From Chlorokybus atmophyticus (lineage: Eukaryota > Plantae > Mesostigma and Chlorokybus algae): a DNA stretch of 57,814 bases. The DNA is taken from the NCBI GenBank assembly GCA_009103225.1, contig RHPI01002438.1, positions 570,943 through 628,756 of the forward strand, given 5' to 3'. Below the pieces are notes generated by a model. The model saw only the letters and a list, made by a program, of their open reading frames with translations, made no database searches and was not told the origin of the DNA. The position numbers were made by a program, and so were the translations under genes. Of this stretch, positions 1-57,814 are shown one piece after another. The number at the start of each line of letters is the position of its first letter. The stretch's first letter is position 1.

Positions 1-927
1 GGGCGGGGGTTAACATGATGGTGCCGGTGGATAAGTCTGGGTAGATGCCGTAGAGGTATGGGCCGTACTGGATCAGCTGGGGCCTCTGTATGTAGGCACA
101 TAGCACACACACACACACACGATGCATCAGTGCGTGCATGTGAACATGCCGAGAGAGAGGGAGAGGGAGATGCGCCACCTTCTGGGCGGGGGGGAGGTAG
201 GACAGGGTGATGTGGCCAGTCCACGCCGTGCCGAGGGTGTTGCCACCCGCCACACGGAAGGCACTAGTGCTGTTGGGAAAGCGAGGGGGGGAGGGGGGGG
301 AGGGAGATGTNGTCCAGGTGGTACCGGTCGTCGAGGAGGAGGAGGCGCAGCTGCCCTGAGGCAGTGGAGGAGCCCAACCTGAAAAAGGGGTTACCGTTGA
401 TGTTGCAACTGTTGTAGTTGGTGCTCATTGGACAGTGTGTGCACTCATCAACATGCCCCCCCGATCTCAGCGCAAACACATTGAATATACCACACGGGCG
501 CAACACACATGAACAANATGTGTGTGCAAAGCATGTGCGCATGTACTCACACGCGCGCGCACACGCACATACTTATTTGAGGATGTAGGTGGCGTAGATA
601 GAGGTAGTGGCTGAGCCAGAGTGCGTGAATGTGGCGATGGAGGGATGATCCGCCGTCAAGCCTAAGTCTGCAGCGGCCTGAAGACACGTGTGCACAAGAG
701 CAGCATGCGCACATGTGTGTCACGACCTGGTGTGTAATTGGAGAGTGTTGGGGGACGCACGGAGAAAATATACAGCTATATGTGTGCATGTGTCTTCTCA
801 CCTCAATGTTGACGACAGCAGAGAAGGACTGGCCGTCAATACAGGCAAGGCTCTGCTGCTTGCGCACGTTGCCAACAGCGCCCTATTGTTGTTGCACACA
901 ATCATCATGCATGCTGGGCAACGAGGA

Positions 928-970
928 CAACAACAACAGCAGCAACAGCAGCAGCAGCAGCAGCAGCAGC
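928..970. repeat. (CAA/CAG)n trinucleotide microsatellite
   Basis: caacaacaacagcagcaacagcagcag... read directly; it explains the polyQ/polyL/polyS ORFs in the track. Confidence 0.9.
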
Positions 971-3255
971 ATACTCACGGCGAAGGCGAGGACAACTCCA
1001 CGGGGGACGGAAAAGTTGGCTGCGTCGAGGCCCGAGGCCGCTACATGCACCACACAACATGATGAACTTGACCCCGCATGATGCACCTGACTACCACATG
1101 CACCAGTACAGTCACATATCCCCCTCCCCCCACCCCTCCCACCCCACACNACCCACACACGTTACCCGCCTAGAGTGGCCGCCTGTGAAGCAGGGAAGCT
1201 CCCGGAGGCGAGGGGAAGAGTGGCGCCCACCATATTCGCCACAACCAGGAGGAGGAGAAGGAGCAGGGGAAGGAGGGAGGAGCGGGCAGACATTGCTAGT
1301 CAGAGAGAGAGTGGGTGTGAGAGAGTGAGAGGGTGTGAGAGGGAGTGTGTGTATGGAGAGGAGACTGTCTATGAATTGGATTGGGTGGTGGGTGGCTTAC
1401 ACAGTGTGGGCCGCGCTAGTGTGGGCCGCGTATGGTAACGACAAAAGGGGGGAAGAGGGGAGGGCGCAACTTACTACTACCTGCTCGTGTGCACACTGGC
1501 CTTCCATTGCCAATACTACATGGTTCCGTCGGGGGTACGGCACAAACGCACGCACACATGCACTGTGCAACATACGTGTACAAAATTTTTCTTGTTGTCC
1601 GTCCGAGGTGCACACGCTCCGCACTATTGCCTAGGTGACACACCCCTAGGCAGCACCGCTCCGGCACTTGAAAGACATATTGGCTACATGATGTGTTTAT
1701 GTCTAACAGCAACATGTGGTGTGGTGTCGCATAGCGGCGCACTCCATACGCAGCATGGCCCTTTGACTTAAAAGGGAACCTCACACTAACTGCTACACTA
1801 ACGACTTTGGTTTGCCGTTCCATCATCACGTCAATGCAAAGTGCCGCTACCTGAGTTGCTTCACCGTTGACCGTTTACACGCTCTGTTAACATTAGACAA
1901 GCGGGGGACGATGGCCAAATTTTTCTTCGCCACGCACGTGGTACACATTGACGTGTAGCAGTGATATCAAAGCTACTGCACGGAAAGCCTTTGCCAAATC
2001 ATCAACCCGTGCCGTCGTCGACCGTCGACGCACGCGTGCTGACGCCGACGCCGTTGAACGTCGGCAGCGGTGAGGGGGGCGCGGAGCAGCTCGTGTTAGT
2101 GCCGCAGATGCACGGTCTGTGCAGCTTGTAATGGTCTACCGCTGCTTCGTCGTGTTAGTACTCGCTGACAGTTGCAGGGTTTGTTTGTTGTATAGGCTTG
2201 CTATATAAAACTTGTGTGTTGTACATTGTCGGCGTAGCAACTGGCTCAAACAGATTGCAAACATCACTGACAAATAACGGCAGGGTTAACTGTATAGGCA
2301 GCACAATTTGTATGTGTTACAAAACTTGACGTATACGCGCGCGCGAGCACACACATTGTTGTATGCACATAGCACATACTTTGCGCACATCAAGCGTCCC
2401 GTGTCATCGTCGTTATCCTGCAGCTAACACCGCTCCTGTTGCCGTTGCTTGCACTTGGTTGCATTATGCCCCTAGGTAGCCCTCCGGTGTATCTAATGTC
2501 AGTGTTTGTTGCTTGCTTGTTGGCTGGGTGTGCCGTTCAATTTATATACTTGTGTATCAATGGCATCGCTTATCAGCTAATGCACAATTTCCAACAACAC
2601 CTCATGCCAAAGCAGCCCGCACATACCCAATAGCAGGTGCACTGGCGTGTAGTTATATAACAACTGGCAACATTGCCACGCTGCACCCGCAGCCTTCATC
2701 GATGTGGTAGAGGTCCTCAAACATTGCCAGCTCGAAGGGGGAGGGAAAGGGGAGGAGTGAAGGCACCAACAGCAAGGCGCTGGGCACTGCTGGACGATCA
2801 GTATGCAATACTCGTGTGACTACTGCTTGCACTGCAAAACCNCTAGATTAGTTGCATGCAAGGTGTCAAACACAACAGCAATATAACATGCAGCAGTGGG
2901 CACATACCATGCTTACACTCTACATGAGCACTTCACCATCGGGCTGCCTACTTTACCTAACACGCTAAGCCCCTACCCCATGAGTCCGACCAACATGCAT
3001 GGTGTCCAGCAATCATTTGCACCGCGGCTGTGGTTAGCTACCAGCCTCCTTTATGGCAGCATCAGCAAGAGCAAACTCTAAGGACTCCCCCGCCCTCCAC
3101 CACCCCGCCGCCGCCCACTTTCCGCTCGCTCGCTACTGCGTGCCAACGCTGCCGTCACGCCAATTAGGATTAGCGCTCTTGCAGCATGCATGTGTAACGT
3201 CAGCAAGACGACGTCGCCTATGCTGTTGCCGTGGGTCGTCGCTTTGTGTGCTCCA

Positions 3256-3296
3256 ATGGGAAACAGCCCGGCCGCGGCGTCCGGGCTGTTTCCCAT
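3256..3296. other. Perfect 16-bp inverted repeat with 9-nt loop
   Basis: atgggaaacagcccgg-ccgcggcgt-ccgggctgtttcccat. Confidence 0.85.
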
Positions 3297-3986
3297 AGGA
3301 GCACGATCAATGATTAATCGAGAGGAAGGATGAAGCGAGATAGGTCATTTTATTGTATGCGCTGTTGTGTTGCCCATTCTCTATTGTGTGATGACGATGT
3401 GGTGCTGCTTGCCGAGCACTCGGCTACATACCATGTAGGTAGAAAGGTACGTTGGTATGCTTTCTATTACGCAACTTCTATGTGTGTCAGACTTGTTGCA
3501 ATAGATGCATCTCCGACAGTGTTGTCGTTTAGGCTTGTGACGCTCAAATTTAGCCACAAGATGGCAACTTTGCGGGAGCCGTCCAGACACGCATGAGTTT
3601 GCGCTGTAGGCACATAGCAATGCAGCACACACATTGCAGCGATTGAACTCCATACTTGAACAGCAACCATCGTGAAGCACCCCACAACGCCGTAATGATG
3701 GCCTCTTGAGTACATGCAATGCGTGTGCACTTGCTGCAAACGAGGAGCATTGTTATTGTTCAACAACAGCACAAGTTGTTACAGCTGTTGTCGTCGTGTT
3801 GATGAACATGCAATTTCATGATGATACGCCTGCGGAGCTCTAGAATGCACATGCCCGAGCGTGCATTATCTTGCGTATGCATACGCGCATGCCAAAAGAG
3901 AGACATGTAATGATGTTCTAAAGTAGGGCCAAGAGGTAGTGGGAAGATGGCGCGCGCGCGCGCGCGAGGGGGGGGGCTATGCTCAC

Positions 3987-4726
3987 NNNNNNNNNNNNNN
4001 NNNNNNNNNNNNNNNNNNNNNNNNNNNNNNNNNNNNNNNNNNNNNNNNNNNNNNNNNNNNNNNNNNNNNNNNNNNNNNNNNNNNNNNNNNNNNNNNNNNN
4101 NNNNNNNNNNNNNNNNNNNNNNNNNNNNNNNNNNNNNNNNNNNNNNNNNNNNNNNNNNNNNNNNNNNNNNNNNNNNNNNNNNNNNNNNNNNNNNNNNNNN
4201 NNNNNNNNNNNNNNNNNNNNNNNNNNNNNNNNNNNNNNNNNNNNNNNNNNNNNNNNNNNNNNNNNNNNNNNNNNNNNNNNNNNNNNNNNNNNNNNNNNNN
4301 NNNNNNNNNNNNNNNNNNNNNNNNNNNNNNNNNNNNNNNNNNNNNNNNNNNNNNNNNNNNNNNNNNNNNNNNNNNNNNNNNNNNNNNNNNNNNNNNNNNN
4401 NNNNNNNNNNNNNNNNNNNNNNNNNNNNNNNNNNNNNNNNNNNNNNNNNNNNNNNNNNNNNNNNNNNNNNNNNNNNNNNNNNNNNNNNNNNNNNNNNNNN
4501 NNNNNNNNNNNNNNNNNNNNNNNNNNNNNNNNNNNNNNNNNNNNNNNNNNNNNNNNNNNNNNNNNNNNNNNNNNNNNNNNNNNNNNNNNNNNNNNNNNNN
4601 NNNNNNNNNNNNNNNNNNNNNNNNNNNNNNNNNNNNNNNNNNNNNNNNNNNNNNNNNNNNNNNNNNNNNNNNNNNNNNNNNNNNNNNNNNNNNNNNNNNN
4701 NNNNNNNNNNNNNNNNNNNNNNNNNG
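3987..4726. other. Assembly gap (740 N)
   Basis: Run of n. Confidence 1.
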
Positions 4727-4789
4727 GGGGGCGGGGCAACACGCAGCACATTTATGTGTCAAAGTTGGGGAAGCGGCGGCTGGGCAAAG

Positions 4790-5830
4790 ATATACAATTG
4801 CATATCAACGTGTTACTTACGGTACTCGTTGCATGCTGTAGCTATGCGTGCCACAAACGATTGTTACAGCAACACAGTAACACAGCAACACAACACACAA
4901 CACACACAAAGCATCGCGGTCATTGTGCTCAGTCCATCGCTGCCTCACACCCGGCACCGGCAGGTCATGCAGTACTTGCAGTCGTTCTTCTACTCGCGCC
5001 CCGTATTAAAACAACATCCCGTCAATCTGCATTGCAAAGCTAGCTGCTCACGCTGGTTAGTCACTGGCAATCTTGAAACAGCTGCATTTGGCGGTCATGT
5101 CTCTCCTGCAGCTGCTGCCATGCCGTGTCCAGCCTCATCGTGGTCAAAGCAGCCTCCACTTGAGGTCAGCTGCTACCTGGCTGTTGTTTTCCTATGCTTT
5201 GTTGTAGCAGCTGCCAGGTGAAGTTGTGTTCACTCAAGGTGCTTGGTACTTGATATGCAGAAGTCCCACGGGAGCAAGCTTGCGCAGAATGCTGTGCGCC
5301 TCTTAACTGCACACGAAAACGGCGTTGGTTGAGAAGAGTTGCAGCTGCTCTCAGCGCTTGATGATGTAGCCACGAGCAGTGACAATAATGGCATGCGCAA
5401 GCAGGGTTGCCTACAGTGTTGTATATTCGCAAGTGAATTGACTGCACAACAGCACCTTTTGGCCCAGAAGGTGCAGTTGTCAACGGTTGTATGCTATGTT
5501 TGTTGACGACCACATGTCGCAGCATGTTACCGCAGCTATGTCACAACACTGGCAGCACAAGCAGAGTTGGTCACCATGAAGGCATTACCCAACCGCTAAA
5601 AGTCAAGGACCGAACTCGCACTAACTAATGGCTTGCAGGACGGTACACGACCAGAACCGCTGTTCCTCAAAACGACGTCCATGCGTACTAAGATGCTCGC
5701 CTTCAACAGCCACCGTGATGACCAGCACAATGCCACTCGGGGGTGCTTGACCACTGCGTTCGGCGAGCAATTGACTTGGTCTGGGTTCGCAGCATCTCGT
5801 CGACGGTCGGCGCACGCGTCCTCACATGAG
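4790..5830 (-). pseudogene. Degenerate copy of the coiled-coil module and upstream block of the 15.2-kb gene
   Basis: Blocks alignable by eye with 17895-18570 and 15100-15800 (e.g. catatcaacg...ttgttacagcaacacagtaacacagcaacac; gtgtccagcctcatcgtgg). No long intact frame. Confidence 0.7.
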
Positions 5831-6182
5831 GTTTCTCAGCCTCTCAGCAGCCGGGCAGCAGCGGTGGCGCAGGCGACACTCTTGCTGCTCATCACTGCAG
5901 AGAGAGAGCAGGCGACTTAGTTGACAGGTTGGGTAGTTGGCGAGGTAGGTTGGAGGCGGGGGGCTTGCCGCAGTCTCGGCGAGCAATTCAGAGGGCGGCC
6001 GGTGCACACGCAAGCAGGCTATCTCCTCCCCATAAACGATGTACATGTGTGGTGCTCGTCTATTGTCAGGTCGCACTGGGCTGCTCTGGTAGCTATCCAG
6101 TCGGACTTCAGCGCAACGGTCGGCAGGAAGCATGGTTCGCGATTCTGGGAACAGACCCAAGGTGGAACCGCCGGGGGGGGGN

Positions 6183-6464
6183 GACATCTTCAAAATTCTC
6201 AGCTCGGCATCCGGCCGGCAGTCCACCTAGTGCGAAGCACAGCTGTAAGAAGACTGAGACCAGTGACAAACATACTGTGCGGTCAATATGCAGCAGAATG
6301 GCAGCGCACATGGGTGAACAACTGACCTTCGTTTTCAACTTAGCAATGACATCACCCACGGTGCGTTGTTTTGTGACCCAAATGTTCAGCACTTGCCCCT
6401 AATGATTTGGATGCTGATCAGTCAACAGAGTGCTGGTGAAGAATGACTTGCAGTAACACGGATA
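6183..6464 (-). repeat. 282-bp copy of 11287-11568 (USP7-like exons) between two G-runs
   Basis: Base-by-base reading showed no mismatch. Flanked by ggggggggn on the left and a G run on the right. Confidence 0.85.
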
Positions 6465-8452
6465 GGGGGGGGGGAAGGGGGATGCATGCGTGGTGCATGT
6501 TGCTGCGATACTGGATTCAGGTTCATACGCGCATGCGCACCTGCCTCATACAGCACAATCCAGAGTAGCAACATGCAACGCATGCATGTGAGCGGGTGCG
6601 TGCGAGCATGGCCGCAATGTGTGTGCATGTTCAGGTACGTTGTTGGGGTCGCGGGCAAGGTCACATCTTGACTACGGTAGTTAAGAAGGCGTCCTTTGAG
6701 TACCTGAGCATTTGTTACTTGTTTCCGATAAAATGAAAAGTAAAAACGAATATGTTTGCATACCCAGGACGTTGTGTCCATGATCAACTGTTATACATAG
6801 TTAGCATGGCAGCGTGGATGTATCCTTTTGTGGATGTATCCTTTCAACCCATCACAGGGCAGGTGTTGAGTGGGAAGGAGGTCCATAGGTGATTGATCTC
6901 CTGAGCGCTGCCATGACACATGCAACAACGATGCTGTAATACAGCGATCATGCAGAACTTGCAGCTACAGACTGTGTCCTGCATGGCAAATGCAGCTTAC
7001 GACAGATTCTGAGACGCACACGCACGCACGCACGCACACACACAGTGCTACCAGAAATATTCAGCCAGCGCAGCCCACAGCACATACCCAGCAGCAGTGT
7101 CGTTGGCAGGCAACCCTCCCTAACTTTTTGCAGCAGTCCGGCAGGCAGCTGGCAACCTTGGCCTGTCGCACCCGCTGCATCCGCAGAGCTGCCTACACCA
7201 AGCTGGAGGCCCTCATTGCCAAGGGGGGCTGGGGACCCCCCTGTCAAATTTGTTGAACAACTTGACAATGAGCGAAGAGGCAGAAGAGCGATACGGGTGA
7301 TACGGGACACATAGCTCGCCAGCCATCTTCGCTGCTACTGCGCATGCAGGAGAGAAGAGGGCGACCGCGGTGTTGGTTATAGTCAAGGGGAAGTTTGAGG
7401 CGAGGTGGGTCTCGTTCTGGTGGCGTGTGCCAATTTGCGTTGCTTTGCCATGTCTGTGTTGTGCAGCGGTGCTGTCTCACCTGCTCGTTGTGCATAAGAG
7501 AGATGTCTGCGGCAGTGCGCAAGTGCTGTACTGCATGCTGCCAGATCTGTTTGGCCTCCAAAGAATGCTATCCAAAAGTAGTGAAGTGGTGTTTATTGAG
7601 CGTACAGATGCTGTGCGTATAGATGCTGTCGGAAATGACAAAGTAGTGTCCAGTGTGCGAAGAAGCTGTCTAGTCTGCTGTGCGTAAGTAATGTCTGATA
7701 TGAGGAAGGGACGGCGGCGCCACACTTTCAAGTTAGGGCTTTGTCTGCTGCAATGCCTGAGTCACACCAAGCTGATAGGCGTCCGCTTGGCCTTGACCTC
7801 CCTAGCTTGTGCTTAAAATGAAGGAAGGTGTTGGCATGCTTGCAGCTGCCTAGTGGGCAGGGGCGGTTGCCATACCATGCTGGAGGACTTGGCATTGGTT
7901 GGCATCTGTTGCTGCATTGGGAGTAGGTGTAAGCGGATATGAATGCATTTCCTGGCCCCTTCTATTTCAAGTCAACGACTTGTACTCGTCGTCACCAACG
8001 CATAATTGGGATGAGCTGTTGTGTGAGGGCACTCCCTAGCTATACTAGGCGTACATGCTTGCGAGATGCGTACTACTCATTATCACAATCCGGAGTGCGA
8101 ATGCTCTATTCTACTCAAATACGTAGCCGTTACATTTATCAGATTAGCAGTTGTCTTGCACTGGGCACTGGGCAAATCTTCTTACAACTGCGCGCAATGC
8201 GTAGGATGCTTGCAACAGCACACGCACCTTACTTGCAGCGTGCTTATGCACACAAGTGTCACATCCAGCACATGGCAACAGTTAGCCAACCGCCGCAACA
8301 TATAATCAAGTGCACGTGCGGTGCTCAGGTCGCGTATGAAATGGAACACTACTAACCCACATTATGCACAGCTGCACCATGACTGCAACACCAATGCCCG
8401 CATGGCAGCGCAAAGTACCTCTGCTAGCAGATACCAACAATAGTCAACAACG

Positions 8453-8986
8453 TTACCATAGCTTGGTTTCTTTCTTCTTGATCTCTTGCTTCCACTTGGG
8501 CAACCGGTAGAAGTCTGGCTTGGGCATGCCCAGTATCGATAGGAAGTCCTCGTCAGAAAGGAATGACTGCGAACATGTAGTTTCAGTGCCAAAGAACTTA
8601 CACACTAACATGCCGAACCAATGCCAAACAGGCGCTGCTAGCTATGTGATAGCCCAAGAACATAACGCTTCCGTGTGATTCACTTTATTCATTTATGGCA
8701 TGCAACCAACGATGCGATGCAGTGTGCGCAATGCAGTCTTCACACTTACCTCACGTTTGTGTGGGATCACTCTTGGCGGCATGGTGGGACTGCCAGCAAC
8801 CAAGTGCTCATATGCAATGGTGCCTCCACCCATGGAACTCTCAGCTCTGGTTGCTTGCGGTGCCGTGGCTGGCGGCACCCCATTGATGCTTTTGGTTGTG
8901 CTGGCTTTTGGTTCAGCTTCAATATTCAGCTTTGGAATCGCCTCTGAAGCCCGTTGTGACTTTTGTTCGGCCAGTGCTGGCATGGC
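8453..8986 (-). CDS. Villin headpiece-encoding terminal exons (8986-8750, 8566-8453)
   Basis: LSDEDF..I.GM.K..FY.LPKWKQ...KK...LW matches the VHP consensus. Phase-0 donor gag|gtaagt at 8749 and acceptor cgcag| at 8567. Missed by the ORF track. Confidence 0.85.
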
Positions 8987-11900
8987 CTACTCGCAACAGC
9001 AACATTGTAGACACCAGAATGGTAACGTGCACCCAAAAGTACCATATGCACAAGCGAATGAAAGCGCGTGCACTCGCACATGCAAACGGCCAGTGCAGGG
9101 CATGGCCTACTCGCAACAGCAACATTGTAGACACCGGAATGGTAACGTGCACCCAAAAGTACCATATGCACAAGCGAATGAAAGCGCGTGCACTCGCACA
9201 TGCAAACGCTTGTGACGGTAATCTGTGTGTATGCAGCATTGAGCACAAGTCACCTGTTGTGATTGCTGAGGTTGCTCGTAGCCAGTAGTGGCTGACGATT
9301 GAAGCGCTGGTGCAGCAGTTGGGAAAGCTATAGTTGATGCCGAGGGTGGTGACCAACTTGTGGCAAACGCAACCTCCCCTGACCCCAGCAGGAGAACTTC
9401 TTGAACCTCCCCACCGTCAAGCTTTGCAGGTGAGGAAGCTGAAGCGCTTACTGAGTGCGAAGCAGGCTCACTCGCTGCTGAGGATGGCGGTGGGCTCTGA
9501 AACATACCTGCGAAACTGCACGCTAACGCATCCAACGCTTCGGTGGATGCTGATTTCATCAAGCGAGGAGTGGTTGTAAAACTGGATTCTGGGCCAACTA
9601 CTGAGGCTGATGTAGCTGTGCTGGACCCAAGTGCTGGCCACGCAGGAACAGGGCTGGTGCTCGACCCAAAGGGCAGCGTGCTCTGCGAAAAACTTGGCCC
9701 AGTTGTTGGACTTGGTGCTGGTGCGCTGCAGAATGGCATCGACAATGGCCTGGGAGCAGCAGTAGTCGAACCAATATCGGAGCTCGGTTTGACAGTTGGG
9801 CAGCTTGACGGGGCAGATGCTTGCAAAGGTGTTGTGGATTTGAAGGCTGCGGCTAAGCTGGCGAATGCATTAGTGCTGCTTGCGAACGCTCCAAATCCTT
9901 TGTGCGGCGAACTGATTGGGAGTGGTGAAGAAGTAGAAGGTGTGATTGCATCAGATGCCATAGTAGTTAGATTGGTGGTTAGTGTAGTCGGCGGCGTAGT
10001 AGTAGTGCTGGGTAGACTAGGATTAGCAGCAGTGATGTTCGAGTTCTGAGTCGTAGCAATAAGGCCAGTAGTGGACATAGTGGCTGGACTGATAGCAGGT
10101 GCAGTACTGCTCGTGCTTGAGGTTGGACCCAATCCTGGTGCGCTGACAAGTGGCATCGACACTGGCATGGAAGCAGCAACAGTAGTCGAGCTGTAAGCCG
10201 TGCTCTGCAAATAGACAAAGCCATGGCGGAGAGATGGGTGTGAAGAATGTGCTGGCGCAGATGTTTTGAGCACTCTGATTTGCTCGCAGCAAGCTGCCAT
10301 CTTGCCTCGTTGTTGGCAAGGCATAGCAAAAACCAAATGGACAGATGCGTGAAACCCACGCCCTACACGACCTGCTTGGGTATGCACCTGGTAGGCATGT
10401 GGTCCTTTGGGCCCCACATCCGCGTGCTCCAGTCCAAGGTCGAAGTCGAATGAAAAACCGTACTTGTCTTGCCAGTGCTGAATGTTAGCACATCATATGT
10501 TATCAGCAGGGCAGTAGAATGCTGTAACATGATGAACTTCATGTTGAACATGACAGTACTCACCTGGAGTTTTGCTGCTACAACATCGGAATCCATTGCA
10601 TACTTAGGTTTGCTCATTTTCATGAATGCCAACTTGTACTGCGCACCACTAGTCAGGTGTGCACGTTGGCATGCCTGTGAAGAACACCAACTAGCAACGG
10701 CAAACAACTTGAAGAAACCGGCTGTCACCAAGCTCTGGTGATACAGTACCTTTGCAAACTCTTCAACGGGGACGCCAAGCTTGGCCTGTATCCGTCTTCT
10801 GACTTCCGCGGCCGTCTCATTCTCACGAACACACAACAAGAATGGATCCCCAAAATGATGCATCTGCACAAGATACAACAACACCCATGAGGATTGCGAG
10901 AGTAAGGTATGCCATTGAAGAGCGTCACACTTGACGCACCCAACCAGAAGGCTGCTTGGTGAAGTGTGACACACGAATCAGCCTGTCATTGGGGCCCATG
11001 TTTTTCTCATCTTCCGGGATCTGGCATGCATTCCAACCACATTTGTCACACATTGGTTCACAACAATGCATCGGGCTGCGCTTATGGCCCACGAAGGGTA
11101 TCGTTCCCTTACCTCTTCTGCGCGCCAAGTTGGGTTTTGGTATTTTAGTACTCCGAGGCTGAGAAAATCGTTAACCTCTGCATGGTGTGGCAACACCTGT
11201 TACAAGGTGGGTTAGTTTGTCACAGGAACCACCTCATGGCTTGAACTTGCAACAACTCAGGACAGACCTCGAAGATCTGGTTGAAGGACATCTTCAAAAT
11301 TCTCAGCTCGGCATCCGGCCGGCAGTCCACCTAGTGCGAAGCACAGCTGTAAGAAGACTGAGACCAGTGACAAACATACTGTGCGGTCAATATGCAGCAG
11401 AATGGCAGCGCACATGGGTGAACAACTGACCTTCGTTTTCAACTTAGCAATGACATCACCCACGGTGCGTTGTTTTGTGACCCAAATGTTCAGCACTTGC
11501 CCCTAATGATTTGGATGCTGATCAGTCAACAGAGTGCTGGTGAAGAATGACTTGCAGTAACACGGATATAGAGTAAGGCCTAGTACCTCCTGATTCTTGC
11601 CACTGTGGTAAACAATCTTGAGGGTCTTCCATCCAAGTTCTGACAGTGGAACGTCTAGCACTTCATAGTACAGAACGTCTGACACCTGTGTTGCAGAAAC
11701 ATGGAGGTGAGGTCCATCATGACTTGGCAATCAGTTGCCAAATCCCGCTGGACCTGGTATGCAGCGCTATCCCTAACGCTCAGAAGGCACACCTGGTTGT
11801 TTCGGACCAGCAAGTCCATCAGCCTGTCCACCCCGCGGTACTTGATGGGATCGGGATTGGGTGCGTGCGAGTAGCAATTGTAGGCAGTGAGCCTAACTTT

Positions 11901-14900
11901 TGAGGGGTCCGACAACTTCAGCTTCTGAGCAAGCTTCTCAACGACATCATCATAAGTATCTTGCTTCGACCTGTACACGCACATAGCGGGATCAGTGGGC
12001 AGTTGAATAGCAGCTTGTTGGCAATAGTATCTGATAGTAACGCGCCAACAGGAGTCGGAACTTACAGCTTAAGAGTGAAGTCATGCTTGTGTGGCTGATC
12101 CAGCCTCCTGAAGTTGACGACCTGCAATGCATTGAGACTCGAAGAAGGATTCCGCATAGAAGTCAGGTTGCTCCCAGCATTCCTAACGCGGTTGTGAAGC
12201 GGTGCCCATTTGAGTTGTCCTTGTGTATTGGAAGCTTGCAAAGGTGCTGTGGCTTCAAGGGCAGCGGCTGAAACTGCGAATGCATCAGTGCTGCTTGTGA
12301 ACGCTCCAAATCTTCCTTGCGGCAAACTGGTTGAACTACTTGTGATTGCATCAGATGCCATGACATTTGGATTGGTGGCTAGTTTGGTCGGCAGCGTAGT
12401 GGTAGTGATGGTTAGCCTAGGACTAGTAGCAGTAGCAACGATGGTCGAGGGCTGAGTCGTAGCACTAGAGCCAGCAGCAGTGGACATGGTGGTCGGACTG
12501 TTGGTAGGTGCAGTAGTACTGATAGTAGTACTGATAGGCGGGTTTGAGATAGGACCCGATCCTGGTGTGCTGAATACTGGCGTTGACACCGGCATGGAAG
12601 CAGTAGTCAAGCCAAAACTCAAGCTCTGCACATGGACAAATCAACGAGGGATAGGCGCGACGAACTGTGCTGGCCCACATGTTTTAGACACTCCAACCTG
12701 CTCAATCTGCTTGCAGCTAAGCTGCCATCGTACATCGTTGTAGCCAAAGCATGAACTTTACTAGTGAACGCAAGTATATAAACCCACGTCCTATGACCTG
12801 CTGGTGTACGCACCTGATAGGCATGTGGGCTTTTGGGCCCCACATCCGCGTGCTCGAGTCCAAGGTATGTATCTAAAGGACTGTACTGGTTGTGCTGCAG
12901 GACAAGCTCTACGTCAGCACCATAGAGTATTGGCAGAGTAGTGGAACGCTGTATTACGATGAACGTGACGGTCCTCACCTGGAACTCTGCTGCCACAATG
13001 TCGGAATCATCTGCATACTCCACTTTGCCACATGAAACGATTGCCAACTTGTACTGCGCACCACTAGTCAGTTGTGCATGTTATGTTCGACTCCTCAGAG
13101 CAGACACAAACTGCCAACAGCAAACAACATGACATCGGCTGTGAACAAGCTCTGGTGCAGTACCTTTGCGAAGTCCTCAGCGGGGACACCAAGCTTGGCC
13201 TGTATCCGTTTTCTGATTTCTGCAGCCGTCTCATTCTCATGGAGACACAAGCAGAACGGATCTCCAAAATTTCGTATCTGCAAAGGACACAACACGTGAG
13301 GACTGCGCATTGAAAGCCATTTGACGAGCGTCTGCGCACCATGCTGGTATGCGCCGGATCCTTGGTGAAGTGGTTCACAGGAATCAGCCTGTCATTGGGG
13401 CCCATGTTTTTCTCTTCTTTCGAAATCTGGCCCGCATATAATCCAGTCATCACACACTGGTTAACAGCAATGCATCGATCCGCTCCTATGGCCCACCAAG
13501 CCTACCTATTGTTCACATACCTCTTCTGCGCGCAAAGTCCAGTAGTGGCTGATGATGTTGTAGTCAATTTCATCATGGTGTTGGAACACCTGTTGGGTGG
13601 GTTGACTTGGTAAGGAAAACACTACATGGCTTGGTAACTGAGACTTGCAGCAACTCATGTCAGACCCTGCAGATTCGGTTGTGGACGATTTGCAAAATTC
13701 TCAGCTCTGCATCCGGCCGGAAGTCCACCTGGTCCAGAGCGCAGCATCAAGCAACTGAGACGAGTAACAAACAGATCATACGAAAAACACGCAAAGTGGT
13801 CAGCACACGGATGAGCACCTGACCTTCGTTTTCAACTTGGCAATGACATCACCCACAGTGCTTTCTTTTGGTACCCAAATGTTCAGCACTCGCCCCTAAT
13901 AATTAGTATGCTGATCAGTCCACAGACTGCTGGTGAAGAATGACTTGCAGTACCACTAATACAGAGTAAGACAGTACCTCCTGATTTGTGCCATTGTGGC
14001 AAACAATCCTGAGACTGCTCCAACCAAGTTCTGGCAGTGGAGTTTCCAACACTTCATAGTACAGAACGTCTGACATCTGCATTGCAATAACATTGAGGTG
14101 AGGTTCATTGTGAGAGACGGCATTCAGATGGCAACACAAGATGGACCTGGTTTGCGCTATGCCAAGCGCATGGGGAAGGCGCACCTGGTTGTCTTGAATC
14201 AGCAAGTCCATCAGCCTGTCCACTGCGCGGTACTTGATGGGATTGGGATTAGGTGCGTGTAAATAGCAGTTATAGGTAGTAAGCCTGATTGTTGAGGGGT
14301 TTGGCAAGTTCAGCCTCTGAGCAAGCTTCTCAACGATATCAACGTAAGTGTCTTGGATTGACCTGTGCATGTGCATTGCGGGATCAGTGTGCAATATAAC
14401 AGCAGATGCATAGTGGTGGTAACGTGCAAACAGGGGTCAAAACTCTTACAGCACAAGCGCGAACTGATGCTTTTCTGGCTTCTTAAGCCTCCTAAACTTG
14501 ACAACCTGCAGATGCGCCTGGTTTATGTGCACGACATGCAGCTTGTCAGTCGACTGAGCACCAAGTTCTCTTTGCAGCTTTCTCAATAAATAGTTCAGCT
14601 CCTGCAGCTTCGCTAGTTGCTCCTGTCTCTGCTGATCTGCTTCCTGCAACTGTGCGCTCACTCGGGCCGCCTCCTCCCGTACAGGCTGTGTAAGACCCTG
14701 TAGAAGCTTTGCTAACAAGCCGTCATGGCTATCCATCAGCACCTCAAGCTGTTCTGTGACGTGCTTGTGGTGTTCGCACCGCTCTGTTGTTGATTCCTCA
14801 GCATTCTGCAGCAGCTGCTCCTGTCTCTCCTGCAGACCTGTCATATGTGCCATCGTCCGCACATTGTGTTTCTGCTGCTCCATGGCAAAGTTCTGCAGCA

Positions 14901-15225
14901 CCTGCTCCAGCCGGCTGAGTCCAGTGCATAGCTCGTCCTGTTTCACTTGCAATGCATGCACTTGGGCATCTCGCAGAGCATCGCAGCCATGCTGTTCGGG
15001 CAACAGCTGCCTCACGCCCTGCACCAGCAGCAGCTCATGCATTGCTTGCAGTCGCGCTTCTAATCGCGCGATATGTTCCCGCTGTGTCCCCAGTAGCATA
15101 TTGCGCGTCTGCGTTGTAAATTGAGCTAGTTGCTCACGTTGCTCAGTCCACAGGCGATCTTGCAGCAGCTGCATGTGGTGGTCCTGCCTCTCCCGCAGCA
15201 GCTGCAACGCCGTGTCCAGCCTCAT
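8453..15225 (-). CDS. Predicted multi-exon chimeric protein: coiled coil - USP7/UBP12 UBL block - S/T linker - second UBL block - S/T/P linker - villin headpiece
   Basis: The exons I traced have GT-AG borders and join in frame. UBL exons match plant UBP12/13 (VVNFRRLDQPHKHDFTLKL-SKQDTYDDVVEKLAQKL...PIKYRGVD; SDVLYYEVLD; WTLRAEE-I.EEEKNMGPNDRLI; FGDPF...RIQAKLGVP.E.FAK; LGLEHAD). The last exons (8986-8750, 8566-8453) give TIAYEHL...HKRE-SFLSDEDFLSILGMPKPDFYRLPKWKQEIKKKETKLW*, a villin headpiece. Confidence 0.7.
8981..9208. repeat. Tandem duplication, period 120 bp (8981-9088 vs 9101-9208, 1 mismatch seen)
   Basis: catggcctactcgcaacagcaacattgtagacacc(a/g)gaatgg...tgcaaacg occurs twice. Confidence 0.9.
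10366..12121 (-). CDS. USP7/UBP12 C-terminal UBL exon block, copy X
   Basis: See the chimeric gene. The first exons are 12121-12066 and from 11970 (ct+g = Leu, in frame). Confidence 0.85.
12810..14505 (-). CDS. USP7/UBP12 C-terminal UBL exon block, copy Y
   Basis: Same exon series as copy X, diverged but open (VFQHHDEIDYNIISHYWTLRAEE; IRNFGDPFCLCLHENETAAEIRKRIQAKLGVPAEDFAK; YLGLEHADVGPKSPHAYQ). Confidence 0.85.
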
Positions 15226-17894
15226 CGTGGCAGCCTCCGCTTCAGGCTTCTACCTGGCTGTCGTTTGCTATGCTTCGTTACAGCTGCTAGGTAAAGTAGT
15301 CTGAACTTCCGGGGTGAGTGGTGCTTGGTGTGCACAGAGCTCCCGCCGCAGCAAGAAGCTAGGCCTGGGTGCTGTGCCTCCTAACTGCACAGGACAATGC
15401 CAGTAGCTAAGGAGCGGCTGTTGTCAGCAGTAATATGAACATGAGGGAAGACCAGCACTAATGGCACGCACAATAAGGTAACTATAGAGTTGTATGTTCG
15501 TGACTTGACTGCATAACAGCACCTTCTGGCCCAGGAATTCAACACTGTCAACTATGAATGCTTTACATGTGGTAACACGGCTACATCACAGCACTGGCAG
15601 CGCAAGCAGAGTTGCTCAGCACATATACCTCAGCACATTATGTACATATGTACATTATATCAGCTGCAACTGACCCCAAGATTCGTGCTCGCGCTGACTG
15701 GTGACTTGCACACAAAAGCTCATGACGAGCACAGCTGCCCGTCCATGCACAACAGATAAGCTGACCTTCACAAGCCACCATTCAGCACAATGCCACCTGG
15801 GGTCGCCTGAGTACAGCGTTCAACGGGCAAAACACACAGCATTCAAGGCAGCTTGCTACGCCAGGAAGCCGCCTTTGCCCAATTCCGCGAGTTGCCTTTG
15901 CGGCAGTCCCAACACTACTGCCAGCTGCAGATTAGGTAGCAAAACTTCAGAAACCTCTAGTATATCCTGCGCAGCCTGACTCCGGCAAGCTTTGGCCTCC
16001 TCCGCCTCTTCTGCTTCAGCCGCCGCCCAACCGCCGCCTGCGAGCTGGAGTGGACGGCCTGCTGCACGTGGCAGCTGAGCGTGCGCATGAGGCCAAGCTG
16101 GCACATGCGTAGCTGCTTGACGCTACACACACAAGGATCAAGACCAGACCTTAAGCAGCCGTGCCGTCCGCCGCAGCGACCCTGCAGCACTGCTTGCCAA
16201 CAGCAGCAACCAGTGCAGTCAATCGCACGCAGCCACACGGTGCATGTGCATGGGCACATGACCGCATGCTGGCAGACGCCGACAGCGTCAACGACCAGTT
16301 GGTTTGCTGTCGTCGACGGTCGGTGCACGCGTGCTGTCATCTGACTTTTGTGACATGAGGTTTTTCAGCCTGACGATGAGGAGTGTGCGGGCGTAAGCGC
16401 CAGTGTGGTGAGGGAGGGCGGGGGAAGCCTGCGTCAGCAAGTTAGGTATTGCCTGCTATGAGCTGAACCTATCACCAAGGTGATAGGCATGTGACGGCTG
16501 CACCTCATCTCCCGAGCAGCCTGTGGAGGAAAGTGTTCTTTTGCGTGCAGCTGCCTGGAGGGCCGCGGGGACGGGATGGGTCTGCTTCTTGGGCTCACAT
16601 CTTGCTGCTTAACACTGGAGAGTTGGAGACTCTGATTGGAATGGTTGACAGGTTAGGTAGTTGGCGAGGTAGGCTGGAGGCGGGGGGCATGCTGCAGTCT
16701 CGGCGAGTAGATCAGGAGGCAGCTGGTGCACACGCAAGCAGGTAGCTCCTCTCCATAACTGCTGTGTAGTGCTCGTCTATATTCAAGGCGCACTGGGCTG
16801 CGCTGGTAGCTGTCGGACTTGATTTGGGTTTATATACACACATGTGCCTGATGAGCGCAATCCAGTACAGCAAAAAGATGCACAACGCATCCATACATGT
16901 GCGTGTGCATACGAGCGTGTGTGTGCACTCGGTACGTGTGTTGCATGTGTGCTCCAGCAGTGAGTGCACTTGCGGACAATGGCTCTATTTACCCAAGAAT
17001 GGACTGCTGAAACAAACATTTGCCGTAGCTGCTGCAACGCACTGCGACCACATTATGACCGCTTGCCGGTGTGGTGCAAATGTCCACAAATAGTGTCGAA
17101 AAATGATCTCAATTTCACCATATTGACACACCTGGTACTAGTTGACTATGCTAATGAGCTGTCAGGTCAGCACAATATGCATGGTACATCATGTACCATG
17201 ATGATGTGTACCATGACATGATGTCTCCCACCCGTCTCCCATCGCTCAAAGACGACAGCAGCCTCCTACCACCCACACAAGTTCCTCTTGCCTACCCCCA
17301 CCGCGCAATCACCCTTATGTAGTGTATTCACTAAGTACACGGCGTTGGCGAAGAGACTAATACGTGATGAGCTAGATTATTGAGTGAGTGAGTCACTCAT
17401 TGACCTTTCAAAAGTTTATGGCTTTACAAATCGTACACTGCATAAGCAACACGCAGCACATTTCCACACAACACATATCAAGGAAAACACGGGCAAGGGT
17501 CCAGGAACATGTCCATGCTTAACATCCACTCAAACCATGACACCTAGCAGCGCTAGCGCACGTACACAAGGCACAGCACCACAACTGCTCACGACGCGCC
17601 CGCGAGGTCAGCGTCCTCCTCCGCCGTCGGTGGCACTGTCTGCAGCGGCGCCGAGCCCGGCACCGCCGCAACCGCTGCTGCTCCGCGCTCCAGCAGCGCT
17701 AGGCTCTGCGCCCGCTGCGCACACGCCACCCGTTGCCTACATGGCAATGATATCGCTCAAGCGGCCCAGGGCCAGGCCACGCGTGTAGACGACCTGCCGT
17801 GCGAACTTGGCAATGAGGGCGTTGAAGGCCCTCATCAGACACTCATACATTTAGGTGTTAGAGTTGGTGAACCGGCAGCCGGGCAAGATGTTCA

Positions 17895-18570
17895 ACTGCA
17901 TATCAACGTTTTACTTACAGCACTCGTAGCATGCTGTATCTATGCGTGCCATAAACGAATTGTTACAGCAACACAGTAACACAGCAACACAACACACAAC
18001 ACACACAAAGCATCGCGGTCATTCTGTTCAGTCAATGGCTGCCTCACACCCTGCACCGGCAGCAGGTCATGTATTACTTGCAGTCGTTCTTCTACTCGCC
18101 GCCTGTGTTCCCAGTGCGTGTCCAACAACACCCATCTGAGCTGCAATTTTAGCTAGCTGCTTACGCTGGTCTGTCAACAGGCGATCTTGAAGCAGCTGCA
18201 TTTGGCGGTCTTGTCTCTCCTGCAGCAGCTGCCATGCCGTGTCCAGCCTCATCGTGGGAAAGCAGCCTTCACTTCAGGCTGCTACCTGGGCGTCGTTGCT
18301 ATGCTCGTTACAGCAGCTGCCAGTAGAAGTTGCTTTCACTCCGGGTGCGTGGTACCTGGTGTGCAAAACTCCCGCGGCAGCAAGAAGCTGGGGCTGGATG
18401 CTGTCTCCTAACTGCACAGGAAATTAACATTGCTTGAGAAGAGCTGCAGTTGTCTGTCAGCGTTGATGATGATGTGGCCATGAGCAGTGGCAACAGTTGC
18501 ATGCGCAAGCAGGGTTAGCTACAGTGTTGTTTGTTCACAGGTAGGTTGACTGCCCAACAGCACCCTCTAG
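17895..18570 (-). pseudogene. Degenerate copy of the coiled-coil module (MRLDTAWQLLQERQDRQMQLLQDRLL...)
   Basis: ORF 18067-18252 resembles the start of ORF 14446-15225, then frameshifts into 17940-18146. Confidence 0.7.
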
Positions 18571-18789
18571 CCCCCAGAAGTTCAACTGTCTACTACAGTC
18601 ACGTGACTAGCCCACCGAAAAGGCTGGAACGCTGCGTCGCCGGTGGCACACTGTAGAGAGCACGCGAGAGCATGCGACGGCCATCCTGGCACTGTCCACC
18701 ATACTCGCGTGACCATCTGACAGTAAGGGATGACTCTAGTACACATACATGTGCCACCATGTATGCTCAGCGCCACCTGCGTGCAGGTG

Positions 18790-19062
18790 CATCGTCACCT
18801 CCACCGCCAACGATATTCGGGAAGATTCAGCCCCCAACGCCAGATGGCACACAAACTCCCTCTCCCTCTCCGAGCGGAGGCAAGAGCTCCCCCCCCCCCC
18901 CCCACCCGCCACCACGTCACCGCCAAGTCACCGAGGGAACGGGGAGGTCAGCCCGCGCCCTCCACTCCCAGCAGGAACTTTGCCACCACGGGTGCGAAAG
19001 CCAGCGTTGCGACCGTCGCTGCTGCTTGCGCAGTCGTGCTCGCTGCGAATCTCCTGTTGTAA
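18790..19062 (+). pseudogene. Possible last exon of a Pro-rich GPI-anchored/AGP-like protein, frameshifted at a poly-C run
   Basis: tgcag| acceptor, then SSPPPPT...PPTP...SPSPS. The other frame ends NFATTGAKASVATVAAACAVVLAANLLL*, resembling a GPI signal. Confidence 0.3.
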
Positions 19063-20429
19063 TATTGCTAGGACTGCTTCAATCAGTTATTTGTGACAAT
19101 GTGGGCAGTACTGTAGTACTTCCAAGAGACACACGTTGCTTTTGCTGCAGTCAAGCGTTGGCGCTGCTGGTCTGTGTACAGGGCGCCATTGGTCTGCACT
19201 GAGAGGCGCATGCACATGAGCACAGCCAACCACATACAACAGAAGTTGCCTGGCTTGCATGTCACATGTACCAGAACATGTACACAGCTGCAAGTGCAGG
19301 TAATATATGGCATGAGCAACCTAGCTGTAGTACAGTATGCACGAGGTCTAGTCACCACGATACCGTAAAAGGCACCGCACACAACACACCAAGACACAGC
19401 AGTGTGCAATGCTAAGGCTTGTCAGTACCCAGTGGTTTTCATGCACGATGAATCTGGCTATATGAGAGCATGCGACTTAATGTGTGCTGACATGTTTTCT
19501 TGTACATACATTTCTCTACGAGTTGGCAAGAAGCTGTTCCTGTCCCTCATGTCTTGCTCCTGCACACACAAGTATGGATGTAAATATTAAACTTGCGCTG
19601 CATACAATCAAGTAAGTGATGTTGCCAAGCTGCTTCCCTTCTCGTGCCTGCTTGCTTTTGATTGATGACACATGCTCACGTACCTTTATCAACTCGCTGA
19701 TGTCGGAGGAAGGTCGAGCGAGTTTGGTGAAGTTTGGGGCAATGCCCCCAACCTCGCACACATGCCGGTCCTCAACCCGACTTGCTGTTGTGTTGGCTGC
19801 ATGGGTGCAGAAGTAGAGCGCTGCATGCGCCACCGCAGACATAGCTTGCTCGATGGCAGCAGTCAGGCGAGTAGACGAAGGAGCACCAGGTGTGGTGGCT
19901 GGAGTTGTCCTGTCTGCTGCAGGGGACACCTGTTGCGTTTGCGGATGTACAGCATTGCATATGACACCACTTGAGTGTGCTGGTTATGCTCTTTGTGTAG
20001 TTTGAAGCTGCTTCTGCTTCAGAGTTGCAACAAGCGTTATCTCTAAACTGACAATTCACCGACAAATATCATCTGCCAAGTTGGTGTTACACCAGTATCA
20101 GCTGCAACCATAGAATTTGTAACCCACACGCACGCACACACCCACAAAAGCTGTGTATGCAACCAACACCTGGTAACACAAGTGTACTCCACCAGCGTTC
20201 AATGCTGTTGACAACACTGATAGCCATCCCGCTGTTCGGGTTCACGCTGAGCCTGCCCTTTGTTGGGGATGAGAGTGGTGTCAATTGCAGTTCACACTGC
20301 CAGAGCCCCAAGGCGAAGTAGAAAGGGGGAAGAGACAAGAAACTTGATGTGTTGGAGAAGCATTGCACAGTGGTCTTAGGATTAGGCTGGGAGTTCATTA
20401 TAGGGCAATACACTTCTTGTACAGTTTTA

Positions 20430-21021
20430 GGACTGTTGCATGCCGAGCACAACTCCAGATTGTTTGGGACTCCCCTTTGCCCAAAGGCGTAGCCTGCAAC
20501 AGCTCTGTAGCTGCCTTGGTTGGAAGCTGCTGCGCTTCCTCAATCTGATGCTCCACTCATCCCATACCCACGCAACACGTCCTTGTCGCGAGAGGTCACA
20601 ACTGCAACTCCCGGATCCAATCAATCAATGAAGCCGCGTCCCCAAGCAATGCACCCAGCAGGACGTCTGCTTGGGCAGCAGTCCAGACGTCATCAACCAT
20701 GAGCAGCACCCTCCTGTTGTGCAAGTGTCGTTAAGAAGAGCCAGTCCTCGAGCGATGGAAGTGTATGTGTTCGCTTCTCCACAAGAACTTCAAGCTTCTG
20801 CTGGTAGTAACGTTGGCCTGGCTTTGTCTGCCGCTTGCCCGACCCATAAAGCAATGGTCATTGCAACCATTGTGCAGCTGGTTAGAGTGCCTTCACAAGT
20901 GTCTTTGTAATGGCGCTCATGTCAACAAGCCGAGCGCCCTTCCTTTAGCATCAGCAGTTTGAGCGCCACTAAGACTGAGTGCTCCCAAACACCGATCAAT
21001 ACCCACAAAATTTTTGACCAC
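20430..21021 (-). pseudogene. Degenerate second NB-ARC copy
   Basis: Parallels 23000-22500: RMLLMVDDVWTAAQAD (Walker B) is kept, the P-loop is destroyed (GLLT*APL) and GLPL is lost. Confidence 0.8.
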
Positions 21022-23955
21022 TTACAAGGGAGGGTAGCCTAGACTGTTACTCACGGCGTGCACAACCGCTTGCGCTAGAGCAGCGTCATCCCAACTGAGA
21101 ATACAAACACAAATGAGTGCGCAGCACAGAACATCGGAGTAACCGTACTGCAAGAAACTCAACTCACTTGTACCGACTCAGCAGGAACCCACTGTAATAA
21201 GACACTTTGTGAATTGCTCGGATGTACCTCTCTCCATGTTCCAAGTGCCCAGGACGGCCATGCTCTTGGCATTTGCTGCAAGGCAAAACGCCACAGAATT
21301 AGGACTGCGCTTTGGAATAGGAAATAGTGCTAGTCTGTAGCTAAGTAGTATACTCACCGGATCTCTCTGAGAACCTGTTGCACTAGGTCCCCAATGCCAT
21401 GGTTTGAGATATCAATAAATATGGGCATGATCACAGCTGAGGGATCCTCCATCATCATGGCCAGCTCGTCAAGGCAATCGTAACATTCCCCAAAGTCAGC
21501 TGAGATGATGGGCATTCTGATGCGAGCGGCCTGCACACTGGCAGGGATAATATTATATGATTGGCCGGGCTTCAAGCTGTATCCACTGAAGGCACTCAAC
21601 CCTGCTCTGCTGAGACTGTCATGCAGCAAACCGATAAACTTGACGTCTGGATTTCTGTAAGTTAAGTGGATGTCATAACGCCCATAAATTACGATATACG
21701 CCTGTCGCCAAACACAGCCACAGAATAAATTGGAGACCCGTTCTTGACTGCAGCCATCGCATTCTAGTATCCGGAGCTGAGGCAGAACGCACATCGGGAG
21801 GCGACCTGTGAGGACGTTATTTGGAGTAGTAGAGCTGTGCCCTACCTTGTAGGATTGCCTCAGCGACAGATATTCCACATTTGATGTCTGCGCTCTACAA
21901 CTCTGCAAGCACAGTAAGGACACAAATGACAAATGACTAGTGGGCAACAGATGTATTTGCACGCGTACCATCGACAATAAGTCTTGAGCTTCCAGCAAAC
22001 CAACATGTGTGCCTTTGGCGCATGCAATTGCGCGCCCCATGCTGCGTAGCTGATCATGCATATACAGTTGATCTCCCCAGGTGGTCTTCTTGACATGGAC
22101 AAGGGACTTGTAGAAAAGATTTTCCAGTGTAGTGGATGCGTCTGCACGATCCTCCCAGCCAGGTGGAAGCCAGGTTGAAGAGTTAACGATGCGCCCGTTA
22201 CGCTGGACAGTCTGGCCTGTGAAACCTAGCGGAAGCCAGATTGGCGAGAGCTGACAACGCCATGGCCAGTTGCTTCCCAACGGAAAGCAGGCCATATCCA
22301 GAAACAGTCGCTGTGCAGCTGCATCAAGGCAGTCAAAACTAAGCTTAAGAACGCTCCAAAGGCCATCCACGTCTGCATTATTGAGTGGCTTCGCAGATCG
22401 CAATCTAGCCAAAGCACAGTCCCAAACATGCTGTTCGCCTTTACCACGAAGAAAAGAGCCTACCACCTGGAGCGTGAGCGGCAGCCCATTACATGCGGTG
22501 ACGAGAGGGCTCACGAACAGCTCTAGGCTGTTTGGGACTCCACCTTGCCCAAACGCGTAGTACCGGAACAGCTTTGTAGCTGCCTGGGTTGGGAGCTGCT
22601 GCACTTCCTCAATCTGATGCTCCCTCATCCCATACCCGCGGAGCATGTCCTTGTCACGAGAGGTCACACAAATGCAACTCCCGGATCCAATCACTGGCAC
22701 CTCATCCCCGAGCTGCAATGCACCCAGCAGGGCATCTGCTTGGGCAGCAGTCCAGATGTCGTCAACAACAAGCAGCATCCTCTTGTTGCGCATGTGTTGT
22801 TGTAAACGAGCCTTCCCTTGATCAATGGTGTATATGTTTGTGTTTGAAATTCCACAAAGCGCTTCAAGCAACTGCTGCTGGAGGAACATCAACCTGGCAT
22901 TATCTGCTGCTTGCCCGACCTCCACAAAGCAGTGGTCATTGAAACCATTGCGCAGCTTGTTGTAGAGTGCCTTAGCTAGTGTAGTCTTCCCAATGCCGCC
23001 CATGCCCCACAAGCCGAGCGCAACAGCCCTTCCTCCAGCAGCAGCAGTTTGAGCTCGCAACTTGACACTCAGTGCTTCAACACGCCGGTCAATGTCCACC
23101 GGGTGCTCGGCCACATACAAGGCAGGGTAGCCCAACTTGCCAAGCACGGCGCGAACCACCGATCGCGCTAGAGCAGCGCTGTCACTGAAGATACAAAACA
23201 CATCAGAGCGCGAAGCACAGGTACCAAAATGCCGATGTACACATGATGACACACAAGCTCAGACCCAACTCACTTGTTATGCTGATCCAGCCGCAACCCA
23301 TTAATGTCAAACACTTTACCAACCGCTTGGATATATCTCTTTGCACGATCTCTGTACCCAGGCTGGCCACGCTTGTGGTTTCTCCTGCCAGGGCTCACGC
23401 CATGATGCTGGATATTTGCTGCTAGTCTGCAATCAATCATCATTACAACTCACCAGATCTGTTTGAGGACGTGTTCCTTCAGTTTATGAAAATCGGGGTG
23501 GTAGAAAATGGGCATCACAGACAAGGGATCTCCCATCATTATGACCAGCTCTTCAAGGCAGCAGTAAGAATCCCCAAAGTTGACGGAGATAATGGGCATC
23601 TTGATGAGAGCGACCCGCAGATTGGCAATAATAACCTCCCACGCTGGGTCAGAGGGTTTTAAATTGAGCTCATCAACAAAGCCGGTCAACCCCGCTTTGA
23701 CGAGACCGTTGTGCAGGAAACTAACGAAGTTACGCTTGACGTCCGGGCCTCTGTGACTCAGGAAAACGTCACAAGGCGACAACCCAGCGCAATTAATGGT
23801 CGTCAACGGCGGTGCAGTTTCCTCTGTACTACTGGATTCCTTATATTGTCGCAAAAGGCAGTGACGCACAAATCGCACAAAGGCAAAGGCAGTGATGACG
23901 AGGAAAGCTGCGTAAGGTATTACTGTCAATCAGCGATAACAACGACAAACGCCAT
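21022..23955 (-). CDS. Hydrophobic-leader TIR-NB-ARC-TIR protein (TNL-like, essentially no LRR)
   Basis: TIR1: CDVFLSHRGPDVKRNFVSFLH...CLEELV. NB-ARC: GLWGMGGIGKTTLA, LLVVDDIW, VTSRD, CNGLPLTL, LKLSFDCL, LFLDMACF, MHDQLR. TIR2: YDIHLTYRNPDV...CLDELA. Small alphaE exons (RYIQAVGKVFDING; RYIRAIHKVSYYSG) splice in frame. Stop TAA at 21024-21022. The ATG at 23955 is one frame off the leader. Confidence 0.85.
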
Positions 23956-26120
23956 GTAGGAATAGGCAAGCCTCATTTGTTGACATGGGCACGTGGATAG
24001 ATTACACTGGCTCAGTGTACTTACATATGAGTATACATGCAATCAACGTGCTTGGCGTGTACGTAAATTCTCTCTCGTGCGCACACTCAAACAGAACAAG
24101 CGATGTCAACTGGGTAATCCGACGTACCTGCAAAGGGCAGCCACCCCATCTTTGCGCTGGCTTGCTGCTCAAGTGTCTGCAACAGTGCCCAGCATGTACT
24201 GCGGCGCGTACAACCACTGCTCCTGCCGCCCCACTTGTTGCGCTAACCTTTGCAACTGCTGAAGCGGCTTTGAAGAAAGAGGGTCACTTCCTGGGGCTCA
24301 GCACAAGCCTGCCCTGCTAGCCCTGCCGTTTCACACCCCTTGCAAACCTAGTTCTGCGCTGTGACGCTGTTACAGAAGCAACCAAAAACTGCAGTGGCAC
24401 CATCCGTCCATGTCAGGCATTTGCTGTGACCATGTTGCCTGCAAAGAAGCAGCGTCTCCTCTTTCATACCCTGCTGAAGCCATGTGCACTGCAGCATGCA
24501 CAACAAAACAAGACTTGGCATGTTCTTTGACTCAGGTTGCGAGAATGACATCATAACCAGTTCAACCACCCGAGGACTAGCACAACATGCAGGCATAGTA
24601 TGCACATTCGCTGATGTGCACTCACGCACACACAGAGGAGAAAGCAGAATGCACTGGAGTAGTAGTCCAAGATGGAGACCTGGGTTGAAGCTTACTTGCA
24701 GGCAGTTGCCAAGATACACCTCCTACACCTTGTGCTGTAGCAGCTGGCGCTCCACGGCTTGAAGACCCACGATGATCATAACCCATCCATGCTTGAGAGA
24801 GCAGCTTGGGAACACCCTGCGTGCTCACCGTGTGCGCAGACTGCATGCTGTGTGGATGTTGCATGCCTTAACGGCCTTAAGAGAACGCAGGAAAGAGTCA
24901 TGTCTCCTGGTGCTCAGCACATGCCTGGCAAGCCCTGACGTTCTCACAACTGACATGCGCAGCGCAACGCAGGGACGCAGCAGATGGTGCAGTGAGGTTA
25001 CTCCAGCCACGGTCACTTCCTATACAGCCCTGATCAACCCTGCAGCGCAACAGTAACCACAGTCTTTGTGACTTGCTGTGTTTGTATACAATTGCTCAGC
25101 AACAGCTTCTTCAATTGCGCAGCCTGATTGAGTATGCAGTATGCATATCTTAGGCAGTGTTATGTAACCCAATCAACCTGATAACGCATTACGTTCAGGA
25201 AGGTACAGCATATGGCTGTTCAGCGCAGGTGCACGCTTGGGCACGGCTTCAGACAGCACAGGTACCCGTGCTGTCATCAGTACGTTCGCAAAAGGGCGGG
25301 AGTCAACGCCTAGGTTGCTAGCTGAGCTTCTCAACAAACATGACTACTAATAGCTGCCCTGCCTGACAGCCGCTAGCAGAACTCAACTAAACACAACAAG
25401 GTAATTTGGGCATGATCACGCGAATGTGTGCATGCTCAGACTCTGGCGCTCAGCATTAAGATTGCAAGCACGTCAAGCTGGCTGCAGCTAGCGCAGTGGT
25501 GGAAGTTTGCAGTTATAAGTGGCAACTAGACTTTACAGACTTCACACAGGCCTAGAAGTTATTCGTCCATGGCACAGATGGTCCACACACGAGCGCAGCT
25601 GTCACGTTACAGCAGTCAGCTGGATGCTTGCTGCCGTCATTTCGTAGATAGCGTTGCTTTCCAAACAAGTTGTGACGTGACAGCCGCTCGGACGTCAAGC
25701 CACGATAGGACTCCTAGTTCTTACATTGCTAATATCGTAAGGGAACACTACATACCGCTGACACCTCGACCATTGCGCTAACTAAAGTCAGCTGATGCTT
25801 GCAAGCCACGATAGCTGCAGACACTGACACGGCACCTGCATGAGCGCTACGGAGAAAATGTAAAGGATTGATCACATGCACACACCGTGCAAGTTGCAAG
25901 TCAACGCCAGCTGGTGCGCTTTGAGCTGAGTACGGCTGGGGGAAGGAGGCACTGCGTAGCTGTGAACAGCAAGACGTCCGTGGCAGTCAGCCCTGCATGG
26001 CCAACTCCCCTTCACTTCCCACTCCCCCTTCGCCCTCCCCGTCCACTTCCCACACACCCGCCGCCCACCTCCTCTACGGCGAACTGGCAGAGGTGAAGGC
26101 AAAGCACAATGTTGCTGGGC

Positions 26121-27068
26121 ATTAACTTAATGCCATTAAGGCCTCGTCAGCGTCAGCGTCAGGACCGCACGTAGTTTGTACGATCGGTGCAAACCGCTAT
26201 GCCATTGGTGTTCTTTCATACAGAGTTGCTATGCAATTGGCTGGCTCTGGGCATACATTTAATGCCGTAGAGGACTTACCTGCCGTATCGCACCCCTTGT
26301 GCGCCAGCCATCGCTGAGCACCTTGTGCGCACAAGCTCGTTGTGCGCACACGTTTACCACAACCGCCGTATGGCCCCGCCACCCATGTGCCTGTCGCTAA
26401 GGCTATCGGCGGAGGCGGCGGCAAGCACCGGCGTGTGAACAGTGTCGTATCCCACCCACCCTGATTTCCTCNCTGAGCACCTTGTGCGCACAAGCTCGTT
26501 GTGCGCACACGTTTACCACAACCGCCGTATGGCCCCGCCACCCATGTGCCTGTCGCTAAGGCTATCGGCGGAGGCGGCGGCAAGCACCGGCGTGTGAACA
26601 GTGTTGTATCCCACCCACCCTGATTTCCTCTTCCTCACACTGTATACACCGGTGTTTGCACGAACACGATCTGGCATGTATCGAGGTCGAGCGCAAGCTG
26701 TTGCTAGATCCAACAGCTTGTTGTGGACGGCTTTGACACTTCCGCGTGTTGGTGAATTAGACGGTGCAGACATGTTGTCTTGACACCGTACGATTTCACA
26801 GTCTTTCACCAACTGGGTTGCAGCTGGGGCAGACTTGTAGCGCATGCTGCCGCAAAGGAACGCATCCCAATTAATGCAATCCATTGTGCCCCCCATACCC
26901 AGCCAGCTGTTTACCCCTCTTTGGCTGCGTGCAACCAATGAGACGCTAGTCTGTAACAAGATTGAACACCGTGGAGACTCTGTGCTTAATTAACTTAATG
27001 CCATTAAGGCCTCGTCAGCGTCAGGACCGCACGTAGTTTGTACGATCGGTGCAAACCGCTATGCCATT
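26121..27068. repeat. Segment bounded by about 80-86-bp direct repeats (26121-26206, 26989-27068)
   Basis: attaacttaatgccattaaggcctcgtcagcgtcag(cgtcag)gaccgcacgtagtttgtacgatcggtgcaaaccgctatgccatt occurs twice. No TSD seen. Confidence 0.8.
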
Positions 27069-28055
27069 AATGATGGCAATGAGTTAGGCCTATGACCCAT
27101 AACTCTTGGTTAAGTTCGGGTGCGAAAGGCGACATGTATCTTCAGTCACTCTTGATTCCCGAGCAGATTATAGCTCATCATGCTTGTTGAGGCGTGTGGG
27201 CGGGGAGGAGGGGGCGGGATGCGACGCCGCCTATTGTTAAGGCGAAGCTCAAAGGCAGTCAGGCTTGCATATGGAGGCAGGTGCTGTGCGTGTTGCTGAT
27301 CAACAGTCTCAGCATGTCTCGTGCCTGCCAACATTGCTGCTGAGCCTTGGAGCCTGGTACCATTTTCAGTTTGGGAGAAAAACCCGTCGGTACTTGGTCT
27401 TCACACAGACTGACTCTCTCTCTCTTTCCCCCCTCCTAAATATGTCAGTCAGAACGCCTCAACACACTGCGCCGAGCCCGTCCTGTATGACATGCTCAAG
27501 GTCATGTGTTTGCTTGACCTACAACTGTTCACAGCTGGCGCAGTGAATTCCCTCGTTTTTTTGTTAACACATCATGCCGTCACAAGGTTACAAGCGGTGC
27601 TATACATCCACATTCGCTGACACATTTACACCTTGGCAGGCAAGTTTCAGCGTAGGCGCTTTGTCGCTGTCTTATAGAGTTTTTGTCTTCACATTACCGG
27701 TAGGTGTCGCAACAATTTGTATAAGCAAACGAGATGACCATGCGATGCTTGTCTTGCCCAAACTGGTCTTTGCACGACAGCATTTTGCTTGGCTGCCGTG
27801 GCAGCGCCCTGCTCTGGTGCGACAAGAAAGGAGACGAAGGACACTTGAAGATGGCTGACATGGTTGGCATCATTACCGCTCTGGCAACTGCGACGGGTGT
27901 GATGTTTGGGATATACTTCTTCATACACAATGGAAGGGATGCTCTGAGCAGACAGGCAGCCGACCTGCACAACCGCTATGGTGATGTCGGTGATGCAATG
28001 GATGTGATTGAGTTTTGCAATGAATGCCTCACTTTAGGGCAAAGAGAGAGCTATT

Positions 28056-29922
28056 CACACCGATTGACGTCAAAGGACCATAAATGGTCCGTACCCTCGA
28101 ACCGGGATTTTGCCCTTCTAAGTGAATTCCGTGGACCATGTCTGGTCGGACTGTCATTGACAGTCCGACCATGCATGGTCCAAAACTCACGTGAACGGTC
28201 CCATGTTTTTTTGGGGTCGCACCATGTCTGGTCCGGCCTGTTTACGGTCGCGTCAGGACCAGGTACGAGCCAGTCAGCGGACCAGGGACTTAACAAAAAC
28301 ATTTATTTACCAGTCATTACTGGTCCGGCCAGCGGACCATCGACCGTAATATTTATTTATAAGCATCAGATGTAATGCAAATGACGGAAAAGTGCTCTAT
28401 CTTGAGCCGGCAGCACCGGCTACGCCCGACCTGCGGGGCTGCAGGCTGCAGCGCACGAGGCCGCGGCGTCTTAGAAATGATTAGTGAAGAAATCATGCAT
28501 CTATCGAGAGTCGAACCCAAGACCTTTGGGACACAAACACGACACCCTAACCACTAAGCTACATGTGTACGTACCGGTAGGGACGGTGCAGTACTTGCAG
28601 AATAGACTGTACCGACGGCCGCTTGGCATCTGTCGGCGGCGGAAATTGCACAGGAAGTCGGCGTTGTGAATTGACAGGCCCATAGCCAGTGCATGCGCTA
28701 TCAATGTGCATAGGCTGTACCAGTATTAATCCACGGTATCATTATTTTACGTCATTATTGATGACACAGGCAGCCGCAACTCGGCGGCTGCCAAGGTGTG
28801 TAAACTACAATGCTTTGTTGGGGGCTGTCCATGAGTATGTAACCTTGTTTGGGGTTGTCAATATCCTGGTTGCGTGCGCATACACACACCTACATGTGTA
28901 CATATGTAAACATTCGTGTATAGATACATATACACGTTTACATGATATAATTACGAAACGACGAGCATTGCGGCATTAATGTAGGTATTTATTGGCTGAT
29001 TAGACACAATGTTTGGTCGGGGCTGTCAATCATTCTGCGGTCTCATAAGAGGCTATGTTCATAAGTGATGTAATTTATGTATACTCTTAATACATATGTT
29101 TACATGAGACATACCTTGTACACGGCTCACCCAATAATACGGCTGATATAGCCATCTATAATGCGTATAAGATATATCCATTTGTGCACACGCTAATATT
29201 CATATATCTGTATAAAATATTATATATTTAATGTTCATATATACGTAGATACCGAGATAAACGCATAGAACATGTTAATGGTGCATGATCACAAATTCTT
29301 GCAACTACACGTACGGTGCTATGAAGTATGTTAATTGCATAGACAGCCCCTTACAGCTTAGTTGACAGCCGGCCGGCTGTCAATCAGCCGCCGACCATTT
29401 GCGGCTATCCACTTGCGGCTGTCCACGGTGTATAGCCGACAGTCGGTGCGGCTGTCGGCTATACACGCCGTCAATTAACACGTTAAGTGCTCTTGTGCAA
29501 TCAGGCAGTTAGGCAATCTATTGTACCTTACGCAGGTTGTTGCTACCTACTCATGATAGCGGCAGGGCCGCGGTCACTGGTCCGTGCTGCACCGTATATA
29601 GAGCGGCGCGGACCGTGCGTGTATAGAGCGGCACCATGTACGGTGCATGCTAATAGGGCCACAGAACTGCGGGACCGCACCTGGTCCGCATTCAAGGGCC
29701 AGCGTACAGTACTGGTTCGTGCCGCACCATCCATGGTGCGGCACGGACCATGCGTGGTGCGCGTCGCCGCGCCAGCCATTCACGGGCCGCGGAGCCCCGA
29801 ATGGACCAGGAACGGTCCGTCCCCCGCGGACCAGGCAGTCCTGGCCCGCGGGATACGGACTATGCATGGTCCGCGGGGTCCGTGAAAGGACCATGCATGG
29901 TCCTTCAACGTCAAGCCGTGTG
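28056..29922. mobile_element. Non-autonomous CACAC-ended DNA transposon (CMC/EnSpm-like), 1867 bp
   Basis: 35-bp imperfect TIRs (29/35 identical), ATT target-site duplication (28053-28055, 29923-29925), and palindromic GGACCAT-NN-ATGGTCC subterminal repeats. Confidence 0.85.
28496..28565 (-). ncRNA. tRNA-derived (SINE-like) sequence inside the element
   Basis: Minus strand GTAGCTTAGTGG (A-box) and GGTTCGACTC (B-box) at tRNA spacing, with a degenerate acceptor stem. Confidence 0.55.
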
Positions 29923-30798
29923 ATTATGCTGTCTTCAAGCGGGATCGGCCAAGGCACATTGAAGAAGCCAGGGCCAAGTTGAGAAACTTTTGGGATTGGT
30001 TGTAACGCAATATGAGAGCGGTTCGATTTCAAAAGACGTGCTAGCATTTACGAACGACTGGTTGGCAAGAGGCAACAACTACCGGTTGCTGGTGGAGCCT
30101 ATTGACATTGCCAACTGGTACTCTCTAAGGGGGGCAAATTATCATTGCAGTTCGGGCAAGCACTACCTCCGTCTCTCGCCTATCGAGGCTGTTGTGAGGC
30201 CACGGCGTTATTACATGCTAAAGCGGGCATACCGCAACGCATACCTCGAGAGGAATGAGAGCTCAATTGACTGCGCGTCAAAGGAGCTCATGGCAGCTGG
30301 AGTCATAGCCAATCGCCAGATGGACAATGACCTTAGGCTCCCAGCGCATCAGCTCTCTGATGAGAAGGCAATCCGTGACTGACTGCGAGGTTCTATGGAG
30401 AATCAAGCTCACTGAGTCAATGGGCATGGTAGCCCACCCCAACACCTATTGAATACCTCAGACAATAAGACAACATATGGCCGACGCTTGTCAATATTTT
30501 AGAAGTACATTGCATTTGCTGGCATGTATATGCAAGAACTATGACCTGACGCGTAGCATGCCGACGCACACACACAAACACAGCAAATCAAACAAGCAAA
30601 CTGTCGGGTCGAGGGGAGTCGAGGGTCACGCTGTCTCGGACAGCTGCAGGGACAGACATGCTTGCTAGACATGCTACTGCGCCACATTTGTAACGCGCAG
30701 CAAAAGCAAAAGATGACCCAACCCTCATGGTGACAAGTGCTTTGTGCAGCTGGTCTGCTGCTGCCGGGTAGTACGGGCAGGTGAAGTCGGGGTTCTCC

Positions 30799-31040
30799 CT
30801 AGTGTACATGCTGTGCTGTAGGACACACAGTCAAAAAAACGTGAGAGAGGAAGGCTTGAGACACCCTCCTGCTGCTCTTGTCGGGTAATGGTACCAGCTC
30901 CACCCATTTGGAGAAGTGCTTGATCATGTCCAGGATGTAACGGTTGCCACGCGCTGAGGGTGCCCAGTCTCCCAAGATGTCGAGCCCCCACCGGTAAAAG
31001 AGACCGGAGATGGGGAGTGGGTGAATGCGAAGCTCAGCTC
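30799..31040 (-). pseudogene. Integrase core fragment
   Basis: LFYRWGLDILGDWAPSARGNRYILDMIKHFSKWVELVPLPDKSS, typical of the start of an rve domain. Confidence 0.8.
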
Positions 31041-32950
31041 CAGCAGCCATACCATGCTGTTCTGGTCCATGGCGCGGCCAAGCAGCTGGCATTGCTGACT
31101 ATCTGTCAGCGATGAGCCCGTGATGCTGCTGGGGAAGAATCCCATGGCGCGTTCACGTTCGCGTGCGTTGGGTTCCTCCAGCCTGTTGGTGGTCGCATCA
31201 AACACCATCCCGTCACCACCATTCCAAAATGTGTAGGAGCCTGGGTAGGACACCAATGTGGGGAGTGCGCGACGGGGCTGACCGGGCTGATTGCACGGGT
31301 AGAAGTGGTTGTGGTCATAACGCAGGACAGGTTGTGCTTTGCGGCCGGGGTCAAGGATGTCATCCACCAGCAGGTTGCGCGGCCGAGCGCTGCGTGTGTA
31401 TTGCGGTCATGAGCTCCTCCACGAAGGCCAAGTTTGTCCACTTGGCCCGTACACGATGTGCGCGCAAGCCATGTCACCTTGAGTGGGTGCCCCAAAATGG
31501 AGCAAATTTGTCGGTAGCTGGAGGCCACGTGCGGGCGCTTGTCGTCCTTTAAATGCACATTTTCAATGACGTACCCCAGGGGTCTGAAGATCTGGTGGTG
31601 TTGAAGGAGGTGAATGATTCTCATCAGCTCCCAAAATAGCCCTGAGCGAGGGTCTTCGAGGCCTTGCCCCTTGCCTGCCCTGGAGTGCCCTTGGCATTCC
31701 CACGCAGCTATTAATAGGTCGACGTTGCCGAGGGACAGTGGGTGATCTTCGGTGATCAGCCGGATGTCTTGTGGCAACGCTTTGAGGCTGCCTTGCAACG
31801 CCGAGAGGGGTAGTTGCTGTGGATATCTCTCGTGCAGTTGGCGTAAGTGGTGCTTGAGGGCCGTTTGCGTGTGTGGGTCTGGGTCGCAGTAATGGTACTT
31901 GACAACCTTCACACCTGTGTTGAGGACAGCGGCAAGACCACTGCCAATGCCTCCAAACAGCTCCAACACTGTGATGCCCTGCTGCCTGCGAAAGGTGTGG
32001 AACTCCACCATTCCGGTGGCCACCATATGCTGGTCCTGCACCTTGTTGTGGCTCCGGTAGTTGGGGAAGCGCGTGGTGATCAGTGGCTGGCTCAGCAAGA
32101 CGTGTGCGTCCACCTGTGCGCGCCAGCGCCGTTCGGCTTGGTCTTGTAATGCTACTTCCACGGTGGCATCCTCCCGCTCCTCGTTGTAAGGGGTGGGAGA
32201 GGAGTCGACGGTTCGACACGGAGCCGTGGCACCAGCAGCGACTTTCGTCCGAGCGCTGTCGTATGTGGCCGCTGCAGCCTCCCGTGTGAGGGCGTGGCTG
32301 CGCGTGGCCACGGCAGCCACTTTGCGTTGGGTGCGCGTGCGCGAGACCAACTCGAGAGGCAGGAAACTCTGCACCTCTCCGTCATCCTTATCCCAATGTG
32401 GCCGAAACCACGCCCGCTCTGTCCAGCAGTCGAGGCCCATGCCCACAGAGAAGTTGAAGTCCTGCCCAAGCAGAAAGGCGAAGGAGCCGGCATTGATGAC
32501 CACACATTGCTGGATGATCTCGGTTGTGTGGGTTGGGTCCAGCCCTGTCAACCGAATGCAAAAGGCCTCCCTGGTGATTCCCATCACCTTATCTCGGCTA
32601 CCTGTGGCAGTGTCTAACACGTACGGGCAAGGCATTAAGTCGGAGCTGGTTATGCCGAGGGATCGCGCGAGGAAGCGCCCGATGATGACAGGCTGTGCTC
32701 CGGTGTGCAGCATCACTCGCTTGGGTGCCAGGCCGTTAATGGCGACGTGATTGCCTTGGTTGGCCACCATGGCAGCATTCGCGTTGATGCGGCCTCTTTG
32801 TACGAGCTGTCTGCACCTTTGCCTTAGTTCTCTCAGCTCGGGGTGCTGAGCGCATTGCAGCCAGAGCTCCTCTGCCTGCTGGGTCCGGAGGACCGCCTCC
32901 TTGCCCTCTCCCTCTGCCGAACCGACCTTGTCTTGGTGGTTGGTAGACAC
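30924..32950 (-). pseudogene. pol fragment: aspartic protease (LHTGA, catalytic D to H) plus Dnmt3-like C5-methyltransferase, frameshifted
   Basis: VLELFGGIGSG (motif I), AAWECQGHS (IV), GLEDPRSGLFWELMRII, YVIENV (VI), AHRVRAKWTNL in a shifted frame (VIII), ERERAMGF...LLGRAMD (IX/X). Confidence 0.85.
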
Positions 32951-35040
32951 GGGGGGGCCTCGGTGCTGAAGGTTCCGGCGCCGGTTGTGGTGGCGGCGCA
33001 GGTGGATGCTGCCTCTGCGAAGATGGAATCATGCCCGCGGGTGTACCCAATGGCTGTGGAGGAAACCCCGGAGGATCCGGTGTTTGTGGGCCTGCCTCGC
33101 GTTTAGCTTGCTCCGCGGCGTACGTCCATCGGACAGCGTGAGCCGCCTCTCTGACCAACGTCCCTTCCCACGTGACCGTGGGCTCGGTGTCCATGTTGGT
33201 CCAGTGATGATATTGAGGCATGGGCTGCAGGTATACGGCGCGTAGTAGCTGTCGCCGCATGTCGTGGGTGATGGTGGGGACTCGCAAGATCCCTGCCATG
33301 TAGGCATCCCACCTTCCTTGTACCACTCCCACATCGAGCACGGTCATGACGCCCGCGCGTAAGGTGCGCTGGAGGTCAGTCTGCTGTGCGTGTAGCACAT
33401 GAGCAATGGCGATGCGCCGCCGTTGTCGTGCGGCTTCCACCCCTGGCAGCCGCAGCATTGCCTCTTGCACTCCCTCCAGCGTATCCGGGGCCGTGGTGGC
33501 AGCCTCGTCGTATGCTTGTCGCAGCGAACGAACGAATGCCCCCAACCATGATGCTCGGTTGCCAAAGGCAAACAGGGGGACAGCAGGGTGATTGGCAACA
33601 AGCCATGTCACGAGATGAGCTCGAGCGGCGCTGCCCTCTCGCATCCCCATTATTTGTCTTGATGTGTTGCCCTCAGGCCTGTGCAGCATGACTGCTTGTC
33701 GAATGAGTGCGGTACGGAGTTGTTGCTCCCCCACCATACCAGCTCCTGCTCGTTGTATGGTGTCCCTTTGCGGGGTGAGGTACCCTCGCCCTGCATTGCG
33801 TTGATCCTCAGGCATGTCTTCAACCAAAGGAGGCAGCAGCGGGGCGATTACCCCCCTCAATTGTTGTGCCAACGCCCGCGCTTGGTCTGCAACATTCGCT
33901 TGTCCTGGCTGTGCGATGGCGACTGCCGTGGAGTGCACTATGGTCAGCGCCGTGGAGGCGCTGGCGACATCTGCCGGCGCTGCGGCTGGTACGGCAACGG
34001 CGTGTGCTGCTTCGTACGCCTGTCGGCGCGCGTCCACTTTGGCAGCTTGATCCACCCGATATCGATGTGCCTGTTCGAGGGCAGAGAACCGCTCTTGACG
34101 GCTGCCTTGAGTGAGCCCCCGAAGTGCGGGATCGGTGCCCAGCGCAATGTCCGACGTGGTGACCACGAGGTCTTGTATTTTGCGACGCTGGAGTCCGAGT
34201 GGGTCCAGTGGTGAGGGCTCGAAGTCGATCTGTTGCGCGGGCATTGGTTGCCGCGATTGACTGGGAGCGCCCTACAACCTCGCGTGTAATGCCAAGCACA
34301 ACTGAATGGCCAGCTCTAACACTGCAGGTCGCCGGTAGGTGACCCCGAAGAGACGATCCCTCATCTCCGGAGCAGTGCCGGCGAGGATTTCATCCTCCAG
34401 CTGCTGTTGTGTGGGTTCAAGCAGCGTGTGGTACTCTGGAGGTGGTAGGGGCAAGATGCGATCATCGCGTGCCACGCGCGTGGTGCGTTGCCCCCCTGGT
34501 CCGTACGCAATGGTGGTGGGCTCCACGTTGTGTAGAATCGACGCCCAAGCGCGTTCTGCTTGTGGTCTGCGTGGCACTTGCTATGTGACATCAAGTGCTG
34601 GTGGCGGTGCTGTTCGAACTTCATGTAGTGGTGCAGTGGGTGTGGCAGCAATACTTGAGGCGATGGTTGTGGCACCTGCAGCAGTCGTTGTCACTGAGGT
34701 GGCGGCTGTGAGGGTGGCAGTAGTTGTGGCCGATGTGGTTGCTTTAATGGAGGCAGGAGTGGTGGCTTCACCACCCACGAACCCAACGACCATGGTTGTT
34801 GCGGCGTTGATGCTTTCCATCACCGGGGACAGCGTGGTGCCAAGACTGCTGGCACCTGCTGTCGTGGTCGGTGTGGATGCCGACGGTGTCGTTGGCGGCG
34901 TCGTCCCAGCAGTGGTTGTGGCTGCCGAGGCAGCACCACTTGTGGCGTCCGTCGATGCCGCTGTTAACGACGCGCCAGCTTCCCTGCGCGCACGTCTTGA
35001 TGGTTGTACGCGTGACGGCGTGGGAGTGTCCCTATCCCGT
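32736..35040 (-). CDS. Long unknown reading frame between gag and protease (502-aa ORF, extended upstream through two in-frame stops)
   Basis: ORFs 34581-34823, 34272-34577 and 32736-34244 share one frame and are separated only by TAG codons. Confidence 0.5.
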
Positions 35041-36668
35041 TAAGGCCATCAACGCCCACCTAGCAGTATAGCAGGCTTGATAGTTCTGCTCCTTGTTCTC
35101 CTCCAATTGTGCCACGCGCGCCATCAGGGCTGCCACTTGGTCAACAGCTGGTGGATTGGCTGGTGCCTTTACAGCAGCAGCTGCGGCGCGAGGACGTCCC
35201 TCAGGTCCTTTGTGCTGTGGAGGGCGGTTTTCCCCTCTGTAGCCAGCCTCTTCCTTGCGTGCCCCGGCGTTGTTGTTGTTGTTGGGGTTGTGGCTACCAG
35301 CATTGTTGCCGTCGTTGCGACCACCAGCGTTAATGCTGTTGTTGTAGCCGCCAGCGTGGTTGCTGTTGTTGTAGCCCCCGTTGTTGTTGTTGTTGTTGTT
35401 GTTGCCGCGGTAGCCCACAGCGTTGTTGCTGTTGTTGTAGCCAATGGAGGGCCGCAGCTCAGGGAACTTGAGCCAGCATACTGTCTCCAAGTGTCCCGTC
35501 TTGTGGCAGTAGTCGCACACAAGGTTGCCGTAATCTTCGGTGCACTCCTTTTGGTAGTGACCATGCCGACCACACCGGTGGCACAGCACTGGAGCCACAA
35601 GGGCAGCATGAGCTGACCGTATGTCCTTGTTGTGGATGCCTTGCGGCTCTCGACTGCGCTCCCGCCGAAGGGGCTCTGCACTTGTGCCTGCCATAGGCCG
35701 CGAGGCACTGTGGTTGGTGTCCAGCACTGCTTTCTCATACACCGCGCGCTTATGAATGGCTTGTGCAGTCTCGAAAGCTTCCTTGAGGGTGTAGCCGAGG
35801 GGCCTGCTGTAGTTCAGCGTCAGGCGCGTCGACTCGCTCAGGGTGGGATCCAACTCGGCCACATACACCATTACTGCCGCCTCCTCACTGACGATCTTGT
35901 AGTCAGTGTCTTTAAGCAACCCTTCCAACCGTGAATACAGTCGGAGAGGGTCCTCGTTGGGCTTCCGTCGAAAACGCCTCAACTCCTCCACCTCGCTGTT
36001 GGTTTGAGGTGGGAAGGTGCGCTGGAGTGCGGCGTAGAGGTCCTTCAACGGGGAGTCCGACATGGCAGCGCCCATCGTAAGCGCGGGTGCACGCAATACC
36101 ACAAAGCCGAGGGTGAAAACACTGCCTCCTGCTGGAGCACGCGAGTTCGGTGTTGGTAGCAGGGGCGTACCCATCTCCAATGCTGCAGCTTGCTGCTCCT
36201 CTTGTTGCTCCTTAATAATGGCAGCGGTGCGGTTGAGTATCTTGATCCAGCGCTCGGCCTTCTTGACCTTGATCTCTGCAGGAGTTTACAAGGCCCCTAC
36301 CACCTCAACTTCTTCATTCTCTGCCTTCTCCATGGCTGCAGCTAGAGTGAGACCCGTGACTGAGGCTGGCGGGGCCGCTGCTACAGAGACAATAGCCGAT
36401 GGGCTATGCAGTGACGTGGAGGCTATGGTGCTAGCCAACTCGCCATAGCCATCAATTTGTGCAACTAAACGACGGACTTTGACACATCATGTGCTTCGTG
36501 ATCAAGGTATCGAGCGGACACATGAAACGATACCTCATCTGTCCAGTCCTTGCTCCTAAGGGCTTGCTGCCGCATCTTTGAGTGGAACTTGGTAATGAAC
36601 TCATCAAGTGAGGTGGTGCCAGGGCGTCCGAAGAAGCGTAGGGAGTTGGTTGAGCTGGAAGGCTCCAT
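35032..36668 (-). pseudogene. gag with two zinc knuckles; N-terminal part interrupted
   Basis: CHRCGRHGHYQKEC and CDYCHKTGHLETVC; capsid-like RFRRKPNEDPLRLYSRL; N-terminal FFGRPGTTSLDEFITKF. Confidence 0.85.
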
Positions 36669-37600
36669 CTCCTCGTCGTTACTGTCCGACGGTGGTGGAG
36701 ATGCTCGTTGTCAAGGAGGGGAGTGAGAGGAGGTGAAGCCGGAGACGGGGCGTGGGCCTCTGCTGCTACGGTAATCGCTCCCTTCACTTGCGCGCTCGTA
36801 GGTAAGGTTGGAGGTTGGGCTCCAGCTATTGAGGTTCCCTTCTTCTATTGGCGAGAAAAGGGTGGGCCTGCTCATACAGCTGATGCGATGGTGAAAGTGG
36901 ATGAAGGGTAGAGTGTTTGTGCTCTACAATGGGATCTCCCATGCTGCTATCACCCAACACACTAGCGCTTGTGCGCGCTATGCGATGACGGTGACAACAA
37001 TGCACTGCGATGTATACAACTACAGATTGCGATGCTGATGTGCAGCCTGCAACTACACTCACTTGCGCAAAGAGGGTGACACTGTGAGTCAACAAGCCAC
37101 TACTATAGGTAGCGCTGTTTACACAGTTCTTTGCATGAGTGGAAGAGAGATTGTACTGTTAAATGAGGTGAATGAGCAAGCAACACGTGGATGCTATGCC
37201 CTAACTGATGCCAACAAGCACACCGCGACCAAGTACACCAAGCTCACAACAAGGACAAGCACAGTGCACAAGAGCATGCACAGGCTCTCACACGGTGAGG
37301 GGATTCTTGGGAACCGGGATGGCGTGTTTCGTAGTTCAAGTTGCTTCACAAGCTCTTAGCTTTCTCACTCACAGTGTCACCAGCTGATCCGGTGAACACT
37401 GTGCCTACTTATATAAGTCAAATCATGATAGCTCAAAATATAAGCTAACGGTCATATCGAGGCTATTTCCAAAGAAATCCCCACTCGATATAGAGCCCAA
37501 CTTATAACTGAACTCACAACTGAACAGCTACGCGCGGTGCCTATGTAGGCTATGGTCATGAGCTACTCTCGAGACATGACCTAGCTACTGGTCAGTGACG

Positions 37601-37616
37601 CGCACGGGTCGCCATG
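37601..37616 (-). promoter_or_regulatory. Candidate primer-binding site directly after an LTR-like CA end
   Basis: Minus strand ...accagCA|TGGCGACCCGTGCG, upstream of gag. Confidence 0.35.
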
Positions 37617-37765
37617 CTGGTAAGCCGGGCGAGGGTCTCGCTGTAGGCATGCCCGATGAAGACTGGCATGCCCGGGCGATAGGCATAACAAAACCCACAA
37701 AGAACCAAAGTACTTACGCTTGTCTTGAGGTCGACAGTGTGCGCTTAGCCCTCAGCACGGTGTCG

Positions 37766-37769
<4 letters not shown>

Positions 37770-37809
<40 letters not shown>
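37770..37809. repeat. (TA)n microsatellite
   Basis: Read directly. Confidence 0.95.
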
Positions 37810-37811
<2 letters not shown>

Positions 37812-38780
37812 TGTTAGCGTTAGCACAGCAACTAACTAACAGTCACATCAATAAACAAAGCAGTACACTAACACAACAAGCGGCTTACTCTTGTGGTGCG
37901 CTTGTTCCCAGCACAGTGTCATATTAGCATAAGTACAACAATAAGAACAGCAGCAGCAGTAATAACAGCTGATGCGCTGGGCCAACAGCAACACACCAGC
38001 ACGCCAGCCCCCACCCAATGCAAAGCAACCAATTGGCACCTCACCTGCAAGCAGACGCCACGATCAGCACCAACGTGTATAGCAGGCGCCACGATCAGCA
38101 CCAAACCATATGTACACATGGTCATACCGTGTATCCCGCTGCCTACCACTCTTACACCATCGCAGTCACATGCACTCCCACATCATGGCAAAACAACACG
38201 CAGTCTCATGCACTCTCATGCACGACGACGTCACCTTCACATCGCTAAGGCCATCAACGACTGCATCTCCTGGCTTTTTCCTTGCGCTTGTCGGCAACAC
38301 AAACAGGGGCAACAGCTGCCATAGCGGCTCCCCCACTTATGCCGCTTTTACGATAGACCTGCTTTACAGCTGAATGTGTAGATCTGAAGAATTGATTAAT
38401 TGATGCAAGGCAAACGCACACAACAACAGCAAGCAAGCGGCGTCACACAAACACATACAAAGAGTGACGTATAAACAAGCACGTTCAACACCTGGGGCTG
38501 GGGGGCCAGGCTAAAGCTAAATGCTAGGCTATGTGCAATGCGTGTTACACGTAGAAGCAGGACAGGCGTACCTGCCACAACCCCAGAACAGCGTTACCAA
38601 CGGCAACCACAGCGTTAGCCTAGCCCCCCGGGTATGTGTAGTCTTCTTAAGTGTGCTGCAATGCTAATCACAACGTTTGGGCTGTGGTGGCAACAGCAGA
38701 GCAAAGGTGAAAGTTGAGGGATTGTGTGAATGAATTGATGTAAATGTTTGCGTAGAAAGAACGCCTGACCTTGTTGCGTG

Positions 38781-40388
38781 GATGGCTACCTGGCCAAGTT
38801 TGCAATGCAGCAGTTCATTTGCATGCACTATCATTCAAGCTTACATTATAGCAAGTGCACATAGAACACCTCCAAGTAAAGTAAACACAAGTTGAGCAAG
38901 TGATGTGTTGCGTTACGGGTGCAGGTGCGCTTGGGGCTGATGGCCGCTGCGGCTTACGACGTCCCACAGTTCAGGCTGCATGTGTTCTTGTGGGCTGCTG
39001 CTTCAGGTACACATGCTGTTGTGCTGGTATAATCCTAGCTAGCTGATGGCAATTACACATGGGTTTATGCTTTGTGCTCATGTTTGACTGCGCAAAACCT
39101 GCTAAGCACATTTGACCACAGGCGAGTTTTTGCCTCGATACCCGTTTCCTACTCATGACAGAAGATGATGAACCTTCCTTGGAAGAAATGGGGAAGGCAA
39201 CACTGTGGCATATGATGAAGAATTGGACATTCAAGTAAGGGGCACACTAGTTGAACCTTTACACGCTTGACTTGTGTACCAAGTGTTTCCTGCTGTGCTC
39301 AGGACTTGATGCTGTATGACACGGTGAAGCTCAAACAGCTGGAGCGACCTGCCGCCAGCTGACAACTTCAAGACCATAGGGCAATGGCATACCTGTCGCC
39401 GCCAACAAACGGCTTCCAGCGCATGGTGCGCCGCCACCCGCCAGGTATGTGCTTACAACGATGGACGCCCTATGGAAGGAGAAGCACGGGATCTGTTGCA
39501 GCACTTATGCTTGGCATGTATAGAGTATGCAAGTAGTGAGAATCACAGCGTTCTTGTTGCCACCATTACCATGTCAAGATAAACCCCGACAACCTGGAGC
39601 GCATCACGCTGGTGACCAAGGTTTAACGGGGGTGTAAACTTGAAGTGCTTTGCAGGGAAGCTGAACGCTAATGGCACATACAACGGCGTGCTCCCAGGAC
39701 GCCCTTTAGTGCCAATGTTAGTGTGTCATGTTAACCTGCATATTTCCATGCGTACATGTGTGCTGATTACCCCTGTGCATTGTGCAATCATTCAAATAAT
39801 GTCCTGTGCACATGCAAGATCAAACATGCGGAACAACATGAGTTTGGCCGAGTGGATGCAGATGACATTTTGGCAATGGTTGTCATTGTTTCAGCTCCAC
39901 ACGGGCAGACGCGCTACCATCTGACTGTATACTCCCCTCTCCAGATTGATGCGCAAGGCTTCCTTGCGTGCGCCATGTTGCTGCTTTACATGTATCTCTG
40001 TGTGTGCAGCGCTATGTGTATATGTCACCCGCAACAGGATGGAGTCTGCCGGTGCGCGAATGCGCACATACACAAGGCTTCTCGGATTACTACAGTTTGC
40101 CAATACAACTGTAGATAAGTACATGCAGGTGAGTCTACCTAAGGATATTGGCTTACTCTTTAAGTGCATGCGGGCCAAGATTGCATTGGACCTCGCACGT
40201 GCTTGGATGCATGCTATTATTACATATGAACGATTCTTATGCAGACAGCATAAGTAATATTGGTTGACGACTTTATTGTAGCGCCTCCAGTTGCCCGTGC
40301 ACTTTGCTTAACATTTGAACTGGTGACTAAAGGAGACACGGATGGTAATTTAATGTGCAAGCTACCGCATGGCATTATCTGGCACTAG
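38781..40388 (+). pseudogene. CMT: Chromomethylase (CMT)-like C5-methyltransferase, C-terminal exons only, decayed
   Basis: Exons give DGYLAKFAMQQFICMHY, VRLGLMAAAAYDVPQFRLHVFLWAA, FLPRYPFPTHD...TVAYDEE, SDLP...Y..PP..FQRMVR, INPDNLERI, RPLVP, FGRVDADDIL..VV....PHGQ, LPVRECAHTQGFSDYY, KYMQ, VAPPVARAL, collinear with the CMT catalytic domain. Stops and frameshifts are present. Confidence 0.85.
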
Positions 40389-41879
40389 CCTCTCACACAA
40401 CTCGAGAACTACTTTCATACCACCCGATTTTACCCTTCTCTTTCCTCATATGCTATGCTTGTACACCAAGCCTCCTTTCTGTGCGTGATCAAGAATACGT
40501 AGTGCTATTGAGCAATATATATAGCCAATGGCATGCATAATGCTTTTAGATCTTCACAGTATCTCGTGTCGGCCGGCTGCTGCAGCCTGAGCTGGAGCGG
40601 CGATGTAACGGGAAGGTACATTGAATTACCACAAATCGACCATAAAAGCACCAAGTCTTTTGTGGTCGAGTGGGCTGTGACAGGCGACGCGTGACGATGG
40701 GTGTGATATCCCGGGGATATTATTCCCATAGATTACCGCTATGCTTCGATGAAGGTTTGAGAGGACATCCTATTCGCTCCGTTAGAGCTTCATTGATAAG
40801 TTTCCGCGGGGACCCGTATCAAGTAGTACGCACGTCATCCTATCAAACACTCAACCATTCAATACAAGGGTAAGGCCGGCGCTACTTTCAAGTTTAATAA
40901 GAGCTTCGCTGTTGGGTCCTAAATGGCCTACATTTGTAGATGAGTATCAAGTGGCGACTTTGGGCGTGAATAAGTTAATAACCTACCCATACCTTTAACT
41001 GAAATACACAATCTTTGAGATTGCTTTGGTGTGAGTATATACATGCTCGTATGTTGGGATTGATTTGCTATCATGCGAGATAGTTGCAAAGTGCATTTTG
41101 CAGTTTATTTACATGCACAAAAGTGAGAATATTCATACGCTGCGTTGTGAGTGCATTTATTACTGGTAGTCTTAAAATATCTGATGTCAAGCCTGCGGTG
41201 AAAGGAACCTTAAGCTTAACTTTAGCCCCAGGCAGTTTCATATCAAGCATAATTACATTTTGTACAAAGTGTTACAGTTTCAGCCTGGTCCTCAACATCG
41301 ATATATTTCTCCTCATTCTCTACTTCTTACCACCCATCCGCCCAGCACCGTCAGTTGCCGGTTTTTTGGCCTTGTCTTTCGCTGAAGCGTCGCGAACGTC
41401 GCAAATTTTACACGGTGACTGACTAAGGACTGAGGGACTGACTGGTGCCTGAGCCTGCTTGTCGCTGCCTGAAATGTTACTTTTGGACTGTTGGGTTTGC
41501 CGTTGGCTTGAGTGGACTAACGCAGACGGCCGCGGGCCGAAAGTGGTTGTCAGTGGCACTAACCGGCCGAGAGTTGTCAACCAGTTAACCTTTGATCGAT
41601 GTGCACAGACGGCCGTTAGCCGGTAGTTGGGGACAGCTAACAGCAATAGCCGGCAGTTTTTTTGCCGTTACACTGCTGTTAATATGTGACCCTTGCCGTT
41701 TGATAAAAGTTGGCAATTCTTGCCGTAAGCCAACACTAACATGCCATGCAGCTTGTACAAACCTTAGACTGATTGTTTGGTCTTGCACCTATAAGCCCAC
41801 AATATATACCATGTATCGGCAGTGGTGAGTATGTCCACTTGCAACTGAGCAGCCGACTTGCGCATGAAACTACCCTATA

Positions 41880-42821
41880 ACATTGAGTCTATCGATCGGA
41901 CTCATGCGCAGCTTGTCAACCCGTGGTGCCTGCCTTAGAACTCCTCCTCAAACCCCCTCCTCCTGTTTCTCCTCCGACAAGTATTCTGCTTCAACGTCGG
42001 AGTCATTTTCATCCGCTGCCTCGCTCGCTGACAGTACAGCGGCTACTTCGTCCTTCAGCTTGAATGTCAGCGCCTCGCCGTGCACGCGCATGCGCTTGAT
42101 GCTCGTTTTGAGAGTGACCACCTGCATTTGGTAATGCTGTAAGAGTGGCGTGCTGCCAGAGGACTAGCCCATCAGCATACACATGCTTACCTCGTCTTCC
42201 GCTTTGTTGCACTCCGGCAGGCAGACAGTCAGCCTGCCGCGCTGCTCTCGGTTCACTCTGACCAACATGGCAATCTGCAAGCATACTGCTTAACTACCGC
42301 TGGAAACATTGAACTAGGTCATGGATTACCCGTTCGTGGTACTCCGCAGCTTCTCTTTTGCAACTTGTGAGCTCCCGCAAGTAGACATAGGCTGTGCATT
42401 TGCGAGATTGGTCATGCTGTTCATGTGCATGACACTGGAGGCTGTGCATGAGGCTGTGCATGTGGTATTGACAGTGTATGTCAAGTGCAAGATACTTGAG
42501 GCTGTGCATGTGCAAGATAAAAGAACCCTAGCATGTGGCATTGACAGTGCATCGTAACCCACCTTGATTATGCCAGTCTTTTTTGGTCCCTTCAATCATG
42601 TCGCCGTGGTCGCAGCTGCTGGTGGGTCGGATATTCTTAAGGGCAGTACTGTGGTGTGCCTTTGCCCACTCAGAGGGGGAGCCCTGCAAGATATCGCCCG
42701 AGTTACTGTTGTCATTGGCTGTGCCCTTGATAGGCATGGTGGGGTTTGACACCGAGGACACCCCTCCGGCACCCTGCCCGCCATGTGCGAACATGGATTT
42801 CATCCCGGACCTCGACCACAA
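41880..42821 (-). pseudogene. Fragmented multi-exon ORF, weakly resembling a KDZ-type transposase C-terminus
   Basis: EWAKAHH..., LRELTSCKREAAEYHERVI..., acidic tail. The resemblance is weak. Confidence 0.2.
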
Positions 42822-43271
42822 TGCCCACTACGCCCGTGGCAGCGCCGCCAACGATCCACCAAACGCCACATACCCTCGGCATCACGCCCCTGTAAGGGCA
42901 CAGCTTGGCGGAGCTATCAATGGTGTTTTCATGCGCAGGCATAGCACTTGTCAATGGTACAAACTGCCATTGCCACGGTACAAAGGTACCATTTCAATGG
43001 TACCTTTTGGCAAAGGCATCTTCGTACCATTAAAACGGTTCAATCAGGATATATATGCAGAGACTCACCCTGGACGTGCAATGGCTCGATCGTACCATAA
43101 TAATGGTACGACAGAGCCAGTGAATGGCGGCCAAGTTTCCCGCCTCTGGCATGCAAGGGTAGCGGTGGCGGTGGCGGTGGCGGCGGCGGCGGCGGCGGCG
43201 GCGGGTGTGCGTGTTGCTGGATACGATGCAGGTTACATTGTCGACACCTGTATCGACGTTCGTAGTGAGAT

Positions 43272-45303
43272 ATGGGAGTCCTTTGTCCGTATTGCCACAT
43301 GCGCTTCGCCACACGCAGCTCGGTCTACATGCACAGTATTAGCAGCAGGGTGTGCAAGCAAATCAAGCTATATGTCGGCCAGCGTCCATTACAGTACGAT
43401 GCAAGTTCCCGCGCTTGCCAACTACATCAGCGATTTGCAGGTAGTGGGCATGCATGGTTGTAACCGGATGCAGCCTGCCAGCAAACAGTGCATGGAGGAT
43501 GTTGTCAGTAGAGCATCTGAGTTTGTCGTGTTGTAGGAGACTGCCACACTCGCACGCACTATGTCGGGCAATCAAAGACGACATCCTTGCAATGTTTGTC
43601 TCGTCACCAGATTAGATCTGTTGGAGATGGATGAGGACCGGGAATTGAAAACCGAGGCCTTCTACACACCAGCAATACGTCAGCTGCGGGCGGACCTGCA
43701 TAGCGATGTTAGGAATGCACGCCAGACAGCGGAGGCTTTCAAAGAGCAACCTCCATGCATGTCGCGGAGGTAATGGTCAAATTATCGGCATTCATGAGGA
43801 TGAATGGCTTTCCGTGAAACCAGGCCATGTGGTTTGGCAACAGAATGCACTGTGGGGTTGGCGACAGTTGCGGGTGCCGAGAGCTGACTGCTACTCTCGT
43901 CTTGCCCCTGACGCAATGCATGTGCTGGGAGGCATCATTGACCACCTGCTTGCTGCTGTGTACGACGCTGCGAAGGAACGAATGCGTCCATCCATGAGAC
44001 AGATTCTGTAGGCCAGGCACGTCTTTGGTGTTGCTTTTGTGTTGAACACAAAAGCCAGCGACACGTGCTCACAAGCAGATGTGCACAGGCTGAATGCATG
44101 CAAGGCGACTCTACGAATTTCGCACTTCAAGGCACCCACAAGCACAGTAGATTTCTTCCTGTCCGACCACTCCTTTCAGGTGGTGGAGAAAGTGGCGGTG
44201 CTGCAGCTGCTGCCGGTCCTTGCAGACGGTTTGTTGCTCGACAGTGAGGGCAACGATTTCTTCACCATTGCTGCCGCATCGCTTGCCCAGTGGAAGAAAA
44301 AGTTGCTCAAGGCGCATGAACACACAAGAGAGACCCTGACCACAGCCGACAACAAGCTGGCTGCCTTCAAAGCTGCAGTGTTGCATCCGCTATGGACATG
44401 TGACGACATATTCTGCACAGAAGTCAACTTGGAAGATCGAAAAGATGCATCAGCTCACTCATTTGGGGCCAGCAATTGTCAGCAGTGAACACCCAGATTG
44501 ATTCAGCGCCAACCGCATGGAGCAGCCGCACGCCCAAAATATGAAACGGTGGGCGCGTGGTGGCAACAACCGGGACTACCAGGCATGTATCCTGAGGGCA
44601 TGGAGCTGTCCGGAATATGTTAGAGAGGATGGCATGGTCGTGGATCCCGAGATGCGCTCGGTCATAACGCAGGCGCGGCAACAGTGCTGTAATGTCATGG
44701 AAAAGACGGACAAGTTGCTACGGATGGATGTGCTGACAAGGAGGGAGTCCAGCTCGTACTGGAGCGGATCTGCGCGTAGCCGCCAAGTCGTTTTGAAGAC
44801 TCCATTCGCCGACAAGCTGCCTGCCACCCTGAACAGCTGGTTGAGGAGGGAACCACTTGAGTTGGCCGACGGTTGGCATGCTGTTCGCGTGGTGAACGGA
44901 GGCGGTGTACATGACATCAGGAGTCAGCATGGCGCGCGCAACTGGGATGTTCCATGGGCGGCCTTGGTTCTCTACACTTGAGTTGGAAGGTGATGAGGAC
45001 GGTGTGAACGTGACGTGGTGGGCTCAGGCACTCCTTTTCCTGCGCGTGGTGGTGTGGGGTGGTAGCGGCAAGCGCGTGTGGAAGGAGGTCGTGTTTGTCC
45101 GCTGGTACACGAAGCTGGATGTGACGAGCGACACAAAGTGCATCGCTCTGGAATGGGAAAAGCGTCGAGGCGGTCCACATCTCGATGTCGTGACTCTGGA
45201 GCAAGTCAAAGGCATTGTTCAGTTGCTCCCCATGTTTGACAAGGACAGCGTCTGTGTACAAAAGGGCAAGTATTGGGTGAGCGTTTACTGCACTTCCACG
45301 TGA
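43272..45303 (+). mobile_element. Plavaka-type (CMC-related) transposase, pseudogenised
   Basis: N-terminal CPYCHMRF...MH zinc finger; HPCNVCL; PDAMHVLGGIIDHL; KMHQLTH...FSA..ME..HA...K...R..NNRDY; C-terminal FHGRPWFS...WWAQALLF...VFVRWY. In-frame stops at 44009 and 44499 plus frameshifts. Confidence 0.7.
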
Positions 45304-45506
45304 CACATGTACTTATCTCACTACTTTAAGTTTGGAGCATATCAGTCAGTTAAGCATTGCTAATCGTATGCTAAGACTTTTGCATGTGGACGTGTACAAT
45401 ACTGGGCAGCTGTCACTGCACAACTGTCACCACAACTGAATGTGCCATGCAACATTCAACAATCAGTCCGCCGCATGGCAGTAAGCATCAATACAGTGCA
45501 CCACAC

Positions 45507-47234
45507 TCAAGCCTCATAGCTCCATGATACATGAGGGTAGTCACAGCGCATATCCATTGTTTCAAGCATGAGACGCCCTATGCACTCCGCCATTGCGGGA
45601 GGAACTGCATTCGCTATGGAAACGGCCGAGGTCATTGATGGCACTCCCAGCGCTGTTTGCCACGCAGCAATGCCGCCCCTGGTGCTTGGAAGGCCATAGA
45701 CCGGGTACATTTGCTGTGGCGCGTTTGATGTCACGATTGTCTTTTTCGCGCCAGCGGACAGGTGCGGCGATAGCAGTCCAACCGCCTTGCCCGCGTGCGA
45801 GCAGCGTGCTGGTGGGGTAGCTACCATAGGCTGTGTCTCAAACAGACGGTGTCGGAAAGTTGATAGGCCAAACATTGTGCCACAAAGGGACAGATTGGGT
45901 TTGAATGAGGAAGCTGCTCCTGGCACATTCTCAATCACAAACTTGACCTTGCTTGCAAGCAGCAGATGTCGGCCGGGCGGTACCATATCTTGGTGTCTCC
46001 AGGATGTGCCATGTGCCGCCCGTTGAGGTGCCGGGATAGCACCTGAGTAGGCCTGGCATGGTGGACTGGCCCAGATGAGCTCGTACTCGCTCAGCTCTCC
46101 TGCACTCAGGGTGCATACATCTCGGTGTATGCAGGGCAGCGGGTACTCAAAGGAGGGACTTATGTCCATCCCAATCATGTCAAAGCCTGCGTGGTATAGA
46201 CCGACACTGGCACCGCCACCGCCGCAGAATAGGTCTAGTGCCCTTGGTCTGCGTGTGTGTCCAAGCTTGTTGTCAAATGGCGTGTATGTGGTCAAGGCTG
46301 GCCGTGGTGCCGGCCAGGAACTAACAATGATGCCGTCCGGGCGTACTTTGCGATTGACGTTCTCCCCTCCGGCGCGCAGATCATGGCGTGCCCCGTCAAC
46401 TGATGTGTACGCGAATACGTTGTGCCCTTTGAAGTTGATGGTTTGTGGTCGATCACCGTCATCGAATACTATACGGTGCTGCCCTGCAAAGACATTTTTC
46501 ATTGCACCATGCATATTTGATGCGTCCTCAATCTCGCACGCCACGAGCGATGCTGACCTGACCCTTGCTTGATTGATTCCACGACGCCCGCACACCATTC
46601 CCCATCAAGCGGCCAATGCACCATGACACTCACACCGATCAGCTGCTCGCATCCCAACTTAATTGCGTTCCGTAGCCGATGCAGTGCGCTGTACGCCGGT
46701 CGATGGTCTGCCTCCTCTACAGCAGCCAGGGGATGGAACTGCCCACGCCCACACCGTGGAAGACTGCTCTGAATGCGACAACAGCTTTAACATGCATGAA
46801 ATAAGCATACGCCCAACATAACATGCAGTGATACGTCGCGGTCCACTCTGCCGAATTACCTCCATAGCATCCACCACGTGTCCACTAACCACATGTCCTG
46901 GTGTTGTCCATGTGAAGAAGCGCATGGGTTCCCCTCGCCACTCTAAGCATGAGCGCGAGCACGATTCGCACACGCACTGCACGCAATGGAAAAACTCAGG
47001 TTCCTTGCACAGCACTTGGCCGAGGTGGCAGCCAAACATGTCGACATTGTGTGTGGTGTGATGCCAGCAAGCAGCACTAAAACCGTGGCACACTGTCTGC
47101 ACTCGCTGGCATTCGGTCAAGTGTGCTCGCATTTGCTGCCTACGGCCATTGGCACATACGTATGCATTGCATTGTGGGCACACCAAGCATGGTCTCCTAG
47201 GTGAGGGGGATTCAACTGCTGCCGCCGACATCAT
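45507..47234 (-). CDS. Cys/His-rich - Tudor - phage/bacterial-type C5 DNA methyltransferase fusion (3 exons: 47234-46860, 46768-46558, 46483-45507; 520 aa)
   Basis: Introns GAG|GTAATT...TTCAG (91 nt) and CAG|GTCAGC...TTGCAG (74 nt) give one open frame of 1563 nt. Tudor: LIGVSVMVHWPLDGEWCAGVVESIKQGSGQHRIVFDDGD. MTase: ALDLFCGGGG, IWASPPCQAYS, FVIENV, LCGTMFGL..RHRLFE, IANAVPP. Confidence 0.8.
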
Positions 47235-47835
47235 GCAAAATAGGAATCGGCACGGCTGCCCACAAACTGAGCGAGACTTAAGGGTATGGGCATCTTATTA
47301 GGGTTGCCAGCTTACGAACCCTAAATGGGTCAAACTTCAAGTGAAGCACGACTGTACCATGGACGCTATTGCAGTACCATGCATGGTACTACATCAACAT
47401 GAATGGTACTACAGTACAAGGATACTCGCATACTACCACAATCGTAGAGTAATACTGTGCTGTCATCCATGGAACCCAGAGCGCTGTCCGAGTTTGTTGC
47501 TGTCAACCACGCTCTGAACCAGCGAGGTATGCAAGCCATGCACTGACTCATGCGCCGGGCAGTCATCATACACATGTACAGCCAATGCATCTGATAACAG
47601 CAAATCTTGGGTGCACCATGCACCATGCTGCAACTATACATGTACCTACATGGTTCACACAAAGCCAACACAAAACTACAATACATGCACAATTGGCATC
47701 AAGGCGGGGGCCAAATCACCGCCGACACGTTGGCGTCTTGCATCAGGCGTGGCGACCAAAACGGGTGAGGTTGCTTGCAGAAGGGACACGCTTGTAGATT
47801 CTTTGATTTATTTGCCACGGTCTTTTTATGTGCTA

Positions 47836-48561
47836 TTATGCAGACATGGCACATCGATTTCTTGCAACAGGGCGTCTCCCCATTCGCTGGGGGGGGGGGG
47901 GCTCTTCAATGCGACAAATCAGCACACATGGTGCACGCGGGTGTGCAAGCTGCCTCTGCCACCAAACTCTGTTATCGCGTTGCAGGCGTAGCCACTCCCA
48001 TCTGAAAGGCGCAGCATAACGCTCCACTGCCTGCTTGATCACCTGTTGCCCATCTGCCGCCATACACCACCTGCTGGTCTTGGTGGTCTCGTCCAGCATG
48101 CGTTCATCCAGGCCCTCGACATGGCTGTCGTCACTCGTGTACTCCCCCGCATCGTCATTTTCTTCGAGCTTCCACAGAATCAGCTCGACGTGCCGTATGA
48201 CATACAGCCACTGCCAGCCAAAGCATGCCAAGTACATCTCGAATGGTTTTACTTGCCACCCAGTATGTTTGCTCAGGTAGTGGCACACATCTCGACCCGC
48301 ATCAGTCGACATCGACAGGTACATCTGCTGCAGCAGGTCGAAGTTCTGTTCCGCGGATAGCTCTTGCACATTGCCGGGTTGCTGCGGCAGCAACAACACC
48401 ATCATATCGAGGACGGCGAGGGGCAACGACGTACTACAGATGGCCATATCGTGTATGGGTTCCAACCACGGCCAATCCCCAGAGGTCTGTTTAGACCGCA
48501 CTCTCCGCGTTTGCTCCCACTTATTGCATACTTTTGTCACCCACCTCGAGGCATGCCGCAT
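47836..48561 (-). CDS. Hypothetical protein (241-aa ORF)
   Basis: Protein-like composition with an acidic patch. No recognised family. Confidence 0.35.
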   Translation of the reverse strand: MRHASRWVTKVCNKWEQTRRVRSKQTSGDWPWLEPIHDMAICSTSLPLAVLDMMVLLLPQQPGNVQELSAEQNFDLLQQMYLSMSTDAGRDVCHYLSKHTGWQVKPFEMYLACFGWQWLYVIRHVELILWKLEENDDAGEYTSDDSHVEGLDERMLDETTKTSRWCMAADGQQVIKQAVERYAAPFRWEWLRLQRDNRVWWQRQLAHPRAPCVLICRIEEPPPPQRMGRRPVARNRCAMSA

Positions 48562-49146
48562 GCGGTGATGCAGCGCGTCTTGGGCGTATTGTAGGGCGAA
48601 TAACTCCTTTGCACTACGAGTTAGCCCCTCTGCGCGTCGGTGCTTTGAGCTTAGGCAGCACGTGCCGCACCGGCTGTCTCTCCGAACGATGCTGAGCAGC
48701 CACTTGACGCTATAAACCCGCCTGTGCCTACTCAGGACACACAGTCAGCCCCAGTGAGGCTTCAAGGCGCTGTGCTTCTTCTAACGTTGTAACGATGCCT
48801 CACTTCTTCTTTTTTGGTCCTGTCAGCGTCCTTTGTTCCAACAACCTCCCTTTTTTTTTTTTGGTCAACCTGCACATCCTGGCAGGCGCTTCCCGTGGCA
48901 CTGTTACTCAGATGAGGTAAGGCGTTATCTTCTTACTTCACAGCCTTGCGCTTGTTGGTTGCCTCCCGTTCCTTCACGACCTCATGTTGCTTCATGAGGT
49001 CGAGCATGAAGCCTTTGTCTTTCAGCGCAGCTTTCATGACACCTCGATCAATCTTTTTACCAACAAAACAGGCTGGGATCAATGTGGCAAGCTTAGAGGG
49101 AGAGGGCGAGCTACAGCTGCTTCTCGATGGAGATGCCTCCGGATGG

Positions 49147-50094
49147 TCAGAGTGCGGTGACAAGTGAGTCTCCGCGGCAGGAAGGGATGGGTGCTGAATT
49201 GGGATTGCGAGCATATGGCTGTGGTTGAGGGGAGGCAGGATGTGCAGAACACTTGGCTACTTCTTGCCTAGCACACGAAGGCGAGGCCTGAGGCGTTGGC
49301 GCAGCACTCTGGGTCACAGCCGGTGGTAGCGGGGAATTGGCAACGCCATTCCGCCACTTTCCGATCAGGCGTGTAACCTCCGGTGGCACTTCATGCATAG
49401 GCCACGACCACTGTTCGGTGCTTGCAGGCGTGAGGAGCCAAAAGTGTGCTTCTGGCTCATCAGGAGCAGTGTTGCCCACCACCAGGGCTGAGTTGGGGGC
49501 TTCTTTATTTCCAACCCAAACTGCGCTGCCGGGCCGTGGCACCCACTCCCCATGCTCGCGCTGAACGGTCACGCAGCCAATCAACAAGCCCAGCTTGTTG
49601 GCAAACATGGTCATTTGCAAGTGCTCGACGTACACATCTTTTTTTCGCACGATCTATCGCACCTTGGCCATGGCTAGGTCAATGTTGCAATTGACATCAG
49701 CTAACATGGTCGCAGGCAGTTTGTCGTAATACTGCGCCATCTTTCCCGCGGCACCAGTGGCTCTGCAGAAGTCTAAGATTCTGCTCGCCACGCCTGCAGC
49801 GACAGCCTTGGCGGTGATTTTGCGGAAAGTGTGCCCCTTGCCGTCGTCGTCCATGGTGTCTAGCATGGCCCAAAATCTGCTCGAGCTGGGGCACTTGTGA
49901 TCATCCAGGACACTTTGCGCTATGGATGGCCTGGCGCAAAATACAAAATGGTAGAAGCAATTACCATCCGTTGGCGCATTGAAATGGTCCCATGAGGCGA
50001 GCTGGCCACCTAGCATAACTGATAGCCGTATGCGGATTGCGGCCAGCTTCTCTGATGACTCGCTGACAGGTGGTGACCCCTGCTGCATGCGCAT
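49147..50094 (-). pseudogene. OTU-like cysteine protease domain split by one in-frame TAG (49656-49654)
   Basis: APTDGNCFY (Cys box), EHLQMTMFANKLGLLIGCV and AHFWLL (His box) lie in the same frame. Confidence 0.6.
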
Positions 50095-52455
50095 ACATCA
50101 CTCATATGGTGTGTCCAACTATGGACGGCAAGAGTCACAGTGACTGATAAAGTACCTGAGTTTGGGGCAGACTGCCGGCTTTAACTTGTAGCGGGTGGGG
50201 TAAGGTAGGTGCAGAAGCCACATCGGTTGTTGCATTGTGCTGTAGTCTCGCCGGTGGTGGCAAGAAGGATTGCCCCGCAATCACCGGTGCTGCTCGTGGA
50301 GGAGATGGCCGTGCATGAAGGACTGGTGCCGCGGAAGGTGGTTGCGCTCTGGCTGCGAGGGGTGCAGGAGCTGCAGGTGAGACCACTTGTGCATGCAGCA
50401 AGGGGGGCTGTATACAGGACCCAGGATAACATGGCTCACAATGTTGCAAAGGACGAATATAAGCTTATGCAGTGCTTGACGCATTGTTACCAAGGCACGA
50501 GCATAATAGACAGCGACTTACCTCAATGGCCCGTGGGCTGCATGGAGCAGGGGAAGCCATGAGGGCTGAGAAGGTGGTATTGGATGCACTCTCCCCGCCA
50601 CCCTCGATCGCAGACTCGTCACGGAGCTCGTGAGCCATGGGCACATCATGCGCCACTGCCCCAATGGACATGTCGGGATTCAACAGGCCAACATGCATGT
50701 TAAACTGATGCCGCATTGCCGCCGCGCCCATCAGCAAGTGGGATTGAAGGACCAGTTGATGGGATTGAATCCAGGCTTGCATAGGAGCTCCAACAGGACC
50801 TAGTGCACTGTGGTGCTGTCAACCAATCACATGTGGGTTAGCTGCATGCTTGTGACATTGGAATTGCAATAGTCAACTGCGTCACACCGTCATCAGTTGG
50901 TTGCTTCAAACAGTCACCTGCGGCATTGCTGGTTGATGCACTATTAGTTGAATGCCGGACGAATGGCCACGCGCTCCTGTGCTCAAACCCAGCCTACTTC
51001 GTTCGGCACGCGCGCGCGACTTCGCACGCTCACGCACATCCTAGCATGCAAAGGTAGGCATGCATTGGAGGTGCATGCAGTCAACATGCACAGCGAGATT
51101 GGCAACAACAAACCGCCGCCCAGCTCTGTCTATCTGCTCTGGCTTCCGCAATGTCGGCTTGACTGTAGGGTGGGTATGGGTGAATAGTGGAGGCCTGCAG
51201 CCACGCTACATATATCACATGGACTGCGCTACAAAACAAATTGCTCTTGCAAGGAAATGCATGTAACTGTTAAGCGTACCTCTGCATTCCTTTGTGCTTG
51301 TTCCCACAGCCGCAATTGGTCCCGCAAGGTTTCGACAAGGGGCTCTAAGGGCTGCATCTCCTGATCCACTCCTTGTTGCAAAAAGCGAGCCACCAAACAG
51401 CTCTCTGTGTGAAGATGGTCTTTAATGGCTTGCCTGCTGGTTTGGCCAATGTTGGTGATGCATGTTGGACAGCCCTATTGTTGACGCCTGCCATGATCCA
51501 TGACGTGGCGCCCGGTAGTAGCTGGCTTCGCTGCTTGAACTCTTACGACCACAACTTCTCGCAAGATGTGACACGCCGCCGCCGCCGCCGCCGCCTCCGA
51601 CTCCTGGTCCTCCGCCTCCTAGTCGAACCCAGGCCCACTATGCCTGACATTCGACCCGTCATCGACCTGGTGCCCCTGCGTGCCATCATCCGGCCATCAA
51701 TGACGCGTGTTTGGGTGAGTGCACGCTAACTCCCATTTGGGCTGATCGAGCAATGCCTCCGTCGTACCATGGATGGTACGACAGAGCCATTGTACGGCAA
51801 TGGCTGGGGTTGGACGAGAGATGCCTCTGTCGTACCATAAATGTTACGACACAACGATTGTTACCAATGGTTGTACGAAGCATGGATGGCACGAATGCAT
51901 AAGTCATACCATCAACCATAGGAGCAAGGATGCACTACAAGTGCGACTCTAGTGCGGGACACTAGACGTTTAAAACCGCCTCATTTTCGTTTTCGCGCCT
52001 CGTACATTCGGGTGGGCACACCGGCGACGGCAGCGTTGGAGGCGGCAGCGCCACTATCAGCTAAACAGGCGGCACCCGACTATCAGTTAGAGAGATGCCT
52101 CGTGGTCCATCCGTAGGTGCACCTCGTCGTGGAGGTCGGCGCTAGTTGTCCACATTTGCCCCCAGTGTTCAACCAGGCAACCGTCGCCAACCAATTGCAG
52201 CAAGACCCCGCACTAACGCCCAGCACATCACAACAACTCCACCTGACACCGCAGTCGCAAGGGCAAGCTAGACTGCATGCATTCTTGATGCACTGTGCAC
52301 GTTGCTTCTTGCTCAACTTCTAACTTGGATGCTTGCTTTTTTCAGGACTAGCACAGTGACTCACTGCATGCGCTTTGGATACACTGTGCACGTTGTTCTT
52401 CTTTCGCAACTGTGAGGGTTGCATCTTTGATGGCTGGCAGCATGACTCATGTGGT

Positions 52456-53936
52456 TGTACTTGCAGAGGGTCGATTGGAACCCCCAACCCAAACGCATTT
52501 GGCCGTGACGTGGCAACCTCGGCCATCAGCAACCCTTCCCCAAGCAAGTGGAAGATTGGCAACGAGGTAAACACTGTGTGACACTGTGTGTATGTGTGTA
52601 TCCGATTGTTCTTCTGTGGACAGCATTTGCGAGATGCCGTCGTTGAAATCATAAACGGCCACTGGGTAGAGAGCCACGTTTATCCCAAGGAGGACACTAT
52701 TCGTAACGTCATGTGTCAGGTGCTGTAAATACTTCATGACCGCATTACACCGTGACACTAACCGGACTGCCCGTGACAGGTAATTGGCTTCAACCATGAC
52801 GACGAGGCCGATGCGGCCAAGTTCTATGAGGTGTATTGGACTCCCAAGGAGTGCCCCTTCCACTGGAGTGTCACCTTGAAGAAAGCTACGCAGGTCCGGT
52901 CTGAGAACGTCACCAAGACCAAGCATGTCCTTGAGAAGGAGTACAAGTGGACACTGTTTAACAGCAACAAGCGCAAGTGAGTTGGGTCCCTCACCACCAT
53001 GTCTGCTATGCAACACTGCCTTCTTACTCAGTCTCCATACACACGTACTCATCTCGCCTATTATAATCGATTCAATCAGGCACATCGACGCCCTAATGGA
53101 CCCCGAGACCCAAAAAGCCCAGATGCGCAACGCGCTCCAAAGTAAGTCAATGGCACTATTCTAGCCTGGTGCAGGCTCAACTTGAACTATCTATATTGTG
53201 ACTAATGCCTTGTTGGACTGATTGTCGCAGACAAGTTATGGCGGAGATTGGAGGTGACCGACACTGCAGACCCGGAGCGGAGGAGATACATCCATGAATG
53301 GGGCAATCCCATAATTTGGCAAATGATCGTGCAATGCTGGTCTTACGCCGTCACTACACCTGGTCACCGGCAGCTGACAGTCCACCTCGCATACCTGTTG
53401 CTTACGGTGAGCACTCTGAACTTCATCATTAGCAATTCAGGAATGCTGTAGCCTCAAACTACAGGCTTGCAGACGCGTTGCAGTGAATAGTGGCTTTCGA
53501 TGCCACTAAGACATGCCTGTAAACTACGCAGGTGGAGCGCATCTTGAAGGGCAAGGATGGAGACCCTCTCCTAGCTGCCAGCATAGACACACATGAAGAG
53601 TACCGCAGCGAAATCATCACCATGATCATGTCAATGAAACGGGAGATGAGGCAACGGTACGCAGCCCTCCAGCCATTCACCCTTGTGAAACGCCGCACTG
53701 CATCTTGTGTCGAATACCTGAAAGATCCCAATTGGCGCCGGCCGCAAGAGACAGCAGCTCGTGACCCGCTCCCTGAGGCAAAAGCGGCATTTGATTGGCA
53801 CAACCGTTTGAGGAGGAAGAGCAAGCTCCGGTGTCTCCTCCACAGGCCCCAGTGCGTGGTGCTTTGTTTCATGATGACGAGCAAAGCGATGATGGAGAGG
53901 AGCTGTAGCGCAGTTGGTAGTCCGTTTAGCTTGTAG
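52456..53936 (+). CDS. Unknown multi-exon gene
   Basis: Successive GT-AG-bounded open segments: QHLRDAVVEIINGHWVESHVYPKED; VIGFNHDDEADAAKFYEVYW; HIDALMDPETQKAQMRNALQ; RRYIHEWGNPIIWQMIVQCW; VERILKGKDGDPLL... Confidence 0.4.
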
Positions 53937-54269
53937 TGTACATAGCTACAAGGGTCTTGTGACTGAGTGTTGTGCATTTTAAACCAGCTCAGTCGATCGT
54001 CATTATGCTCATGCATGTCAATACTTGCATCCCTATGATATACAACAGAACTGCATTCAAGTCACATAATTGAACTACAAGCCTTGGCAAGTGACGAAGA
54101 GACACTGTACACATTTCAGGTACATGTACACAGCACAGGCACATAAAAATGCTGGCTGTCACTGACAGTCGCGTGTAGTCAAGCTATGCAAAAACATATG
54201 TCGACAGTTAGGCATTAATCACCTTCAGTTGTTAAAGAATGCCTTATTTTGTCGATTATTACCTAGTTG

Positions 54270-54620
54270 GTGCTTGTGAATTAGGCTTAGTCGCATGCGC
54301 TGGACTGGTGTGTAACCTGGAGGTGCCTGTCACATAGGCTGAGTCACCTAAGTATGACTAATGTGTAATTTGCAAGTGCCTGCTAATTAGGTTTAGTCAC
54401 CTGTTAAGGCCTGATGTGTAACTTACAGGTGCCCGTTGATTAGTTGTAGTCACCTAAAAAGGCCTGATGTGTAACTAACAGGTGCCTGGCTATTATACAA
54501 AGCCACCTGTTAAGGCCTGGTGTGTAACCTACAGTTGCCTGTTAAGGCTTGATAGGTAACTGACAGGCGCCTGTTAATTAAGCATAGTCAACTGTTAAAG
54601 ACTAAATTGTAACAAAAAGG
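54270..54620. repeat. Degenerate minisatellite, about 50-bp unit (tagtcacctgttaaggcctgatgtgtaacttacaggtgcc)
   Basis: Roughly six recognisable copies, read directly. Confidence 0.75.
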
Positions 54621-55169
54621 GCCTAATAGTAACGGAAGTTACTATAAGGTCCCTGTATCAAGATTACAGGTGGACTGAGCCACGACAGTCTAAATTAGTG
54701 TCCTCAGGTGCACGGCCGTTGCCAATATTTAGCCGGCCGGCAGGGAAAACATATTGCGACGAATGCGAATCAGTCTTGCTTGCACTTCATAATTTGGTGA
54801 CCCTTTTTGCTACAGTCATAATCAAAGTTCATGGCTTGGCTCCAACTATTCTGTTTGTTCTGGAGCTTTTGTCGTGGCATGTAGGAATTTAAAGTTGCCC
54901 GATCATAAGTGCCTTGGGTTTCCATTTCGCACCGCGGCAAAGCCTTGTGTTATTGCTTTTTGCATGAAGCACACGCACAGAGGCTCTTTAATTTGGAACA
55001 TCTAAAGCTTGACTCACCTAGTCTCAAATTAAATTGTTCGCCTCGCTGTCTTGCCATCATATTGCCCCGTCTCTGGGTATTTATTGATCTCAAGCAAGTT
55101 TCAGATAGGCTGACTTGACTCAAAATGAAATCGATCAACACAATCCTGTGAGGAAAGGTGTTGATATGT

Positions 55170-56760
55170 TTGTAAACGACCACATGTCGCAGCATGGTAA
55201 CACGGCCATGTCACAGCACAGCCAGCACAAATATTGTTGATCAGCGCATATGCATTGCCTGACAGCTAAGCTTGCAATCATAATGGTGGCTTGCACACAA
55301 ATGGCACATGACCAAAACCGCTGTTCCTCAGAAAATAATCCATGCGCAACAAGATGCTCACCTTCAACAGCCACCGTGGTGAACAGCACACTGCCTCTTG
55401 GGGGTGCTTGTTAACAGTAGAGTGGCAACTGTACTCTTCTGAGTACTTATACTCTGTCAAATACGGAAAATGTGGAAAAAGTATCACGCTTTGTGCAACA
55501 TGCTTTGTGCAACATGTACTCAAAATTTCCATAGGTTATATAAAAATTCAATTGCTTAGATTTATTGGCAACAAATGGAGCACCCCCGGAGTTTCAAACC
55601 ATACCATCATTGTCAGCTCATGATCCAGTGTGTAAACGTGAAGAGCACATGTCATTTCAAGCATATAAAAGGCAAGTGGTCTTGCAATAACATTAATGCA
55701 TGCTAACAAGCATATACCCGGTATATGAGATTCATTAACACGCTCGTATTTCGGTTGGTGGCGTTGATAGTTGATAATACCATGGCACGCGCAGGCCCGA
55801 GCTGTATACCCACAGGCACATTACTATTGCTTACAGAACACTTGTATGTCAATTGACTTGACCATGAATCTTCACATTTCTACACATCATACGAAATGCT
55901 CTCGTTAGAGGGTGTGGTTTTTGGAGCAGCTTTAATGTAGCATGTTTCCGAAAGTTCATTGTAACAGTACCTATTTGAGTTACAGTACCGGCCAGCCTAG
56001 TGTTTAAGGCACTGCGGAGCTTGCTACGCGAAAAGCCGTGTTTGCTCAAGACCGCGCGAGGTGCTTGCACGATAAGTTTTGATACATTTGCCACAAGCGG
56101 GTTACTCGCAAGTGTCTGCCAATCTAGCTGAACCATATGCAACTCTCTGATTTGTTGTTCTATGCGCAGCAACACTTCAGTTTGCATAACACAGCACTGG
56201 CTCTAGCAACTTCCGCCTCCTCTGATTTTGCCGCCCACCTGCAGCCTGCGAGCTACGGCGGACAGCTTGCTCTATGTCACATCTAGTACAAGCTAAACGT
56301 GCGCATGAGGTCAAGGAAGCTGAACGTGCGCATGAGGCTGGCACATGCCTAGCTACTTGCCAAGTGACTCTTCACGCATACACATACAGCTGACAAGATC
56401 AAACCACTAGCACTGCTGTGTTGCATCCGTGCCATTTGCCGCAGGACTCTGCATCAGGCTGTTTTACCAACAGCAGCAACTAGTGCAGTCCACCGCACGC
56501 AGCCACATGATGCATGTGTATGATGTGTGAGCACATGACCGCATGCTGGCAGACGCCGACAGTGTCAGCGCTTAACCAATTGACTCGGTCTTAGCTTCGC
56601 ATCTTGTCGACAGTCGGCACACGCTTCATGTCGTCACACATATGATGTTCCTTGTTAACACTACTGAGGGTGTGGGCGTGCACTGTGAGGGAGGACGGGG
56701 TGAGGGCGCGGGCGGGGGCGGGGCAAACGTGCGCCTTCAAGTTAGGGTTTTGCCTGCTGT
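55170..56760. repeat. Further diverged copies of modules at 5.5-5.8 kb and 15.5-16.5 kb
   Basis: Shared strings such as acatgtcgcagcatg, ctcaccttcaacagccaccgt, cacatgaccgcatgctggcagacgccgacag and caagttaggg...tgcctgct. Confidence 0.7.
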
Positions 56761-57738
56761 GCCTTTTGTAACGGGGATTGTCTGTAGCCGTTAAAACATG
56801 ACGGCGGCGGGGCTCAAGCCTTAAACCCTACGCTTAGGAACACACGTCTTAACAAATAGGTAGCTCTGGTTACAGCCCGGCGATTAGACGGCCCGCGGCA
56901 TCCATCCGCCGTTTTGTCTTGGAGTTGACTCACTTGGAGCTCAGCCTCAGCTCCGCGGTGGCGGCCACCGCCTGTTACACTATCATAACAAGATGATAGC
57001 TAATAGGCATGTGTCCGCTTCGCCTCAACCTCTTCTTTGTGCTCAAGTTGAATCAAAGTGTTTCGCCTGCTTGCAGCTGCCTGGTGGGCGGTGTGCATGT
57101 ATGTTTGACTGTGGGCGGGCGGGCGGGATGCGATGTGTCTGGTACACGTGTCTGCCTGTTGCAGCGCAATCCAACGCATCAACAATATGCGCAATGCATG
57201 CATGCATGTGCGCGTGCCTGCAATGTGTGCACAAAATTTGCATTCGAGTGATTGCGGCATACATGCATATGTGTGCACGTTCGGGTACAAGTGTTGCGTA
57301 AGTATGTTATCGACAGCGCCTAACGGTGTGGTGAAAACGTTAACAAACACGGTCAATGCATGATTGTAACTCCATCATCATAAAGACATATAGTCTTAAA
57401 ATACGCGTTTAGGTAAGTTGCATGCGGGGTCACCCAACTCGGCATAAAACATGCCAAGCCGGTTCAAGCCAAGTTGGCACCACCAAGTTGGTGGAGGAAA
57501 AGCTTTTGCTAGCATGCATACCATGCGCTAGTAGATGCTGACGTCATTGAACATGATGATCAACATTACAGAAGATTAGACCGCATCCTCGAGCGGTCGC
57601 GCCAATTGCACCTTTAAAGCTTTAATGTACAGGAGGATGGACGATGCTCTACACGAGAATGGTTCGTGTATTATGCCTCTTGTTTATCATGATCGAGCAC
57701 AGTGGGCAGTGATGTGTCCATTGCGCAAACCAAGGTAG

Positions 57739-57798
57739 CCCAATCAGCTGCCGCAGCTGATTGGGAATTTAAACAATGGGGCCATTGTTTAAATTCCC
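57739..57798. other. Two overlapping perfect inverted repeats (13 bp and 17 bp)
   Basis: cccaatcagctgc-c-gcagctgattggg and gggaatttaaacaatgg-gg-ccattgtttaaattccc share ggg at 57763-57765. Confidence 0.9.
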
Positions 57799-57814
57799 TC
57801 CCTACACCCACTTC

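What the first reader, a model, noticed from the sequence alone, without database searches (positions are those of the whole stretch)
8453..15225. Apparently intact chimeric gene: tandem USP7 UBL blocks without protease, ending in a villin headpiece
Seen: two diverged copies of the UBP12/13 C-terminal exon series both keep open frames and GT-AG sites. The native C-terminal tail is replaced by S/T-rich exons, the N-terminus is a coiled coil, and the final exons encode a villin headpiece. Established: USP7 UBL domains bind partners and regulate the enzyme, and VHP binds F-actin. Inference: a new adaptor or decoy that could tether USP7 partners to actin. I know of no such architecture, but I could not search.
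Basis: partly seen in the sequence, partly recalled or inferred. Interest (0 to 1): 0.8.

Follow-up and report, generated by a model that had tools for sequence, protein, structure and literature searches.

The report
Protease-less USP7-Ubl gene ending in villin headpiece
An alga's genome holds an unannotated 23-exon gene that joins a coiled coil, two copies of the last three ubiquitin-like domains of the deubiquitinase USP7/UBP12 (no protease part) and an actin-binding villin headpiece; its reading frame has been kept by selection, but nobody has shown that it is expressed or what it does.

Summary
On the minus strand, 15225-8453, I could build one 23-exon model. All 22 introns are GT-AG, the CDS is 4332 nt (1443 aa) and it has no internal stop.

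The parts are:
- a helical N-terminus
- two Ubl3-4-5 blocks of UBP12/USP7, each followed by an S/T-rich linker; this is a 2.4-kb tandem duplication with 74% DNA identity
- a complete villin headpiece (Pfam VHP, 1.3e-14)

No MATH, USP catalytic or Ubl1-2 sequence occurs anywhere in the 57.8-kb window.

Both blocks have been kept open by selection:
- dN/dS in the Ubl part is 0.52.
- All 8 exon indels are multiples of 3, against 7 of 24 in the introns.
- No stop is present where 7-9 are expected.
- All homologous splice dinucleotides are conserved.
- Both copies have diverged from plant UBP12 to the same degree.

Weak points:
- No RNA run was listed, so expression and the junction to the headpiece exons are untested.
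- No public protein matches any part of the gene.
- A very recent 122-bp tandem repeat duplicates the acceptor in front of the headpiece exons.

The proposed role, tethering USP7 partners to actin, is poorly founded. The known partner sites (TRAF, Ubl1-2) and the activating tail are missing.

Verdict: a real, lineage-specific, exon-shuffled gene with a new domain architecture and unknown function. This scan holds no earlier finding of it on other DNA.

The parts
14450..15225 (-). Exon 1. ATG at 15225. Residues 1-236 are predicted as long helices (coiled-coil-like). Residues 237-258 are the first strand of Ubl3 of block X. The donor is CT|GTAAGA.
   Evidence: no Pfam family, no homologue, only generic coiled-coil look-alikes
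12814..14362 (-). Block X, exons X2-X10, encoding Ubl3-4-5 of UBP12/USP7 type: 14362-14185, 14076-13978, 13895-13824, 13728-13666, 13589-13521, 13426-13340, 13277-13164, 13053-12979, 12894-12814.
12066..12625 (-). Exon X11/Y1. It encodes the S/T/A/P-rich linker of block X and runs in frame into the first strand of Ubl3 of block Y. The tandem-duplication junction lies at about 12131/12130. An optional 66-nt in-frame intron lies at 12187-12122.
10388..11970 (-). Block Y, exons Y2-Y10, the second Ubl3-4-5 copy: 11970-11793, 11685-11587, 11502-11431, 11330-11268, 11196-11113, 11020-10940, 10863-10750, 10638-10564, 10477-10388.
9254..10204 (-). Exon Y11, a 317-codon S/T/A/P-rich linker. The first ~130 codons are homologous to the X linker; the distal 188 codons are unique.
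   Evidence: the 951-nt frame was open in 0 of 20000 shuffles; no Pfam family, no homologue
8968..9208 (-). 122-bp tandem repeat (97.5% identity) inside the last long intron. It duplicates the acceptor and the first 19 nt of exon E12. Use of the upstream acceptor (exon start 9106) would meet TAG at 8989-8987 and lose the headpiece.
8750..8986 (-). Exon E12. It encodes the linker end and the N-terminal subdomain of the headpiece, ending in ...PHKRE.
   Evidence: by eye it resembles the LPxGVDxxxKE motif of villin HP67 (from memory, not tool-tested); no PDB or database hit on its own
8453..8566 (-). Exon E13. It encodes the villin headpiece C-terminal subdomain (36 aa) and the TAA stop at 8455-8453.
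   Evidence: Pfam VHP 1.3e-14; villin-1, villin-4 and advillin headpieces in PDB

Best explanation
This is a lineage-specific, exon-shuffled, protein-coding gene. An earlier unchecked note of this scan names the organism as the streptophyte alga Chlorokybus.

Origin.
- A genomic copy of the 3' part of a UBP12/USP7-type gene, with its introns, came to lie behind a coiled-coil exon.
- It covers the enzyme from the residue aligned to the Ubl2/Ubl3 hinge (human H792) to about human residue 1093.
- Downstream of it lie a villin-like S/T-rich linker and headpiece exons.
- A 2.4-kb internal tandem duplication then doubled the Ubl3-4-5 block together with its linker.

Inferred product. A 1443-residue non-catalytic scaffold. 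The helical N-terminus probably oligomerises. Two rigid Ubl3-4-5 modules sit on disordered S/T-rich spacers. The C-terminal headpiece would anchor the protein to F-actin.

What is shown: the exon structure, the domain identities, the absence of protease parts in the window, and selection for an open frame in both copies.

What is inferred: splicing to the headpiece exons, oligomerisation, actin binding, and any ligand of the Ubl modules. The only documented contact of Ubl45 is the weak one with the USP7 catalytic domain. The best functional guess is therefore a local modulator or docking site for the cell's own UBP12 at actin, not a decoy for its substrates.
For: Gene structure.
- The model is intact, with 22 GT-AG introns and no stop.
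- The intron position after ...YNQ is shared with a plant UBP12 fragment that retains that intron (P0002). This points to a DNA-level copy, not a retrocopy.

Selection on the frame since the X/Y duplication.
- dN/dS of the Ubl part is 0.52, bootstrap 95% CI 0.37-0.75.
- All 8 exon indels are multiples of 3, against 7 of 24 in the introns. The Ubl exons carry 3 indels where about 22 are expected at the intron rate.
- Simulated neutral substitution at the observed divergence gives 7-9 stops, with P(no stop) below 0.001.
- All 40 aligned splice-site bases are conserved although intron identity is only 73%.
- At positions conserved in outgroups, both copies keep the outgroup residue at 86, only X keeps it at 9 and only Y at 10. 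Neither copy is the free-running one.

Internal control. The two extra copies of the gene's first 83 codons, at similar divergence (79-81%), are frameshifted.

Domain content.
- The VHP scores twice the Pfam cut-off.
- No MATH, UCH or Ubl1-2 match occurs in the whole window.
Against: - No RNA run holding the stretch was listed, so expression and every junction remain unverified.
- No public protein matches exon 1, the linker exon or E12.
- The best match of the Ubl exons among 1.84 billion representatives is a 52%-identical plant UBP12 fragment. The gene is therefore not in the gene sets searched.
- dN/dS of 0.5 is relaxed, and the linker evolves neutrally (1.1).
- The join of Y11 to E12 rests only on matching phase and canonical sites. 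E12 has its own in-frame ATG at 8983.
- The 97.5%-identical repeat offers a competing acceptor that would truncate the protein before the headpiece.
- Ubl45 binding to the catalytic domain in trans is very weak: the apparent KD for trans activation is 110 uM, and activation needs the tail that is missing here (PMC6335408).
Confidence: 0.5

Rival explanations
1. The gene is real and selected but carries no headpiece. The protein is coiled coil plus 2 x Ubl3-4-5 plus an S/T-rich tail. It ends either at the read-through stop at 9107-9109 or at TAG 8989-8987 after use of the duplicated acceptor. The headpiece exons would then be a separate small gene starting at the ATG at 8983 (about 115 aa) or a leftover of a villin 3' end.
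For: - The frame stays open 48 codons past the proposed donor at 9254 and stops at 9107-9109.
- E12 begins with an in-frame ATG.
- The intron 9253-8987 is the longest of the gene (267 nt), and its acceptor is duplicated 120 nt upstream at 97.5% identity.
- No transcript evidence exists for the junction.
Against: - In the proteins I know of, the headpiece sits at the C-terminus of a larger protein (my own knowledge).
- The 50 residues of E12 before the headpiece are linker-like, as is the end of Y11.
- The donor at 9254 and the acceptor at 8986 are canonical and both phase 0.
- The 48 read-through codons change abruptly from S/T/A/P-rich to Cys/His-rich junk.
- No public 53-170-aa protein matches E12.
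Confidence: 0.22
2. The gene was selected in the past but is now silent or dying: an unexpressed relic in a duplication-rich and transposon-rich region.
For: - No RNA run was listed and no public gene model or fragment was found.
- Constraint is relaxed (dN/dS 0.52; linker 1.1).
- The surroundings hold decayed fragment copies of the gene's 5' end and a 100% identical 282-bp piece of block Y.
- The very recent acceptor duplication could be a first lesion.
- Earlier notes describe broken genes and transposons nearby.
Against: - Not one stop, frameshift or lost splice site occurs in 4.3 kb of CDS and 22 introns.
- Neutral decay at this divergence gives many lesions, and it visibly broke the neighbouring fragment copies.
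- Absence from the databases searched does not show silence.
Confidence: 0.22
3. The chimera is an assembly or model-building artefact: collapsed or mis-joined contigs, or chance open frames stitched together.
For: - Single N's and a 739-base gap lie nearby (6182; 3987-4725).
- A 100% identical 282-bp copy of Y4-Y5 abuts the N at 6182.
Against: - No N lies within 8453-15225.
- The two blocks differ by 26% at the DNA level, so they are not a collapsed repeat.
- Exon boundaries fall at homologous positions in both copies and align colinearly with UBP12.
- The 951-nt linker frame was never open in 20000 shuffles.
Confidence: 0.04

Closest known systems
UBP12/UBP13 (plants) and USP7/HAUSP (animals) deubiquitinases
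   Same: Each block aligns colinearly with the last ~300 residues (P0008 806-1102; about 50% identity to plant sequences). This is the Ubl3-4-5 region, starting at the residue aligned to the human H792 hinge. At least one intron position is shared with a plant UBP12.
   Different: There is no MATH/TRAF domain, no USP catalytic domain and no Ubl1-2. The last 9 residues of the activating tail are replaced by a splice donor leading into an S/T-rich exon. The block is present twice and is embedded between a coiled coil and a headpiece.
Villin-family headpiece proteins (plant villins, villin-1, advillin, supervillin, dematin, abLIM)
   Same: The gene has a full-length C-terminal VHP preceded by a long disordered linker, as in plant villins. 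The best PDB matches are villin-1 and Arabidopsis-type villin-4 headpieces. The W, K and KKK...L residues of the C-terminal helix are present (by inspection).
   Different: No gelsolin repeats, LIM domains or other usual partners were found in the gene or its flanks. The last residue is W rather than F.
Protease-less USP7-Ubl fragments and fusions in plant gene sets (for example P0013 Ubl345 + PEARLI-4, P0024 Ubl123 + DUF659, P0015 kinase + Ubl fragment)
   Same: These show that copies of UBP12 3' parts get duplicated and fused to other sequences in plants.
   Different: None of the 150 nearest representatives has a VHP, this coiled coil or this linker. Those models are unvalidated and may be annotation artefacts, whereas here frame conservation between two diverged copies argues for function.

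Membership tests
USP7/UBP12 deubiquitinase family | USP (UCH, PF00443) catalytic domain | tested here: not met
   tblastn of full-length P0008 against the whole window finds nothing for residues 1-805. No UCH hit on any exon or ORF piece.
USP7/UBP12 deubiquitinase family | N-terminal MATH/TRAF substrate-binding domain | tested here: not met
   No match in the window. Exon 1 is helical and has no Pfam family.
USP7/UBP12 deubiquitinase family | Ubl1-2 partner-binding di-domain | tested here: not met
   Only USP7_ICP0_bdg profile positions ~177-241 of 241 are matched. The blocks start at the residue aligned to P0008 N804, which is human H792.
USP7/UBP12 deubiquitinase family | Ubl3-4-5 (end of USP7_ICP0_bdg plus USP7_C2) | tested here: met
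   Present twice, colinear, with 86 of 134 outgroup-conserved positions kept in both copies.
USP7/UBP12 deubiquitinase family | C-terminal activating peptide (human 1083-1102) | tested here: not met
   Both blocks end at ...PHAYQ, aligned to about human 1093. The final ...KPVKIYN-type residues are absent and replaced by the linker exon. The role of the tail is taken from PMC6335408.
Villin/gelsolin family | Gelsolin-homology repeats | tested here: not met
   No gelsolin Pfam hit on any exon, ORF piece or flank scanned. The flanks were scanned only as open pieces of 75 aa or more.
Villin headpiece domain (PF02209) | Score above the Pfam gathering threshold over the whole profile, at the extreme C-terminus | tested here: met
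   54.3 bits against 27, profile 1-36 of 36, followed directly by TAA.
Villin headpiece domain (PF02209) | F-actin binding | not testable with these tools
   The conserved W, K and KKK...L residues are present by inspection of the alignment. Binding needs a co-sedimentation assay.

The most novel reading that the evidence does not exclude
An expressed, selected, actin-anchored and oligomeric protein that displays four or more protease-less USP7 Ubl3-4-5 modules. It would be a new kind of cytoskeletal docking or regulatory factor for the UBP12 deubiquitinase, or for still unknown Ubl3-5 ligands. It arose by exon shuffling in one of the earliest-diverging streptophyte algae.
Probability: 0.25. 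Interest if true: 0.65.

Novelty: new variant of a known kind. Interest (0 to 1): 0.45.

Why it matters
If it is expressed, this is a clean natural example of a new gene made by exon shuffling. It combines a domain-exact copy of a deubiquitinase's regulatory module, an internal tandem duplication and an actin-binding cap, and the traces of selection are still readable because the two copies can be compared with their own introns.

It would also be a natural separation-of-function construct. Ubl3-4-5 is present without the catalytic domain, Ubl1-2 or the activating tail. That could show whether these domains have ligands of their own, which is not settled for USP7/UBP12.

If it is not expressed, it is an ordinary young relic in a duplication-rich region.

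Tried and rejected
RNA evidence. The look-up of sequencing runs listed no run, so read laying could not be used. None was listed, which does not mean none exists.

Public models.
- The representative search with X2-X3 gave only plant UBP12-like proteins of 59% identity or less.
- Word searches with exon 1, the 461-aa linker frame and the E12 frame gave nothing. Each sees only proteins of 0.55-1.75 times the query length.

Other blanks.
- PDB sequence searches with single Ubl exon pieces and with E12 were blank.
- The Atlas look-alikes of exon 1 were generic coiled coils scoring under 0.9.
- Searches of this scan's findings by sequence and by words (villin, USP7, headpiece, gelsolin) were blank.
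- Papers holding both 'villin headpiece' and 'USP7' were irrelevant.

Readings rejected.
- 'One constrained copy plus one free copy' is rejected, because the relative-rate count is symmetric (9 against 10).
- A retrocopy origin is rejected, because introns are retained.
- More upstream exons carrying the protease are rejected for this window.

Joined model. The joined spliced protein was built only inside local scripts, for translation, alignment and dN/dS. It was not sent to any search, family, fold or complex tool. Whole-protein InterPro-style scans, an architecture search and a fold of a Ubl3-4-5 block were therefore left out.

Full report
**1. What is there**

The window is eukaryotic, about 52% G+C, with short GT-AG introns. 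An earlier, unchecked note of this scan (s1-194268) names the organism as the streptophyte alga Chlorokybus. The plant-type UBP12 and villin similarities fit that, but I could not verify it.

I read the minus strand from 15400 to 8200 and built one model of 23 exons from the ATG at 15225 to the TAA at 8455-8453. All 22 introns are GT-AG and 62-267 nt long. The CDS is 4332 nt, giving 1443 residues with no internal stop. Its 12188/12121 junction is a possible 66-nt in-frame intron, but the frame is open straight through it, so either form codes.

**2. Domains**

- **N-terminus.** Exon 1 (259 aa) has no Pfam family and no homologue of 142-453 aa. Its Atlas look-alikes are generic coiled coils under 0.9. 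It is predicted as two long helices, residues 2-73 and 81-224, mean pLDDT 72.
- **Ubl blocks.** From residue 237 the protein aligns with the C-terminal 300 residues of UBP12/USP7, and it does so twice.
  - tblastn with a full-length plant-type UBP12 (P0008: MATH, UCH, USP7_ICP0_bdg and USP7_C2) matches only its residues 806-1102. The matches lie at 14508-12823 and at 11999-10552.
  - Exon-by-exon Pfam scans by reference give colinear partial hits in both copies: ICP0_bdg 190-241, then USP7_C2 2-27, 35-55, 100-126 and 125-161.
  - Block X starts at the residue aligned to human H792 (via P0008 N804). One paper describes this residue as the pivot of the Ubl2/Ubl3 hinge (PMC4457826). Each block is therefore a complete Ubl3-4-5.
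  - Both blocks end at ...PHAYQ, aligned to about human 1093. The last nine residues of the activating tail are replaced by a donor site leading into an S/T/A/P-rich exon.
- **Headpiece.** The last exon is a full villin headpiece: Pfam VHP 1.3e-14, 54.3 bits against a cut-off of 27. PDB matches are villin-1, villin-4 and advillin headpieces. The preceding exon ends in a sequence that, by eye and from memory of HP67, resembles the N-terminal headpiece subdomain. This was not tool-tested; its PDB search was blank.
- **What is absent.** Nothing in the 57.8-kb window matches the MATH, catalytic or Ubl1-2 parts. The flanks hold no Pfam domain.

**3. The duplication**

14515-12234 matches 12130-9819 at 74% identity over 2397 nt, introns included. 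The unit comprises the Ubl3-4-5 exons and the first ~130 residues of the linker, and the junction is in frame. The ancestral gene was therefore coiled coil, Ubl3-4-5, linker, headpiece.

An intron after ...YNQ is shared with a plant UBP12 fragment that retains it (P0002). The Ubl block therefore arrived as genomic DNA, not as a retrocopy.

**4. Is it a living gene? The two copies test each other**

| Test | Result |
|---|---|
| dN/dS, Ubl part | 0.52 (bootstrap 95% CI 0.37-0.75), dS 0.39 |
| dN/dS, linker | 1.1 |
| Identity, exons against introns | 79.5% against 73.1% |
| Indels in introns | 24 in 942 aligned nt, 7 of them multiples of 3 |
| Indels in exons | 8 in 1262 aligned nt, all multiples of 3 |
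| Indels in the Ubl exons alone | 3, where about 22 are expected at the intron rate |
| Stops under simulated neutral substitution | 7-9 expected, P(none) below 0.001; none observed |
| Splice-site bases | all 40 aligned bases identical |
| Outgroup-conserved positions | both copies keep 86; only X keeps 9; only Y keeps 10 |

- At the intron ratio of 7 in 24, the chance that all 8 exon indels are multiples of 3 is about 5e-5.
- At 27% intron divergence, the chance that all 40 splice-site bases stay identical is about 4e-6.
- The symmetric outgroup count rules out one constrained copy beside one free copy.
- The window holds an internal control. Two further copies of the gene's upstream region plus first 83 codons lie at 17847-18564 and 4748-5456, at 79-81% identity. 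Both are frameshifted.
- The 951-nt linker exon was never open in 20000 shuffles.

I conclude that the reading frame through both blocks has been under selection for most of the time since the duplication. Constraint on the amino-acid sequence has been relaxed.

**5. What remains open**

- **Expression.** No sequencing run was listed for the stretch, so read laying could not be used.
- **Public models.** The exhaustive representative search with exons X2-X3 found no protein closer than 59%. All hits looked like ordinary plant UBP12 or fragments of it. None of the 150 nearest has the coiled coil, the linker or a VHP. Word searches with exon 1, the linker frame and the E12 frame found nothing. 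The locus is therefore unannotated in what I could search. That also weakly suggests low expression.
- **The link to the headpiece.** This is the least secure junction. It rests on canonical, phase-matched sites and on the linker-like nature of E12. E12 has its own in-frame ATG at 8983. A 122-bp tandem repeat (9208-9087 / 9088-8968, 97.5% identity) places a twin of the acceptor at 9106. Its use would run into TAG at 8989-8987 and remove the headpiece.

**6. Mechanism**

The published contacts do not favour this.

- An ICP0 peptide binds Ubl12 and shows no binding to Ubl345 or Ubl45 (PMC4457826).
- Ubl123 serve as the platform for GMPS and DNMT1 (PMC6335408).
- Ubl45 fold back on the enzyme's own catalytic domain. 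They bind it weakly without the tail and help ubiquitin binding. Activation needs the tail, and in trans it has an apparent KD of 110 uM (PMC6335408).

This gene keeps exactly the part that talks to the catalytic domain, and it lacks the activating residues.

My best guess is inference only. The protein would be an oligomeric, actin-anchored scaffold whose Ubl3-4-5 modules give weak, avidity-dependent docking for the cell's own UBP12 or for unknown ligands. Two short islands conserved between the otherwise neutral linkers, MASDAIT and (R/G)FGAF.SST.AFA, may be linear motifs.

**7. Novelty and verdict**

The domains are known. I found this combination (coiled coil, 2 x Ubl3-4-5, VHP) neither among the nearest 150 representatives nor in the paper search. 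A proper architecture search on the joined protein was left out, because the operators allow only exon-by-exon searches by reference. The joined model was used only in local scripts.

I class it as a new variant of a known kind: a real, probably functional, lineage-specific chimeric gene whose expression, headpiece junction and function are untested.

Noticed in passing
window 8968-9208: A 122-bp tandem repeat at 97.5% identity sits in the last long intron. It duplicates the acceptor and the first 19 nt of the exon before the headpiece. The upstream twin (exon start 9106) leads into TAG at 8989-8987. This is either a very recent event or an assembly stutter.
   Followed up: partly
window 17847-18564 and 4748-5456: Two decayed, frameshifted copies (79-81%) of the gene's upstream region plus its first 83 codons. 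Both continue into a TG-rich stretch that the gene lacks. 5433-5573 and 5920-6094 are colinear with 15500-15618 and 16644-16811. So the gene's 5' end and about 1.6 kb upstream were duplicated segmentally, and exon 1 may itself be a mosaic.
   Followed up: partly
window 6183-6464: A 282-bp stretch 100% identical to 11287-11568 (exons Y4-Y5 with their intron) that abuts a single N at 6182. It is likely a scaffold-join artefact or a very recent fragment copy.
   Followed up: no
window 12234-12400 and 9819-9990: Inside the otherwise neutrally evolving S/T-rich linkers, two short islands are conserved between the copies: MASDAIT and (R/G)FGAF.SST.AFA. These are possible linear motifs. Sparse FG dipeptides in an S/T-rich context recall FG-type low-complexity regions.
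   Followed up: no
window 20449-21000 and 22517-23093: A 583-bp direct repeat at 78% identity lies next to or inside the TIR-NB-ARC gene noted by others.
   Followed up: no
window 16155-16290 / 56423-56567 and 5488-5749 / 55159-55410: Short dispersed repeats (76-82%) are shared between the gene's flanks and the far end of the window. They are probably transposon debris.
   Followed up: no
window 3987-4725: A 739-N assembly gap lies directly downstream of the 4748-5456 copy of the gene's 5' end. If that copy belongs to a paralogue, its body is hidden in the gap. No further match to the model lies below 3987.
   Followed up: partly

What the first reader, a model, noticed from the sequence alone, without database searches (positions are those of the whole stretch)
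21022..30382. Head-to-head TIR-NB-ARC-TIR and EP-only genes: a candidate ancestral TIR-EP signalling pair
Seen: the two genes diverge from starts about 3.9 kb apart (23955 minus, 27851 plus), and both begin with a hydrophobic helix. Established: in seed plants TIR products signal through EDS1-family dimers whose EP domains are essential, but those genes are not normally clustered with TNLs. Inference: physical linkage may reflect an earlier, membrane-associated TIR-EP module predating the lipase-EP fusion. One locus cannot exclude chance.
Basis: inference. Interest (0 to 1): 0.8.

Follow-up and report, generated by a model that had tools for sequence, protein, structure and literature searches.

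The report
Algal TIR-NLR and EP gene pair
In the early-branching green alga Chlorokybus, a TIR-type immune receptor gene and a gene for the lipase-less "EP" sensor domain of the plant immune hub EDS1 diverge from a shared 3.9-kb spacer; this copy looks damaged, but the same pairing recurs in other algal DNA, so how TIR immunity signals outside seed plants becomes testable.

Summary
Both genes are present. On the minus strand lies a hydrophobic helix-TIR-NB-ARC-WHD gene with no LRR. It runs in frame into a second, weaker TIR, and a decayed second NB-ARC follows, so this is the remnant of a tandem TNL duplicate. On the plus strand lies a membrane helix plus a genuine EDS1-type EP core (Pfam 31 bits), with no lipase and no TIR.

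The ATG at 23955 is one base out of frame with the TIR reading frame. The EP gene has a 1-nt frameshift at about 29999, inside a conserved helix, relative to its closest paralogue (Chlorokybus Chrsp114S01653, 66% identity). I found no RNA evidence and no annotated protein for either gene.

The EP family is truly homologous to EDS1/PAD4/SAG101: profile E 5e-25, and the top 24 fold matches are all EDS1-family chains.

The linkage is unlikely to be chance:
- Six of nine EP loci fetched from other assemblies carry TIR and/or NB-ARC within 10 kb.
- Four of those are head-to-head like this one, and Myrmecia bisecta has the EP gene flanked by two TNLs.
- EP-TIR and SEFIR-EP fusions exist.

The claim that this predates the lipase-EP fusion is untested.

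The scan had already noted algal EP/TIR coupling on other pieces of this genome.

The parts
23454..23929 (-). TNL exon with a hydrophobic helix (VIPYAAFLVITAFAFVRFV) and TIR1. The catalytic-type Glu is kept in the CLEEL motif.
   Evidence: Pfam TIR 42.8 bits, profile positions 3-103 of 179. Kyte-Doolittle 2.1. Donor CTG|GTGAGT lies at 23454|23453.
23926..23955 (-). Candidate ATG (23955) that reads MAFVVVIAD-stop, one base out of frame with the TIR1 ORF. The start of the gene is unresolved.
   Evidence: Read directly from the sequence and from the stop-to-stop ORF table.
23185..23453 (-). Intron 1 of the TNL (GTGAGT ... CTTCAG), which keeps the reading frame.
   Evidence: Phase calculation. The same donor and acceptor pattern is seen in the second unit.
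21358..23184 (-). TNL exon 2: NB-ARC with intact P-loop, kinase-2, GLPL and MHD motifs, then WHD_ROQ1, then about 115 residues with at most 1-2 LRR-like motifs, then TIR2.
   Evidence: Pfam NB-ARC 103.7 bits, WHD_ROQ1 25 bits, TIR_2 21.5 bits (below its cut-off of 28). TIR2 is 44% identical to TIR1. No LRR match to the LRR of a relative.
21022..21094 (-). Short last exon (24-residue tail plus stop), made from the start of the second, decayed NB-ARC unit.
   Evidence: Acceptor TTCTCAG|T at 21095|21094 and stop at 21024-21022.
20411..21105 (-). Pseudogenised second NB-ARC. No P-loop in the alignment (seven-residue gap over GMGGIGK), at least 6 in-frame stops and a frameshift.
   Evidence: tblastn alignments against the first NB-ARC, 41-48% identity.
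23956..27850 (.). Spacer of 3.9 kb between the divergent genes. It holds a 159-nt tandem duplication (26311-26628) and direct repeats of up to 56 nt lying 862-868 nt apart (26121-26206 and 26989-27068). No recognisable coding domain.
   Evidence: Repeat search. Pfam on the spacer ORFs found nothing.
27851..28090 (+). EP gene exon 1: ATG, a membrane helix (IITALATATGVMFGIYFFI), and the first conserved EP-family helix (GDAMDVIEF). The exon end at 28090 (TCC|GTACCC) is inferred from phase only.
   Evidence: tblastn with P0001 residues 41-88 matches 27869-28012 at 46% identity. Kyte-Doolittle 1.97. Sequence read.
28091..29915 (+). Intron of about 1.8 kb, filled with repeats including GGACCATG-type palindromes. 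The contigs laid on it differ from the window by several bases, as other copies of a repeat would.
   Evidence: Inverted repeat I1 at 28132-28182. Summed word depth of 13-34 in bins 28058-28845 and several mismatched contigs. M. bisecta P0009 has an exon boundary roughly 15-20 residues downstream of the equivalent position.
29916..30005 (+). EP exon 2, frame A: the conserved helix (PCDYAVFKRDRPRHIEEARAKLRNFWDW), which then runs into a stop codon.
   Evidence: tblastn with P0001 residues 97-122, 61.5% identity, E 1e-6. Translation.
29999..30000 (+). Frameshift site. Relatives read W-V (tgg gtt), whereas the window reads tgg-ttg-taa, with one G missing.
29999..30382 (+). EP core in frame B. It carries WLARGNNYRLLVEPIDIANWY, KHYL and RPRRYY, and every invariant or nearly invariant family residue is kept. 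The stop is at 30380-30382.
   Evidence: Pfam EDS1_EP 31 bits. 66% identity to P0001. Conserved columns from alignment A1.
31106..36180 (-). Retroelement ORFs downstream of the EP gene (aspartyl protease, C5 DNA methylase, zinc knuckle). Contig word depth rises steeply from about 30422.
   Evidence: Pfam. Depth table.

Best explanation
This locus is a real but probably decaying copy of a recurrent algal arrangement. A TIR-type NLR gene and a gene for a lipase-less EP-domain protein sit next to each other, here head-to-head.

The EP gene belongs to a Chlorokybus family of short proteins with one N-terminal membrane helix and an EP domain. That domain is homologous in sequence and fold to the N-terminal three quarters of the EP domain of seed-plant EDS1/PAD4/SAG101.

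The receptor is one TIR-NB-ARC-WHD unit that lost its LRR and became fused to the TIR of a second unit whose NB-ARC has decayed.

Inferred mechanism for intact members of the module, by analogy with seed plants and not shown here: the TIR domain makes NAD-derived nucleotides, and the EP protein, anchored in a membrane and probably acting as a dimer, binds them and passes the signal on.

In this copy, as assembled, the EP reading frame is broken by a 1-nt deletion and the receptor's start is out of frame. The pair is therefore more likely a relic than a working pair.
For: Shown:
- Domain content of both genes.
- Frame-preserving canonical introns in the TNL.
- A decayed second NB-ARC and no LRR.
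- The EP core keeps all 4 invariant and 12 nearly invariant family residues. These include the R of RPxRY that aligns with AtEDS1 R493, a residue on the surface needed for TNL immunity.
- The family profile hits only EDS1/PAD4/SAG101 in the PDB, with E from 5.5e-25 to 5e-16.
- The AlphaFold model of paralogue P0001 (pLDDT 83) has EDS1-family chains as its top 24 Foldseek hits.
- The frame break relative to P0001 and all relatives.

Linkage:
- Fusion proteins P0005 (helix-EP-TIR-EP) and P0020 (SEFIR-EP) exist in Chlorokybus.
- Head-to-head TIR or NLR next to EP occurs in L006, L008, L009 and L010.
- In Myrmecia bisecta (L003) the EP gene is flanked by two TNLs.
- L005 has EP followed by TIR on one strand.
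- These loci fall in at least three divergent EP lineages (tree).

Context from the literature: Chlorokybus TIR domains trigger EDS1-dependent cell death in Nicotiana benthamiana.
Against: - There is no RNA evidence. The only run that holds the stretch is a set of low-depth contigs that does not cover either frame break.
- No annotated protein matches either gene.
- The frame breaks could be assembly errors. Alternative acceptors at 29971|29972 or 29978|29979 would give an open frame-B product that lacks one conserved helix.
- Three of nine foreign EP loci show no TIR or NB-ARC (L004, L007, L011).
- One TNL-anchored locus with 10 kb upstream (L001) has no EP.
- The organisms behind most foreign loci are unknown, the loci may not be independent, and TIR gene density in those genomes was not measured.
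- Ligand binding, dimerisation and membrane location are inferred, not shown.
Confidence: 0.65

Rival explanations
1. The pair is intact and working. Both 1-nt frame breaks are assembly errors, or are bypassed by splicing or an upstream exon, and the two genes are co-regulated from the shared spacer as a signal maker and a signal sensor.
For: - The EP core shows no other sign of decay; all conserved residues are kept.
- The NB-ARC motifs and both TNL introns are intact.
- Single Ns and a 739-N gap in the window show that the assembly is imperfect.
- Frame-B acceptors exist (reasoned).
Against: - A 1.9-kb NB-ARC ORF and retroelement ORFs of 1.1-1.8 kb are uninterrupted, so indel errors are not frequent here.
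- The receptor has no LRR and is followed by a clearly decayed paralogue.
- A repeat-filled 1.8-kb intron and a retroelement abut the EP gene.
- Public collections hold no annotated or transcript-derived protein for either gene.
Confidence: 0.25
2. The two genes are chance neighbours. They merely lie in the same repeat-rich, fast-evolving region, and the pairing has no functional meaning.
For: - A 3.9-kb spacer with repeats is not a tight bidirectional promoter.
- NLR genes tend to sit in dynamic regions (general knowledge).
- Three of nine foreign EP loci lack TIR neighbours.
Against: - Six of nine foreign EP loci have TIR and/or NB-ARC within 10 kb, four of them head-to-head, in at least three EP lineages.
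- Even if a genome had one TIR/NLR gene per 200 kb (an assumed, generous density), six or more of nine would be expected with probability of about 5e-5.
- EP-TIR and SEFIR-EP fusions exist.
Confidence: 0.08
3. The EP-like region is only a short convergent motif (VEPxDIANYY) and is not a true EP domain.
For: - The Pfam match of the window ORF covers only profile positions 59-98 of 211.
- The literature speaks of 'short EP-like sequences' in green algae.
Against: - The family profile aligns about 110-180 residues to EDS1/PAD4/SAG101 with E down to 5.5e-25, and nothing else in the PDB matches.
- The predicted fold matches only EDS1-family EP domains.
- Paralogues match Pfam positions from about 10 to 124.
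Confidence: 0.02

Closest known systems
EP domain of seed-plant EDS1 / PAD4 / SAG101 (Pfam PF18117)
   Same: - Sequence homology: Pfam 31 bits for the window ORF, and family profile E 5.5e-25 against rice EDS1 and 1.8e-24 against AtPAD4.
- All-helical fold with the VEPxDIANYY and RPxRY motifs.
- The equivalent of AtEDS1 R493 is kept.
- Genetic association with TIR proteins.
   Different: - There is no N-terminal lipase-like domain; a single membrane helix stands in its place.
- The domain is shorter: Pfam positions from about 10 to 124 of 211, or roughly AtPAD4 302-477 of an EP domain that spans 300-541.
- It occurs in an alga, outside the seed plants to which the family is assigned in the literature.
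- This copy is frame-broken.
Plant TIR-NB-ARC-LRR receptors (TNLs, Roq1-type winged helix)
   Same: - TIR with a catalytic-type Glu, NB-ARC with all motifs, and a WHD_ROQ1 hit.
- The best named relatives are angiosperm and moss TNLs at 27-34% identity.
- The closest unnamed relatives (L001, L002) are canonical TIR / NB-ARC / LRR genes.
   Different: - No LRR.
- A hydrophobic N-terminal helix.
- A short TIR (profile positions 3-103 of 179).
- A second, sub-threshold TIR at the C-terminus that comes from a decayed tandem unit.
Head-to-head paired NLR genes of flowering plants (sensor/executor pairs such as RRS1/RPS4)
   Same: Two immune genes are kept in divergent orientation and work together (review).
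   Different: Here the partner is not a second NLR but an EP-domain protein. Co-function has not been shown.
Bacterial Thoeris-type systems (a TIR signal maker plus a signal-sensing effector encoded side by side)
   Same: This comparison rests on general knowledge and on the text seen.
   Different: - No homology between the sensors.
- These are eukaryotic genes with introns, not an operon.

Membership tests
EDS1 family (EDS1/PAD4/SAG101) | C-terminal EP domain (PF18117) above the Pfam gathering score | tested here: met
   The window ORF 29963-30379 scores 31 bits against a cut-off of 23.1. The family profile scores E 5.5e-25 to 5e-16 against solved EDS1/PAD4/SAG101 chains.
EDS1 family (EDS1/PAD4/SAG101) | N-terminal lipase-like alpha/beta-hydrolase domain in the same protein | tested here: not met
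   Exon 1 encodes a membrane helix and an EP helix only. No Lipase_3 hit occurs in the gene or in the Chlorokybus paralogues scanned (P0001-P0005, P0008, P0011, P0020).
EDS1 family (EDS1/PAD4/SAG101) | Full-length EP domain (about 211 profile positions, about 240 residues) | tested here: not met
   Matches cover Pfam positions from about 6-32 up to 91-124 in the family. The profile alignment to AtPAD4 ends at 477 of 541.
EDS1 family (EDS1/PAD4/SAG101) | EP-domain fold | tested here: met
   This was tested on paralogue P0001, not on the broken window protein. The AlphaFold model has pLDDT 83.4, and its top 24 Foldseek PDB hits are all EDS1, PAD4 or SAG101, with probability 1.00 and TM-score by query 0.38-0.50.
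EDS1 family (EDS1/PAD4/SAG101) | Conserved basic residue of the EP cavity surface (AtEDS1 R493) | tested here: met
   AtEDS1 490-494 (RPTRY) aligns with the family motif RPxRY. The window has RPRRYY.
EDS1 family (EDS1/PAD4/SAG101) | Dimer formation and binding of TIR-made nucleotides | tested here: inconclusive
   The homodimer prediction for P0001 78-258 gave no verdict. Ligand binding cannot be tested with these tools.
Algal membrane-anchored EP-only family (Chlorokybus P0001-P0004, P0011) | N-terminal hydrophobic helix plus EP core, and nothing else, in an open reading frame | tested here: inconclusive
   The helix, the EP core and the C-terminal end all match P0001, and the window copy is sister to P0001 with support 100/97. 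The frame, however, is broken at about 29999 as assembled.
TIR-NB-ARC-LRR receptors (TNL) | TIR domain | tested here: met
   PF01582 at 42.8 bits for TIR1. TIR2 is below its cut-off.
TIR-NB-ARC-LRR receptors (TNL) | NB-ARC with P-loop and MHD motifs, and a Roq1-type winged helix | tested here: met
   PF00931 at 103.7 bits and PF23282 at 25 bits against a cut-off of 24. The motifs were read from the translation.
TIR-NB-ARC-LRR receptors (TNL) | C-terminal leucine-rich repeats | tested here: not met
   No LRR family appears in Pfam. tblastn with the 464-residue LRR of relative L002 finds nothing in the window.

The most novel reading that the evidence does not exclude
Adjacent, often head-to-head, TIR-NLR and lipase-less EP genes, together with EP-TIR fusions, form an old two-part immune module of green algae. 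In it, EP-domain proteins read TIR-made nucleotides. On this reading the sensor half of the EDS1 pathway predates land plants, and the seed-plant EDS1 family is a later lipase-bearing derivative, or a sister, of this module.
Probability: 0.35. Interest if true: 0.85.

Novelty: new variant of a known kind. Interest (0 to 1): 0.62.

Why it matters
The papers I could search treat the EP domain as the hallmark of the seed-plant EDS1 family. They also leave open how TIR receptors signal in lineages without EDS1, even though Chlorokybus TIR domains need EDS1 to kill Nicotiana cells.

A lipase-less EP family that keeps turning up next to, or fused with, TIR genes in algae gives concrete candidates for the missing reader of TIR signals.

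This locus adds one more instance, probably a decaying one. It also prompted the cross-locus comparison that makes chance unlikely. The locus itself is not the best copy for experiments; intact paralogues such as P0001 and P0005 are better.

Tried and rejected
- RNA support: the search for sequencing runs gave a single run of unknown type, kept as contigs. Laid on 25300-31200, it covers mostly repeats. It gives one exact 166-nt contig over 30232-30397 but nothing over exon 1 or the frameshift site. It therefore says nothing about expression or about the missing base.
- Word-index protein search with the EP ORF: no hit in the permitted length range. This says nothing about longer relatives.
- Genomic context of P0001: not on record.
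- Homodimer prediction of P0001 78-258: no verdict, and I do not use it as evidence either way.
- ESM Atlas feature search and Atlas fold search: only weak, unrelated rows.
- Bacterial promoter/terminator scan of the spacer: not applicable to a eukaryote, so I ignored it.
- Pfam on spacer and intron ORFs: nothing.
- A 24-nt GT..AG 'intron' that would join the ATG at 23955 to the TIR frame: rejected as too short.
- Only a 24-residue TNL tail was translated across a splice junction inside a script, to check the phase.

Full report
**Source**

The window is eukaryotic, with introns and about 53% G+C. Earlier notes of this scan name the genome as Chlorokybus. Independently, the closest relative of the EP gene is the JGI Chlat1 protein Chrsp114S01653 of Chlorokybus atmophyticus (P0001, 66% identity).

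**Minus-strand gene**

- ORF 23929-23453 begins with a strongly hydrophobic stretch (Kyte-Doolittle 2.1) and then a TIR domain (42.8 bits).
- A canonical intron (CTG|GTGAGT at 23454|23453, CTTCAG|T at 23185|23184) joins it in frame to a 634-codon ORF.
- That ORF carries NB-ARC (103.7 bits) with P-loop, kinase-2, GLPL and MHD motifs, and a Roq1-type winged helix (25 bits). About 115 residues follow, and then a second TIR that scores below the Pfam cut-offs and is 44% identical to the first.
- The same donor and acceptor pattern follows the second TIR.
- That tail is the beginning of a second NB-ARC. The second NB-ARC has no P-loop in the alignment (a seven-residue gap over GMGGIGK) and carries at least six in-frame stops and a frameshift (21105-20411).
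- The closest relatives, on two ENA contigs, are ordinary TIR / NB-ARC / LRR genes without a hydrophobic leader. Their LRR finds nothing in the window.
- I therefore read 'TIR-NB-ARC-TIR' as one TNL unit that lost its LRR and ran into the TIR of a decayed tandem duplicate.
- The ATG at 23955 reads nine codons and a stop, and it is one base out of frame with the TIR ORF. The start is unresolved.

**Plus-strand gene**

- The ATG at 27851 opens a membrane helix and the helix GDAMDVIEF, which matches P0001 residues 41-88.
- About 1.8 kb of repeats follows.
- Homology then resumes at 29916-30002 in one frame (conserved helix ...EEARAKLRNFWDW; E 1e-6 to P0001) and runs into a stop at 30003.
- The EP core (WLARGNNYRLLVEPIDIANWY ... 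KHYL ... RPRRYY) continues from 29999 in another frame to the stop at 30380.
- All relatives read straight through this point, so one G is missing as assembled.
- The core itself is undamaged: all invariant and nearly invariant family positions are kept.
- Acceptors at 29971|29972 or 29978|29979 could give an open product that lacks the conserved helix. I could not test this.
- The protein ends where P0001 ends, and it has no lipase and no TIR, so 'EP-only' is correct.

**Is it a true EP domain?**

Yes, at the family level.
- The window ORF passes the Pfam threshold (31 bits against 23.1).
- A profile of 23 family sequences hits only EDS1, PAD4 and SAG101 among all PDB sequences: E 5.5e-25 for rice EDS1 413-557, 1.8e-24 for AtPAD4 302-477, and 3.5e-16 for AtEDS1 398-506.
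- An AlphaFold model of P0001 (pLDDT 83.4) has EDS1-family chains as its top 24 Foldseek hits. The next hits, translin chains, have low probability.
- AtEDS1 R493 lies on the EP surface needed for TNL immunity. It aligns with the second R of the family's RPxRY motif, which is present in the window.
- The algal domain is shorter than the seed-plant one, and the lipase half is replaced by a membrane helix.

**Is the linkage chance?**

I fetched every EP relative that had a contig on record and re-annotated each locus with tblastn. There are nine foreign loci.

| Locus | Source | What lies near the EP gene |
|---|---|---|
| L003 | Myrmecia bisecta (Trebouxiophyceae) | EP gene between two co-oriented TIR-NB-ARC-LRR genes |
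| L005 | unidentified | EP ORF followed on the same strand by a TIR, as in Chlorokybus P0005 |
| L006 | unidentified | TNL head-to-head with EP, plus a TIR ORF downstream and another NB-ARC |
| L008 | unidentified | TIR-TPR gene head-to-head, about 1 kb away |
| L009 | unidentified | TIR head-to-head, about 4 kb away |
| L010 | unidentified | TIR-NB-ARC head-to-head, about 0.7 kb from a membrane-helix EP gene |
| L004 | unidentified | nothing found |
| L007 | Scytosiphon (brown alga) | nothing found |
| L011 | unidentified | nothing found |

- Six of nine loci therefore have TIR and/or NB-ARC within 10 kb, and four are head-to-head.
- If TIR/NLR genes occurred once per 200 kb (my assumption, not a measurement, and generous for algae), six or more of nine would have probability of about 5e-5.
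- Orientation alone is not significant: five of six, counting the window, gives p of about 0.1.
- The TIR-linked loci fall in at least three separated EP lineages, and the partner receptors differ in type (LRR or TPR).
- Chlorokybus also has helix-EP-TIR-EP (P0005) and SEFIR-EP (P0020) proteins.
- Caveats: the organisms are mostly unknown, the loci may share ancestry, and one TNL-anchored locus with 10 kb upstream has no EP.

**State of this copy**

No RNA run was found. The one run that holds the stretch is a set of sparse contigs that miss both frame breaks. No protein in the public collections corresponds to either gene. Long uninterrupted ORFs nearby argue against frequent assembly indels. 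My estimate is about two to one that the breaks are real and the pair is a relic.

**Mechanism (inferred)**

In seed plants, TIR NADase products (pRib-AMP/ADP, ADPr-ATP/di-ADPR) bind a pocket between the EP domains of EDS1-PAD4 or EDS1-SAG101 and recruit helper NLRs. By analogy, intact algal EP proteins would read TIR products at a membrane. Nothing here shows binding, and a dimer prediction gave no verdict.

**Comparison with the literature and novelty**

The papers I could search assign the EP domain to seed plants and mention only 'short EP-like sequences' in green algae. I found no paper that describes EP-TIR coupling in algae. This scan had already noted such coupling on other pieces of this genome. 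My loci are an independent check and agree with those notes.

The claim that the module predates the lipase-EP fusion is open. L005 carries class-3 lipase exons followed on the same strand by EP exons.

Noticed in passing
L005:5088-8375 (minus strand), ENA ERZ22854972 NODE_514: Two consecutive ORFs cover a class-3 lipase with a GHSLGG nucleophile elbow (Pfam Lipase_3 at 49 and 28 bits; rice EDS1 is among the best PDB hits). About 2 kb further on the same strand lie an EP N-terminal helix ORF and an EP core ORF (EDS1_EP, 48 bits). This is a candidate lipase-EP (EDS1-like) gene on an unidentified eukaryotic contig, right beside an EP-TIR gene and a TPR protein.
   Followed up: partly
L003:1-22261 ([Myrmecia] bisecta, GCA_040144395.1): The EP protein P0009 (KAK9811796.1) lies between two TIR-NB-ARC-LRR genes. 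Its N-terminal part gives a weak MLKL_N-like hit (19 bits, below the cut-off), which hints at an executor-type four-helix bundle fused to EP.
   Followed up: partly
L007 (Scytosiphon promiscuus) and L004 (ENA ERZ26962164): EP-only proteins also occur in a brown alga (P0013, P0026) and cluster with an unidentified 700-kb contig (support 99/98). These two loci have no TIR neighbour. The EP family therefore reaches outside green plants.
   Followed up: partly
P0006 (Arabis alpina KFK28610.1, 2011 aa): One annotated protein holds two Lipase_3-EP units followed by TIR-NB-ARC-WHD-LRR. Either EDS1-family genes are merged with an adjacent TNL by annotation, or this is a real fusion. Either way, EDS1-family genes and a TNL are neighbours in a seed plant.
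   Followed up: partly
window 31106-36180 (minus strand): Retroelement ORFs with an aspartyl protease, a C5 cytosine DNA methylase domain (39.7 bits) and a zinc knuckle lie just downstream of the EP gene. Contig depth rises to 45-300 from about 30422, so the element is repeated.
   Followed up: no
window 26121-27068: A 159-nt unit is duplicated in tandem (26311-26628, 99% identical, with a single N). It is flanked by direct repeats of up to 56 nt lying 862-868 nt apart. One contig of run X1 'goes back 776', as a tandem or circular form would.
   Followed up: no
window 28100-29900: The EP intron is filled with GGACCATG-type palindromes (for example 28132-28182, 25-nt arms, 92% complementary). 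Several contigs at 90-97% identity lie on it, so it looks like a dispersed short repeat family.
   Followed up: no
window 23454-23929 and 21358-21674; L001, L002: The TIR domains of this algal TNL clade match only the first 100 or so of 179 Pfam positions. The exon ends right after the (V/I)MPIF strand, and the next exon starts at the helix before the NB-ARC, so the alpha-D region seems to be missing.
   Followed up: no

Follow-up and report, generated by a model that had tools for sequence, protein, structure and literature searches.

Does a single gene of the green alga Chlorokybus encode an immune receptor with two TIR domains, and how did it come by them? TIR-type immune receptors beyond seed plants have, to our knowledge, barely been studied, and the locus considered here, on the minus strand of a 57,814-nucleotide stretch of Chlorokybus atmophyticus DNA (the window), was originally predicted to encode an atypical two-TIR receptor with a hydrophobic leader, a central NB-ARC and almost no leucine-rich repeats (LRRs). 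We find that it is a real, transcribed gene of the immune-receptor type, and that it originated as two neighbouring TIR-NB-ARC genes fused into one minus-strand transcription unit. Overall, we lean towards an explanation in which these fused duplicates give two messages, encoding 842 and 641 residues, with the form that retains intron 5 predominating, and in which the products are membrane-anchored proteins whose TIR domains act as enzymes.

Transcription and structure of the first unit

The locus is covered by spliced RNA contigs that match the window letter for letter; they extend from 25886 or further upstream to 20099, where contig coverage ends, and their seven joints are all of the GT..AG type in minus-strand orientation. 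The concern that the gene might never be expressed is thereby removed. Runs X2 and X3 of the same study contributed no contigs to this locus. The contigs cannot establish a single molecule spanning the start codon and the second TIR (TIR2). Pfam, structure and homology searches were run exon by exon, and the joined 641- and 842-residue models were analysed by script alone. A search of the protein collection for the window's own protein and the RNA contigs returned no match at 100% identity.

The most upstream leader exon that the contigs reach (at least 25886–26012) has a definite 3′ boundary, at 25886: the contig reaching 25040 continues for 127 letters, mapping to 25887–25916, which implies a GT..AG intron at about 25885–25040. 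A second leader exon follows (24696–25039; contig record 5, joint 24437>24695, GT..AG checked), and then the exon bearing the start codon (24128–24438), which encodes the first seven residues of the hydrophobic leader. Record 4 covers 24176–24438 of this exon. Record 3 has an unplaced end whose reverse complement, CTGCCCTTT, together with the adjoining GCAG matches the window at 24128–24140 alone; the contigs displayed leave 24141–24175 uncovered. Translation was originally predicted to begin at an ATG at 23955; this codon lies inside intron 1 (23908–24127; 220 nt, GTACGT..CAG, junction 24128|23907 supported by record 3), is out of frame and meets a stop after nine codons. The start is instead ATG 24149–24147 in the upstream exon, with an in-frame stop 36 codons before it. 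In the spliced model the 5′ leader measures at least about 760 nt and its upstream ATGs number 13 or more, features that speak against efficient translation. As a separate observation, an EP-domain gene adjoins the locus in head-to-head orientation, and the same arrangement is seen in a distant relative.

The next exon (23454–23907; contigs 2 and 3) encodes the rest of the hydrophobic segment, a linker and the core of the first TIR (TIR1), with its CLEEL motif. The predicted leader is indeed present, with a Kyte-Doolittle mean of 2.01 over the 19 residues 3–21 of the model (calculated by script), followed by R19, R22, R27 and K30, and it would form a signal-anchor helix. TIR1 matches Pfam TIR (E 6e-11, in ORF 23929–23450) and, among proteins in the PDB, AtTIR (7e-12) as well as L6 and ROQ1. 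A short exon (23274–23384; joints 23383>23453 and 23184>23274), homologous to 21275–21168 further downstream, supplies the C-terminal helices of TIR1. The large exon at 21969–23184, covered by record 2 without a joint, encodes the TIR-NB linker, the NB-ARC and a ROQ1-type winged helix. In ORF 23252–21354 the NB-ARC is recognised by Pfam (E 1e-29), the winged helix reaches 25 bits against the 24-bit cut-off of WHD_ROQ1, and the best solved relative of the NB-ARC is ROQ1 (4e-38); in the NB-ARC tree the sequence is a neighbour of the land-plant TNLs and is separated from the CNLs. All four motifs claimed for this domain were located in the spliced model: the P-loop (GMGGIGKT), Walker B (LLVVDDI), GLPL and MHD. 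The reading frame of the first unit is intact over six exons and at least 641 codons, and it keeps every motif of the NB-ARC and TIR.

Downstream of the large exon, intron 4 (21903–21968; 66 nt, joint 21902>21969) is open in frame and always spliced out, and it is followed by a 110-nt exon (21793–21902, the last 111 letters of record 2 and part of the spliced model) with an LRR-like remnant (VEYLSLRQ...). From there the contigs pass to the TIR2 exon, so the NB-ARC is not spliced to LRR exons lying elsewhere. Neither an LRR family nor the C-JID was matched by Pfam in the ORF, and tblastn with the LRR region of a relative's locus (L001) found no LRR exons in the window; the near-absence of LRRs noted at the outset is borne out, with an LRILECDGC-type remnant all that is left. 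A relative sharing the same neighbourhood still has LRRs, and LRRs were probably ancestral to the gene, judging by these comparisons of sequence. Compared with the relative on locus L001, the winged-helix region carries an extra insert of about 25–35 residues.

The second TIR and the decayed unit behind it

TIR2 has its core in a single exon (21358–21701; record 1) and ends with a short exon encoding its C-terminal helices (21168–21275; joints 21275>21358 and 21094>21168), which aligns as the counterpart of 23384–23274. With 21.5 bits against Pfam TIR_2 the core misses the 28-bit cut-off, but it is 44–47% identical to TIR1 (tblastn 1e-19 to 1e-22) and its sequence also matches plant TIR domains of solved structure. 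An AF2 model adopts the TIR fold (pLDDT 87), with RUN1, RPV1 and RPS4 as the top Foldseek matches. Both TIRs had been claimed to keep the Glu of their shared motif, and CLEEL in TIR1 and CLDEL in TIR2 do align in a Glu column that is invariant over 36 aligned TIRs. By this alignment, and for TIR2 also by its predicted fold, the catalytic Glu of both domains occupies the correct structural position for NAD+-cleaving enzymes. In the same alignment, the first strand of TIR2 deviates from near-invariant residues (F to H and G to N). Published assays of Chlorokybus TIRs concern other genes, of the TIR-NBARC-TPR type.

The last exon opens with the post-TIR linker of unit 2 (21022–21094), which closes with the stop TAA 21024–21022 where unit 1 has TAT. 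Beyond it, within record 1, the 3′ UTR (20099–21021) consists of a dead second NB-ARC, with homology to about 20410, and the sequence that follows. In this NB-ARC (21021 to about 20410) the P-loop is deleted, there are at least four in-frame stops, and the domain is truncated past the GLPL region. Unit 2 nonetheless copies the exon/intron layout of unit 1, and DNA homology extends through the introns; the region upstream of unit 2 shows no homology to the leader of unit 1, its 44% identity equalling that of shuffled sequence. The original view of an atypical two-TIR receptor therefore holds as to both TIRs and an LRR-less, TNL-type NB-ARC, but the architecture is that of a fusion of tandem units whose second NB-ARC is dead.

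The two parts of unit 2 have fared differently. In the TIR2 exon all five indels are multiples of three, with no stop in 172 codons, whereas 10 of the 17 indels in the dead NB-ARC break the frame (7/17 being multiples of three) and none of the five in the introns is a multiple of three. Because its reading frame was preserved while the adjacent NB-ARC copy decayed, TIR2 is probably still in use. As a test of constraint on TIR2, the phase of indels and the number of stops told more than dN/dS between the two TIRs, which at this high divergence was uninformative and, at 0.45 (0.97 in the short exon), suggests constraint that is at best moderate. Two separate genes mis-joined can be rejected, as the contigs splice the NB-ARC side to the TIR2 exon and no start exon of its own was found for unit 2.

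Intron 5 and the protein products

An uninterrupted TIR-NB-ARC-TIR reading frame can also be rejected: the 632-codon genomic ORF crosses two introns, one of them always removed, and is continuous because both happen to be open in frame. Whether the two TIRs share a chain turns on the other, intron 5 (21702–21792), a 91-nt intron with weak splice sites that appears to be alternatively retained and that encodes the LRILECDGC remnant. In the spliced model with intron 5 retained, the TIRs are in one frame and an 842-residue protein ends at the stop in the last exon. With the intron removed, the frame changes at junction 21793|21701, and a stop three codons on, at 21691–21689, closes a 641-residue protein. 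The single TIR-NB-ARC-TIR chain first proposed accordingly holds for the retained form, as does its predicted 3′ end at 21024–21022; neither holds for the spliced form, whose junction, with TIR2 out of frame, is the sole one directly observed at intron 5 (joint 21700>21792, depth 5.1, one contig).

Contig depth points to a second path. Record 2 terminates exactly at the branch base, 21792, and by depth arithmetic that assumes contig overlaps of about 30 nt, the unspliced path itself not being displayed, the residuals of the two bins around intron 5 require an extra collinear path of about 8x beside the 5.1x spliced one. Added together at the branch, about 8 and 5 agree with the upstream contig's 13.5x. 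All other intron-containing bins are explained within 2 depth-units by spliced contigs, with 179 residual depth-units in the intron 4 bin assigned to the unspliced intron 5 path and none needed for intron 4. This balance, about 8x unspliced to 5x spliced, suggests that intron 5 is retained in the majority of transcripts.

The observed junction, with its frame shift and its stop three codons on, would equally suit a locus whose sole product is the 641-residue membrane-anchored TIR-NB-ARC, TIR2 and the dead NB-ARC being an untranslated 3′ UTR fossil of the duplicate. That the second unit is clearly decaying, that constraint on TIR2 is weak by dN/dS, and that the NLR list published for Chlorokybus includes one TIR-NBARC entry and none of TIR-NBARC-TIR order all favour this account. 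We nevertheless consider it unlikely. The stop of the 641-residue message is followed, at a distance of over 50 nt, by another two exon junctions, and therefore, by the usual rule, the spliced message would be the decay-prone one, looking like a target of nonsense-mediated decay; the depth bookkeeping favours a more abundant unspliced path; and the frame of TIR2 and its short exon is unbroken, with indels in multiples of three and no stop, against the stops and frame-breaking indels of the NB-ARC beside them.

That preserved frame could also be explained if TIR2 were made alone, as a TIR-only protein of about 205 residues from the in-frame ATG at 21795–21793 directly upstream of intron 5. Transcription would then start in the 3′ part of unit 1, intron 5 would be coding sequence, and the spliced junction would be a read-through chimera. 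Such genes are common in the published catalogue of this lineage, and the unit 2 contig is slightly deeper than the unit 1 contig (15.6 to 13.5). Yet the depths at the branch (5.1 plus about 8, for 13.5 upstream) balance in the way that two paths traversing the upstream exon would produce, and there is no contig start, promoter or 5′ end to mark such a transcript, though contigs cannot show starts; we regard this alternative as rather improbable. Least credible is an account in which no part of the locus functions: it would be the transcribed remains of a decaying fusion, its leader laden with upstream ORFs, and would yield no useful protein. Although its LRRs are lost, its second NB-ARC is dead and its long leader carries many upstream ATGs, unit 1 is intact with all its motifs over six exons, the frame of TIR2 is kept and seven introns are accurately spliced.

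Under the fused-duplicate explanation that we favour, a tandem duplication would have been followed by fusion, the first gene losing its LRR region and the second its leader; the second NB-ARC would subsequently have decayed into the 3′ UTR while TIR2 survived. The retained form would encode a signal-anchor helix, TIR1, a TNL-type NB-ARC with its winged helix, a linker of about 85 residues containing the LRR remnant, and a complete TIR2, and the spliced form a membrane-anchored TIR-NB-ARC of 641 residues. Both TIRs and the ATPase of this putative membrane protein are predicted to lie in the cytosol, because the positive residues come after the helix. Nucleotide-dependent oligomerisation of the NB-ARC could then gather the TIR domains, which would cleave NAD+ via their conserved Glu. 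Because no LRR is present, recognition may come in trans, or from the C-terminal TIR2 and the linker.

Relation to known receptors

The closest precedent is found in fused-duplicate TNLs such as Arabidopsis RPP2A, which is listed as a functional resistance gene. As in that TNTNL type, two tandem TIR-NBS units here lie in one transcript; unlike it, the algal gene has no LRR, its second NB-ARC is dead and past the stop codon rather than intact and in frame, its N terminus bears a predicted hydrophobic anchor, and its halves would be joined through intron retention. The solved TNL resistosomes ROQ1 and RPP1 are the best sequence matches of the NB-ARC and of both TIRs, and the ROQ1-type winged helix and catalytic Glu are common to them, but the algal protein is without the LRR and post-LRR C-JID, that is, the known effector-binding parts. 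Measured against plant TNLs in general, it has the N-terminal TIR with its Glu and the NB-ARC with a TNL winged helix, and lacks the C-terminal LRR.

The 641-residue form more closely resembles the seed-plant TIR-NBS (TN) proteins, such as the Arabidopsis TN cluster that includes TN10: it is a chain of TIR and NB-ARC that ends without repeats, to which the 842-residue model adds only a TIR. Compared with those proteins, the algal one adds a predicted membrane anchor and an optional second TIR. TN proteins that cooperate with full-length TNLs are known for Arabidopsis alone. A TIR placed C-terminal to the NB-ARC, as here, also occurs in annotated genes of Brassica and other seed plants with TNLT and TNTN orders, but these are angiosperm annotation classes that mostly include LRRs and are backed by neither transcripts nor evidence of selection. 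Such orders have not been reported from an alga in the literature searched, and the published Chlorokybus catalogue has one TN entry (Chrsp102S00938) and no receptor with two TIRs.

The locus thus provides a transcript-backed route from tandem duplication through LRR loss, fusion and the decay of one ATPase to the survival of a TIR, and its LRR-less, predicted membrane-anchored protein could reveal how TIR enzymes are activated without the usual sensor domain. A bolder proposal, and one that we hold to be doubtful, is that a single weak 91-nt intron acts as a switch between a membrane-tethered NLR with two TIRs and a truncated, decay-prone form with one, TIR2 having replaced the LRR as C-terminal partner or regulator. 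If true, the pairing of TIRs inside a single protomer and the control of NLR output by splicing would both be present already in the streptophyte lineage that branched earliest. Tobacco N and Arabidopsis RPS4 are known to be alternatively spliced at domain borders, and the Chlorokybus gene offers a possible test of whether splicing control at NLR domain borders is ancient.

Transcription and the N-terminus of the locus

RNA evidence for the locus comes from one public run, X1 (2021), whose contigs have 0 differing letters from the window and are recognized as RNA-derived from seven spliced joints, each of which reads CT..AC on the plus strand and is hence a GT..AG intron of a minus-strand gene. 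The exon chain, all on the minus strand, begins with a 5' leader exon whose 3' end lies at 25886 and continues through 25039-24696, 24438-24128 (with the start codon), 23907-23454, 23384-23274, the NB-ARC exon at 23184-21969, a 110-nt exon at 21902-21793, the core exon of the second TIR domain (TIR2) at 21701-21358, a short exon at 21275-21168 and a last exon at 21094-20099. Contig data are blind to transcript ends, strand-specific depth and linkage between distant exons; coverage ends at 20099, as a transcript end or a contig break, and 24141-24175 (35 bases of the start-codon exon) is spanned by no contig shown. Spliced transcription excludes a never-expressed gene, and the NB-ARC exon splices to the 110-nt exon and then to the TIR2 exon, not to LRR exons elsewhere; both outcomes that the original prediction had named as refuting it are thus absent. 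Deeper contigs, just 90-95% alike, overlap the P-loop stretch 22949-23009 and part of the first TIR domain (TIR1) around 23770 before diverging, indicating that other family members are expressed in the same RNA sample. The window also has an assembly gap, a 739-base N run at 3987-4725, and six single Ns elsewhere.

The start codon is ATG 24149-24147, with an in-frame stop 36 codons upstream; the start first proposed, ATG 23955, lies within intron 1 and out of frame. One X1 contig (record 3) has nine letters past 23911 that, with a shared GCAG, match the window solely at 24128-24140, and because these letters place the junction at 24128, the N-terminus reads MGWLPFA|AFLVITAFAFVRFVRH. The hydrophobic leader of the original prediction holds up on this corrected start, with a Kyte-Doolittle mean of 2.01 over residues 3-21 and positive residues following, and this segment is a candidate signal anchor that would leave the C-terminal part cytosolic. 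Three loci of relatives (L001:~2819, L003:~5722 and L004:~5659) also have short hydrophobic ORF pieces, 300-600 nt to the 5' side of their TIR exons, those of L001 and L004 beginning with Met, so the family as a whole may share an N-terminal membrane anchor. The 5' leader, within 24128-26012 on the minus strand, is multi-exon and at least ~760 nt long; the ~630 nt of it that were examined hold 13 or more upstream ATGs, and it may repress translation. An extra, unexplained contig path at ~3.5x enters 24439 and continues as far as about 24540; it could mark an alternative start or donor.

Domain content and origin by tandem duplication

Three minus-strand ORFs carry the recognizable domains: 23929-23450 with the hydrophobic stretch and TIR1 (Pfam TIR, E 6e-11), a 57-codon ORF at 23443-23270 with the C-terminal part of TIR1, and a 632-codon ORF at 23252-21354 that has the NB-ARC (Pfam, E 1e-29) and a winged helix of the ROQ1 type (25 bits; cut-off 24) and ends in TIR2. 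TIR2 falls under the Pfam cut-off (TIR_2, 21.5 bits against 28), yet we consider it a TIR because it is 44-47% identical to TIR1, has sequence matches among solved plant TIR domains, and its core exon is modeled in a TIR fold (mean pLDDT 87) with RUN1, RPV1, RPS4 and L6 as best structural matches. The domains and motifs claimed originally were recovered: the Glu of the CL(D/E)EL motif, one of four invariant columns in a 36-TIR alignment, is present in both TIRs, and the P-loop, Walker B, GLPL and MHD motifs of the NB-ARC were all located intact. In the same alignment, the first strand of TIR2 has two unusual residues. The near absence of an LRR was likewise upheld, as Pfam found none in the locus ORFs and an LRR-region query from the L001 relative had no tblastn match in the window. 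The phylogeny suggested as a check, run on the NB-ARC, groups it with an algal clade beside land-plant TNLs and apart from CNLs, with ROQ1 its best solved relative. Compared with the L001 relative, a Trp/Pro-rich insert of ~25-35 residues lies in the winged-helix region (22110-22290, model residues ~497-548); a contig spans it without a joint, so it is not an intron.

Downstream, 21701-20410 is a second TIR-NB-ARC copy (unit 2) repeating the exon order of the first (unit 1): TIR core, short exon, NB-ARC exon. Introns occupy the same positions and DNA homology extends through them. Identity between the units is 0.68 for the TIR exon, 0.62-0.70 for introns and 0.72-0.79 for the NB-ARC, compared with 0.42 for shuffled sequence; the DNA upstream of TIR2 has no homology to the unit 1 leader. 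This repeated layout and intron homology show the locus to be two fused tandem genes, with the first gene's LRR and the second gene's leader gone. Directly after GYPPL in unit 2, a stop stands in place of a Tyr codon. The unit 2 NB-ARC has a deleted P-loop, at least four in-frame stops and 10 frame-breaking indels among 17, its homology stops past the GLPL region, and on these sequence lesions it is judged dead. The identity between the dead (20400-21094) and live (22440-23184) NB-ARCs exceeds that of the TIRs and introns, which could reflect NB-ARC gene conversion or faster TIR change.

Intron 5 and the maintenance of TIR2

Intron 5 (21792-21702, 91 nt) has the donor GTGCGT and an acceptor lacking a pyrimidine tract. 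Its removal, seen in a single contig at depth 5.1, shifts the frame to a stop at 21691-21689, giving 641 residues and leaving TIR2 in the 3' UTR, with this stop well upstream of two more exon junctions. Such a configuration triggers nonsense-mediated decay, and by this rule the spliced message is an expected target. Retention of intron 5 keeps the frame open: it takes in the LRILECDGC remnant, then TIR2 and its short exon, and reads another 23 codons into the last exon before ending there at TAA 21024-21022, for a protein of 842 residues. The two-TIR chain of the original prediction corresponds, except at its 5' end, to the retained form, whereas the splice seen in the contigs leaves TIR2 out of frame.

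In the X1 depth table, every bin with another intron is accounted for by spliced contigs alone, to within 2 depth-units, while residuals of 2233 and 179 remain in bins 21600-21799 and 21800-21999. A collinear path of ~8x fits both, which points to retention specific to intron 5. Record 2 (13.5x) breaks off at precisely the base from which the two forms diverge, the X1 contigs report neither a further joint nor a further loose end there, and its depth is nearly the sum of 8 and 5.1; from this arithmetic, we infer that roughly 60% of transcripts in the sample retain intron 5.

Judged from its sequence, TIR2 looks on balance to be maintained. All five TIR exon indels between the units are multiples of 3, compared with 0 of 5 in introns and 7 of 17 in the dead NB-ARC, and the 172 codons of TIR2, its short exon and the linker are free of stops. 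Decay at the rate of the adjoining NB-ARC should have left TIR2 with about six or seven disabling lesions, and 0 are observed; the TIR1/TIR2 dN/dS values (0.45 in the TIR exon, 0.97 in the short exon) are not decisive. A separate TIR-only product from ATG 21795 also fits this maintenance, which is best matched by the intron-5-retaining message.

Relatives, known architectures and proposed action

The L001 relative (L001:959-9082, environmental assembly ERZ25067493), with 39-45% NB-ARC identity, has consecutive ORFs for TIR, NB-ARC and LRR, and because it retains LRR ORFs, an LRR was probably ancestral. A weak EP-domain ORF lies head-to-head upstream of these ORFs, as in the window, and another, divergent TIR ORF follows ~2.3 kb farther downstream on the same strand. 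In the window, the EP-domain gene occupies 27851-30382 on the plus strand, and 30067-30121 has a short tblastx match to the EP-like ORF of L001.

If the protein works like the solved TNL resistosomes, oligomerization of the NB-ARC would gather the TIR domains, which would then cut NAD+ via the conserved Glu; compared with those structures, each chain would be tethered to a membrane, carry a second TIR and lack an LRR, so recognition would have to come from a factor in trans or from the C-terminal part. Published assays found that Chlorokybus TIR domains trigger Glu-dependent cell death in Nicotiana, although these came from TIR-NBARC-TPR genes rather than the gene described here.

Lacking the LRR of a canonical TNL, the gene fits the TN class, whose LRR-less proteins are already known, and, in origin, the fused-duplicate class. 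Arabidopsis RPP2A is a fused tandem TNL (TIR-NBS-TIR-NBS-LRR), and TNLT and TNTN domain orders are catalogued in Brassica. The published NLRtracker list of 17 Chlorokybus loci contains a single TIR-NBARC entry and no locus with two TIRs. What is new is the combination of a predicted membrane anchor, an LRR-less TIR-NB-ARC-TIR, an intron that switches the frame, and a dead second ATPase that now forms the UTR.
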